Position numbers and translations under genes: made by a program. Below, in pieces: positions 1 to 64,000 of a stretch of 64,000 bases of DNA. The notes beneath the pieces are model-generated. The model made no database searches. It saw only the letters and a list, made by a program, of their open reading frames with translations, and was not told the DNA's origin. Within the stretch, counting starts at the first letter, position 1. Each line of letters begins with the position of its first letter. Origin of the DNA: Spironucleus salmonicida (lineage: Eukaryota). The stretch covers positions 1,747,797 through 1,811,796 of the forward strand of contig NC_090597.1 in assembly GCF_000497125.1 (NCBI RefSeq), written 5' to 3'.

Positions 1-159
1 ATTGATAGAGTTGTAGGTATAGAGGAGGCACTTTAAATGGTTGATGGCGAAGATATTTTGAATTACACACAAAATAATAGAGACAACAATTTAATTTTCC
101 ACTTATATAATAGAATTAATGATATGATTGCAAGTAGAGGAGTTGAAAGTGAAAAATGA
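1..159 (+). CDS. 3' end of a gene entering from the left edge; possibly the C-terminal part of a divergent small GTPase
   Basis: Frame 1 is open under code 6 (IDRVVGIEEALQMVDGEDILNYTQ...GVESEK) and ends at TGA 157-159. DRVVGIEEA loosely resembles the post-G4 segment of Rabs. Confidence 0.5.
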
Positions 160-163
160 TATA

Positions 164-439
164 TCATTAAACTTTCCATTTACTTTATTGTTTTGGTTTG
201 ACAACCATTTCAACTTTTTAAGTAAAGTTTTCTATGCATACATCAGAAAATTAAATAGACACAATGGTGTCTTTTTTAATTTAAATTGTGCTAAATACTT
301 AGTTATCTGATGTAATACAGTTTACCATTACTATAGATACCGGTGTATAGGCTTATAATATACCTGATATCGATGTTGTATTTGTTGTAACAAATACAGC
401 TTCGCCTGTTGATTGTTATAAATACTAGTCTGGTTACAT
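164..439 (-). CDS. Divergent Sm/LSm-fold protein (LSm4/SmD3-like), 91 aa
   Basis: MQPDQYLQQSTGEAVFVTTNTTSISGILQAYTPVSIVMVNCITSDNQVFSTIQIKKDTIVSIQF...: N-terminal helix, Sm1-like G-x-L segment and Sm2-like I-x-x-x-x-I-x-x-I pattern. ATG to TGA is in frame. Confidence 0.55.
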
Positions 440-489
440 TTAGTCGAATGATAATATTTATATATAATATAGTATTAAATATCTTAATA

Positions 490-720
490 ATGAAAATAAT
501 GGTCTTGAATTTAAGTAAAAAACGAAGTAAGAATGCATTAAGATCTGATTTAGGATATTTTTTAGAATATTATGGTTAGATATAAAGGCTAGATATAATA
601 AGATCTTCTAATTCTTGTTATGCTATTGCCTAATTTATTAACTGCAATGCAATGGCTGAATTATAAGCAAACCAAATAGTATTTTAAGGAAAAAATTTAT
701 TATTTAAAGAATATAAGTGA
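490..720 (+). CDS. Single-RRM microprotein, U1A/U2B''-like, 76 aa
   Basis: MKIMVLNLSKKRSKNALRSDLGYFLEYYGQIQRLDIIRSSNSCYAIAQF...VFQGKNLLFKEYK parallels U1A RRM1 ([29 protein letters not shown]...FYDKPMRIQYAK). Ends in AGTGA. Confidence 0.6.
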
Positions 721-734
721 AATTTATTACGAAC

Positions 735-2270
735 TCACCAAGGTAAATCTCTTACCATTTCCATATCTTTTTCTTTTGCTACAATTTTCATAGTCTACTC
801 AATAGGAACTTTAGCATAAACAATTTTATTTGCTTCAGGAACAACACGAACAATATCTTTTGGAACCGATTGTACTGTTCTCTAGTTAATGGTTTGCCCA
901 CAAAAAGTTTTCGGAGCAATATGATCAAATCTTTTCAACGTGGTTTTTAGAAGTTCTTTGGGAATCATTTTTTCTGCTTCTCTACGTTCATTCCATGTAG
1001 TAGAAAATCCAGATACTTGGCGATCAGGGTTAGGATTTTTCTACCAATCACCCAATGGTTCTGGCTGATACCCTCTTTTAAAATCATGCCTGATAGGATA
1101 GCACTCTGCACCAGGACCTGGCAGTCTTCCAACAACTTCAGGGCAACATGAAAACTCATGAGCATGAAGATTTGAACCAGCTACTGGAATAATTCTTGGG
1201 TCTGTTCCTTTAGGATATGTCTTCTTAATAACTAGTTCAGATGCTGCTGGAACATAAGGTGGAGGATCTAAATCTGTTGGTCTTTCTAAAATTGGTACTT
1301 TTTTAAGATAACCCGTCTAATAACCTGGACATTATGGGTGTTATGCATCAGATTTAAAGAAGTCAGGATTTTTATAAGTTTGGCTAATTGAGGGTGGTTT
1401 CGGGTATCTATCTTTTGCCTAAATATTATGATATTCTTAACCTATTTAATCCGATGCAAAATCAGTTGATTTTTAATTAAAATTATAATCTCTCGTCATA
1501 GTCTCTTTCCATTTATTTGCAGAAGTTAATTCTTCAATTTTAGTTTTCTACCCCCGCTTTGCCGAACAATCATCTGTTAGGGTATTATCAATAATAGTAT
1601 CTCTATAACCATATTTAAATTTCTTCTTCCATTCTTTTTCTTCTTTGTATCCAATAATATCATCAGTTCGCATATTATCAGTTTTCACATAGTCACGAGA
1701 ATTCCAAAGTTACTAACGATATGGAACTGTATGCGAAAGTCCCTCCATTGACATTTCTTCAGCTCCTTTCCAATCATACCTAGTATTGAGCATATCACAT
1801 TTTTATCTTTCCAATTATTTTTTGTGTCTGACTATATCTGTAACATCAAGCATTTAGTCTTTTTCTCTTGGGTTTACAGCTACCTCAACTTTTCGCTAGT
1901 ATGATATATCACTACAATCTGTAATATTCTTCAGTGTATGCTCCCGAATATGACCAAGATTGGTGTTAATTAATTTTGACTTATGTGTTAGCCCTTAAAT
2001 ATCAGTAATATCATGGGCAAAATTATATTTCATTGGCGTTTCTTCCGGCTGAATTGTTTAATATGATGCTAATTTATACCTAGGCTCATTAGGATCTACA
2101 TGTCTCTTAATAATACACTAATGTGGGCGAGGCCCATTTTCAATTATATCTCTAGAATCAGTAGTATGATCAGGCCTAGACTTTGAGGGATTGATATTCG
2201 GATGTGATATTTATGGGTTACTGGATATAACACTATGGTACATACCTTGTGGTGATTATGGCGCCGTCAT
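735..2270 (-). CDS. Hypothetical protein, 511 aa, Pro-rich with short degenerate D-I-x motifs (possible cytoskeletal/flagellar protein)
   Basis: Open code-6 frame MTAPQSPQGMYHS...RHVDPNEPRYKL...HDITDIQG...LDVTDIV...VRDLPW*. Confidence 0.7.
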
Positions 2271-2398
2271 TGCTTATATTGCGGAATGAATAAAATGGCG
2301 CGAATAATTTCATGCTATTTTAATATATTATATTAAGTATATACTTTGTTTATATATAATTTTTATATTTAATATAAGTATCTCTTAGAATTTAAAAA

Positions 2399-4270
2399 AT
2401 GAATATTTAATGGTTTGAACTAATTTCATAAAAATCACCAGATATTTAAGCCGTAAGGAAATTATCATTGGCATTTGGAAAGTAATTTAATGATAATAAT
2501 AAGACCGCATTAATGGTTATAGCTGGAATTAAAAATTCTCCTATATTTAGAATTCTTTTATAGAAAGAACGTGGAATTGCAAACACATATAATTTTACTG
2601 CGCTACATTAGGCATGTATTATCGGAGAATTAAATTATGTTTCTTCACTTCATTAAGAGGCTGATTTTTCGCTAACGTAGTATTTTTCATTATGTTATAA
2701 GTCTGAGTACCCTATTCATGTAGCAGCTCGGAATAATCACTATAAAATTGCAGGTGATCTTTTATATGATTCAAAGTCTAGTGGATTTACAGAAAATTTT
2801 TTAAAAGCGGCATAAAATATCTAATGTAAACTTGAGAAGAATACAGATTCGGCAGGAAGAACTTAGTTGATGTATATTGCTATGAATAAAGACTATAATA
2901 CTGATAACATAATATTTTTTGGATAATAGTAAGGAATTATTGATGATTCCGGGCTGTCTGCTTTAATGTATGCTACATTATGTAATAATATATAATTTGT
3001 TAAATTTGCAATAGATAATTTACCAAAGGAATTAAAGTTATAGACAACAGATCATTTGAACTAAGCCCCGCCGGGCACAACGGCATTAATGTTTGCTGTT
3101 ATCTATGATTATACTGAAATAGTAGATTTGTTGAAATTTTCTGAGATAGAAATTTAAAATGAAAACCAAATGACAGCATAAGAAATTTGTACTAATTAAA
3201 ATATATTAATAAGCCTTAATAAGTTAAATCCAGTTAATAAAATATAATATAATCGTAGGATAAGTTTAGATAGAAATTTAAAATGTTTAAATGAGTTTTA
3301 TAAATCAGATATTAAGATCAGTAAATTATAGTTTTCTGGAATTTAGACATTGAAAACTTTTGATTCTCATATGTCTTCAATTTCTTCTCCTTTAACATCC
3401 AGAATAAGTCCCTCAGCTAATGAAGTTTTAAAGTAAATATGCGGAATTTTAGGTTGTTAGTCAAGTAACTTAGTTTTCAAAATAAAAGAATAAATATAAA
3501 CATATAAAGTTGAAATGGAAAACAAAGAGATTCAAGAACGATAAAAAAATTAAGAAGAAAATGAACTATTAGAGCGTTAAACAGAAATTTCAGAGTAATA
3601 AAAACAAATATACCGAGATCAGTAGCAATTAGATTATTTAAAAGAAATACTTTTTAAATCTTAAAATTTATAATAAAAAAATCAATGCGAGTAGACATAG
3701 GCTGATAACTAAACGAAAGGTATCTCAACAATTTCATTTAAAGGCTAGAATTAGGTTGATTAATAATGTTAAATAACATATTACGAAAAAGAAGCTGAGA
3801 GTTAAACTGTCTTATCACTCGATTAGTTTGACAAAATATATGAAGTTTTAACTGAAATTTAGCCAGAAATGGCCAGTATTGATAGAGGTATTGCTAGAAC
3901 ATTTTAAAATTTTAGATAACAGAAACGTAATTTTAGAAATTTTTTAATAAATACTTGTGAATAATTAGATAAAGCTGCTGATTTATAGTTTAAGTTTAAA
4001 ACTACAAGTAGTGTATTTGAGTAAAATGTTACGGAATAAGAGGAGCATGTAACGTTTGACAATGAACTTTAGTTGAGAGATCTTCTTTCTCCAAAAAGAA
4101 TAGTTGTAGATGCATAGTCATTATATAACGAAAGAATTAGTCTTATGATAAAGGAGGAATAACTATAAAAAATTATACGTAGTCAAGTTAAATTAGAAAA
4201 TTAAAGAAATTAACTTTTACTTCAGCTTAGATAGGTAGATAATACTCTTAAAGAAGTGACATAACAGTGA
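2399..4270 (+). CDS. Ankyrin-repeat plus coiled-coil protein (diplomonad Protein 21.1-like), 623 aa
   Basis: Contains KTALMVIA, GRTQLMYIA, GLSALMYAT and GTTALMFAV ankyrin motifs and a Q/E/K-rich coiled-coil C-terminal half. Ends CAGTGA. Confidence 0.85.
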
Positions 4271-4365
4271 TTTTGATTTATATTAGCTTGTTTTTAGTAA
4301 TAATGGAAGTTTAAATTAATATAATGATCTTTTACTTATATTGATAATCAAACTCCTTCCACAAG

Positions 4366-4914
4366 ATGGACAATCACTCCACTACGTACTACTAAAAGAA
4401 TTCGCACTAAACTAGACTAACCAAGTAATTTAAAGCCCCTCCACAAAGAGCTATTTTCATATAATCTTAAATGGAAACTGATTTATTTAATGCACCGAGT
4501 TTCTGTTCATTTACTAATCGATATATCAAATTTAACGACAAGTAATATATTTCATCGTAATTATTAGCATAAAATCCAGGTATAGTTGTTAGATTGATTT
4601 CTGAAAAGTTTGCATCAAATCGTAATTTTGATTAAAATTTTCTAATTATTGGATATTTATAGCTCTATTAACCTGTTACTAGGTCTCTATTTTAGCGGTT
4701 TATTGATGAGATATAAAATTTTGACAGATTAGTAGATTAACTAACGTTTTAAATTTGTACAGATAATAATGTTTTACCAACTTAATTAAAGTCTACACTA
4801 TTTAGAAAAAATGAAAATATTAGAGTTATATAGTATGTTTAGGCAATATGTAATATGATAAGAAATAATAGTCAAACGGAATTACCAAGAATATTGTCAG
4901 AATTAATTAAATGA
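4366..4914 (+). CDS. Hypothetical protein, 182 aa
   Basis: Open frame MDNHSTTYYQKNSHQ...LPRILSELIK*, preceded by a C-rich element (CTCCTTCCAC). Confidence 0.65.
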
Positions 4915-5018
4915 AAATTCATTATTATATATTTATTATAATATATAAAATAACATATTAAATTAATTATTATATAATACAAAGTATAAGTCCTTTCCAA
5001 ACCCTGTTTTACACTAGA

Positions 5019-6191
5019 ATGTTGATTTTATTATTTTCAATTGACTCGTCTGCCTGTTATAAATGTCTTGAATAAAATAATAATCTTGAGATTTATACCC
5101 ATTTTTGGTGTGTAACTGATGGTACTTGCAAATCAGTATCAGATATAGAATCATGCTCAAGTTATGAAATGCATGATATGCTTTATGATGCTAACGTTTG
5201 TTGTGTAGATATAGCAACAGAAGATTCTTGTTTAAGTGGAAATACTATTAGTTATTGCTTATGGTGTCCTACTCATTTGGTGGATTCCGTTAGCATTACT
5301 GGTAAATGTATGTATTCTGGACCTTAAGGCCCTGAGCTAAATTATGATAATGTAAATAAAAATTGCCTTACTGCTCCAGATATATCTTCTAAATGTTCTT
5401 AGCTTAATGATTGCCCAACTTGTGCCGAAAATGTTGTATGCGCATTTTGTCCAGTGTAAGGCCGCTGCATCACGAAGTTGTTAGAAGATAAACCATACCC
5501 ATAGTCATTATATAAATGCTCAGACGGAATGACAACTGTTTGCTGCGATTCATATTCTGATTGTGAAACGTGTGCTTTGAATACTATGTCAATTACTTCT
5601 CCTGTATGTGTCTGGTGTGGGGGTGGAAATACCGACAATGAGACACCTTATTGTAGTACTGCAGATAAGGTTTTTGGAAAATGCTCAACAGATATGAATG
5701 CATTAGGGGCAAGTTATTGCTCAGACTCATGCTACTTAAAAGGTAAAACATGTACTGAATGCTTAGCACAAAGTGGCTGTATTTGGCTAAGTAATATTAA
5801 GCTTAATGACTTCCCTAATTCTCCTCCGATCTAACTTTGTGCTCCGGGTGGTTCCTCAGGACCTAAAGTTTCAACTATTTAATTTACCACATAATTACCA
5901 TAAAATTATGGATTTGAGGTTGTGACTTTTAATTATTTAACATGTAGTTTAAATGCAAGCTAGTTAAATTCTCTTATTATAAGTTTGTGCATTATCGTTG
6001 TACTGGCAATTGTTATAGCTTATTCAGCTACTTTTATTTTAAAGAAAGTACGTTATAATAAATTATTAAAGGCAGCATTACTGGCAGCTCTTTCAGATGA
6101 AGATAAGAAAATGGTAGAAGAGGAGCAAGCCTTCGATGTTAATGATTATATGACAACAGTGCAGGAAATCCCCTGGGAGGATGAGATATGA
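5019..6191 (+). CDS. Cysteine-rich type I membrane protein with PSI-like repeats, 390 aa
   Basis: Short hydrophobic N-terminus (MLILLFS), repeated CxxC...C-x-[WF]-C units (CPTCAENVVCAFCP, CETC...CVWC, CTECLAQSGCIW), a TM segment (LIISLCIIVVLAIVIAYSATFIL) and a cytoplasmic tail ending EIPWEDEI. Confidence 0.85.
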
Positions 6192-6204
6192 AAAATTAAT
6201 TATT

Positions 6205-6546
6205 TCACCAAATTAGATCTAATATTTTTTGAATAAAATCTACCTTTACTTTTGGCATTCGTCGCTCAGGATAGAAACTAATTGAATTTGTGCCTTGGTT
6301 TCCTTTTGGAACTGTTCTTAACCAGTTTTCTTACGGCTCAGTTATACCAATGACTGAATTCTAAGACAGTGGAAGTGCTCTGCGAAGCAAGGCTGCTTAA
6401 GCAAATAAAGGTTCTGCAAATCTTACTAAAATAAGAGATGAAGACAAAACATGTTGTTGAACTACCTATCCAAATTATAACAATGAATGAATAGCAAGTA
6501 AACGCGTTTCATGAGTTAAATTATATACAGCAACCCAACAATCCAT
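6205..6546 (-). CDS. Minimal Nup35/Nup53-like nucleoporin (RRM plus C-terminal amphipathic helix), 113 aa
   Basis: MDCWVAVYNL...LLQFGQVVQQH...LVRFAEPLFAQAAL...SVIGITEP matches the Nup35 RRM pattern (WVTVFGF...AQYG...KAL...MIGVKPC). The C-terminus DFIQKILDLIW resembles the terminal membrane-binding helix. Confidence 0.65.
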
Positions 6547-6601
6547 AATTTTGATATAAAGTGAAAAATTTATATATAGTTATATAATAATAAATAATTT
6601 C

Positions 6602-7414
6602 TCAATCTCTCATGAAAACTGCCTGTTCATGAATTTTCTAATAAAGCTCCTTGCCCATAAAGCCTTCCCATATCAAGTCACCTTCCATGTCGTATAAAAA
6701 TCCTCTAGGAATCGCCCCTCCACAATGTTGGAGAAGAGATGGAACAATTCCAGAGCTCTCAATAGCTACTGTAAGATTATGCAAAAAAGGTCTTTTATCA
6801 AAGAATTTTTAAACTCTATCTTATCTTTCAGATGTTAGTGCAATAAATTAAATTTCGTTATACCTTAAGGTTAGTTCTGATAGACTCTGTAATGCAGCCT
6901 GACATGGTGGGCATGATGTCTAAAAAATTTCGATCAAGCAGGGTATGCCTTATCTATATTCACCGTTAATAATATTAATATCAGTAGGTACCTGATTTTT
7001 CTGAACTATAAACTCACCATTTATTACCATCATAGCTTTATTTAAAGCTGGATCCCTAGGATGTCCCTCCCAAATAAGTTCCTGTTACTAATTAAATAAG
7101 AATACTACAGGAATTCCAGCAGTTTCCTTTTATTTCAAAAATAACATGAGGCTTTTATCGCCATCTACTGCTACTGATTGATTTTTCATTGAAGGGAACT
7201 TTGTAACAAAATTAGACATTTTATCAATATTTTCTGTAGATGCAGAAATCACATTTATTTTTCCTTATTATTCAACCGCTAATTATGAGATAAATGGTAT
7301 ACAGTCATGACATGGTGGACACCATGTAGCAAAAAATTCAAGAAGAATGGGTAAATTAGGGTCAAAAAATGGAGATTTATGAATAAAAATAAATGATTCA
7401 AAATTGGGTTTCAT
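6602..7414 (-). CDS. Tandem thioredoxin-like (TlpA/redoxin-type) two-domain protein, 270 aa
   Basis: Active sites LLEFFATWCPPC and SCPPC, cis-Pro GIP motifs, and IWEGHP. Confidence 0.85.
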
Positions 7415-7536
7415 TTATAATAATATATCTTTGACCATTACTATTATATACTGATATATAAAATATCGTTTGCTATAATATATACATAATAATAGTTTTA
7501 AATATTATTGAAAGTAAATATTCAATATTATCAAAA

Positions 7537-7896
7537 ATGAACAACGTAAATTCATTTTTAACTTTAAATTATGATAATACTAGATACAGAATCTAACAAT
7601 TACCTTTTCATATTGGTTCTGCTCCACCCTGCTAATTATAAATCTCTTCTTCAACGCCAATAGTATTTTCCATTATTTTTGATGTCTTACAAAAAGCATA
7701 CTAGGTTGTTGTTTAAGATGATGTTACCATCAACAATGTGGACTTTGAAAAGAATTCTCCTAGAATACCTATTTTCAATGAATCTACAATAATATATAAA
7801 AATCTAAATTTCAAAGTTTTAATTAATCAAGTTCCTGATAGTGGTAATGAAGTTAATTTTATAAGAGAATTTAATTATAGAGTTATTGGTTAATGA
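7537..7896 (+). CDS. Small degenerate FHA-like domain protein, 119 aa
   Basis: LPFHIGSAPPCQLQI...VTINNVDF...IFNESTIIYKNLNFKV follows the FHA beta-sandwich pattern but lacks the GR and SxxH phosphopeptide residues. Confidence 0.55.
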
Positions 7897-7967
7897 AATT
7901 TGGATGGTTCTTTTATTTTTTTAGAAACTTAAGGTATTAATATATAATTTTACTTAAGTCATTATTT

Positions 7968-7990
7968 TTCACTCCTTAATTCCATTCCTA
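7968..7990 (+). promoter_or_regulatory. C-rich upstream element of the ValRS gene
   Basis: CACTCCTTAATTCCATTCCTA immediately before the ATG in otherwise AT-only intergenic DNA. Similar tracts occur before RRS1, the DDX27-like gene, PFK and the 18941 gene. Confidence 0.55.
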
Positions 7991-10900
7991 ATGTCAACAA
8001 ACGGAAAAGCTCTTAAAAAGTAATAGAAACTTGATTTAGAAGAGAAAGAATTAGTTATTAAATAGGTAGGAAAATCATAAACTACAACTTTATAATCATT
8101 TAACTATGATAATGAAACAGTATCAGGTAGTAAAAAAGATATATCTGGATAGTGGCCACCAGCATATAACCCTATGCCAATAGAATAATCCTGGTATGAA
8201 TATTGGAATTAGAAAGGTTATTTTAAGCCTATTAAATCTGATCATAAGTTTGTCATATTGATACCTCCACCAAACGTTACTGGATCATTACATATTGGTC
8301 ATGCTCTTACTAATGCTGTTTAAGATGCTTTAGTACGTTATTATCGTGCTTCAGGATACGAAACGTTATGGCTTCCAGGAATGGATCATGCTGGTATTTC
8401 TTGCTAAGTGGTTGTAGAAAAAAAATTGGCAAAGGAAAATATAACTAAGTATGATTTAGGGCGTGAAAAATTTGTAGAAAAGATTTGGGAGTGGAAAAAT
8501 GAGTATGGTAATAAAATTTATAAGTAATTAAAAAAGTTAGGCTCATCGTTAGATTGGGAAAGATCAGTATTTACTTTAGACTCAGAAAGAATAAAAGCCC
8601 ATGATGAGGCATTTAAAAGATTTTTTGACGATGGACTAATTTATCGTGATAACCGTCTTGTTGGTTGGGATTGTACCTTACAAACAGCTATATCAGATGT
8701 TGAAGTTGAATATATGAATGTTACCGGCCCAATTCAATTAGAAATTAATGGGAAAAAGTATCCGTTTGGGAACTTATGGAATTTTGGATATCCAGTTATT
8801 CCAGACAGTTTAATATAAAAGGATGACTAAGAAATAGCATAATTTTACGATGAAAATATCACTGAACTGAAAAAAGATGTATTGATTTTTGGAACTACTC
8901 GACCTGAGACAATGATTGGTGATTCTGCATTGGCAGTACATCCAGAAGATGAAAGATATACATTATATCATAATAAATTTGTGTATCACCCTATTAGACG
9001 TTGTAAAATACCTATTGTAACCGATAATATATTAGTTGATATAAATTTTGGAACCGGTGTTGTCAAAATTACTCCAGCTCATGATCCGAATGATTTCGAA
9101 ACCGGTAAACGCCATAACTTAGAATTTATCAATATGTTATAAACAAATGGTAACTGCTACGCACCAAATACAGAATTTCACGATGTTCCCAGACTAGATG
9201 CTAGAATTTAAATAATTTAATTTTTCACAAAATTAGAACTGTATTAAGGTAAAACACCAAATCCTATGGCAATTGGTTTAAGCTAAAGATCTAGAGATGT
9301 AGTAGAACCTATGCTTAAACCATAGTGGTATTTAAACTGTGAATCTATGGCTAAACAAAGCTTACTTGCTGTCGAACAAGGGGATTTAATTATCACACCA
9401 AAACAACATGAATAAACATGGAAAAATTATTTGGAAAATATTAGACCGTGGTGTATTTCTAGATAGTTGTGGTGGGGTCATTAAATACCACTTTATAAAG
9501 TTTGGATTGAAGGATAATCTGCCCCAGATGGATCAACAATTGATCATTGGGTATTTGGAAGAAATGAGGAGGAAGCTAGGAAAAATGGTATTTAAAAATT
9601 GAAATCTTAAAATATTTAGGTTGAAAGAGATTAAGACGTTACTGATACTTGGTTTTCGTCTTCATTATTCCCGTTCTCTGCATTTAACTGGCCAGATAGT
9701 AATGAAGATTTCAATAAATATTTCCCTAGTACCGTTTTAGAGACTGGTCATGACATTTTATTCTTTTGGGTAGCAAGAATGGTGATGACATCTTTACACC
9801 TGCATAAAAAACTACCTTTTAAAGAAGTATATTTACATGCTATGGTTCGAGACTCAAAAGGTGAGAAAATGTCGAAATCAAAAGGTAATGTTATTGATCC
9901 CTTAGATTGTATTTTTGGTATTTCTCTTAAAGATCTTCATGCACGTCTTCGTGAAGGAAATTTATCTGAGAATGAAATTAAATTGGCAGAAAAATTGCAA
10001 AAAGCAGAATTTCCAGCTGGTATAGCATAATGTGGAACTGATGCTTTAAGAATGGCTTTATGTCTTTATACTGGAGCAGGTCGGTCAGTTAACTTAGATC
10101 TTAATAAAATTATTTCACAAAGAAACTTTTGCAACAAGATTTTTAATTCGGTTAAATATGCTATATAATTTTGCAATATCAATGACGACACTATAGGAGA
10201 ATTTACATCAATCGAAAAGTTTTTTGAGTATAGCTATCAGAATAAAGCAAGCCTGCGTATTGAAACGAAAGATATTTTACGTAAATTATCTTAAGCGATT
10301 TATAAATATAACAAATCTTACCGTTAGAATCTTCTTAATGAAGCATCAGAGGCTGTATTGATATTTTGGTGGGATGAATTTTGTGATAAATTTTTAGAGA
10401 CTGTCAAACCACTTAATAATGATTTATTCACCAAATAGACATTATTGGCAATTATTGATACGTGTTTACGTCTTATTCACCCATTCATGCCATTTTTGGC
10501 AGAAGAAATGTATCAACACTTACCACATTTTAAAGCAGAAAACTTTGATTCAATTATGGTAGCCACTATGCCCAAGGATTGTCACTGGTTTAATTTTGGT
10601 GATTATTAAGAATTCATTCAATATGACGAAAAATGCGTTAATATTGATTCTATTTACACAAAAATAAGAACTGATTAGGTATTTGCTATAGGTTCGGAAT
10701 AGTTTGATGTAGCAATGCATTGTACAAAAGTTATAAGAAGCATTAGAGCATAATATAAGCTTACTAATTAAAAGGTTAAAGTTTTTGTTAATTACTAACT
10801 TAATAAAGAGCAGCTTAATATTATTACTATCTTAGGTTAACTTGAATCCATTGAGGTTATCGAGAAAGAAGAAAAAATGCAATATTGTGCTTGTGGTATT

Positions 10901-11155
10901 GTTAGTGCAGATATAAGTCTTTTTGTCTTTCTTAAAGGTCTAGTAGATTTCTAAAGAGAGTCAGAGTTAAAATAAAAGGAATTGATGAATATTAACGAAT
11001 AAATTATTAAAACTTAAGTATTAATGGAAGGTGACAATTATTGTAAAATGCCTTAGAAGCTTAAAGATGGATATCAAGTAAAGCTGGCAGATTATCTAAG
11101 TAAGAGGAATACATTAGAAGATGTTATATAATAATATTAATAAATGGCAGAGTGA
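7991..11155 (+). CDS. VARS: Valyl-tRNA synthetase, 1054 aa
   Basis: Motifs [58 protein letters not shown] and KMSKS. Continuous under code 6; ends GAGTGA. Confidence 0.98.
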
Positions 11156-11167
11156 CCCAGTATAAAT

Positions 11168-12082
11168 TCACTTCAATGTTATTTACCAACATTTTACTAT
11201 TCCATGCTTATCCCAAGTAAAATATTAATCTTTAGTAAGTAGACTCCCTGCTAATCCAGCTTCATGTGCGAACATACTTTTTAATATAACATTTCGCTAA
11301 CAGTCTATAACAACTACCATTCCAATTTAATTTGCAACATATAGGATTAACGCTTCTGTATCTAATTGACTTGATACAATTTTTCCACCAAGAAGTCGTG
11401 TGAATATGATTTCTTATTTCTCATTAGCTAAATCCCAAAAGACGATCATACCCTAAGTATCTCCTGTTATAAGATAATTATTCGACTTATCGCAATAAAT
11501 AGATTAAATCGATCTAGAATGTACAGAATATGTTTAAATATTAATACTATCATAAGTTGTAGGAGAGATTAATGAAATTATTGAGTTAGCATTGATTTGT
11601 TATTTAACTAAAACTAACGAATTTTATGATGGTTTTATCTTTGTAAATATTGAAGTATTAATAATATTTTATTTACAAACTTTGTAATTTTCCGAAAATT
11701 CAAGTTTAAACAGACTATGAGAGGCTATAAAATATGAATTTAGGCCCTCGTCAAAACAAATAGAGTTAATAGAAGATGTATCAACTTTTGTTGAATGCAA
11801 TAACTAAAACTAGTCAATCAGTATTCTATATAATAGTAAAGCTGAAGTTAACGTACCAACTATTAAGACATTATTCTAGATATGACATGTTGTAATTTTA
11901 TCGTTTATAGTGATGCTATGCTGCTGAATATATGAATTTTTAGTTTTCATAAATAAGATCATATCATATTATGAAATTACCAATATAGCATCTTATATGG
12001 TAAAAATTACACTAACTCTTATTATTTTATGGCTGAAATGCATTACTTATAACTACTCCATTAAAACTCTTGTTTTGGACAT
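11168..12082 (-). CDS. WD40-repeat protein, 304 aa
   Basis: Beta-propeller motifs (ITGDTQGMIVFWD, AHEAG, FTWDKHGIVKCW). ATG to AGTGA in frame. Confidence 0.8.
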
Positions 12083-12142
12083 TCTTATTTAATAATTACA
12101 CAGATATAATAATAGTAATTATTAAAAATTAATTTTTATAAA

Positions 12143-13144
12143 TCAAATCGTCCCGATATTTTCCTCTAATAATTTACTTCTTCTTGCGAGCTCGTAGAAA
12201 TAGCCATAATCGATTTAAACATTAAAATGCTCTAACTCTGGGCATTTCCATTCGTTATCTAACCAGAACTCACCTATAAACTATTTTCCCTCCTCAAAAA
12301 TGGTATCCTTAACTACATCGAGCTACAAATGACCAAAATTCACATGCTTGTCACACCCAACGAATTCCTAGCGTTCTAGAACCAAAAATTATCCAGGAAC
12401 CCGTTATATTTCCTGACGCCCTACACGCCAATCGAACAAACTCTGAAACGTATAAATACTAATTTTGAAGTTTGAAACTAGTATAATCCCAAAGATAAGG
12501 CGTCTAATATGATGCTTAAAAAAACCTTGACCGGAAATAGAGATCTTGTAGAAATTTCCTGATTAAGTCACACGAAAATGTGTGATTTTTCTTATAAATT
12601 CACGTGTATTCTTTGCATTTGGGAGAGAAGAGAATGGTGCAAAATTAAAAAAGGATAGCGAGGTCTCGAGAATTTCTTAAAGCATGTTTAAGCGATCTAA
12701 AGGCGAGAGTCTGTTGAAATCGGCTTGCTATTATAAGGTAGGGTCATCAATTGATGGTAGGGTCGATAATAGAAGGTATGATGGGATATAGTATGCATAG
12801 TTTCGACCAGTACAATATTTCAATGGATCGAACGATTTACAAACGCGTTGGAGAGAAAGGAATCTAATATCATTAGGGAGAAGAGACTTGAAAATTTATA
12901 GATTTTAGTCTGACATCTTAAGAAATAACGAAAATGCTGCTTAACAGGCTGACACACCTGAATCAGTACGGGATACGCGTTTGAAGTTAGCTTTTTGAGG
13001 ATTTTCGGACAGTTTTGATGCTGCTAGTGCATCAAAAAGTACCTATTCAACAGTTCTAGTTGGCTATTAACTGTTTTAGATCTAGGAACCATGAAAATGC
13101 TGGCCTTTGTAAGCGACTACTAGAAGGTAATATTGTAGTTTCAT
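12143..13144 (-). CDS. tRNA pseudouridine synthase, TruA family (Pus1/Pus3-like), 333 aa
   Basis: Contains VAYKGQHFHGSQIQ, RTVEQVL, the catalytic SRTDSGVSA and GQGFFKHHIRR. Confidence 0.92.
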
Positions 13145-13200
13145 TAAATATAAAATAGATAATAATATTATATAATATAATATTATAATGAAAAATCTAA

Positions 13201-14421
13201 TCAGCAACATCCAGATTTCTTTTCTCCAGTGATTGGTTCGGTAGGCTTAGAGATAACGGGAACATTGACTTATTCCTCATATTTGATCTAGTCAAACTTT
13301 AAATTAGTTAATATTTTATGAACACCAAAGCCAACTTTACAGCTAGTACCATAGAAACTTTAGATATTATTATTAGTAATAAAGGCCTCGACTTCTTCAG
13401 CAGATACTTGCTTTTCTAAATCGGATTTATTACCAATGAGTATTGGGATTAAGTCAGTATTTATCTATTTGATTTCCTTCATCCAGATATTAATATTTTC
13501 AAATGATTTTTTATTGTCATATGAAAAAACAAACACTACAAAGTTTGCAGAACGTACAGTTGCTGTGGTTGTAGCTTTATATTGTTCTTAACCTGCAGTA
13601 TCATAAATGACACACTTCACGTTAAATTTATCATTAAAACCAAACTCTTTGATTATTTAATCAGAACCAATAGTTGATACATTGTTCTCATTAAATGAGT
13701 CATTTTACCAGCGTTAGAAAATAGAAGTCTTTCCGGTATTAGAATCACCAATTAAAGCTACTTTGAAGAGTCTAGTTTAAATGGATGAATTTATTTTAGA
13801 ATAGCTAGGAGCTTCATAAAGCAAAGAATGATCTACAATTATACTATCCCCTGCTATATTCTCAACCTTGGCTTCAGATTTCTCCTCAGCCTTGGCTTCG
13901 GATTTCTCCTCAACCTTGTCTTCGGATTTCTCCTCAACCTTGGCTTCGGATTTCTCCTCAACCTTGGCTTCGGATTTCTCCTCAACCTTGGCTTCGGATT
14001 TCTCCTCAACCTTGTCTTCGGATTTCTCCTCAACCTTGTCTTCGGATTTCTCCTCAACCTTGGCTTCGGATTTCTCCTCAACCTTGTCTTCGGATTTCTC
14101 CTCAACCTTGTCTTCAGATTTCTCCTCAACCTTGGCTTCGGATTTCTCCTCAACCTTGTCTTCGGATTTCTCCTCAACCTTGTCTTCGGATTTCTCCTCA
14201 ACCTTGTCTTCAGATTTCTCCTCAACCTTGTCTTCAGATTTCTCCTCAACCTTGTCTTCGGATTTCTCCTCAACCTTGGCTTCGGATTTCTCCTCAACCT
14301 TGTCTTCAGATTTCTCCTCAACCTTGTCTTCAGATTTCTCCTCAACCTTGTCTTCGGATTTCTCTCTAATGGTGTCGATCTCACTATCGTTCTATTCCAA
14401 AATTAGATCACTTTAAGACAT
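13201..14421 (-). CDS. Rab-family small GTPase with a long N-terminal octapeptide-repeat extension, 406 aa
   Basis: G1 GDSNTGKTS, G2 STIG, G3 DTAGQE (Q encoded by TAA), G4 GNKSD, G5 GTSCK and a C-terminal SGCC prenylation motif. About 21 KSE[D/A]KVEE repeats lie in the same frame upstream. Confidence 0.93.
13860..14365. repeat. 24-bp tandem repeat (about 21 copies) inside the Rab gene
   Basis: Unit on + strand: CTCCTCAACCTTG[G/T]CTTC[G/A]GATTT. Variation is essentially limited to two positions. Confidence 0.98.
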
Positions 14422-14658
14422 TTTCAATGTATAATTTTTTAATAATATTAAATTTTTGGTATATAATATCTAGAATTATAATTTGTGGTTTAATAACATA
14501 TTAAATTATTTAATATAGAATTCATTAAGCAAATCCATATGAAAATAGAATTAATTATTAATATACAAAATATAATGCAAATATATTTTAAAATATTATT
14601 TTTTAATGTGTAGTATATTTGTTTAAAGAATTAAAATAATATAATTTCAAGTATCGGA

Positions 14659-16290
<1,632 letters not shown>

Positions 16291-16504
16291 TGTGAGAAGT
16301 GGTTAATTATGATTTAATTTTGACTGAACTATTAATTTTTATTTATATTAAAAATAGTATTATGGATTACTATATAAACCACAATTCATAACTTATGATT
16401 ATATTAATATATAATAGTAATAATTATTTATTTAATATATCACTATAAAAATATATAATACTGTATAGATTATCAAAATTTTAATTATTAAATTCTTTTT
16501 AAAA

Positions 16505-17899
16505 ATGGACTTTAAGTAATTTGAAGATTTAATATGTTAAGCCGAACTGGTATAAAAGTCTTCTGATATTAAATCTATAAATTAATTTAAATAAATTGAG
16601 AGTTTACAAGAAACAGCTTAATTGTAACAGTTTAATTTTAAACCTAAAACTAAACATACCAAGTAAAATTAAACAGACGCTATAGTTGGAACAGCTAATT
16701 TTTCTTCGAATACATATCCTATATAGGATTTTTTGGTAATAATTCCTGATACAAAATCATAATACACTTAAGTTTAGATAGAATCTACTGAAAATTCTAC
16801 AGCGATGATTAGTGAAGTCTGCTAAAAATTTATTTAAACTATAGAAATTTAATTAGATCAAAAAGATTACAGTTTAAAAGAAGAAAATATTGAATTTTAT
16901 AACTAAAAATTGAAATTAAAATAAGCTAAAAAGTTTAATGATTAAATATTAACAAAATTAGAAGAGACAGAATTGGATAATTAAAATTTAGCAAAATAAT
17001 TATAAAACTTAAATAAAAAATGGGAGAAATTGGTCGACTAATTAACTAATGACAATAATTAAAAAACAATAGACATACAAGAACTAAAGTTAGAAATTTA
17101 GTCAAAAACCGAAATACATATTAATGCTAAAGCGTAAACATTACAGTATGAATAAATTATTTCAGATTTAAATAGCTAATTGGAGGAATTAAAGTCGATA
17201 ATAACATTCTAGTAGGCAAAAATTGATGATTTAAGTTAAGATAAATTATATTTATAAACCTTATCTTAACATAAAGAGCCACTTATCCTTTTAGAAAAAG
17301 AAGTCTCAACAGATTAAACATATCATTTGGAGAATTAGTAATAAGTTGAAGTCTAAGTCTATGAATTTTCTCTTTAGGTAGACTATATTGTGACTAGTGA
17401 AGATAAATAAATAGACAATATCTGCGAGGTTAGAAATAGAAAAATATAAACAAGGGATGAGATTACCATAGGAAATGATAGTTGTATATAAGTATATATT
17501 TCTTGTGAAAATTGTCAAGAAATAAGTAATAAGTATTAATCATAAAGTAATCTTAATAAGGATAATAAAATATAAATAGATGAGTTAGAAGAAGAGATAA
17601 TTGATCTTTAGACATTGGTGAATGATTTATAATTAGAAAATGAGAAGTTAAAGAAAAAAAGTAGATTATCAGAGAAAGAGAACTAGCAGATGAAAGATCA
17701 ATTAGAATAATTCGAAGATCTAATGAACGAAGTTAAACAATAAATATAGGTGTTACACATAGATTTAGATTCTAAGGATGGCATTCTCCTATAGAAATAG
17801 GACTAAATACTGTAGTTAGAACATAAAATTGAGGTAGTAATTGAAGAAAGAGATAAAGCTATTTAAAATTTTGAAAAAATTAAGGTTATGTTTAAGTGA
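16505..17899 (+). CDS. Coiled-coil protein, 464 aa
   Basis: Open code-6 frame rich in E/Q/K/L heptads, with a CENC motif. Ends AAGTGA. Confidence 0.8.
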
Positions 17900-17945
17900 A
17901 TTATATTAATATATGATTTAAAATATTATTTTATAAAAATTGCAA

Positions 17946-18677
17946 ATGTCAAAAGCTGCTGGTATTCACTCTGCTTGTTATTAGGTAGGGCGTATGTAAT
18001 TAGTCTAATGGCTACATGAAATGCTAAATGAAAATGTCGAAAAGGTCGAAGATGTATCATCTGGTCATCATTATTGCATACTACTTGAAGCTTTGTATCC
18101 TGGATAAATTAATGTCCCAAAAATTATAATGAATGCTAAATTAGAATGGGAAAAAGTTAGCAATCTTAAAATGGTATAAAATTGTTTGATTTAACATAAA
18201 GTTGATCGTGCTGTTGATGTTGATAAACTCGCAAAAGGAAAATTCTAAGACAATATAGAATTCCTTTAATGGTTTAAATGGTTTTTTGAGCAGAACTTTG
18301 ATGTAGGAAGTGGTTTTGATGCAGAGGATGTGAGAAGAAGGACAGGTAAAAAGTCCACTGCAGGTACTAATGCGGCTGTCAAACCTGGGGCGAAGCCTAC
18401 TGCAGTAGTATCAAAGGCTTCTACAATATCTAAATCCGTAATATCTTCTTCAGGAGTTAGTTAGAATAAACCAAATCTAGATGTGTAATAGTAGCTTGAT
18501 AGAAGGACCAAGGAAAGCAAGTTTTATTTCAATAAATTAAGAGAAATAGAACTATATATGGGAGAACTGACCGAGTAAGCAGAGGCAGCTGGATTATAAG
18601 ACGATGGCAATTAGTTAAATTTAATGAATGTAATTAATAAAGTAGAAGAAGTTTTATATGCTACTTACACAGAGTGA
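17946..18677 (+). CDS. EB1: Microtubule end-binding protein EB1, 243 aa
   Basis: CH domain (GRMQLVQWLH...KVEDVSSG...KGKFQDNIEFLQWFK) and EBH domain (ESKFYFNKLREIE...VLYAT). Confidence 0.95.
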
Positions 18678-18940
18678 ACTTGTCTTCAAAAAAAAATGGA
18701 TATAAATTAAATTATGTTTCATTATTATTACTAATATAATATTATATAATATTATTAATTTATAAAAAAATAATTAAATAAACTAATATAGAAGTATAAT
18801 ATATCACAATAAATTAAATTAAAATTAAAATTATTAATATTTTTCATATAAATTATAACTATTATATAGTATACCTTGTTAAACCTACTTTTCAAATACC
18901 GCCACCTTTTTAATTTTTCCCACTCCAAAGCAATTTATAA

Positions 18941-20335
18941 ATGGCTGATTAAGTAGAAAGAACACTCTAAGATTATTGCACTCAGCTTAATGAATACTAT
19001 CAGACATTCCATTCTGTTGACAAGACTTAATAACAAATGATAGCTAAGAAGGTAGAATAAATTTCAGTATCCTTCAATGAATAGAATGATACCTTTATTA
19101 ATGTCCTTTCTGAAAATACTATTGATGATGCCAAGGTTAATGAGATCTCAAACCTTTATTCCTAAGTTACTGATTTAATCAAGAAATTCCCTAGGGTAGA
19201 TTCTTCGCACTCTTTTGCTGCTTCCCCTAACTCATCCTTGTTAGCTCCTCCTCGTGTTTCCACATAATCTGCAACCAAACTTAATGATAATATCAAATCT
19301 TTGCGCTCTTAATTATAAAATATTCATAAACTTCTTAACTCAGCTTAAGATGCTACTGAAGTTTCTTATGAAGAGAAATAAGATTAACAACAATCTCGCG
19401 ATATTTCAGTTATGGCTGTTAACTAACTTAAAGCTACCACTAAAGTTTAGAATGAATAACTTAGAGCAGAAGTAACCAATCTCCGTTAGTAGGTTGATGA
19501 ACTTCTTCGTGAAAATAACGAATTAAAGCAAAAATATACTGATGCTTCTCATAGTTTAGACTAGATTTAAGATGAAAACCAAATTATGAAGAAAAACTAA
19601 GACTAATTTGTTAATGACCGCAAAGAGCGTTCTGAAACTGTTCAACAACTTGTTGAAGAGCGTGACAAATATCTTGCTCGTTACTAAAACATAGATCAAA
19701 AATTAGAAATGGAGATGGATAGAGCTAGATAAGAGAGAGAATCTCGTTATTTCTAGGTTACTGAGTTAGAATCTGAAAATACTGCCATGAAAGCCTAAAT
19801 TTAAAAACTCAAGGTTAGACTTGAGGAATTAGAGTCTTGTGATGTCGAGACTGCTGCTATTGAAGTATAACGTGCAGCTAAGACTGTGGAATAACTTAAT
19901 TCTGTTATTACCGAACTTAAAACCAAATTAGTGGAAACTAAGAAATCTCACAACGATCATGTATAATAACTTAGAACAACTATTGCAGTTCTTTCTGAAG
20001 AGATATATGGCGATGATTAAACTGATGGTGAAGAACGTGTCCCTAGAGAAGAGTTAGAAAAGAAGATAGCTGCTCTTATGCAGTAAAACGAATAATTATA
20101 GAATACCGTTTAGGATTTCTAATCTAGAAGCCAGAACATGAGTTAACAAGCTCCAGTTTAATAACCAGGACTTTAACTTAGCTCAATGGTACCTGTTTAT
20201 GCCAATCCTGAAAGTATGCTCTAGAGCATCAGTTTATATTAAGGTAAGAAAATGGATGCCCCTAGAAAGGAATAATCAGTAGCTAAGAAGGATGATGATG
20301 ATGTTATTGCTATTATCAACTAACGCAGAAAGTGA
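18941..20335 (+). CDS. Coiled-coil protein, 464 aa, probably an abundant cytoskeletal protein
   Basis: Long heptad-rich frame with codon usage (CGT, GCT, CTC) like the PFK gene and a C-rich upstream element. Ends AAGTGA. Confidence 0.85.
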
Positions 20336-20379
20336 AATTTTGATTGATAATAATATATTATATTATCTTTGTTTTAAAA

Positions 20380-20886
20380 ATGAGACCATCATATTCACGG
20401 CCTGTCCCAGATTTATCTTCAAATCCACGAATGTATTCAATTATGCACGATCCTAATTTTGACAGCATATGCGAAATAAAAATAGATGACTTTGTTGAAT
20501 AGTAATAAGTTTTGAAGTCAATCTTTAGATTATCTAATTTGTAGTTTGAATAGTCTAAAGTAAATCCTCGGAGTACATATTCTTAAAATGACTATTTCAA
20601 TAGTAAAGCCATAATTCTGTAGCGAAAAAATTGTTAAAAATAACTCAATCCTAATATAACATTATCACCTTAACGAACAGCGTTGAGATGTCTAGAGAAG
20701 CAAAAATAATAAACCAAGTAATTAACCTTTAACATAAATACTGTCTAATAATAATTTAATTTTATAAATCTCGGTTTGAGAGGAGATGTGCCACGTCCTA
20801 CATCTTAATTTGTCCCTATCCGAGTTAAATCTTAGAGGATCCCCAGGAAAGGAAGTATGATTGATCTGAATATTAGATTTCAGTGA
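20380..20886 (+). CDS. Hypothetical protein, 168 aa
   Basis: Open frame MRPSYSRPVPDLSSNPRMY...DLNIRFQ*. Ends CAGTGA. Confidence 0.7.
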
Positions 20887-20956
20887 CTATTTATTATATA
20901 TAATAATTTATTACTATTTAGTGTAAATTTATTTTAATTGATTTCGTAATTTAATA

Positions 20957-21916
20957 ATGCAGCTTCGTGAATCTGACATAAAAGAATTTGAATCGTATGC
21001 AACGAATCCCGAATACATTCATATTGTTAAAGATATGCTTCTTAAAAAAATTATTACACCAGGAGACCTTTAAGATCAAATCCCTTCGGAGAACGCTAAA
21101 GTTACCGTCCATTATACAGGAACTCTCTTAGATGGGACTCAGTTTGATTCTTCACGCACTAGAAATGATCCTTTTGAATTTCAGATTGGACAGTCCTAGG
21201 TGATCAAAGCCTGGGATTAAGGTATTGCCACAATGTGCATAGGCGAACGCTGCGACCTCATTTTACACCCATCTTTTGGTTATGGAGAATCGGGTTCTGG
21301 CTAAATTCCAGGTAATGCGGCGTTGCGTTTCGATGTCGAAGCTCTGGATTTTGCAGAAATCGACCATGAATACCCAGAGACCTTAGAACTTAGAAGAGAA
21401 GCATCAAAAGGCCGTTAGGAAAGAGGTAAGCAATTGTTTAATTAAAATAAAGTCAAACGTGCTCTGGCTTGTTTTGAGAAGGGAAATGAACTTTTGGAAG
21501 ACGATCAAATTGTGGAATCTAGGAAATAGAGAGCGAAAATGCTCGGAAATACATGTTTATGTTACTATAAGCTTAATAATATTTAGAAATGTATTGTAGA
21601 TGGTAAGTAGAGTATGGAAATCTTGAAAGAATTCACAGATGAAGATGACTTAATGAGTAAAGTAATTAAAAGAATAATTAGAGCGTATTTAGATTAAAAT
21701 AAGTTTGATGATGTTATCGCTTTAGAAAAAGATAATTCCATTAATTCTCATGTTTAGAGCCTCATTCAAAATGATATAGTAAAAGCCAAAGAAAAGTAGA
21801 GAGAGGTTAATGCTAAAAAGAACGATATGTATAAGCGTATGATGTCATTTCGCACAGAACCAGGCATTTAGTCTATCGATACCTCAAAAAAGAATGATGA
21901 ATGCTGTAATGAGTGA
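20957..21916 (+). CDS. FKBP-type peptidyl-prolyl isomerase with TPR-like C-terminal domain, 319 aa
   Basis: FKBP motifs [31 protein letters not shown] and [12 protein letters not shown], followed by TPR-like helices (ERGKQLF...[11 protein letters not shown]). Confidence 0.93.
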
Positions 21917-21929
21917 TAATTAATGAGTT

Positions 21930-23894
21930 TCACTTAAGAGAATATTTACCTTTTTCGAGCATAATGACCTCAATAGTCACTAGTCTCTAGATAATTTTTT
22001 CAAAATCTTGTGGGATAATTCCTTTATCTGCACATTTTTTTTATAATGCTGTGACAGAAACTGGACCATTCTTTAAAATTCCTTTTACAATACTTGTAGT
22101 ATTCTGTTTAACCTTTTATTTTTTAATAGTAGTTTCAGCACTTTCTTCTGCTGCTGCCAAAAGGGATCTAGCTGCATCAATATCCTTTTCTTATACTACT
22201 TCACTACCTCTTAATTTAGCTAAAGCTTAGCTAATTCGAACGCAACTTAGTAAACTTCTAGGAGTTGAAAAATCTTTTTCTGCTCTATCAATACAATATC
22301 CTTCAACATACCTAGATAACATTTCGGGTTAAATTCTAGCGTGAATACTTTTAACTTCTTCTAAATAAGCACGTAAAATATTTTCGTCAATTGTTTCCTT
22401 AATAATTTTTCTTTAGTCTTCTAACATATGCATTTAACCAACAAATAACCCTAAATCTTTATCTCTTTCTTCGTCTATCTAGTCTTTCATAACAAAAACT
22501 ATGTCAAATCGACTGATCAAAGCCTCAGGTAGATTTACATTATCCTTAAAAGATAATTAACTATCCCATTTACTATATTTCGGATTTGCAGCGGCAACCA
22601 CAGTAGTTCGAGCATTTAAAGTAGCAGAAACACCACCTTTGCTAAAACTTAGCGTTTGTTATTCTAAAACTTCATATATTGCACTTCTATCCTCTTCATC
22701 AATTTTATCAAACTCATCTATGCAGCAAACACCCTAATCGGCCAAAATAAGTGCACCAGGTTCAATTGAAAACTCTGATGTATTGTTAATCCTTATTGCA
22801 GCAGCAGTTAAACCAGCAGAAGATGTTCCTTTGCCTGCAACATAGTTTGAACGGTACGATGAGCTAACTGTTGCTTTTAATAGCTGAGACTTTGCTAGTC
22901 CTGGATCTCCAATCAGCAAAATATTTATTGTTGGTCGTATTTTAATGTCCTTTAGATTAGGAGGTGTACCTCCAACTAGAGCACACAAACATGACAACTT
23001 AGGTTAAAATAAATGATGTAGATTCGGTGCAAAAGAATTTGTTAGTAAATTATACAGTTTTTCGCTTGGTAGTAGTTTTAGCTCGTTAATTTTAGACATA
23101 TAAGGTTAAGAAATTAAATTTTTAACCTGAATGAGCAAAATTGAATGCTGTAAATATAAAATAGGTTCAATAGCGAAAATAGACTGGTCAGTTGGCATGG
23201 GAATGACAAATCCTTGAATTTATAACCGGTCACCAGGTCTAATTGACGAGTTATGTGCTCCAGTAGGCAACTGATGGTAAACTTTGACCTGTCTAGGTGT
23301 GCCACCTTACGGGACTTCATCTGGATGCTCCTGAATTGTATAAATTCTCAGGTCGTTAAATTTACTTAGAACTGTTTGAAGTTACAATTAAACAGGCAGA
23401 GATCTGCATTATTCTGATATACATTGTTTAGGGGGTGAAAATGAGTCAGAAGTAACCGGAACAAAAAGTTAGGATTTACAGTTTTCACAATAATACGTAG
23501 CAAGACTACAATTTGGAAGTATTTATGACGCAGAAGTGACTGTACCGTTAAATTTTAATAGCTTTCCTATTGTTAAAGGTACATCTCTGAACTTCGTCAG
23601 TGGTTATTATGATGGTGCCTAGAAGCAAAACTATGTTTTGCGGTGTAAAGCTTCAGGTATGTCTGGATTGATTAATTCTTAACAAATTTAGATATAATAT
23701 AAAGTTTCGTCAAGAATACATTAAACAAGATCTGGATAGTTTTAGATAAGGTCATCAAGTTAAATAGTATATACTTTACCAGTAAAATTTTGTAACTATT
23801 CATCTAAATACAATTTTAAAATTTCTTTATGAACTTTAAAGTCGTAAATAGTGAATGCAGAGTTTTTCTACTATTGAGATTTTGACTTCTACAT
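21930..23894 (-). CDS. MCM7: DNA replication licensing factor MCM7, 654 aa
   Basis: Zn finger, IQEHPDEVP, GDPGLAKSQLL, ALILADQGVCCIDEFDK and the arginine finger ISRFD. The AKSQLL/LADQG pattern favours MCM7. Confidence 0.9.
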
Positions 23895-24016
23895 TATATT
23901 TATATTAATTATTAATTTAATATTAGATATAATAATATTATTATTATTTTGATATTGATGTTAAAAATATAAAATATACTAACATAAAGTTAATAGAATT
24001 AAAAGTATAACAGTAC

Positions 24017-27000
24017 TCAGACGATAAAAATTCTTTCTCTAATTTCATATAGTAAACCACACAACGGGCACTCTAAATTAGCATTAATAATTTCAATATT
24101 ATATAATGCATTATAGACTGCTTAATTAAAGCTATCATTATTTTCGCATACTTACTCAGGCATGTCTATATTAAGCATCTTACAATGATTATAAAACCCC
24201 TCGTATTCAGTTTACAAACATAAAAATTTTAAAAGATCTGGATTGTATTCCCGTTCTACCGTTTCTATCTCAAATTAATTTATATTAAAATTTTTAAAGC
24301 AGCTCTTGCATTTAGTATCTTTACAATTCATAGTTTTCAATGTCAGTAGTAATACCATTAATAGGAATGGAAAATATATAGTCATATTATATCATAATGT
24401 ATCAACCACACCAAATCCAATAGGTTGTTCAAAACTTAATGAAAAATTATTTCTATCTGTGTAACCTGATAAATATTAAGAGTAAAATCTATAATACTTT
24501 CCTTATTCTGGACTAACGCAGCTTAGAACAAGCTCCCATGAGCTAAAACTGAAGTTAAACTGATTCTTAAATATTTATCTGACATTTGCATCTAAAGGTG
24601 TTATACTAGTTAATAAAGAATAAGCAGTTATATAATCTAGATCATAATATTTTGATACAAAGTGAATATTTTCATACAGCAACAGTATTCTTTTTATAGA
24701 TTTCATACTCAAACTTAAATCTAAATTTAATTATCCCATTTTTAAATAATTATTCAATTCAGAAACTGGAAGATCTGTTATTTTTAAATCATTTTTATAT
24801 ATATTTTAGTATTAGTTTAATTTTCTAATACATCTAGAATATCCCCAAATCAATGCTTATTAAGAACAAAATATCGCCACATATTTTTTATTTACTTAGC
24901 TTTCAAAAAATTCTTAGTTTTACATAAAATTCTATTTCCTATCTACTTGTAAAGCTTATTACAAATCATTTATTATCAATGTCGATGATTCACTATATTA
25001 TATAATGTCATCTAAATATGTAAGAATATAATTAATTACAAAATCATTTGAAAATGGGTATAATAATGTAAACGTAGGCAAATTCTCAGAAATTTAGTAT
25101 TTCTAATATTATGGTGGAATATTAAGCTTATGATCGTCATAGTTGATAGCCTCTCCTTTAATTTAATTTTAGCAGGATTTAAAAAAATGATTAAAAAAAT
25201 CCAAATTTGATAAATCGTATTATTTTAAATGTAATATCATCAAATAATTTATCTACATGAAAAATGATTGCCTACTTAAATATATAAAATTATTTTTATG
25301 TTTACTGTAAATTTAGTATGTATTTTATACTTAATCTATTGTTTTAGGTATGTAAGGAATAAATATTTGCTATTATAGATCTTATTTTATTTAATATAGC
25401 TACCATAGTTTTTAATATAAAATACTATCTACATAAACATCAAACATTTGTTAGCATACTGCATTTGCTTTTTAAAATTCCCCAAGCATATATTTGACAA
25501 ATCCATTCACATATTTTTTATCCAATCGCTATAAAATTTATCCTAACCGACATAAAGGGCACCCTAAAGGACAATTTCTACCGATATTATAAATATTTAT
25601 AATATCAGGTTCAATTTATTCGAACTAATTTAGATTGATTAAAAATTTTGTCCTATTAACAAAGTCTCGCAACAACAATTTCGGTTGCTCTTCCAGATCT
25701 ATTTCTTCTAGTTATTCAAACTATTAAATAACTATTTTATGGCGATAAATTAGTGTTGGATCCACTGCTGCTGATACGATGAAGTTGAATGCCCATATCA
25801 TAGCTTCATCTAAATCTAAAGTTTAATCTTCAAAGCTACCAATTGCTGCGGTTCCAAAATGAGTAATATTTTATATAGCGATAATAGACATTGATGTTGG
25901 TATTTCAGATACAACTAATTATAATTCATCTATATTTTCCATAAGATCTTTTAATTATCTATAATACAGATCTTCTAACTAATTGTAACTAGTGTTAGCC
26001 TCGTCATGTATTGCACTTGAATATAGATCGGAAAATAATAAAAATAAGTTATCCCTAGTATTGATTACTTTATTTTAGTCAAAAATAACTTCTGAAAATT
26101 CATGACATATTATACTTTCGACTGCTGCCCCACGTTTCTTAGAGTTAGCTGGTAAGTGATTATATACATTCCAACATTATGGAATAGTTTGATTTTAAGT
26201 ATTTGGTTTATTTGACAATCTAAATAATGGAATATTAAGGTAGTGGCTTAGCTAAAGGCTAATAAAGTATGAATTAATCTTATTAAGTGGAGTATTTGCA
26301 TCCAATAATTCTTAATACTCATAATTTCCTTTATTATCTCTATTTAATAATTAAAATATCTATGGTTTTTTATATGCTTTAACCTGTTTTAAAACTGTAA
26401 TTAAATTTATTAATGAAAATGTGTTATTATCTGAGACTTTATTGATATTAAATAGACTCATGTTAGAAACTGAGGAAATACTTTTCTCTAATTCATTATC
26501 AGAGTTTTATTAGCTCAAAATTAAATTATCGATATGATCTTGCTTTCCAAAATTCACTATTTTAATTCCAACTTTTGAATTTATACCAGTGCTCCTATCA
26601 TTTAACATTTTGGCAAGCATTTTATTGCCTAAGAAAGCATTACCTTTATTTATTCCAAATTTAATTGAAATATTATCAGAATTGAAACATCCAGTCAAAA
26701 CTAAATCATTTACTCTTCCTTTAACTTGAACTAATTCTGAAGACCCAGTGAAAACTAAAAATGGAAAATTTAATGATAAGTTAGATTTTCTCGCAGCTAT
26801 TTAAAATATTTAAAGCAATTACTAAGACATATTGTTATTTAATAATGTGTATTCAGCATCAAATAATGATACGATTTAATTTTCAATACAAGGATGCAAA
26901 GTAAATGCTTTTTTAATACCAAACATCCCTAAAATAGATGATTCCGATTTTATTAATCTAGGAAGATTGATAGGAGATGACTATTCTGGATCAATTATAC

Positions 27001-27682
27001 CCTTTCCAGATATTTCTAAAAGTGATTAGTTTTCATTAGGATACAGAGTTAAATATGATAAATAAAACGATTTTTCTAATATTTATATTGGATCTTGGTT
27101 ATAAATCCAATTAGATGAAGGTGTTTATGATGATGGTAGAAAATCATCCAACTACTATGACAGTTAATTAATTAGTTGTTCTTGGATTTGATAATTCATT
27201 TTTGGTATAAAAACAAATATTATAATATAAAGTATATCTTATATATTAAAGTTAGAAACATGGTCAAAAATAAATCACTATTGCATAATTTATTCTATAC
27301 CTATCATAAACAACTCCAATTCTTCAGGTTCCATAATATCCATTACACTGGAGAGAATTCCTTAGAGCATAATGCTTAGCATTTATTAATCTTTAACAAT
27401 AGTTTTCATAGCTCTAATTTAAGTTAGCAATTACTCAGCATTTAAAAAATCGTGATTAAAATTTATTAATGGAGTTCTTTGATTGTGTTACGCAATTTCA
27501 TCATCAGTAGATTATAGTTCAAGTGAGCTATCAATCGGTAAATTACAAACGGGGCAATTTTCATTTCCAGATAAGCACAATTAATCAAAGCATAATTCGT
27601 GTAAATCATGTCCGCATTTAAGTGAAAATGGGGTATGTTCAATTTATCCTAAGCAAACTGGGCAAATTTTATCTTCGGCCAT
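24017..27682 (-). CDS. Large RING-finger protein (putative E3 ligase), about 1221 aa
   Basis: N-terminal RING-H2 CPVC...CGHDLHELC...CPVC, an internal CPLGCPLC, and a C-terminal Cys cluster ending CPLC. Start and stop are in frame; the interior was spot-checked, not exhaustively read. Confidence 0.75.
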
Positions 27683-27721
27683 TTGTTATCAAATATCAAT
27701 ATTATTATAATACAATAAGAA

Positions 27722-30220
27722 TCACTATTCTCTTCTAACGAACTATATCTAATTTAACTAAGACATTAGCTTAAGATTTTCACACTCAACACCTTTAGCA
27801 CTACCACAGCCAAATAATATTATAAATTATACTTAAGATCCATCCTCTAAGACATAATTCATAATGATTTCATAATTGTTCATATCAGATTGTTTGCTCA
27901 GTTTTAATAACTCGCTAAGCTTACATTCAGAGTAATGTGCTATTAATTCTGAACAGTTCTCGTTAATAAAAGGTAATACATCAGGCATTTATGACTCTTT
28001 GAATATATCTCTATTCTAGATAGCATTTAAAGAAACAAAAAATTCTTTAGACTAAATATGAGAAAATAGACTAAAACATACAGTAGTAGCATCTGTGTCA
28101 ACAAATGAAGTACAATTATCATATTTATTAACATATAATGGAACTGGGAAGAAGACATCTCCTTCATAACAAAATACAGCCAAAGAAATTGGTTCTATAA
28201 GCTTCAAATGCTACAAATATTCCTGTAACGAAGCAATATCACCATTCGTTTTCATCTAATTTAATGAATCAAAGCCATCATGTTATGGACATTCAGCTAA
28301 ATCTTACATATATTAGTTTTCATCTACATTAAAATCATATATCGATTATTATAGTTATTTCAAATCTAATTTATAGGTTGCTGGGAAAATAAAATCTTTA
28401 TTTTCCTCCGTTTATATTAACGATACAAATAGTTCATCTGTTGGTAAATCCTCTGACTATTATATCGGCAATTTACCTCCATTTTGAATAATTATTTATT
28501 TTGTATTCTCAAGTTCTAAAAAACGTTCATAGTTTCTCTCTACTTAATCCACTAATGTTTATGCTTAAGAATTATTAGATGCAAGAGTTCTCTACTTAAA
28601 ATTATAAAGTGGTTATTATACATTAGTATGATCTTCATCTACATTTTAACTTATTCTCTATTACCGAGAGATTTTTAATGTATTATTCTAATATTATTAC
28701 TATGAAATATCAGAAAATTCAGGGTCTAAATTTCCTTTACTAATAAATGTTTCCTATAAATTAAAAGATTACTAATTTTCTTAATCCTTATTTGTAATAT
28801 TAAACTCTCTCGTATAATCTCTAGCCGGCTTAATACTAGTAAGGCAGTTTTTACTATTATATATTGATGTTTTATCTATTTATTAATCACCTTTAAAATA
28901 TATATTATGTAAATAATCTGTTTTTAATGAATTTTTATCTATTCGTTAGTCAATAAAATTTGTTGCTTTCACTGCAAAAATATTTATACTACCGCACCTA
29001 TCGCAATATTTGCCATTAAACAGTTTACATTCTAATTAGCAATTTTTACAATAAATTTTAGGAACAATATGAGAACTATTTATTTATGAAGCATCTATCA
29101 TTGTTCCTAGTCTTATAGATTTTTCTAAATCAAATTTTTATTTGGCTAAATCGTCAAGCTCAATAATTCTTATTAACTGATTCCCTCTATCTGCAATAAA
29201 AATATGTGTTCCATTATACTTAATATCTGAAGGATCATTAAACATAGCTTACACTAAACTTCCATCAACCCACCCTTTTTTATATCTATTACATGATTTA
29301 ATTTCCGTTTCTAAGTACTGAGACTGATATCCTTTAGGTTTTATATGGGAGTTTAATAAACTTTGATTTTTACTGATTAAATTTATTAATCTAATACAAT
29401 TATTTCCAGAATCGCATATAAGTAAATTACCATCTGGCAATTCACAAATAGATTTAGGATTGTTTAGTAGTTATTTTCCATCAATTTCAATTTTTCCAGA
29501 TTAACCAGGTATTCCAAAAATTATCTTGCCAGTCTCTTATAAAGTATCTATTTAAATGATACAATGATTTCCTTAATCTACAACATACAATATGCCTTAA
29601 GAAATTTTACTAACAATAATGCATACTATTTTATTAAATTTTAACTTTTTAAATACTACTGTTAAGTCTACTGGAATTTAACCGCTATGACCTATAATAC
29701 CACAAAGTGTTGATACCTCACCATTTTCAAAATCTATGCATCTTATAACATTATTTCCAGTGTCGCAAACAATTAAAATTCTTCCGTTACATGCTGATGC
29801 TACTCCAGTAGGACTATTATACTTTGCTTACTATATTTGACCATCTCTATGCCCCGTATTTGATCCAGATAAAGTTGAAACTTCACTATTTTACAAATTT
29901 ACTCGTCTAATCTTGGCATGCACTTAATCAGTAAAATAAGCTATTTAAAGATTATTCTATGGAATTATAATAGAATTAACAGGTAATTACTGTTGTGTAT
30001 GAAATTTAAAAGTATCTAATTAATTTTAGTCACAAATTCTTACACCAGATTATAATTGATCAGACACAATAATTGATTGTGTGTTAGGAATAATGCACAG
30101 TTGACTTGGAAATGAAAAGGAAGATGCACCAACTGGTCCATCTTTAACAGAGTTTCTTCCATTACCAGCAAAAGTTTTTACTATAGCAGATTAAAAATTT
30201 ATTTCCTTTAACTCCGTCAT
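27722..30220 (-). CDS. NHL-repeat beta-propeller protein with Cys cluster and helical C-terminal region, 832 aa
   Basis: NHL motifs VKTFAGNG..DGP....FSFP, VCDTGNNVIR, ICDSGNNCIR and IADRGNQLIR, followed by CKNC...CDRC. Confidence 0.88.
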
Positions 30221-30269
30221 TTTTGTTTTTGAAAATATTAATTATATTATAAAATTATAAATAAAATTA

Positions 30270-31484
30270 ATATAAGTCTAAATATTTTCAGAAATTATAA
30301 GTCCCTATCTCTAATAATCTATAAATCCTTATGAACTATCATCATGTAATTAGCTGTACAGTTTTACATGCTAATTTTTAGATTACTCTAAATAATTTTT
30401 TAAGTAACGACTTGATATTAATTTATATAAAGATAAATTATTCACTTCCTTATCCACTTTAATGTTTAGTAAAACTTAATTTACACTCGAATAATTCACA
30501 CTTTAATTTTCTACTCTTTTAAAGCTTAATTTATATGAATAATATGAAATTATTCAACTGTAAAATGAAACATTAGCTAAAGAGAGAGAATTTTCAGAAA
30601 CACAAAAATACTTTCCAACTAGATCTGAATAGTATGCGAAATTTTTATTTAAATAATAGCAGGATATTAATGATAAGTTTACGTTATCATTTTCTGGTGA
30701 ATCATAACCTAAGGAACTATTTTTTAGTAAAAAACGAGGTGTTGAGGTTCTTAATAAATAAATTTAAAAGGCAAATGATTATGATATTTGTCTTATGGTA
30801 ATAACAGTTCTTACAGAATTTAAGCTGCTAGATTTTGGCAAGTTTTTATTTGATAAGTGTATGATTAAGTTTCCTAGTAAATCACTACCTTATATTTATA
30901 AGGCAAAATTGGCAGAAGATATAAGTATATCACGAAGAATTTATTAATAATCTTATTAAAATATAAATGATTTTCCAGAACTCATATTATTTTATGGTAA
31001 TTGGATAAATTTAGAGTTATAATTTATTGAAGATTTAATAGGATAAGAAGAAAATAAAATTGATCTCAAGACAATCAAAGATGAAAGTCTAAAAGAGGTA
31101 ATTCAAGGAAAGTTAATAAAAGAAGTTTTATGCCTAGCATTTATATAAATATTATGTACTAGTATTTTTGTTAGAATTCCAGAACAATAAAGAATCAAAC
31201 TATAATCTTAGGAAAGTATAACTTATTGGAAATTATCCGGTATAAATAGAGAAGACATACTACAAGTTAATAATATAAATATAGCAATTAATAAATTTTC
31301 TCCGTTACTTAAAGAATTTGAGTACTTAATTAAGGATGTAATGCATACTGTTCTACACGAAATAGCTGAACTAAAATATGACTCAAGTAGCTGGACTAGA
31401 AGCTTCGAGAAATGCGATTTAATGCAAATTTATATTCAAAATACTTAATAATCTTCAGGAGAAAGTGATATGGGAGAAGATTGA
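30270..31484 (+). CDS. HAT-repeat protein, Utp6-like (start uncertain: ATA at 30270 or first ATG at 30462)
   Basis: FDKCMIKFPSKSLPYIYKAKLAEDISISRRIYQQS...WINLELQFIEDL resembles Utp6 HAT repeats. Acidic C-terminus, TGA at 31482-31484. Confidence 0.6.
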
Positions 31485-34400
31485 AATGATTTTTACAGTT
31501 CTCAATCCAATTCAAATATTGTAGTTATATTGATTGCAGTCATTATTGATATTTTCACTTAGTGTTCAGTATCAAAAAGTTTAAATATGACCAATCAAAA
31601 TAAATAGATGATGAATGAAGTTGACGGGTAGTTTAATTTATTCTTGAAATAGTAAAAGGTGAGTTAAACCCGGAAATACGCTATTATGAACGAAACATAA
31701 TAAATTTAATCAACAAAATCTGTTGCTATCTAGTAAACGATTCAAATATTAGATTAAATTATTATTAAAATAAATATTTTATCTAAATATTTTATTCTGG
31801 ATATTTAAATAAGTATGGAACTTCAGAATTGTTATCCACTGAAATCATTTTACTAGTTCAAATTACGTAAAATTTAATATAAATTTAAATGAAGGAGATA
31901 TTAACAGTTAGAATTATCTATGTATTGTATAAAAATACTCTAAAATTAATTCAGATTCGGTAAAAATATAAATAAAATAGTAAAATATATCTTCTTCCTA
32001 CGTTCGTAATCTAGTGTAAATTTATAAGATATCATCTTCATCCATATCAGAATATGTCAGTATATAACTAATCAATTGACTAATAAACTAGAAATTAATA
32101 CATTCAACAGTAAATTATAATTATTCATCTAAAGCCTTTATAATTACAATATGTATCAAGTATTCGGGTATAAAGAGGCTTACTAGTGAAAATAATTCCT
32201 ACCACCGTTTACAGTTATCAATTCCTGTCTCTTTATTAAATTCAACACGGAGGGGCTTTTTAAAATATTATATGAGTCATTAAACTAGTTAAATTAATTA
32301 AAACTAGATCATGCCACTTTTCTATTCACATATATAAGTCATATTTGGTATGAATCTTCAACTGAATAATTATTAGAATTAATATATATCTCACTTAAGC
32401 TGGAATCTTTATGATAATTCTAATGCATTATGTTAATAGAATAGTTAAAATAATATATTTAGATTCAAAATCAGTTAAAACTGGAATGTTGACAATATAT
32501 TATGTTAAGTGTATAGTCTTTTTTAATATATTAATTCTAATGTATCTCTTTTTAAATTTTTTATATCAAATGTAAAAGACATTATCATCATGTTAAATAT
32601 ATTCTTATGAAAAATAATTTTTATTAATAACAAGTAATTTAAAACTATAATTATAATTGTTTATTAGCAGATAATATATGACCTATAGATTTACTAATAA
32701 ATTACATTAAGGTAATTTAGTATTCAGACTCATTATATAATAAGTTGTTTATTTTAAATATAATCTAAGTAAACTTAACTATATTAAAACATCATAATTA
32801 GTATAATGAGTCCAATCATAAAAATCTATAAATTATGACTTATTATCTTAAAATCACTAATAAAACTTATATTATAAAGAAGAAAATAATATGTTTCTGA
32901 TGAATTATTATTATTTTAGATAAATGAGAAATGAAATTATTAAAAAAATTATTAAGAAATATTTCTATTCAAAATAAGAGATAATCATAAAATAGTTACA
33001 ATTTAATGTCTGAAAAATAATATTATCAGTAATAAGAAGCTTAAATATTATCCCAAGTATATTGGATGGTATCTAATTTACAGACTGACAATTGTACATA
33101 ACTTCATATAGATAATAATCTTTTACAAAATATTATAATATATTATTCATTTTAATTGCATAATTAATACATTAAAATCTGCTCTACAATATTTTAAATA
33201 TCAAAAAGACATTCTGTCAACAAATATTAATAAGTCCAATAACGTTATCAGTAAAACCAAATAATAAAACTAACTTTCATTATTTACTAATATGTATGTT
33301 TAAATAAGTATCGTATTTATATCTTTTGGTTTTCTATTAGATTACCTTATAAATATCATATTAATTAAATGATTAGAGTTACGAATAAATTTTTATTAAT
33401 TCAAAATAAATAGTCATAATTATATATTAAATCATTTCTGAAGTGAGATTATGTAATATTTTCTACCTTATAATAGTTTAAGTGGTATAATTTAAAAATT
33501 AAACAGATAATTTAAGCTAATTAATTATCGATGATTAATTTTATATTAACATTGTCATGAACAATTAAATTATAACAAAATTATATATAATATTAAATTT
33601 TAATAATTGTTCAATATTATAATAGTAAAAGAATAGTATTTTCATCACGAAATATAATATTTTTATCTATATTAAGAAAAATTGTTAAAATAATAATTAT
33701 TAAAAATTCTTAATACCAATAAAGTGTAGTCTAAGATGCGTAATGAAATATAATATAGTATAATAATTATGCACTTATTTTTACAGTCCTTAAATAAAAG
33801 TTATTAGGGGGTAAACATTGGTTTAAAATAGATCAATATTTATATTTAAACAAATTTCTGGATTAATTAGTAGTAAACTCTTAACCATATATACTCTAAT
33901 ATATTAATATTAATTATATTAAACAAAAATATTGTCAATTATATCTATTAAAAGAAAAATACTATGTTATAATAGATACATGCTTTTAAAAATATGGTAG
34001 ATAATAAAATTATAATTCTAAGGCAAGGGATATTATTAATAAATGTATCTGAAACAGAAAATTTAGCGTTTTAAAATTTACCAGGTAGAGTAATTAATCA
34101 ATTGATATTCTTAATATCATATTGAATTTATATCAAATAATTCATTAGAACTTGAATAAAATATTAGCGAATTTATATCTCCGTAAAATTTAGTTATTAT
34201 ATCTATAAACTAAATACTTATCACCTAATAGTGGTTTATAATAGTTTATTCAAACTGATTAAAATATTGAAATATCATAATTCTTTATACATAGAGTTTA
34301 TACATATTCTAAGATTGCTAGATACATATATAAAATTAAGAGTTTGATGAATATTATACCGCGTTTAGATCCATTCATAATTAGAATATGATTTGATTAA

Positions 34401-34711
34401 AAATTTAATTTTTTGTAAAAACTAAAGAAATAATGAAGCTGCCAATGGAACCTAAGTAGAAATATGTATATAATATTTTAAAGTTCAGGGTATTGTATAC
34501 TTAAGCTTTTCTGTTTCAATAATAATATATAAGTTATTGTATATAAATTGAAGCGGGTTGAAGTTATTAAATTAAATTAAGAATATTGGATAACACTATA
34601 TCTAAGAAAATTAATGATTATTTCAATATTTAATGACTAGGATCTTTTTAAGCTTTTATTATTAAATTATATACTGATTAATCAATATTTATTATATATG
34701 AATATATCTTA

Positions 34712-35074
34712 TCACTGACTAAAATAAATACTTAATATTATTATACTTAATAATAGTAATAGTGTTATTAAATTAGGGGCACGGGATTTTTAATTTAAGG
34801 TTTAGACATATTTAATTAAAAAATTTATATAATCTTATAATAAATCTACTATTTGATCATTATAATTTTCTGAGTGTTTATACTATTAAAACTATAACTA
34901 TAATTATAATATAGCTGATTAAATTACATAGACATGGCTCTTCTCAAGCATATTTGATTATAAACTTTTGTCCATCTTTTATATAAATTCTAAAATCTCA
35001 ACCCCCTTTTTATCTTCACCTTGCTAACTACTTAAGTCTGATAATACTATGTTAAGTTTTTGAGTAAAGTCCAT
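34712..35074 (-). CDS. Small tail-anchored helical protein (SNARE-like topology), 120 aa
   Basis: MDFTQKLNIVLSDL...YVQTLNQKSRAPNLITLLLLLSIIILSIYFSQ*: basic juxtamembrane segment plus C-terminal TM. Ends CAGTGA; head-to-head with the next gene. Confidence 0.6.
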
Positions 35075-35118
35075 TTAGTTTAAAAATATATATTATATTA
35101 TAATATCATTATTTTTAA

Positions 35119-36147
35119 ATGAAAATATATAATATTATTTATCAAAACTCACGAAAAAAGATAAGTCTTATAAATGACTGTTATATTACAGATAACTAGC
35201 ATACCTTCATTTTTGACAAGTAATTCGCTTCACTAACTGAAATTAATTCATTTATTAGCGATTTATCATTTCCAATTGTAAATATTTTTACTAAGCTTGC
35301 AATTTAGGATTCTTTACTATATTAAGATTTATAAAACAAAAATTAGATTGATAAATTACTTTAATCTTAGCATGTTTCATCATTTCTTATAAATGTTAAA
35401 TCACCTATTGTTGGTTTAAAATTTGGTATTTAATTTCCTAAAAATGATATCATTAATGTATTTATGAATGAAAATGCACCAAATAAAATTATTAACTATA
35501 TAAATAGAGTGTCATTGCTTATATAAAACTCTTCCACATATGACTAAAATAAACAAACTGCAACATTATTTTTTATTAGAAAGTATTACAGAATAATTAA
35601 ATAGTATCAGGAACCTAATTTAAAAAGATCATATTCATGTTCCAATTTAAGTTAAGCTGTTTTATACGTACCATAGCTCTTAAAACCGTTAGCAAAGGTT
35701 GTAAGCTCTTCTTAATAATCTAATTTTTTAAAATATACTCTTAAATATATAAGTTTAGATACAAAATCACCAGTTACAGTTTTTCTTAACTTATATTCAT
35801 TAACAAAAGTTAGAGTTGGAGCATATCATACTGGTATATAAATTTAAAATACAGAAATAGCTTATGGTGGTCATTAAAAAAACTGCAGTGGTATCTATTT
35901 TATATAACCAAAATCCAATAAATAGTTCTATTACCAAAAATAAATTATACTAGGATAATGTTCTCTGTCAATCGTAGAAATTATCACAATTTTAGATAAT
36001 ATTAGCATTAATTGGATGGGAAAATAATATAATATATTCGCAAAAAATTGTAATGATTTTAGTAATTAACTGAGCTTAATTTTATTGTAGCGCCCTATAC
36101 CAAAATGGGTTAATAATTTAGCATAATTTGGAAGAAAATTTATTTGA
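35119..36147 (+). CDS. PPPDE/DeSI-family isopeptidase with N-terminal extension, 342 aa
   Basis: C-terminal domain VFLNLYSL...GAYHTG...EIAYGGH...YNIFAKNCNDFS...PIPKWVN, with the His/Cys dyad intact. Confidence 0.9.
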
Positions 36148-36151
36148 CAGC

Positions 36152-37525
36152 TCACTTCTATAAAGATATGTTATGTAGCACTTTGATATATGCAGAAATT
36201 TTGTGATTATCGCCTTTATTGAAATCAATATTAGGAATATTAACTTAGTAACGGGTGATGGGTGTAATTACTTCATTTTTTATTTATAATATATTACCAG
36301 GAATCCATAAATCTGTAGAAGAAGAGTAATCGGATTACTCTATCCATTCAGATAATTATCCATCTATAAACTGTTTTGGTACTATTTTCTAAATAGCCTC
36401 CTATTTAATATAAAATTTACTATATCTACAAACAGGATCATCTTCATTAACATAGTGCTTTCCAAACGTTTTCAAACATAATCTTGAACCAAGATGTGGA
36501 GGACAACCAAAAGTAACACAATATTAATTTAAATCTGGAATATAAGACTTAAAGAACATACTAATAATACTAACAACAGCAGCACCATAACTATGACCCG
36601 TTAACACAATTTTAGATATCATTTTATTTCTCCAAGCAAATTAAATAATCTACTAAACTTATCTGAATACATATACTGCAGCTTTAAACCACCCTTCATG
36701 AATTGGCTCGTTAAATCCATCAATAAGGCAAAATAATGGTTAAAATTAGCTATCTGTTATACCATCGGTCAGCATCTTTTCTGTGCCTCTCACTACTATA
36801 AATATTAAATCTTCTTCGCTGTAGCATTAAAAAACTGGCATGAAAACTTTAGCATCTTTATTCTATGATAATATATTTTTACTTAATGATGTTTCAGAGT
36901 AAACTGTGTTGCACTGTTTCGCCATTTTTAAATCGAAATCTAAATTATTTTTATCAAAAATTTCATTTGAATTTTAAGGCATACTTAGATTTAAAAATTA
37001 TTATTAAAATTAATCTAAGTCTTACTATTCAATTTTTTTGTCATCTAACATTTTCATTGCCTTAGAAACTTTAATGAGACCTTACATTCCTAAAACTAAA
37101 GCTTTAACTGATGAAACTTACTATTTATTGAATAATCTTTATTAAATACTAACTCCATGTTAAATAATCAAATATGATTCCTTAATGCAACTAATTAATT
37201 CTAAATAACAAGCTGCATCAAATAAAAAATCAATTAAAAATTAAGAAGGTTAATAACGTTTTGATTCCTAAATAAATATTTAGATATATTTTGCTGGAGA
37301 ATTTAATGATTTTAATGCATAATAAGCATTATACAATATAAATTCATACTTTTTAGTCTTAATAAGTTAAACAACAGACTCACAAAAATTATCATAATTT
37401 TAATTTATAAGGTATTATTTTTAGGTGTTAAGTTACTACATTATAGTCTATGGTCCTTTTTACGATGACAAAAATATATAAACAGTATTGTAATAATGAT
37501 CTGGAACATTAGAATTTATTAGCAT
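36152..37525 (-). CDS. Lipase class 3 family protein, 457 aa
   Basis: Motifs VVRGT, IHEGWF, nucleophile elbow LTGHSYG, TFGCPP and NEDDPVCR. Confidence 0.9.
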
Positions 37526-37692
37526 TTAAATTAAAGTAGTTATTATTATATTTATTTATATTATATTTTAATAGGTTATAAAGTAAAAGTCAGAATATTA
37601 TACCAATTAAAGTAAAAATAAAAATAATCCGATACTGTAAATAAATCTAAGATATTTTATTATAAATAACAAAACATATAATTGATATAATA

Positions 37693-38904
37693 TCAGATAG
37701 CTTTCCAATCCACAACTAACATTTTGGCAACAGTACTAATTGCCATAGACTAAATTTCTTCATCTAAAATTTGCATACACTGCATTGAGAACTATAATAT
37801 CATTGGGACTTTCTATAAAAATTCTCTACCTGTTGGGTGGTTTACTGCAAACTATCCAATATCATTAAGTACAACTTTAATTGTTGTATTATCTTAATTT
37901 TTAATTGCAGCTGAACCTACTTAAGCCAATTATTTTAATAAATTTCCCCCGTCTGCGGTAAAAGTTTAACAATTTTGCTTCCAAAATAAAATACTGTGGT
38001 GTAAAGGTGTAAGTTCCATTACACCGGCTTCTATCTATGATCTATAGTTTTCGATAGTTGATATATCTTTAATCCTTCCAGAAATTTCATCATAAAGCTC
38101 TTTTAAAGGCCCTTCTATTCCTTCAGGCCAAGACATTTGCTATAATTATCTTAGAACTATCTATAATTCAGAAGCTATCATTTATTCAACACCTCTGTTT
38201 GAATTTAACGTTTTAAGACCTAAAAGAATGCTTCTTACTACTTTACTAGATATTTATACATCATGTGATTTTAACATTCTGCACAAAAGTCCAACACATC
38301 CGTTATTGATGAAGTAGTTGGAGATAGTATCTGACTACTTTGCAAGTACCCATAAAAGAATGATTGATGCATATGTGAAGTTTGCAGTGAAAGGTTTTCT
38401 CAAATTTTCTACTGCAATATTTAAAAATTAAGTATTGTTAATTTTTCCAAACTCTATTTCTTAAGAAGTGGAACTAAGCAATTATGCAACCAGTATACTA
38501 TTTCTTGAAAATCGAGCTGCTGAGAGTATAGAATATTCATCTCCTTGGATACATTTTTAATATACAGATAAAGAATCCAGTTAAATATGGGAAATAGAAA
38601 CCTATGATAATAATCTATAATATACCACGTAATCGGCCTATGAAAGACATTACAGTTTATCAAAGCTTTCTGCTAACATAATTTAAAATTTATGAGATGA
38701 AGTAAAATCGCATAATCTTAGGGCAATAAAAGATGCACGCTAAGGAGAATTAACAAATGTAGGTATATTTTAAATTAGCACTGTTATTTATTATTCAGTA
38801 AGATTAACTAAACGTGAATCCACAAATAATCCAGGCAAATTTTACTTTTCTTGTTCGGTTACAGTATTTTTATCAAAGGAACGGGCTTAAATAAGATTGT
38901 CCAT
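37693..38904 (-). CDS. V-type ATPase V1 subunit H, 403 aa
   Basis: C-terminal TPLHHSILFWKQN...VLNDIGQFAVNHPTGR...VAKMLVVDW matches subunit H (SPVH...FWREN...HDVGEYVRHYPRG...QKLMVHNW). Confidence 0.85.
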
Positions 38905-39003
38905 TTAAATGATTTGATTGAAATTATAGAATATATTTATTATATTATAACAAATAATTTATTATACTTGAATTCATATAAATTATAATATAATAAATAT
39001 ATT

Positions 39004-39870
39004 TCACCAGATTCCTAAATATTATCCAAACTCTAATGGGACTCTTTATGTAACTATTTCTTGAAAAGGTAAGAATTATATAATTTTAATTAGTTAAATT
39101 CTTTCTTCTGGGTTAACCTTTAACATTTTACTAATTAAACTCTTGAATAACTAGGGAACATCCGGTGGTAATTCTGTTGGCGGCCCTTTTATAATACATG
39201 CTAATAGTTCATCTTTATTGTTTCCTTGGTATGGTAATTTTCCTGAAAATATATAATATAACATTATTCCAAGTGACCAAACATCAACTCTATAATCATA
39301 TAGAGACCCTCTTAAAATTTCTGGTGCAATAAAATATGGTGTACCTGTTTATGTTGATGTTTTGTCTATTATTGAATTAAGCTTTTTTGACAAGTTAAAA
39401 TCTGATAACTTTGCTCGATATCCTAACTATTTATCATTAAATATTAATATATTTTAAGGCTTCAAATCTCTATGTATAATAGATTATTTTTATAAATAGT
39501 AAATTCCAACTACTATGTCAATAAAAATTTATAATATTAAGTCTAGATGTGTTTTTTCGGCTCTATTAAATTATATTCTTTTTAAAAAGTCATATAAATC
39601 TCCTTTTTCTGCAAATTCAGTAACAATAACCAATGTCTATGTCTCTTGATCAAAAAACTAACCGTACATTTTGAGTACAAATGGTGATTTTAATTGATTT
39701 AAAATTTCAGCTTCATGTAGGTTTGAGCTTAATGCTTTGCTAGTTGTTATTCGTTTTAATGCAAATAAACAATTCTCATACTATCCTTTATAAACAATCC
39801 CAAAAGTTCCTTTACCAATTATTTCTATGTTTGAAAACTATGATAATGAAGTAAAAGGTGATTAACTCAT
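39004..39870 (-). CDS. NEK-family Ser/Thr kinase, 288 aa
   Basis: Motifs GKGTFG, ALK, HRDLKPQNIL, DFN (for DFG), GTPYFIAPE and DVWSLG. Confidence 0.9.
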
Positions 39871-39964
39871 TTTATTTTAATGATTTTATATTGATAATAA
39901 TAGTATTAATAAAAAAATTTAATTCATAATAAACCAAATATGATATATATAATTGTTATCAAAA

Positions 39965-42900
39965 ATGTCAAATAATATTATTCCTCAAAATGTTTAGAAA
40001 ATGTTAGATTAATCATAATAACTACTTGATAAAATGGAATAGAAATAGAATAAATAATCTAATGAATAGAATATATAATCTGCAACAAAGTAGCTACTAA
40101 AAAAAACTGCATAATTACCAGAATTGCTAGAAGACCCACTTCCAACTAGATCCACGGCGATGGAATTTCTTATGAGAAATAAAGGTTATTTACTTGATGA
40201 AGATATTAAGAAAAAAAACCAACTTATAGAAGATACTGCTAAATAAGTTGTTGATTCATCATTAAATAATTTCTTTTACAATAATGTTCCAGATCTTTCA
40301 TCTGCTAAGTATACTGAAAATACATAACAACATGTGTAATAAGTTCTATCTCAGGCAGCACCATAGAAACCATAAAAATATACATTTAAAGCTGCGAAGA
40401 CTTAGTATAGAACATTAGCGAAATCAATTAAAATATTTGAAACATTTATGGCTTAACCAATTTAAGATGGTGCTAGTTTGTTCTCTTATGCTTATAGAGG
40501 GTTCGCTGGAAGTATGTTTTTAATTGATGATCTTATGGAAGCACTAAAAATTGACAATAAAGATTAGGCTGAAGCTCTATAATTAATTAAAAATACACTT
40601 AAATCTGCTTTTAGCGATTAAAAATCTGGTGAAATGTTACTTGTTGGGGAAACAGCTCGTTTACGCTAAGAATTATACTAAATAAATATACTATTATAGA
40701 AAAATAAAGACAGAGCAAAAGAATTAATAATAGCATTGGAAAATAAACGGAAGTCTGAAGTTAATATGCTTAATAATAAGATAAAAGAAGTAGAAAATAA
40801 AAGAAGTTAAGAAGTTCAATAAATAATAGCTAAAAATATGGAATATGGTGACTAAGTGAGAACCCTTAGAGGAATTTTAGATGTGATCAAAAGTGATTAA
40901 TCGGTATAAGAGGTGGACAATTTAAGAACAAAATTAAAAGAAAATGATACTTAAATAGAATCATTTATCTAGTAAATTAAGTCATATTAATAGTAAATAG
41001 AAGATAAAGTCAAAGAATTTGAAGATTTTAAAATTTAATCGTAAACTGCTGAAGAATAGATATAAAATTTAAAATATGAACTCAAAAGATCTGAAATGTA
41101 AAAAGATTATTGTAAACTCTGCAGTGCAAAAGTTCTTGACAGAAGTATGAAGCTTACTGAGGAGATTTAATTCAAATTAGAAAGAAATGTATAAATTATT
41201 TAAAACATAAAATCCGTAGAAACTTAAATCTAGCAGTAGTAAAAAATTGATGATTTATTTTAAATATTGAATAATTAAATTTATGTTGATGAGGGAGATA
41301 AGCTTAACTACAAACTTGATTTATTATAAATTAGTAAAGAGCTATTACTGATCGAATTAAAATTGCGTGATATGCCTAAAATTCAAGATTTAGAATAAGA
41401 TATTTAATTCTAAAAACTTGAGATAGATAGACTTAAAGTTTTAGAAAAAGATCTTACTAGTTTAAAGAAATTATACAAAAATGCAATTGCTAAGAGTTCA
41501 GATGGAATGAGCATGAGTAATACTGAAACTATTTAAGGAGCTAGTGTCACTAATTAAAAAATTTCAGAAAATTAAATAACACTATTAAGATGCTAGCCAT
41601 TATTCTTACTACTACCTAAATTATTTTCACTGCATGTAACAACAACTAAGTCTGATAATGTTCTTAGTGTATCATCATCATAAGTTTAATGCATTATTTA
41701 GTAATTTTTAAATTAATTAGTAGTTACGTGTTTTAGAGATAATAACTCGATGATAGATACGATGACTATTAAAATTAATCCACCAACATCTAATGCACCA
41801 TAATAATTAAATGAGCCTATTTAAGCTATCTTCAATGGTTGGATACACTAATAATTTGTTTTTAGTCAATCAAACAATAAAGTTTAAGATGCTGAATTAA
41901 TTGTAAATAAAGTTGCGTTTATTTTAAATGTTTTTAGTGATGTGAACTCAGATATTGATGTAGACGATGATAGTAACTTTTTATCTATTGGCCATTTAAT
42001 ATTTAATCAGCCTATGACTGCAGATGAGTTATAATTTTTACTATTTGTATATAATCTAAGTGTTGGTGGCGTGGATATAACTAAAAAGCTAAAACCTATT
42101 TACTAAATTGCTCTAACGGATAAGGTATAAATACAATATTTAACTCTTAAACGAGCAATATTGATAACTTAAATTGTACTTAATAAAGCAGTATTAAAAG
42201 GATATTTTGAAAAATTTATTGAATAAGGAAAATAAACAGATATGATAAAAGATATTTAACAAAGCGATATATAAGATTATAATGTCTGCGATGCTAATAT
42301 GGATTTTGTTAAGTCAATTCTTTAAAATGCTACACAAGTTGTAAAAATTGAAGGAGAATTAGAAGGAATTGTCAGTTTGGTATAAACTTAATTTTTTATC
42401 ATGTCGTTATTGAAGGCATATAGAACAGAATAATTAGTTAGAATTGAAGCTTTACGCACAATGTATGCTGGATTTTTATTAGATACCAATGAAAAAATTA
42501 TATCCGATACAAATAGATATCGTATAATAAAGCAGATTATTGAATCAATTAACCCAATAGCCCCAAAGCCAGTTATCGATTCGATTTACTTGGACACCAT
42601 CTGGAGAAGTCCGAGTGGATTGTGGGCAATTTTAATAGATAGTTGCCGTGTTCGAGGATTATTCAGTTCTGGGCTGAGACTACCACCAATTGATTGTGCA
42701 ATGACCTTGGTTGGTGGCTATAAAGATTAATCAAAAGATTATTAATATGATTTATTGTATAATAGGTTAATTGGCTTTATTAATCAGTTTAAAGGTATAT
42801 CATTACATCTTATGTAATTTGAAGTTTTTGATTTGAAGGCTATTGGTATTTAAATCAATACGATTCTATAAACATAAATAAATAGATAAAATATACTTAT

Positions 42901-43168
42901 GATACTTAATATCATTAAAACGTTGATTATTAAAGGTATAACAGTAGTTTTTAGCTTTATATCCTCCACCGGAAATGATTTAGGTAGCTTAGATATAAGA
43001 AATGGTGTTGATTAAGGATTTAAACTATCAGGAAGTAAACGATTGCCAGCTGATATATACTTAGATTCATTGACTGGACTTTTAGGTGCTTTCTAAAGTA
43101 TCTTAGGGTGGACTGCTCATGATGATGCGAAAAAAGAGACATTTAAGACTACTAAGAAAAATAAGTGA
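39965..43168 (+). CDS. Large hypothetical protein with central coiled coil, 1067 aa
   Basis: Start and AAGTGA stop are in frame and the frame includes the supplied ORF 42461-42730. Confidence 0.85.
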
Positions 43169-43173
43169 TCACT
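43164..43173. terminator. Bidirectional stop/polyadenylation junction (AGTGA|TCACT palindrome)
   Basis: Abutting stops of the 39965-43168 and 43169-43378 genes. Confidence 0.55.
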
Positions 43174-43378
43174 CTTCTTACTAAGATACGTCAAAAATTG
43201 AGAATTCCTCCTCTATTAAATCCTTTAAAGAATATGATGATACAAAAGAATCATTTTTTAGTTCGGAACAATTAATAGTAAAATCGTTTTAACAATCATC
43301 ATATAATTTTAGATTTAATGATTTGATAGGTTTTACTGGTAGCAGTAACTACGTTTGCTGCTAAGGAGTAAATTCCAT
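43169..43378 (-). CDS. Small acidic hypothetical protein, 69 aa
   Basis: MEFTPQQQTQLLLPVKP...EEEFSIFDVSQQEE*. Ends GAGTGA, abutting the stop of the opposite gene. Confidence 0.55.
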
Positions 43379-44863
43379 TATTAAAAAGAATAAAATGTGT
43401 TATATACTTCATAATATCAATAATAATTATATATTTTTGGTTTATATAATTATTTATATACCATATAATTATATAAATACCTATACATTCAAGTAAAATA
43501 AATTAAAAACTAATATCATAATATATTAAAAATTTATTATTATATAATTTATCAATTTAGATATATACTTATCTTTTTTTATATCCTTTAGTAGTTTTTT
43601 AAAAATCTATAATTGGAAATAAACTTAATTTTATAATATATTATATAATAATATATATTGTTGATATAATTTGTACCGAACAAGAATAATCGTTTTATCT
43701 TATTCAAATATACAAAATTTACGATCCTTCACATTATTAAATTTAGTAAATACTATTTTTTGAGGATATTAATAATTTAATAGAAATATCAGCTTTTTAA
43801 ATTTAATGATATATTTTTAAATTTAAGTAACCTAATATTAGTTTATTTAACTAATATTAATGACAATAAAATAAATGATGATTAACAAAAGAGTTTGAAA
43901 TATCGTACTATTAATAAAATTTATATTTTAAAATCTTATAAATGGACTGAATAAAAATTATCAAATAAACATAGGTAGCGTATAAAATAAACTTTAGAAA
44001 ATAAAGTGAATAATCTATTAATTAATATATTCTGCAGAATATGACATTAGAACATATAAATTAGTTTTCAAATTACTATTTAATAGTTATACAATGTCAA
44101 ATTTCTACTAAATAATTATTATTTCTGTGATAATTTTTAATAAAAACATTCTAAATTATTTTTTTAAAAGTTAAATTGCAGTTGAATAACTATAAAATAT
44201 GTTATTTTCTATAACAATAATTTATGTAAATAAATTATATATAAGCGAATAAATATTAATAAGCTGAATAAGGTTGCGTAAAACTTATAAGTATATATTT
44301 TTATGAATCAATTTATAATACATATATATTTAAGTAAATGCTGGTTCTTACTACTATGAATTTAATTTTTTTTAATTTCTTATTTCGACTTACTTATTGC
44401 AAAAGAATTGCTAGTAAATATAGTACGTAGTAAATAAGGTGTATATTTTATAATAGAACATAATATAAATATTAATACATATTAATTTTAATTTAGATAT
44501 ACTAAAAATTAAATAAAAGAGGTTAGTCTAATTGTTTAGTTTACAGTATTAAAACAAATGATTTCTAAGAATACATATATAGTGAAGTATTTTAATATAT
44601 TATAGATTCTTCATATAATATATACGATGGAAGTGTAAATTTATTTATTGTTTTAGAAAAAAACGGATGTATTTATTAATAAACTTTAACATAAATATTA
44701 GTATGTTGCTACTATTTTTAGGATAAAGATTTTTATTAAGGAGTGAAGTTTCAGTCATAAAACTATGATATAAATAACAAAAATATCATAGTATATAAAA
44801 AAGTATATATATACTATTTTTTTAATCCAATATGCATACTCGTTCTATATATATTTACTACAA

Positions 44864-45496
44864 TCACTTTAATATTGTATTAGCAGCTAGTTTAATTAAT
44901 TCAATGTTATACTTTTAGCTGTAAAACTATGACAAATCAATACTTTAAAGTTCATTTTATAAATATATAGTATAATTTTCAATATTTAACTTGGCTTCTT
45001 CGACACTAATCATTGGAACTAATGATATGGCTTAGTTTTCTATATCTTTAATATAGCATGAGAATTCTAATAATTTTTTATTTATAAAGTTTTAACAGAT
45101 TTTGGCATTTGCAGTTGTTTCATTAACGACTTGCATTTGTTCAAAAAACGGTTATATTTGTTTATTATCTTTTATTATTGAAAGAATTTATGGATCTGAC
45201 ATATTTTAACACCGAGTATAGTCAGGAATAGAAATAAAATTTACAAAAGCAGAAAAGTTTTAAGGTCGGTAATTAGATATTGGTAACACCATAGAATGAA
45301 CTATATTGAAAAATTAATTTACATCATCTGTAGATTACAAAAATACTTATTAATTAAATGTATTGCTTTGATCAAAATATGATAATGCATCACAACGAGG
45401 TACTATAGTTATTATAGGTAAAAAATACTATTTTTTATGAAAAGATTATGGGTTGGGGTTCATTGTTAACGTATACATACCTGCAGTTTTTTTCAT
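44864..45496 (-). CDS. Hypothetical protein, 210 aa
   Basis: Fully hand-translated open frame MKKTAGMYTL...LIKLAANTILK*. Ends AAGTGA. Confidence 0.7.
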
Positions 45497-45854
45497 TTTT
45501 AAAGTTTGATTGATAAAGTTTATGATATAGTATTATATATATTTTATTATTCTCTTTATTTACAGATACCATGAGGATTATATTTAACTGGCATGAAAGT
45601 AGATGATATTTAAATTATATATTGTTAAAAAACGTAGTTATACGATATACTAGAACATATAATATTATTTATATGGGGTTAGTGACCTTTAGTTTAAAAA
45701 AATATAATATTGCTTATTTTATTTTTAGTGATTTGTCACTTTAACCGTACTATTAATTACTATATCATAAACTACAGAATTTTAAATAGAATAAGACAAT
45801 TTATTCAAGTAAATTAAAATATATATAAATAATCAATATTAAACTAAAAATAGG

Positions 45855-48410
45855 TCACGCAAAACAATTACTTGCCATACCACCAGGAGGAGGAATAATT
45901 GCATTCTAACAAATAGCATTACTTATAATATTATCTACGTTTATTTGACCATTCTTATAAATTTAACAGGTTTTTGTACCACCAGCAGCATCTAAACATT
46001 TTGAACTCAAACACATTATACTATCACATACACCTTTTATTGACAAAATATTAGTACGAACTTACAATATATTTGCTTAAACTGTATCAATGTTGTTAGC
46101 AGTTAAATTTGTAGAAATTATTGGATTAGCTGCTAACGTCTATGAAGTCATATTTATTGCATTAACTATTTATGATGTTATAATAGTTGCTGTTGCGGAA
46201 TTAATTGTGGTTATTGGAGCATTTACTGTTAAACCTGGTGTCACGAGTTGTTAGCGGAATGTGATACTTAGAGGTAACACAATTACTGGATTAATAGCTA
46301 ACATAGAATATTATACATTTGTAGTAAACCCTGTATTGTTGAGATTTGAAATAAATCCATTTTGCTAGTTAACTATTGTTAAATTTTATAAAATAGTTTC
46401 ATGTGCTGTTTATACATTTGGAGTCATAAGATTTCCATGATTAGTAAAGGTACTAGTTGTTATTTATTAATCGGTATCCACAGAAGGGACTTTAATATTA
46501 CAATTCATACCTGCCCCATGGCCTCCACATTATAAATTTTATAAATTAGATTAGTTGAGTTTCAGATTTTGTCCTTTTAAGTCATTTATATTCGTGGTAG
46601 CGTTCATTGTAATATTTCCATTATATTAAAAGTTAATAGGATTAATAAAATTTTAGTTAGTTGAAAGGACGAAGTTTGAGTTTTAATTAAAATTTAAAGT
46701 TGGTAATGCATTCTCCGCTATAGTAAGCTTAGAAGTAAGTTAGACTGGAAAGTTTGCTATAATAGGTTAAACTGCAGTCAAAGAAGTGGTTAATGCCATA
46801 TTTGTTGTCTAGATTGATGTAGCAGTTAATTACGCCAAATTTGAAGTAAGTACCTAGCTGGATCCTTACACATTCATTTGACCAAGAATTTCAAGTGTAG
46901 TTTAAACATTTAAATCGCTGATACTAATTAAATCTGTGGCTTCAATTGATGCAGTAATTATATTATTTGTAGTGAGCTAATCAATATTCAATTAAGAAAA
47001 ATCAGTATTTTATTAGAATGTTAATGCACTTGTAAATGTGAGGTTTTTCGCATTTAAAATATTTAAATTAAGATTAGTCACCGTGGGGTTTATCAATTAT
47101 GTAACTGTTAATAATAAATTATCGCCTGCACAATCCATTGATGTTTGTGAGGAAGCTAAATTTGCAGTAGAGGCAGTAACATTTTGAGCATAAAGTTATT
47201 ACGTATAAACTGAGAATTCAGATGCTGTTAGTTACTTTTTCGAGATAGTTTAGTACACATTTTAATCAAAAAACATTTATTTTTATTGTATATTGGTTGG
47301 ATTTGCTAGAAATCTGTTCATTTAATCTAAATTTTATACAGATGGTAAACCTAGAAACGCTTATCTTTAAATTATTAAATCATTTAAGACCATAGTAGAG
47401 TTTAGCCTATGTGTGATTAGTGACATAAGAACGAGTGAAATAAGAAACATGCCAATAAGAATTGCTATTATCAACCACATACACCAATTAATTTCTATTG
47501 AATTAAAAACAGCTTTTTACTAAGTAACTTATGCTTATGGCTAATATATCAGTGGGGTTTCATGTTATACACTATTAAGAACAGGTTATAATTTAGGAGT
47601 AATAGGTTAAATTTCATACATTTTGTTTAATTTTTCTCTCATGACAATTTCGCAAAAACTTAAATTAAAAAACATATAAAATTCTAATTTTCCTGCTGTT
47701 TTAATTATTTAACCTTAACCTTGAATCCATTAATTGGCTTTATTAGGGTCCAAAAAAGTCATATCATTAATTTAAAGCGATGTTTAAGCTTGTTAATTAC
47801 ATGATAATGCATAATGGAACTAGTTTTTAGAATAAAAATCAGAAAAAATGCTAAATATATAATCTTTTCTTGAGAATCCTGTAAGTAATACATATGTATC
47901 ATTATTTGAGATAAAAGAAGAAGGCATCAGTTCCCCTGAAAAAGATGCAATTATTGGAGACTTGTTTATTATTAATTAATGAGAGCATTTTGAGCAGGCC
48001 CGTTTTTATTAATGATTAGAGGAAGGAAATATAGCGGTTATTAATTCTTGTTATCCACAGGATTAACATATATATTAGATACTAAAAAGTTATTAGAGAA
48101 CTTCTTTAGGTAGTGTTTCTATACACTTTTTAATTGCCATTCCAGTTGAAAGAGGTAATGGATGGAGCAAAGAAGACAATAAAGTTACATCTATATTTTG
48201 ATTATTTAGAGCTAAATTTATGCATTTGGACCATTCTTATTGAATTTATTCCTAAGCCTTAGAAAATAAAGGTGAATCTTTAATTACCTAATAACTTGTA
48301 GCAATAAGTCTAATAAACGAAGATACTATTCCAGATTGATCATTTATTATATTATACGTGACTGCAGATACCCGGTGCAGTGGACCATATGAGGATGGAC
48401 TGCCGTACAT
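45855..48410 (-). CDS. Single-pass membrane protein, 851 aa: degenerate USP-like/zinc-ribbon N-domain, TM, and beta-strand-repeat C-domain
   Basis: One frame from ATG 48410 to TGA 45855, with a CQSC...CSKC pair, TM WCMWLIIAILIGMFLISLVLMSLI, an N/T/I/V-rich short-period C-terminal region and a terminal Cys cluster. Confidence 0.75.
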
Positions 48411-48492
48411 TTTGGATTTTAGAATAAATATACTGTATTTAGTAAGATATTATAATTTTTTAAATAATAAATATTTCTATATAGACTAAATT

Positions 48493-49026
48493 TCACTAAT
48501 TATCATTAATTATTTTACCAATTTGCTATGTTAACTTGAGATCGGCTATTTGGGAACATGTATATAATTTCGTGGCTGATAGGTTAGTTATAAACATATA
48601 GCTACTGCTATCTTATACTTCACTTAAGGTATCTAATCTGTAAATATCTAACTTTAGATTTTCAAAACTTGTTTAATTTTTTTATATACTATTAATATAT
48701 AATAATTTTTATGTTATACTTGTAGTTTTTGCTTTTTATTTAATTATTTTTTTAACATAATCTTCTCCTTATTTGCGTTTCTTAAATGGTACAAGAGATG
48801 AGCAGCTTAAAATATCTGAATTATAAGCATTATCTTTACACAATTTCAAACTAGTTAAAGATTTAGTAACTTTTTCTTGTTTATTTAAATGAGAAGGTTA
48901 GATATTGGTATCTAGCTTATAGGCATTCAATTATTATATTAAATTTATATTTGATCCTAGTTTTGAATTAGTACTATTTAAATTCGCGTTACTTTTTTCT
49001 AGTGAGCCTTAGCTTGATATTCCCAT
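48493..49026 (-). CDS. Hypothetical low-complexity protein, 177 aa (MG start)
   Basis: Open frame MGISSQGSLEKS...IINDNQ*. Ends TAGTGA. Confidence 0.6.
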
Positions 49027-49088
49027 TTATTGCTGACTTAAATTGTTAATATTGGAACAAATTAATTAAAATATGTAAAATAATTTTA

Positions 49089-50642
49089 TCATTGGAAAGG
49101 CATAAATGCAACACTTTTTTTTTAAGTTGGGGCTTTCTATACAGTTAGGTCAGTAAGATCTAATTTACCCTATTTATTCTATACAAATGTACCCGCTCCT
49201 ACTTTAACTCCAGTGCTTACTGCACCAGGTGCTTTGAAAGCGTTAAGTTATTTCTACTATGCCTAAATTTTAATAGATTATTACTAAGGCATTTACAATT
49301 AATATATACCCTATTAAATTCCACTAATTATTTCGATTTGCACTAAAAAATCTTTTATATCTTATTAAATTTCATATATTTCACCACATATGTTTAACTC
49401 ATAACATGGAGTAGTACCAGTTTGAAGTATACCTGAAACAAAATACTCTTTATTAATGTTTACTAAAAGGTGTAAAATTTTAATTTTACACTAAAATCTT
49501 CCACTTAATATAAAGGCTGAACACACATATTCTGTAAAAGGGTTACCACTAAAAACAACACTAGTTGAAGTCCCAGAATCAATATTTAACTCTTTACAAA
49601 AAACAAGTACATCAAAAAGAGCATTTAATGCTGTGGTTAGTTCTTGATCTAAATCTTTTCTACATTTAAAGTCAATATTAAGTTTATGTACATACTTAGA
49701 ATGATAACTAGTTAAAAACTACATTTTGTAACCTTTTGGGATCTCTGCATTTTCAACAACACACGCAAGTAGTTCAACTATGTACTTTGTTAAATTCTAT
49801 ATTAACAAACTAGGTGAAACATCACAATTAATTATTAAATCCATACACATATCAATATCTCCTCTAGCAGCTAAAGCTTGAGTTAGTTAAGCATAATTAA
49901 GTTAAACCACTGCGCTTGGAGCAATAAAAAGATCTTTTTAGCTGCCACTAACACCTCCACCTTTGCATCGTCCCATATGGCCTTCACAGAGGCAAATTCT
50001 AGCCTTCAAACTGCAATAAAATGCTTTAATCTCTTTCAACGTCCATCTCATACCCTCACTTTTCATATTAATATCTTGAATTGACTTAATTTAATCCTCT
50101 AAAAATGCTATTTTTCGTACATTAACATCAGCCTCTTCCTATGAATTAAATTGCTTTAGTTACTCAATTTCATCCTTAAAATTCTACATCTTTGCGAACT
50201 TTTTACCCTCTCCAGAAAAACCCCACTCAGCAAACCCAGAAATTTAGGCAGCAGATAGCGACTTTGCAGCCTAAAAGAAAGCCTTTTTAATACTAAATAT
50301 AATATTATTTTCTAGCGAAGAATTGAGCTGGGAAGCTATTTCAACAGCGGTTAAGAATTATTTCTCGCTTCCTCGAAAGGCAGCACCCGCCGCTCGTGGA
50401 AAATTTTATAGTGATGCAAAATGTGAAAATGTATGATTAAAAGTTTAAATAGCAGGGGTATGCTCACATTTCGCTGTTAAGTAATCAGATACAACCGTCT
50501 GGAAAGGTCCAAAGGTTATAAAGTAAGCACGATCTAAAAGTGCATATAAACGTGCAAGAATATCTGAAGTTATCTGATTGTGTTTGGTATACAGTTAGTA
50601 GATTTCAACAAATTCCATGGTCTGTTAGTCTACCGACAACAT
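49089..50642 (-). CDS. Nup160/Nup120-like C-terminal helical-solenoid protein, 517 aa
   Basis: Colinear blocks FSHFASLQNFPRAAGAAF, WTLKEIKAFYCSLKARICL and LAARGDIDMCMDLIINCDVSPSLLIQNLTKY resemble Nup160 (YAFH...NYRKAG..MF; LEDLEKECSLARIRL; LVQAGLFDTAISLC..F.L....VFEGL). The ORF is solid; the family call is by eye. Confidence 0.6.
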
Positions 50643-50687
50643 TTTAAGTGTTAAAATTTTTAAATAAAAATATATAATAATAATATA

Positions 50688-50709
50688 TTTCTTTCCACTT
50701 TCCATTTTA
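50688..50709 (+). promoter_or_regulatory. C-rich upstream element of RRS1
   Basis: TTTCTTTCCACTTTCCATTTT just before ATG 50710. Confidence 0.5.
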
Positions 50710-51279
50710 ATGGAATACGATCTTCATTATTTATCTATCTATAATCCAAGTATTATCAAAGCTGATGTAGAGGAATTAGAATTAATGTAGCTTACATCTA
50801 ACGCTTTAGGATTGATGTTTGCAGAACTTTAGAAATGTAAACGTGAATTTTCTTAAGATGGTTATTTAATTGAGTTACCTATGGCTAAACAAATATTACC
50901 ACGGGAAAAATCTTTACCTTTACCAGAAAGAACAACTAAATGGGATAAGTTTTCTAAAGAACGTGGTATTCGCAAATTAAAGAAGGATCGTTATGTTGTA
51001 GATTAAGCTACTGGTGAGGAACATCCTCGTTGGGGAAAGGATAGAATTTCTAAAAATTCTATATCCACACCTATTATAGAAGGAAAGAAGGGTGTATCAG
51101 ATTATGCAGGTTGCCCTGATCCGTTTAGTAAATAGAAATAAGATAAAAGGAAAAGAATCGCAGAAAATTCAGAGAGAAGAGACAAAAATGATAAATTTAA
51201 TAAGTAACATGCTAAAAAGCATCCTTTATATGAAAAAAAAGAAGAATAGGAAAAGAAAAGAGGTAAGAAAGGTAAGTGA
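50710..51279 (+). CDS. RRS1: Ribosome biogenesis regulatory protein RRS1, 189 aa
   Basis: Motifs YDLHYL, ILPREKSLP, TKWDKFSKERGIRK and PRWG. Confidence 0.92.
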
Positions 51280-51285
51280 TCACTT
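51274..51285. terminator. Bidirectional stop/polyadenylation junction (AAGTGA|TCACTT palindrome)
   Basis: The stops of RRS1 and the opposite gene abut, and each strand reads AGTGA, the stop-overlapping poly(A) signal described in Spironucleus. Confidence 0.6.
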
Positions 51286-51897
51286 CTCAAAAAATTTTTT
51301 AATGCCATTATGAATTCCTTAATCATCTTAGATTGAATATTTATTTCTAACTGCTATCAAAATAACTAAAGCCTACTGAATATTGTTAACACCCGTAATT
51401 TTTTTAATCATTTATTAATCAATAGGATCTAATAAAATGTCATTAGTCATTTTTTATTTAACAATGATTTCAACGGCTTCTTTTAATAACATAAATGATG
51501 TTTTCATCCAAGTGTTAATTGTTTCAATACTACTAATAATTTCATTAAGAATATTCATTTTCCCGTTGAGATTGGGATTTATTAAAGAATAAATAGAGCA
51601 ATTAAAATGAAAAAATTAGCTGATTTAATCAATTGGATTCATTTCCTATTATATCAGCTTTTCATGATTTTTAATGAAAATTGAAATTCTATTCGCTACC
51701 TTTATGTCAAAATAAGGATCATATACTAATTAATCAGTTATAATTGATGATATTTGATTAAAATACTGATAATTAGAATATATGACTAAAGGATTTAATT
51801 TATAACCTGTAATTCCGATAAGTATCTTTATAAATTTAGTGAAGTCATTCTATGAAATCTATCGGACAAAAGTTTAAAAGTTTTATTCAGGATTCAT
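51280..51897 (-). CDS. Hypothetical protein, 205 aa
   Basis: Open frame MNPEQNFQTFVRQ... ending AAGTGA directly against the RRS1 stop. Confidence 0.7.
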
Positions 51898-51993
51898 TAT
51901 TTTAAATTGATCTTATGTATTATATATAAAATTATTCAAAACTAACAGTAATCACATATATTTATATATAATTTTACTAGTTTCACTTTTCAA

Positions 51994-52908
51994 ATGTCAT
52001 TTAGAGTTGGATACTACGGTGATGTACTTTAGCTAGATGATTAGGATATTATGTTCTCATAATTAGGTGGATATATGTGCTAAGCACCAAAAACTAAATT
52101 AGATCTGCATTGTTAAATTTGCAATAAACCTTTGGAACATATTTTTTAGTTTGTTTCTTCGAAGTCAGATATATTGGTCCATAAGGTAGTGTATGTACTT
52201 CTATGTGATTCAGATCATTATCATGAGAGTGTCAAAGTTTTAGTCTGGCGAGGCCAATTACCAACATAAGAAGCGAAAGATGAATAGTAAAAAATAGAGA
52301 CAACAAGTAACGTAGAGGAAATTGATTTATTAACACTTGTTTCTGATTTAAGTTCAGCTCATTTAGTAGATTAGTATAAGATTAAAGAGCATAACCCAAG
52401 AATTTATAGTTAAAAAAGAAAATCTAGATTATGCCCTGCTTATGATATTTACACAGAAGAAGCAGAAGATTTCTTAGAAAACTTAACAGAAAAAGCAGGT
52501 AACCTTATAGATAATTTTAATTAGATATATAAAAATGCAATTTATGTTGTTTCAGATACCACTTTATGTGAGTAAACATGTAAGCAAAAAATGAAAAAGG
52601 GAGAATTTTCTCAAGTTGCGTGGGTGGATTTAGAATATTCCGATTCAGATGAAAATTAAATAATGCCTAATATAGAAATAAATTTAGACCCTTGTTAATG
52701 TTAATATTGTGTCAAGTTTAATGAAAATTATTAACATGAATTTGATTTGTTTTCTGGCGCTATTTGGCCATTAAAACTCCAGTATGCAGAGTTTAAAGCT
52801 TTATTTATATTTAGTAATGCAAACACATAATTAGGTTGGGCCGAGGGTGTTTGTTTAATTTTAAAGGATGAAGATGATGTTTAACAACTTAAATTACATA
52901 AAAAATGA
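51994..52908 (+). CDS. PDCD2/PDCD2L (TSR4-like) protein, 304 aa
   Basis: N-terminal SQLGG...CQICNKPLEHIFQ...VVYVLLC and C-terminal CQCQYC...HEFDL...LFIF...GWAEG. Confidence 0.75.
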
Positions 52909-52918
52909 TTAATTATCA

Positions 52919-54817
52919 TCACTCTTAAAAAGGGCAAAAATTAAGAAATTCGTCTAATTTTAGTGGTTAGTCATTTTTAACATTGAATACTTAAAATATA
53001 ATTCTTTCAATACTTTTATATTTTAATACTTACATTTTTTAATATGGAGTGTATAGATTGTTATCTTATTCTTAGTATTCTACAATAGGTTGAAATCCTT
53101 ATATTTCTTTATTAATAAAAATAGTATCCTCTTAAATTGGGGTGTCGCAAAGAGACGTGAGCCCATTTCTTGCTGGTCTCAGTTTCCAACGATTTTCATT
53201 ATTAATTGCCTCAACTATACCCTTTAATTCTATTTACTCTTTTCTAAAACCATCTAGCTAATTTTATAATAATTCTAACCTTTCTTGTTAATATAATCTC
53301 GTTTGTTCAATATTAAACAATGATTGTTATACATGTTCTTTAATATACAACGTGATTTCTGATAATTTTGTAATATTAGATGAAAGTGCAGCGAATTTAG
53401 AATCAGTAATAGCTTTTAGATAATCTTACTATTTTAATTTTTATTCAATACAAGGCGTAAATATTGAAAAATTATCTATTTGTAAATTTGATGACTAATA
53501 AAATCCTTTCAGTTCTTAATAAACTTATTAAAAATCAAAATATTATTAGCATGATTTAATTTAAGTAAAGCTCTAAATTTTAATGTCAATTAAATTATTA
53601 AGCTTTAAAAATATTTATTCTGCCCGTTTTTGAAAATTCTAAGAGTCTTTATCACAAAGCTTTTAAAATCTTTGTTCATCTTAGATTATTTGTTGTTCTT
53701 ATGAATATATTTATCCTAATTTTTCTTAATATAATTATTTAATATACAAAGCCTCTTTTTAAATATTCTCCATTTACTATTTTTTCTTTTGTACTTAATC
53801 TTTAAATTAATCTCTTCGTATTTATTCTTAGCTAACTAGTTACTACAATTCGTCTGCTTATGGATTAATTTTATAATACTACATCTAAATTGAATAAATT
53901 TAATCCTCATTGACCAAAGATTTATGTTCATTTTATGATAGAATCGTCTAGTTTATATATTACTTAGATTAAAACTACTATGATAATGTAGTTACAGCGT
54001 TTTATTTATCAGATTTTTTTTAGGAACTATCTACTAAATTCACAGTTTTAAGTTCTGATTCTTTCTCTAATTTTAAAAGCTTTGTCTTCAATAATTAATG
54101 ATCTTACTGGTGTTTTTATATTTAGAGATTACATTAATCTATAATATATGCAGACTAAAGTGCAACTTCATTTTCTTATACATATTTATTTTATAAGAAA
54201 AGTTTGTATATATTAGATAATAGATGTTATATTAATAGCAAAAATTGACGCTAATAAAATTTAATATAAAACTATGATTACATTAATAAACATAATGGAA
54301 TATTAGTAACGTCAGAAATATGTTTTAAGAATGTTTAATGAAAAAATTTTTAAAAAGAATTTATTTAGTATAGATCATTTTCCCAGATAATAGGTATAAT
54401 TTAGCTACTAGAAATTAGTTATGATTATAGTATAAATTTTTATAGAAACTTTGGTATGAAAAATGATTACTTAGCAAAGATAAGTTAATAGATGATTGTT
54501 GAAAACATATCTTTAGGATATAGATTATAAGCTAGCACAATAATATTTTTAAAATTTGTCTATTAATCAGACTGATTAATCTATTAACTATTACCCTCAC
54601 GAATAATCAATTAATTGATTATCTCTTACGTATAATATGAAATAAACTTCTTATTTTAAACTAAATATTATATTTACTATGTTAAGGATAAAATAGAATT
54701 ATATTTCTTCTAAAATGTTGGTATTTAAATATTATTACTGTTTGTTTACAAAATTCTAAAGTGATTACATTATTTTTTGCAATTTAGGATCAGAGTTTTA
54801 TCAAAAATTTAAGACAT
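52919..54817 (-). CDS. Hypothetical coiled-coil-containing protein, 632 aa
   Basis: No in-frame TGA found between ATG 54817 and GAGTGA at 52919. Q/E/K-rich central part. Confidence 0.7.
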
Positions 54818-55030
54818 TTTATTTTGATACGGTTAAATATTTCGATTTATTATAAATTATGGTACAAAAGGTTAACTCATATTCAGTTATTATTTTTGGT
54901 CTTTCATTATAATGACAAGGGAATGATATGAAGTATATTATTATATAGTATAATAGTTATAATTATAGTTTTATTAGTCGATTAATTATTATGTTATATT
55001 TGTTTTTCATTTTATCTTCCGCTCCTTAAT

Positions 55031-56689
55031 ATGTCCTGGAAATAATTCAAGCTATCTCAATAATTATTAACAAATATTATTTCATTAGGTTGGGAAACTC
55101 CTACTTAAGTATAATTTTAGTCAATACCTTTAGCACTAACCTCTAGAGATATTTTAGTATCTTCACATACTGGCACAGGGAAAACAGGATCATTTCTTAT
55201 TCCATTAATTTAACGTATTTCTCTATAAACTCAGTAGCGTAGAACTTAAGTTTTAATTTTATCTCCAACCAGAGAACTGGCGGAATAAACATTTAAGGTT
55301 GCCTAGTTATTGGGGGATAAAATATCAACGGTGGCCCTTATTACATCTTCAGGTCCAGTTAGAGCCTAAGAGATTGTATTATCATCTTGTCCATAAATAG
55401 TTATTGCTACACCTGGAAGGCTTATTGACCATATTATGAATTCTCTTTTTATGGTTAACGATATTGAAGTATTGGTATTAGATGAATGTGATAAAATGCT
55501 TGAGCTGGGATTCTATAAAGAGTTATTGGAAATTATTAAAAATTTACCAGAAAAAAGGTAAACACTATTATTTTCAGCAACAGCTTAAGCGGTTAGTAAA
55601 ATTGCAGGGGAGGCATTGAATAAACCAATGTTAATATAAGTGGATCCAGTGAAAAGTATTGGAAAAAATATTGATCAGTAATTTATAATATTGAATAATT
55701 TTATGGGTTTACTCGATAGTACGTTAAAATTTCATGGTATCGGCGAGAAGTATATTTTAAAATGTTGCATTATTCACTAATTGTTAGAAAAAAGCTTATC
55801 TGGATAAAAAGTTATTATATTCTGTAATTATAAGAGTTCAGTAAAGCTCTTACATTATTTTTTAGAAAAATTAGGTTCTAGAACAATTATGTTTAGTGGT
55901 GAAATGGGTTAATAATAACGCACCGAAACTATTAATGATTTTAATGAAGATTTTACTCCAATTATCAGTACAGACTTATTGAGTAGAGGAATTGATATTA
56001 AGTAGGTGGATACAGTTATATAGTTTGAAATAGGCGCGCCAGATTCTTATATTCATCGTGCGGGAAGAACGGGAAGAGCTAGTTTAGATGGAGTAGCTAT
56101 TAGTATAGGATATTAGAAAGAAGTTTAAATTCTCACTTAATAGTTAAGTAAAATGAAATTTAATGAAAGAGTTATTGATATGATAGCATTTTCAAAAATA
56201 TTGTCAAATATTGACACTAACTTCTTAGAAGAAATAAACATCTCAATTAAAGAAGAGGAGATAGTGAAATAAGAAAAAGAAATTCAAAGATAAATAGAAA
56301 AAACTAGTAATATTGATAAATATTCTACAGAAATTTTATCATCAGAAAAGAGAAAATGGATGTTAGACACTAAAGAGAAACACATTTTACAATAGTTAAA
56401 AGATTAAGTTAAATAAGGATCAATAAAGGAAAAAGACGCAAAATAAATTATATAAAATAAAGGCTTAAAGGAGTAGTAACGTAAACTTAAAAATATTGCC
56501 GTAGCCTAGAAGCGAGCATCTAAAAACATTGCTAGTAGATTACCAGAAGACCTTAAATCAAAAATTAAAAAATAGAAAATGGAATAAAGGAATTATAAAG
56601 GTAATAATGGTGCATTTAATAGAAATGAAGTAGTGAAAGGAACAAGTTTGGTTGAAACAGGGAAAAAAAGTAAGAAAAATGGAAAGTGA
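55031..56689 (+). CDS. DEAD-box RNA helicase, DRS1/DDX27-like, 552 aa
   Basis: Q motif, [33 protein letters not shown] and [10 protein letters not shown]-terminal coiled coil with KRKW, as in DDX27. Confidence 0.9.
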
Positions 56690-56691
56690 AC

Positions 56692-59600
56692 TCATTATTA
56701 TTTCTTCAACATGTTTTATAACCCTCTACAATATGTGAGAGAACTCAATGCATTATTTCGTATATTTAATTTCTTTTTAGACTAAATAGCCTCAAGCTTT
56801 CTTTTTTCTGCTAATAAGGATATTTCTTGCTGCTCTTAACGCATTTTTTCTTACCTCTCCTATTACTTTTTAATCATATTATGTTAAAATTCAATACAAT
56901 CTAATTTCTTCCTATCAGCTACTTGACTTGTAGTTGTTCTCACCCCATCTTCTAATTATCTTTTTAGAACTTGTGTTTTGAAGTATTGTTACTCTTTTAA
57001 AGATATTGGACTGGTTATTGATCTTTAGGATTGTGATAGATCTGGGAGAATTATATTTTTTTATTCTTCTTAGGTAATCCCTATATTACTTTTAATAATA
57101 GGACGTTAAAATTCATTTATAACGAATTTTGGAGCCATGATAACCCTACTACTTAACTGATTGCTCCTAATTTTATCTTAAAGTGAGCCATCTTGAACTT
57201 CCTATTAAATAATTTGTTCTAATTCTAATAATAATTTTTTAGGCTTCTGTATCATTTCTAATTATTTTTATAGGTTAATTTAAGTAAGCTCATGCACAGC
57301 TTACATTTTTTATTTATTTTAGTTCATAAGTATATCTCGCTTAGCTTCCTTTGCAGCCAGTAGAAGACAGTGATGATATCTAACTTCTGTTGCACTTAAA
57401 ATCTTAGACTGTGTTATTAACATTTTAGGAGGAACAACTCTAATAGGAATTGTAGAAATTTATATGTTACTAGTAATTTTACTGTAAATAGTAGGAATAA
57501 TAACCGCCTGTGTTATTTATTAAGCACATTTAATTAAATTTATTGCCGCTAACTCCCGTTAAGCTGCCAAAAGCTGTCCTTCTTTTACCTAACTTTGCTC
57601 ATCAAACAGCATATTTATTTTTTTTAATAGTGTAGTATTTTTAGGCATTTATCTATACTATTTTCTTGCATGATATGCCCTAATATGCTTTTATATGGTT
57701 ATAGTGGAAAGCATTGCATTTAAAGTGAAAAAAGAATTAGTGACACCAGGATTAGTAATGAAAATCCATTTTCTGGCAATAAATGAAAATGTGTCAAACA
57801 TTAAATTCTTCGGGTCACAAAATAATAATTCCAAAATCAATGCTTTAAAAGCTATATCAGATTAATGTATATGTTAATTAGCTGGCAGTCTAATAATTTT
57901 CAGACCTTATACATATCTTTACGCCAAATCTTAGAGTTAACGTGGCACCAGATTCAAATCGAAGTCTATAATTTCAACATTACTTAAAATATTTTCAACA
58001 ATAGACTTATAGTTCAATGGACTAGTAATTACTTCTAGCTTAAAAAGATCTAAAAGTCTATCAGTTTCAACACTTCCACCCCCACCATTTCTTAAAGCAC
58101 ACATAGATTTAATAGCATCTAAGTCTAAAAACATGTTTTGTTGGTTCTATATTTCAGACGAAATTTACGCACCAAAAAATTCAAATTATTGCTATTCAAT
58201 ATCCGGTAAATGCCTGACCCATGAGAATAGAGCTTTTGAAGTCAAAGGACTTGACCCTAAAAAATCAGATTTTAATTAAACAAATCCTTCGTTTTCGCGG
58301 TTTGCAGTACCAAACAGTTATCCAGTAAATGCTGAAAATAGATTAGAAACCTTAATTGGTAATGAAGCAAACTATCTAAAAATAGAATTGGTTTGAAGAT
58401 GGACATTCATGGCTTAAAGATCTACATTTTAGTCTTTAAATATTTAGTTTGCAAATTGTTACGAAATTGGATATGAGTAATTCACATGAATTGCCTGCAA
58501 CCAGTGTGCTGGATTTGGGTTAGTTCTCAGTTTGTTTAAAGTTTCTTCGTGGATAAAGAAAAATTAGTTCTATAAGGCAGATGTAAAAGAATCACGCATT
58601 CTATTCAAAATTAGTGATTTTATTCTTCCTAAAACTCCTCTAAAACATCTTTAAATAAGTTTGGCAGCACGCTAAAGCAATAAAAGCTAATGAACTCTGA
58701 TACTATCTTTATTTAAAAGCTAAGCAAACTTAGTTGTTTATATTTTATTGGATTAATGCATTCTAAAGCATTTTTAAATTATAACTGCTGAACTAACGGA
58801 TCTGACAAATAAAGGCTCTAAGATAATAAGTTTTGATCTCTAATCTTACTTACCAAGCAGAGATATAGGTATGACATGATTTTCGAATAACATAGAAATT
58901 TGATTTTTTGGACCTGCTGCAAGAAGTTTATTGAATATGAATGAACCATATTATAGCGCATCCTTATGCTTTTATGACCACTTAATATTTTAAAATTCTT
59001 ACAAAATATACTTTAATAGACATACAACATCTTTTTGCTTGAAACTGACTAAAAAGAAATATGGCTAATCTGAATATTCAGATGCTTAATGCTGCGCAAG
59101 CTCAGAAGATTTAGTCATATCTAATTAAAAAAGCATTTTTTTAGTTTTCTGGTAGATCGAATTTTTTAACTTATTTGTTGTTGATTTTAGTGCTTTGATA
59201 AGTGTTTTATGTTAAATAAACTCCTCAATATTATAATCTTGAGTAAGTTACTTAGAGATTGTATTATTAATACTTTCTGGATTAATATATTTTATACAAT
59301 AATCTTTATTTAAATTAACTTCATCTTACAGAATCTTGTAATTAAATAGTTTGTATTTTGTATAGCTAAATTCAAAATTAACATTTTTGTAGTTCTATAT
59401 ATCCGACGAAGAATGTTAAGATAAACTGGATGATATTTCGTCTTTTAAAAAATCGCAAATTTGTTAAAAAAAATTAAACGATGATTTTTCGTCATCATAT
59501 GTTTTTGCTACGAAAAGATGCAAGGAATATGGTTCGTTGTAAAAGTCATCCACTATTTTTTAGAAATTTGTGTTAGTTCTAACTAATTTCCGTTTTCTTA

Positions 59601-60687
59601 ATGCCTAGATAATTATATTTCTAGACATAATTTAGTGGAGTTTAAATAACTAGTCAAACTCATATTGCCTTACTATTTTTCTTTCCCTTAGGAAGCGAAG
59701 AATTATTTGTAATGCATAATGCTTCGCTTATACTCGTAGTTTTATTTGATTATTATATAATATAAAAGCATAGGAAGCACGCAACTCTCTTTAAATAACT
59801 GTGATAGATGGTAGCTATTATTTATCAAATGTTTTCAGTCGTTTTCTAGCAAAGTACCCTCTAGAACATTTTTATATCATAGTAATAGGACAATTTTTAA
59901 AATCTTTATTTATCTAGAGAGCATCTTATAAAGATGAAAATAGATTAAAATTTTCCAAACAAAATAAATCATGATAGTCTTTAAGATCAGGATTAATCAT
60001 TTCACATTTTTTTAACTATGAATTAAATTTATCGACAATTTACTAAATATGTTAGGACTTGTATTATTACTTAAAAAGATCTGGTTAAGATGTGACAAAA
60101 TGTTCAAATTTTGATCTACTAACAAAATATTTCGAATTTCCAATTTAATCCGAGTATGATAGCCTCATATTATCTAATACTTGTAAGTTAGGAAATATAT
60201 CAACAATAGTTGTGAAATAATTATTTTACTATGCTATAGGATTCAAAAATAATGTTAACACAATGAGTTGCTATAAGTCCTTTATAATATTTATATCTTA
60301 AAGATTTGTTATATTATTTCCGTTAAGATATAGAAACCGCAAGTCAACTAATTTTTCCCAAAAACTACGAAATCCTAAGCTTGTTAATTAATTATTTTAA
60401 AGATCTAATTTTATTAATTTAGGAAACACATTAATTTTACCTATAGACTTAATTTAATTATTAGACAAAAACAAATATTGCAATTATTTGCACTTACCTA
60501 CTGTAGATAAGAACTCTTATAATCCGCAGCCACTTCCATTTATAGAGGAAACGTTCACTAATCTATCATCTAAAGTGCCATATGGATTTTTGAAGAGCGA
60601 TAAATATAATATAAATTCATCTTTTGTAACGCCTCCTGGTTATATTAGATCGGAGTGACGAGATAAAAATTCTATACTGATTTCCAT
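56692..60687 (-). CDS. Leucine-rich-repeat and IQ-motif protein (LRRIQ3-like N-terminus), about 1331 aa
   Basis: LQYLFLSNNQI, LIKLDLQNNQL, FWEKLVDLRFLYLNGNNI, LRR cap NPIA...FPNLQVLD, and IQ motifs (IQKCSRGYFAR, LQIILRF, IQRCFRGV). Confidence 0.8.
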
Positions 60688-60790
60688 GATTTTGCAATTA
60701 CTTTTTAATATAAAAATATATAATTATTAATGTAGGTAATAAATATTGATGTAATATTTAAATATATATTCAGTAAATATAAATTCCGAA

Positions 60791-62266
60791 ATGCAAAATT
60801 ATAGTGTAGATAAAGTAAGAAATAGAGTGTTTCGAAATAACTCACCTTTAAGATCACAAGCTCTATCTAGTAATCCTTAAGTGTTTGATTAGTTATTAAC
60901 TGGGTATAAACCTCCACAATATAATGCGACACCCTAGGGTACAGTATTTGGTTCTGCTAGACGAGTTATCTCTGCTAAAAGATTTAATGATTAGACATCA
61001 ATTTAGAATGTTAGATAATTTAGGGGTGTTGTATGTGATAATGAAAAAGTTTATTAGGAGGTTAAAAAAAAAGAAGATCTTAGTTAAATGTAATGGAAAG
61101 GTAAAGACGATTTTACAGGAAAAATCAGAGATGATATGCGTTAATAATTTTAAATGGTGGAATATCATAAATAGATCGTAAAAAGTAAAGAGGAATGCTT
61201 AAAAAATTTGTAGAATGATGAGCATAAACGATTATAACTATAATCTACACTTTAAACTAATATCAAACTTTAATAAGATAAATATGATATAAAAGAATTA
61301 AATCACGAAAAGCTGATAGTAAAAATTGAAAATGTTTAAAAGACAAATGACTATCTTAGAGTAAGAATTTAAAGTGAAGAAAATCGCCTTAAATAATTTA
61401 AATAAAACACTACAAACTTAATAGAAGAGAATTTAGACAAAATACATGAAAAATATGCATATATTGATCCATAAATAATTATCTAAAAATTAACTGCGTT
61501 AGAGGATAATACAGTGCACACATACAATAAACAATAAGAAATTTTAGACGAGCTTAATGAAGTTTAAGAAAAAAATAAAATTTAGAAATAATTAAATTAG
61601 ACATAACTATAAAAATAAGAGAATTCGAATAAGTAAGCTAAAACAAAAATGGCAAATTAAGTTATGAAGCTTAAAAATTAGTAATAAAAACTTGATAATG
61701 ACACTTTATAAGCAAAAAGGGCTCTTGTACTATTAGAAAATGTGAAAGGTCATTTGGTTGAATTTTTTAATACCTGGAGTTTAGCTATGTTTATGATGAT
61801 GGATAATAAAGAATTAGAAAGATTAAGACAAAATTAATTTTTTGCAATTAACTATTAAGTTTAGAGCAAAGATCCACTTGAAATGGTCTAAAAATTAAGT
61901 AATATAAGCGATTTAATTATTAATTAAAAACCTGGAAACGATGCTTTAGGATAAAGTCTATTTGTTAAGAAATCGTCATAGGGTTAGGCTTATCGAAAAA
62001 TAGCACTTTATGCAGATGAGATTTTTAAAAATCTTTATTATTAAGAATAAAATTTAAATAAAAATGTCGTTTCTATTGTATAGAAGGTATGTGATGGAGC
62101 AGTTTAAGGGGAACTGATGAAATAAAAGCGTCTAAAAGATATTTAAGTTTATGAATAAGATATTGTCAAGTTAATATAAGTTAGAGATGAGATGGAAAAA
62201 TGGTAACTCTAAGTTATTAAATAGTTAGAATAACTCCTAAAGCGTAAAGAGATGGGTATAGATTGA
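60791..62266 (+). CDS. Coiled-coil protein, 491 aa
   Basis: Open code-6 frame with Q/K/E heptads; TGA at 62264-62266. Confidence 0.8.
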
Positions 62267-63052
62267 TCACTTTAATATTTTTAGTATTTCTGTCATCGAT
62301 GATCTTTCACTTTAATTTTTTCGTAGAGACATTTCAAGTAATGAGAAGTACATTTCATCAACCTATTTTGGTAATTTATATTTTCCATTGGATGCTGCCT
62401 ATTTGTTCTCAAAAGGTTTTTAGCCAAAAAGAAGGAAATATATCATGACTCCAAATGTAAAAACATCAGCTTTTTCAGTTAAATTCTGACCAGAAAGTAG
62501 ATTTATATATTCAGGGGGTAAATAATCTTCAGTAGTGCATAATTCAATTTCATTTTACAGTTAGTTTCTAATATTATTATTTAGAAGATCTTCTTTAGTA
62601 TATGTTTTAGTAGTTGCAGAAGAAAAATCACAGATTTTAAGCAAATTATCAAGTTAAATAAAGTTCTCATATTTAATATCACGATGTATTATATTATTCT
62701 GATGCAGATATTCAATTATTTTTGCTGCTTGTATAGTAAAATTTTTAGTTGTTAATGTAACTTAATGCGCTTTTTCCAAAACTTAAAAAACTCGTTCTTA
62801 TTCTATAATTTAATGATAAAGTTTAATTACAAAGTATTCAGATAGCTAATGTTATATTTAAAACTCTGTTTCAGCCTGCTCAATATGGCACAAAGTTGGA
62901 ACAATAAAAGTCCTAACCACAAGTTGTTTATGATTAGTAGAATATATTTATGCATAACCACCACAGAACATAACTTTGTTCATGGTTAATATTGTATTGT
63001 TAAAATATATTTACTTTTTGGATAAAAAATCAGATTTACATTTGAGAAACAT
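62267..63052 (-). CDS. Divergent NAK/GAK-like protein kinase, 261 aa
   Basis: Motifs GGYAQIY, HRDIKYENF, KICDFSSATT, PPEYINLLSGQ and KADVFTFG. Confidence 0.8.
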
Positions 63053-63089
63053 TCTGCAAAATACATATTATATTTATATATGAATTAAT

Positions 63090-63815
63090 TCATTACTCAA
63101 TCAGCATTTCAATCTAATTATTCTCATCAGTTAAATATACAAACTTTGACTTTTTCTTTAACTTTTTAATGAAACTATAGTAAACTAAAACTGTTAATGA
63201 AATAACAAATATAATCATGGATAGCAATATGTAAATTTCATTAGAAGCACCGGAGAATATTCTAATTGATACTTTGAATCCACTAACATCTACTCTTTGA
63301 TTGATAGGTTTTCCCACCAAATATTTTTAGTTAATATATTTATTAGAACACTAAGATACATCATATTAATAGTATTAGACTTTATAACTTTTAACACTAA
63401 GCTCATCTATTCTACAAATCGTTGTATTATTGATATCAAAATCATATCCTTAAATATTGCTACAATTAACTGTTGTTGGTATTGATTTATCATGGTCAAC
63501 ACTAAAAAAATGATATTAATTTTTTTCTAACTATATACTAAAATCATTTGAAATTAGCTAATTCTTTATAATATTAGTTAATATTAGTTAATCGCAATAA
63601 AATATCTCAGAGCTAAGAAAATTATTTACTTAAATAATTTTATTTTAAGGTTTATTAAATGTAGATAGTTAAATAGCAAATTAATCATGCATTGTAAGAA
63701 TTGTTAGTTATTATTATGGTATTGTTTATTAGGTTGCTAAAAAATATTTTAGGATCAAAGCAGAGTATGGGATAATAAGTAGAATAAGCTGAATATATTC
63801 ATTTTTTCGATTCAT
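63090..63815 (-). CDS. Hypothetical membrane protein with two hydrophobic segments, 241 aa
   Basis: N-terminal IQLILLIIPYSALILKYFL and C-terminal IYILLSMIIFVISLTVLVYYSFI followed by KKLKKK. Confidence 0.7.
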
Positions 63816-63985
63816 TTATAGTATAAAATATAATTAGAATAATTATAAGTTTTATAGTAAATATTTAATTCGTTTACTATAGTATTATTATTTATTAATA
63901 TATAATAGTATATATTAATCAACAAATAATTATTAACTATAATTTATATATAATTATTGTTTAATTTTTAATTTTTCCTTTCCTC

Positions 63986-64000
63986 ATGCCCCCTAAGAAA
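63986..64000 (+). CDS. 5' end of a gene running off the window (MPPKK...)
   Basis: ATG CCC CCT AAG AAA follows an AT-rich spacer and the pyrimidine/C-rich element TTTCCTTTCCTC. Confidence 0.55.

Follow-up and report, generated by a model that had tools for sequence, protein, structure and literature searches.

We found a real, transcribed, single-exon gene of a Spironucleus-type diplomonad that encodes a Rab GTPase fused in frame to a long N-terminal tail of tandem octapeptides. The explanation that we regard as rather probable overall is a genuine 406-aa fusion of Rab and repeat, in which the tail would serve as an electrostatic module. This architecture was not found described; the gene itself is already annotated.

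Results

Coding frame and transcription of the fusion

The window, meaning the whole 64-kb stretch of DNA that was analysed, has a base composition of 27% G+C. The coding sequence (Table 1) is free of stops when translated with genetic code table 6 (TAA/TAG = Gln), and it contains 11 TAA/TAG codons; with the standard genetic code, the gene is absent from the list of open reading frames.

Table 1. Features of the Rab-repeat gene (positions in the window)
Feature	Positions	Strand	Basis and remarks
Whole coding sequence including TGA stop (13201-13203)	13201..14421	-	Table-6 translation; 406-aa atypical "large" Rab, P0001
Putative promoter and start context	14422..14491	-	AAA abutting ATG; 90% A+T at -60 to -21, TATA-like strings
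Unique leader, residues 1-20 (MSQSDLILEQNDSEIDTIRE)	14362..14421	-	Translation; low-confidence AlphaFold2 helix, residues 4-22
21 in-frame 24-bp units, KSE[D/A]KVEE, residues 21-188	13858..14361	-	Net charge -33; predicted disordered
Non-repeat linker, residues 189-216 (IAGDSIIVDHSLLYEAPSYSKINSSIQT)	13774..13857	-	Met-free; pLDDT 37-46
Rab GTPase domain, residues 217-385	13267..13773	-	G1-G5 motifs, catalytic Gln278; Pfam, PDB, AlphaFold2, Foldseek
Hypervariable C-terminal tail, residues 386-406	13204..13266	-	Ends -KKSGCC, di-cysteine geranylgeranylation motif

The start context at 14421 agrees with that of S. salmonicida in the available text of the genome paper (PMC3916229), and the two in-frame ATGs further upstream, at 14538 and 14499, follow CAT and AAT, not AAA. 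No in-frame ATG was found between the repeat and G1; the first one past 14421 lies at nucleotide 940 of the gene, within the GTPase, and the ATGs between them are out of frame. Thus, the Rab domain can be made solely as a repeat fusion, because it is without its own in-frame initiation codon. The architecture claimed in an earlier note on this DNA, in which a Rab complete up to its CC tail carries an N-terminal repeat extension, is borne out by the table-6 frame, the motifs and the lone usable ATG; the extension, put there at roughly 210 aa, comprises about 216 aa ahead of the first Rab strand, 168 of them in the repeat. The S. salmonicida genome is nearly intron-free, with 3-4 introns overall according to the same available text (PMC3916229).

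Contigs of two probable RNA runs, X5 (covering 13000-13918) and X6 (covering 13220-13918), extend from the Rab domain about 61 nt into the array, and no joints are reported in them. The RNA nature of runs X5-X8 is a guess, and no listed run is recorded as RNA; it is supported by a poly(T) loose end of X6 at 14645, 13-14 nt beyond the stop of the adjoining PFK, which fits the published mean 3' UTR of 13.2 nt (PMC1805757). The ATG and the intergenic region upstream of it (14403-14645) showed no RNA-contig cover, and since both RNA runs come from one study, this gap is uninformative on the transcription start. Measured expression values for SS50377_14241, most probably this gene (see below), are given in a published table. 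The earlier note had reckoned with a gene that is not expressed, against which stand these values and the probable RNA contigs over the Rab domain. Together, the unbroken probable RNA contigs and the missing in-frame ATG leave the fusion as the sole productive product.

An intact and divergent Rab domain

The protein is a Rab family member with an intact, divergent GTPase core. The Pfam Ras profile matched residues 220-374 (6.5e-36; 123.8 bits, cut-off 21.6), and the motifs read GDSNTGKT (G1), T250 (switch I), DTAGQE with Q278 (G3), NKSD (G4), TSCK (G5) and KKSGCC at the C-terminus. Among the best 60 of 536 PDB sequence matches, all are Rab, Ypt or Sec4 proteins, with Rab10 and Rab8A at 4e-26 (Rab10 95.2 bits, Rab8A 94, Rab11 90, Sec4 87.5 and Rab1a, 2rhd, 84.3). 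AlphaFold2 modelled the domain at pLDDT 81-98, and the top Foldseek matches are all Rabs (target-normalised TM 0.87-0.91; Rab8a 0.90). In a 71-sequence alignment (A2), C405 and C406 are conserved at 90% or more, and the invariant or near-invariant columns are retained except W273, the Trp of IWDTAGQE, which is Tyr here. The CC C-terminus is a predicted double geranylgeranylation motif. The RabF positions, taken from the alignment to Rab10 (IGSDQ, KCVIY, QYKATT, TVRSA and FVFSYD), match the consensus at 9 of 27 sites; bona fide protist Rabs are frequently divergent there, as reported in the available text of PMC2954822. Canonical Rabs (Rab8/Rab10/Sec4, Rab1, Rab11 and Rab6) are alike in the fold, the G motifs, the catalytic Gln and the CC tail at 30-37% identity, but no single subfamily is favored, and the RabF sites and the Trp-to-Tyr change set the protein apart.

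Identity and annotation of the gene

NCBI, UniRef and EukProt each contain the exact 406-aa sequence. The neighbor order PFK, Rab, pseudouridine synthase, WD40 and ValRS is that of SS50377_14240-14244, and the InterPro signature "Fibrinogen binding protein" is common to tag 14241 and to the repeat here. By gene order and domain signature, the gene is most probably S. salmonicida SS50377_14241. The adjoining PPi-PFK has 71% identity to that of Hexamita inflata, and the lineage is a hexamitine diplomonad. The organism carrying the gene is a fish parasite.

The database entry already includes the repeat and is named "Rab1a", with the InterPro "Fibrinogen binding protein". The name is doubtful because no Rab subfamily stands out, and it is probably a generic best match. 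Assignment to the Rab1 subfamily was not supported, as Rab1a scored fewer bits than Rab10, Rab8A, Rab11 and Sec4, and as supplement file 3 of PMC6397501, which has at least four "Rab1a" rows and at least one IPR012969 row, couples Giardia Rab1a to SS50377_11379 instead of 14241. Two further annotations, a spindle pole protein as the listed Giardia "orthologue" and the "Fibrinogen binding protein" domain, arose artefactually from the low-complexity repeat. In Pfam, Fibrinogen_BP reached 47.6 bits, below its cut-off of 50, and Cornifin 47.4 bits, above its cut-off of 34.8; both matched the repeat only and were rejected as products of its low-complexity periodicity and not as signs of homology. 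Neither Rfam nor tRNA scans gave a match in the window. Literature searches found no mention of the tag SS50377_14241 or the accession, nor treatment of the gene in Rab surveys of Spironucleus or Fornicata, and in the available text of the S. salmonicida genome paper the matches to "Rab" were "rabbit" (PMC3916229).

The repeat array at the DNA level

Tandem Repeats Finder placed the array at 13861-14364 (period 24, 21.0 copies, 96% matches, 0% indels, score 903); the only other array in the window scoring at least 80 is a short AT-rich 32-bp one. The unit was found 20 times with at most 3 mismatches, against 0.00 expected from 100 shuffles. The units comprise eight KSEDKVEE with TCC, five KSEDKVEE with TCT, six KSEAKVEE, one KSEAKAEE and one KSEAKVEN, and three DNA types account for 19 of the 21. 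Unit position 6 (C in 15 units, T in 6) varies synonymously, unit position 11 (A in 13, C in 8) switches between D and A, and three more variable positions are each singletons. The earlier note had likewise counted about 21 near-identical octapeptide units and seen two nucleotide positions that vary much, one synonymous and one D/A; its recent expansion or homogenisation is plausible because so many units (19/21) belong to three DNA types. A recent expansion, to which the near-identity of the units points, would be as compatible with a neutral tolerated insertion as with a functional one. The G+C content is 46% in the repeat versus 31% in the Rab part.

Short-read contigs disagree on copy number. 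In DNA run X1, relative depth agrees with the 31-mer multiplicity of the window in all 7 array contigs listed, whereas in run X3, from the same sample, all 6 array contigs listed stand at 0.15-0.3 of the depth expected for 21 copies. In the comparison of copy number across reads proposed in the earlier note, the X1 depths fit the array, and the X3 depths are 3- to 6-fold too low. Short-read DNA contigs end within the array, and none among the listed pieces spans it.

Predicted nature of the tail

The repeat consists of 37% E and 25% K (62% E+K), with a charged fraction of 0.70 and a net charge per residue of -0.20. AlphaFold2 modelled residues 23-214 as coil with pLDDT <50. Counts of charged pairs gave 0 opposite-charge and 107 same-charge ones at i to i+4, and 33 of either kind at i to i+3; the hydrophobic residues amount to one Val per 8 residues, an 80-degree helix step, with no heptad pattern. 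An ER/K single alpha-helix was rejected on the missing opposite-charge i to i+4 pairs, a coiled coil on the missing heptads, and both on the modelled coil. In the ESM Atlas, residues 1-216 gave no feature match, and the structural neighbors were all helical with TM <0.3. A fold of two copies of residues 1-216 scored 0.00, which speaks neither for nor against self-association. From these models and the composition, we infer that the repeat is probably a flexible, intrinsically disordered, strongly acidic tail, not a folded domain.

The repeat had also been described as an acidic kinase-type context that recalls neurofilament repeats, and neither likeness held. The CK2 consensus is S/T-x-x-[D/E], of which residues 1-216 contain three sites, all in the leader; none of the 21 repeat serines matches even this minimal consensus, because the residue at +3 is Lys. 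Neurofilament repeats are proline-directed K-S-P, and the unit here has KSE, not KSP, so that the analogy is compositional only.

Relatives of the Rab domain

A word-indexed search over lengths of 223-711 aa gave 10 proteins at E<=1e-10 among 340 candidates, with the best non-self one at 43% identity, and the best relative among shorter proteins had 38%. HMMER against 1.84 billion representatives gave 41,865 matches at E<=0.001, none above 54% identity; identity exceeds 50% solely in two fragments, P0021 and P0036 (51-52%). P0021 has about 12 residues ahead of the G1 strand, perhaps because a gene caller that used the standard code truncated the ORF; its start may be a hint of relatives without the tail. 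JGI metagenome contigs contained 233 relatives, the best 80 of which are all at or below 42% identity. The cluster names of near matches were uninformative except for Paramecium proteins (39% identity). Across the protein-database and JGI metagenome searches, no close orthologue, and none with the tail, was found.

Five prenylated Rabs among the matches (P0156, P0146, P0079, P0099 and P0101) have low-complexity N-terminal extensions of 55-160 aa. The longest, in P0156 (about 160 aa), is E/K/Q-rich in a protein ending SSGCC; that of P0079 is Asn-rich and that of P0101 Ser-rich. As in our protein, the extension stands before the Rab domain and the C-terminus carries Cys (CC, CKC or CCKMQ), but these extensions are not tandem repeats and have other compositions, and with Rab domains at 36-43% identity they are not orthologues.

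Discussion

The closest published analogue is RabD2 of Entamoeba histolytica (EHI_164900), by which the design is unusual but with precedent. For its self-association, EhRabD2 requires an N-terminal motif of 69 aa that is EK-rich and predicted to be disordered, and the authors of that study call this motif "unique in the Rab proteins" (PMC12522834, BMC Biol 2025, available text). The same feature, a Glu/Lys-rich predicted-disordered region directly before the Rab domain, is present in the Spironucleus protein. Both extensions are net-acidic and precede a conserved Rab domain, both proteins are without EF-hand or coiled coil, and both come from anaerobic parasitic protists; this likeness is one of described composition. 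On the other hand, a repeat is unmentioned for the motif of EhRabD2 in the available text, whereas the extension here has 216 aa with 21 tandem octapeptides (PMC12522834). Moreover, self-association and multivesicular-body location are experimental for EhRabD2, whereas self-association of the Spironucleus protein is a prediction by analogy. An independent origin of the two tails is likely because Entamoeba belongs to Amoebozoa and Spironucleus to Metamonada. Rab44, Rab45/RASEF and Rab46 are similar in having a C-terminal Rab in a protein far longer than 200 aa and N-terminal parts that influence self-association or localisation, as described in the available text of PMC8303950 and PMC12522834. 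These belong to the type with EF-hand as well as coiled-coil domains, whereas our protein has neither (Pfam, E<=0.01) and has a disordered simple repeat instead.

From the analogy with the EK-rich N-terminus of EhRabD2, the tail could quite possibly act as a multivalent electrostatic module that tunes self-association or clustering of the Rab, or limits partner access on its membrane. The protein would cycle on the membrane as other Rabs do, and the repeat would be a young coding minisatellite expanded at the Rab N-terminus, an end generally tolerant of additions. Its copy number would set the strength of the tail effect, and the tail would not be a phospho-switch. A recently expanded coding minisatellite may also be a neutral passenger, tolerated at a permissive N-terminus of a Rab with ordinary function, which we regard as possible but rather doubtful. 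The array indeed looks young, with nearly all units of three DNA types, no indels and two recurrently variable positions, and an orthologue with the tail was not found in our searches. The unrelated low-complexity N-termini on other prenylated Rabs indicate that such additions are frequent, and Rabs routinely tolerate N-terminal tags, such as GFP on Rabs of Tetrahymena (PMC2954822) and HA on RabD2 of Entamoeba (PMC12522834), according to the available texts. However, the frame and charge pattern are maintained across all 21 units, the G+C-richer repeat is unlike the AT-rich slippage that typifies neutral low-complexity sequence of this genome, and Entamoeba has a comparable EK-rich tail with a function (PMC12522834, available text).

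The other explanations concern the tail as a switch, as an artefact or as a rod. We think it improbable that it is a spacer or tether of variable length that can be phosphorylated, each unit contributing one regulatory Ser within an acidic kinase context. Each unit does have one Ser with acidic flanks, and the predicted disorder would leave the serines accessible and is compatible with a flexible spacer. Glu at -3 would suit an acidophilic CK1-type site, but the repeat serines all fail S-x-x-[D/E], the lack of a following Pro makes the neurofilament KSP logic inapplicable, and phosphoproteomic data for the protein were not found. Still less probable is that the repeat lies outside the protein through a wrong start or splicing, or that the array was inflated by assembly. 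This would be in line with the breaks of short-read contigs in the array, where no listed piece is spanning, with the low X3 depths, and with the frequency of spurious long ORFs in a genome with TGA as the sole stop (PMC3916229, available text). On the contrary, without the repeat there would be no Rab, as an alternative in-frame ATG is absent; the probable RNA contigs cross the repeat/Rab boundary without joints, the X1 depths are consistent with the array, several public sources carry the identical 406-aa sequence, and an array of 504 bp is easily spanned by long reads. Least credible of all is a rigid spacer, in which a single alpha-helix of the ER/K type, or else a coiled coil, would keep the GTPase at a set distance or make it dimerise. 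The high E+K content and the helical Atlas neighbors, though at TM <0.3, would suit it, but the same-charge i to i+4 pairs, the single hydrophobic residue per unit without heptads and the low-pLDDT coil of AlphaFold2 argue against it.

Rabs are nearly always bare switches of about 200 aa, and the few N-terminally extended ones (Rab44/45/46 and EhRabD2) use their additions to control self-association and localisation. The gene of S. salmonicida would be a second, larger and repeat-built EK-rich example, from another eukaryotic supergroup than Entamoeba, and the idea is directly testable, since transfection and tagging of S. salmonicida are published. If its tail is a neutral passenger, the gene would neatly illustrate how a Rab can tolerate a coding minisatellite at its permissive end. 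By extension of the same analogy, the Spironucleus and Entamoeba tails may form a convergent group of EK-tail Rabs, independently added and driving multivalent clustering of the Rab on its organelle that depends on the GTP state, with minisatellite copy number tuning strains; we hold this wider idea to be unlikely. If true, it would reveal a convergent class in which a trafficking step may be tuned from strain to strain via fast-evolving copy number.

One reading frame for the repeat and the GTPase

Read with the standard code, the gene region has no ORF on the sense strand, and the one ORF listed is antisense and passes through the repeat. With NCBI table 6, in which TAA and TAG encode Gln and TGA is the sole stop, the minus strand carries a single unbroken frame of 406 codons, 11 of them TAA/TAG, and the repeat-Rab fusion proposed in the earlier note was thus recovered as one gene. 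Tandem Repeats Finder reported one array (period 24, 21.0 copies, 96% matches, 0 indels), the sole sizeable tandem array of the 64-kb window, and its 24-bp unit occurs 20 times with at most 3 mismatches versus 0 expected from shuffles. Among the 21 units in codon phase, KSEDKVEE is encoded eight times by AAATCCGAAGACAAGGTTGAGGAG and five times by its TCT synonym, six units are the GCC variant KSEAKVEE, and two at the 3' end of the array are degenerate. Recurrent variation is confined to unit positions 6 (synonymous) and 11 (D/A); array, unit types and variable positions all agree with the earlier description. The sense frame of the array is open even in the standard code because it lacks Gln codons. 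Of the six frames through the array, three are open under the standard code, and table 6 raises this to five; such open antisense and other frames are a trap for gene callers.

Features of the window and their positions
Feature	Position	Strand	Remark
PPi-dependent phosphofructokinase (PFK) gene	14662-16290	minus	adjoins the Rab gene
10-T loose end of X6 contig	14645	minus	13-14 nt past PFK TGA
Further in-frame ATGs upstream	14538, 14499	minus	without AAA
Repeat-Rab gene	14421-13201	minus	406 codons
Tandem array	13861-14364
Units in codon phase	14361-13858	minus	residues 21-188
Sole long standard-code ORF	13828-14406	plus	antisense of repeat, 192 aa, LLNL[GV]FGF units
Contigs of X5 and X6	13000-13918, 13220-13918		X5 contig spans both Rab and pseudouridine synthase genes
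Pseudouridine synthase, longest ORF start	13210	minus	would overlap Rab C-terminus by 10 nt
Pseudouridine synthase, probable start ATG	13144	minus	57 nt after Rab stop
AT-rich 32-bp tandem repeat	23895-23977		short
G+C trough	32001-36000		19-21% vs ~27% window mean

The first in-frame ATG after 14421 lies at gene nucleotide 940, within the GTPase, and the intervening ATGs are all out of frame; therefore, the Rab domain is translatable only joined to the repeat. The ATG at 14421 is directly preceded by AAA, and the stretch from -60 to -21 is 90% A+T with TATA-like strings. PMC3916229 gives AAA with an AT-rich/TATA-like zone as the start context of S. salmonicida, and only 3-4 introns for the genome. 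Transcription crosses the Rab/repeat junction: contigs of two runs whose RNA status is probable (X5 and X6) extend from the Rab about 61 nt into the array, with no joints reported.

Short-read DNA contigs enter the array from either flank and break within it. Copy number was checked contig by contig among those listed for the array, depth being set against 31-mer multiplicity in the window; the best DNA run may itself be the source of the assembly. In DNA run X1, all seven listed array contigs fit about 21 copies (e.g. 3.1 vs 3.0, 6.8 vs 7.0, 5.8 vs 6.6), whereas all six listed from run X3 of the same sample were 3- to 6-fold too shallow (0.15-0.3 of expected). This conflict could come from a library bias against the repeat, whose G+C content is 46%, or reflect a genuine difference. 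A chromosome-scale PacBio assembly of S. salmonicida exists (PMC9509377), and the copy number of about 21 is likely but not proven to be real.

The Rab domain and its relatives

Pfam assigned residues 220-374 to Ras (6.5e-36), and the best 60 of 536 PDB sequence matches comprise Rab/Ypt/Sec4 proteins alone, with Rab10 and Rab8A at the head (~4e-26 to 1e-25). The complete Rab claimed earlier is borne out by the table 6 translation, with G1 (GDSNTGKT), the switch-I Thr, G3 (DTAGQE with the catalytic Gln), G4 (NKSD), G5 (TSCK) and a C-terminal -SGCC. AlphaFold2, run on a 71-sequence alignment, modelled residues ~211-380 with pLDDT 81-98, and Foldseek matched this model to Rab8a, Rab6, Sec4, Rab10 and Rab11 (target-normalised TM 0.87-0.91). 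Judged from its sequence, the domain is divergent: bit scores against PDB Rabs have no subfamily standout (Rab10 95, Rab8A 94, Rab11 90, Sec4 87.5, Rab1a 84), only 9 of 27 RabF positions agree with the consensus given in PMC2954822, and the Trp preceding DTAGQE, near-invariant in the alignment, is replaced by Tyr.

None of the 1.84 billion representatives searched with the Rab domain exceeded 54% identity. The nearest relatives, P0021 and P0036, are fragments of 121-134 aa (51-52% identity) sharing GDxNTGKTSIFQRW, FVFSYD and IPILIGNK with it. P0021 has only ~12 residues ahead of the first strand, which may reflect a gene without a tail or a cut by a standard-code gene caller. Word-indexed protein searches and JGI metagenome contigs (best 80 of 233 relatives) gave nothing closer than 43%. 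Five distant prenylated Rabs (P0156, P0146, P0079, P0099 and P0101) begin with an unrelated low-complexity extension of 55-160 aa; that of P0156 is E/K/Q-rich, and this protein ends SSGCC. Evidently, the Rab N-terminus takes low-complexity additions repeatedly. The matches scoring highest against the Rab domain, P0011-P0020, span 360-1700 aa and contain 2-6 Rab-like stretches each; they are either genuine multi-Rab fusions or run-together gene models in eukaryotic assemblies.

Gene identity

The diplomonad lineage guessed earlier was right, since the best named relatives of the adjoining PFK are all Fornicata (Hexamita inflata nearest at 71%, Dysnectes 62%, Chilomastix 54%, Kipferlia 51%). The poly(T) loose end past the PFK stop is a poly(A) site of that gene, and the 3' UTR it yields is ultra-short, as is usual in S. 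salmonicida; its distance agrees with the mean of 13.2 nt for the very short 3' UTRs of this species (PMC1805757).

The supplementary gene table of PMC6397501 lists five successive locus tags, SS50377_14240 (PPi-PFK), SS50377_14241 ('Rab1a'), SS50377_14242 (pseudouridylate synthase), SS50377_14243 (WD40 hypothetical protein) and SS50377_14244 (valine-tRNA ligase). The same series, namely PFK, Rab, PseudoU_synth_1, a WD40-like ORF and a class-I ValRS-type synthetase, runs in the window from 16389 down to ~8150. Moreover, SS50377_14241 carries an InterPro 'Fibrinogen binding protein' domain beside small-GTPase entries (PMC6397501), and our repeat triggers the same spurious family in a Pfam scan. 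Because both the five-gene order and this signature match, the gene is most probably SS50377_14241 (EST45669.1), annotated repeat included. The identical 406-aa sequence, a singleton cluster, occurs in NCBI, UniRef, EukProt and MetaClust, consistent with an annotated gene.

Thus, the gene is already public, repeat included, under a misleading name. At least three other genes bear the name 'Rab1a' too; the table matches only SS50377_11379 with Giardia Rab1a and gives a 'Spindle pole protein' as the Giardia counterpart of SS50377_14241 (PMC6397501); the name is therefore unsupported. This pairing is evidently a low-complexity match to the charged repeat, and the fibrinogen-binding domain likewise looks like an artefact of it. 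Expression values are tabulated for SS50377_14241, with log2FC 0.38 for oxygen (padj 0.15) and 0.52 for antioxidant (padj 0.03) (PMC6397501). No paper found by our literature search mentions the tag or the accession, and within the reach of the searches no published comment on the architecture was found.

Discussion

The gene encodes an intact, prenylatable Rab producible only with the repeat. It can be grouped with the atypical or large Rabs, whose N-terminal module is disordered or serves self-association. Pfam found neither the EF-hand nor the coiled coil of large Rabs in the 406-aa protein. The array consists of Glu (37%), Lys (25%), Ser (12.5%), Val (12%), Asp (8%) and Ala (5%), with a charged fraction of 0.70 and a net charge of -33; the whole N-terminus carries -40 versus 0 for the Rab part. 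AlphaFold2 modelled residues 23-214 as coil with pLDDT <50. The repeat is thus predicted to be highly acidic and disordered, and is most economically described as a long, well-mixed, acidic polyampholyte tail.

The protein would be an ordinary membrane-cycling Rab, and the array a young expansion at a permissive protein end. Among published proteins, Entamoeba histolytica RabD2 comes closest; according to PMC12522834, it is located on multivesicular bodies and has a 69-aa N-terminal EK-rich, predicted-disordered motif required for SDS-resistant self-association, described by its authors as unique among Rabs. Both proteins appear to place an EK-rich disordered region immediately ahead of the G domain, a likeness in design, but the present extension is three times longer and a near-perfect tandem repeat. 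It is quite possible, though somewhat short of an even chance, that the tail acts as a multivalent electrostatic module tuning Rab clustering, self-association or partner access as in RabD2.

There is also a sizeable minority chance that the repeat is a neutral passenger. The phosphorylatable spacer favoured in the earlier note, with its acidic kinase-type serine context, is unlikely. The CK2 consensus S-x-x-[D/E] is matched by 0 of the 21 repeat serines, whose +3 residue is Lys; the supposed neurofilament likeness is only compositional, as the unit has KSE rather than KSP. An artefact is very improbable: the shallow X3 contigs speak for it, but the X1 depths fit the array, the RNA contigs are continuous over the junction and the Rab has no other in-frame start. 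A rigid helix or coiled coil is hardly credible in view of the coil model. An ER/K single alpha-helix is ruled against by 0 opposite-charge versus 107 same-charge i to i+4 pairs, and an amphipathic heptad by Val once per 8 residues, which is an 80-degree helix step.

The main interest of this Rab lies in its being a possible convergent partner of the Entamoeba protein and open to testing in a parasite that can be transfected. In protists, disordered N-terminal additions to Rabs may occur more often than published work implies.
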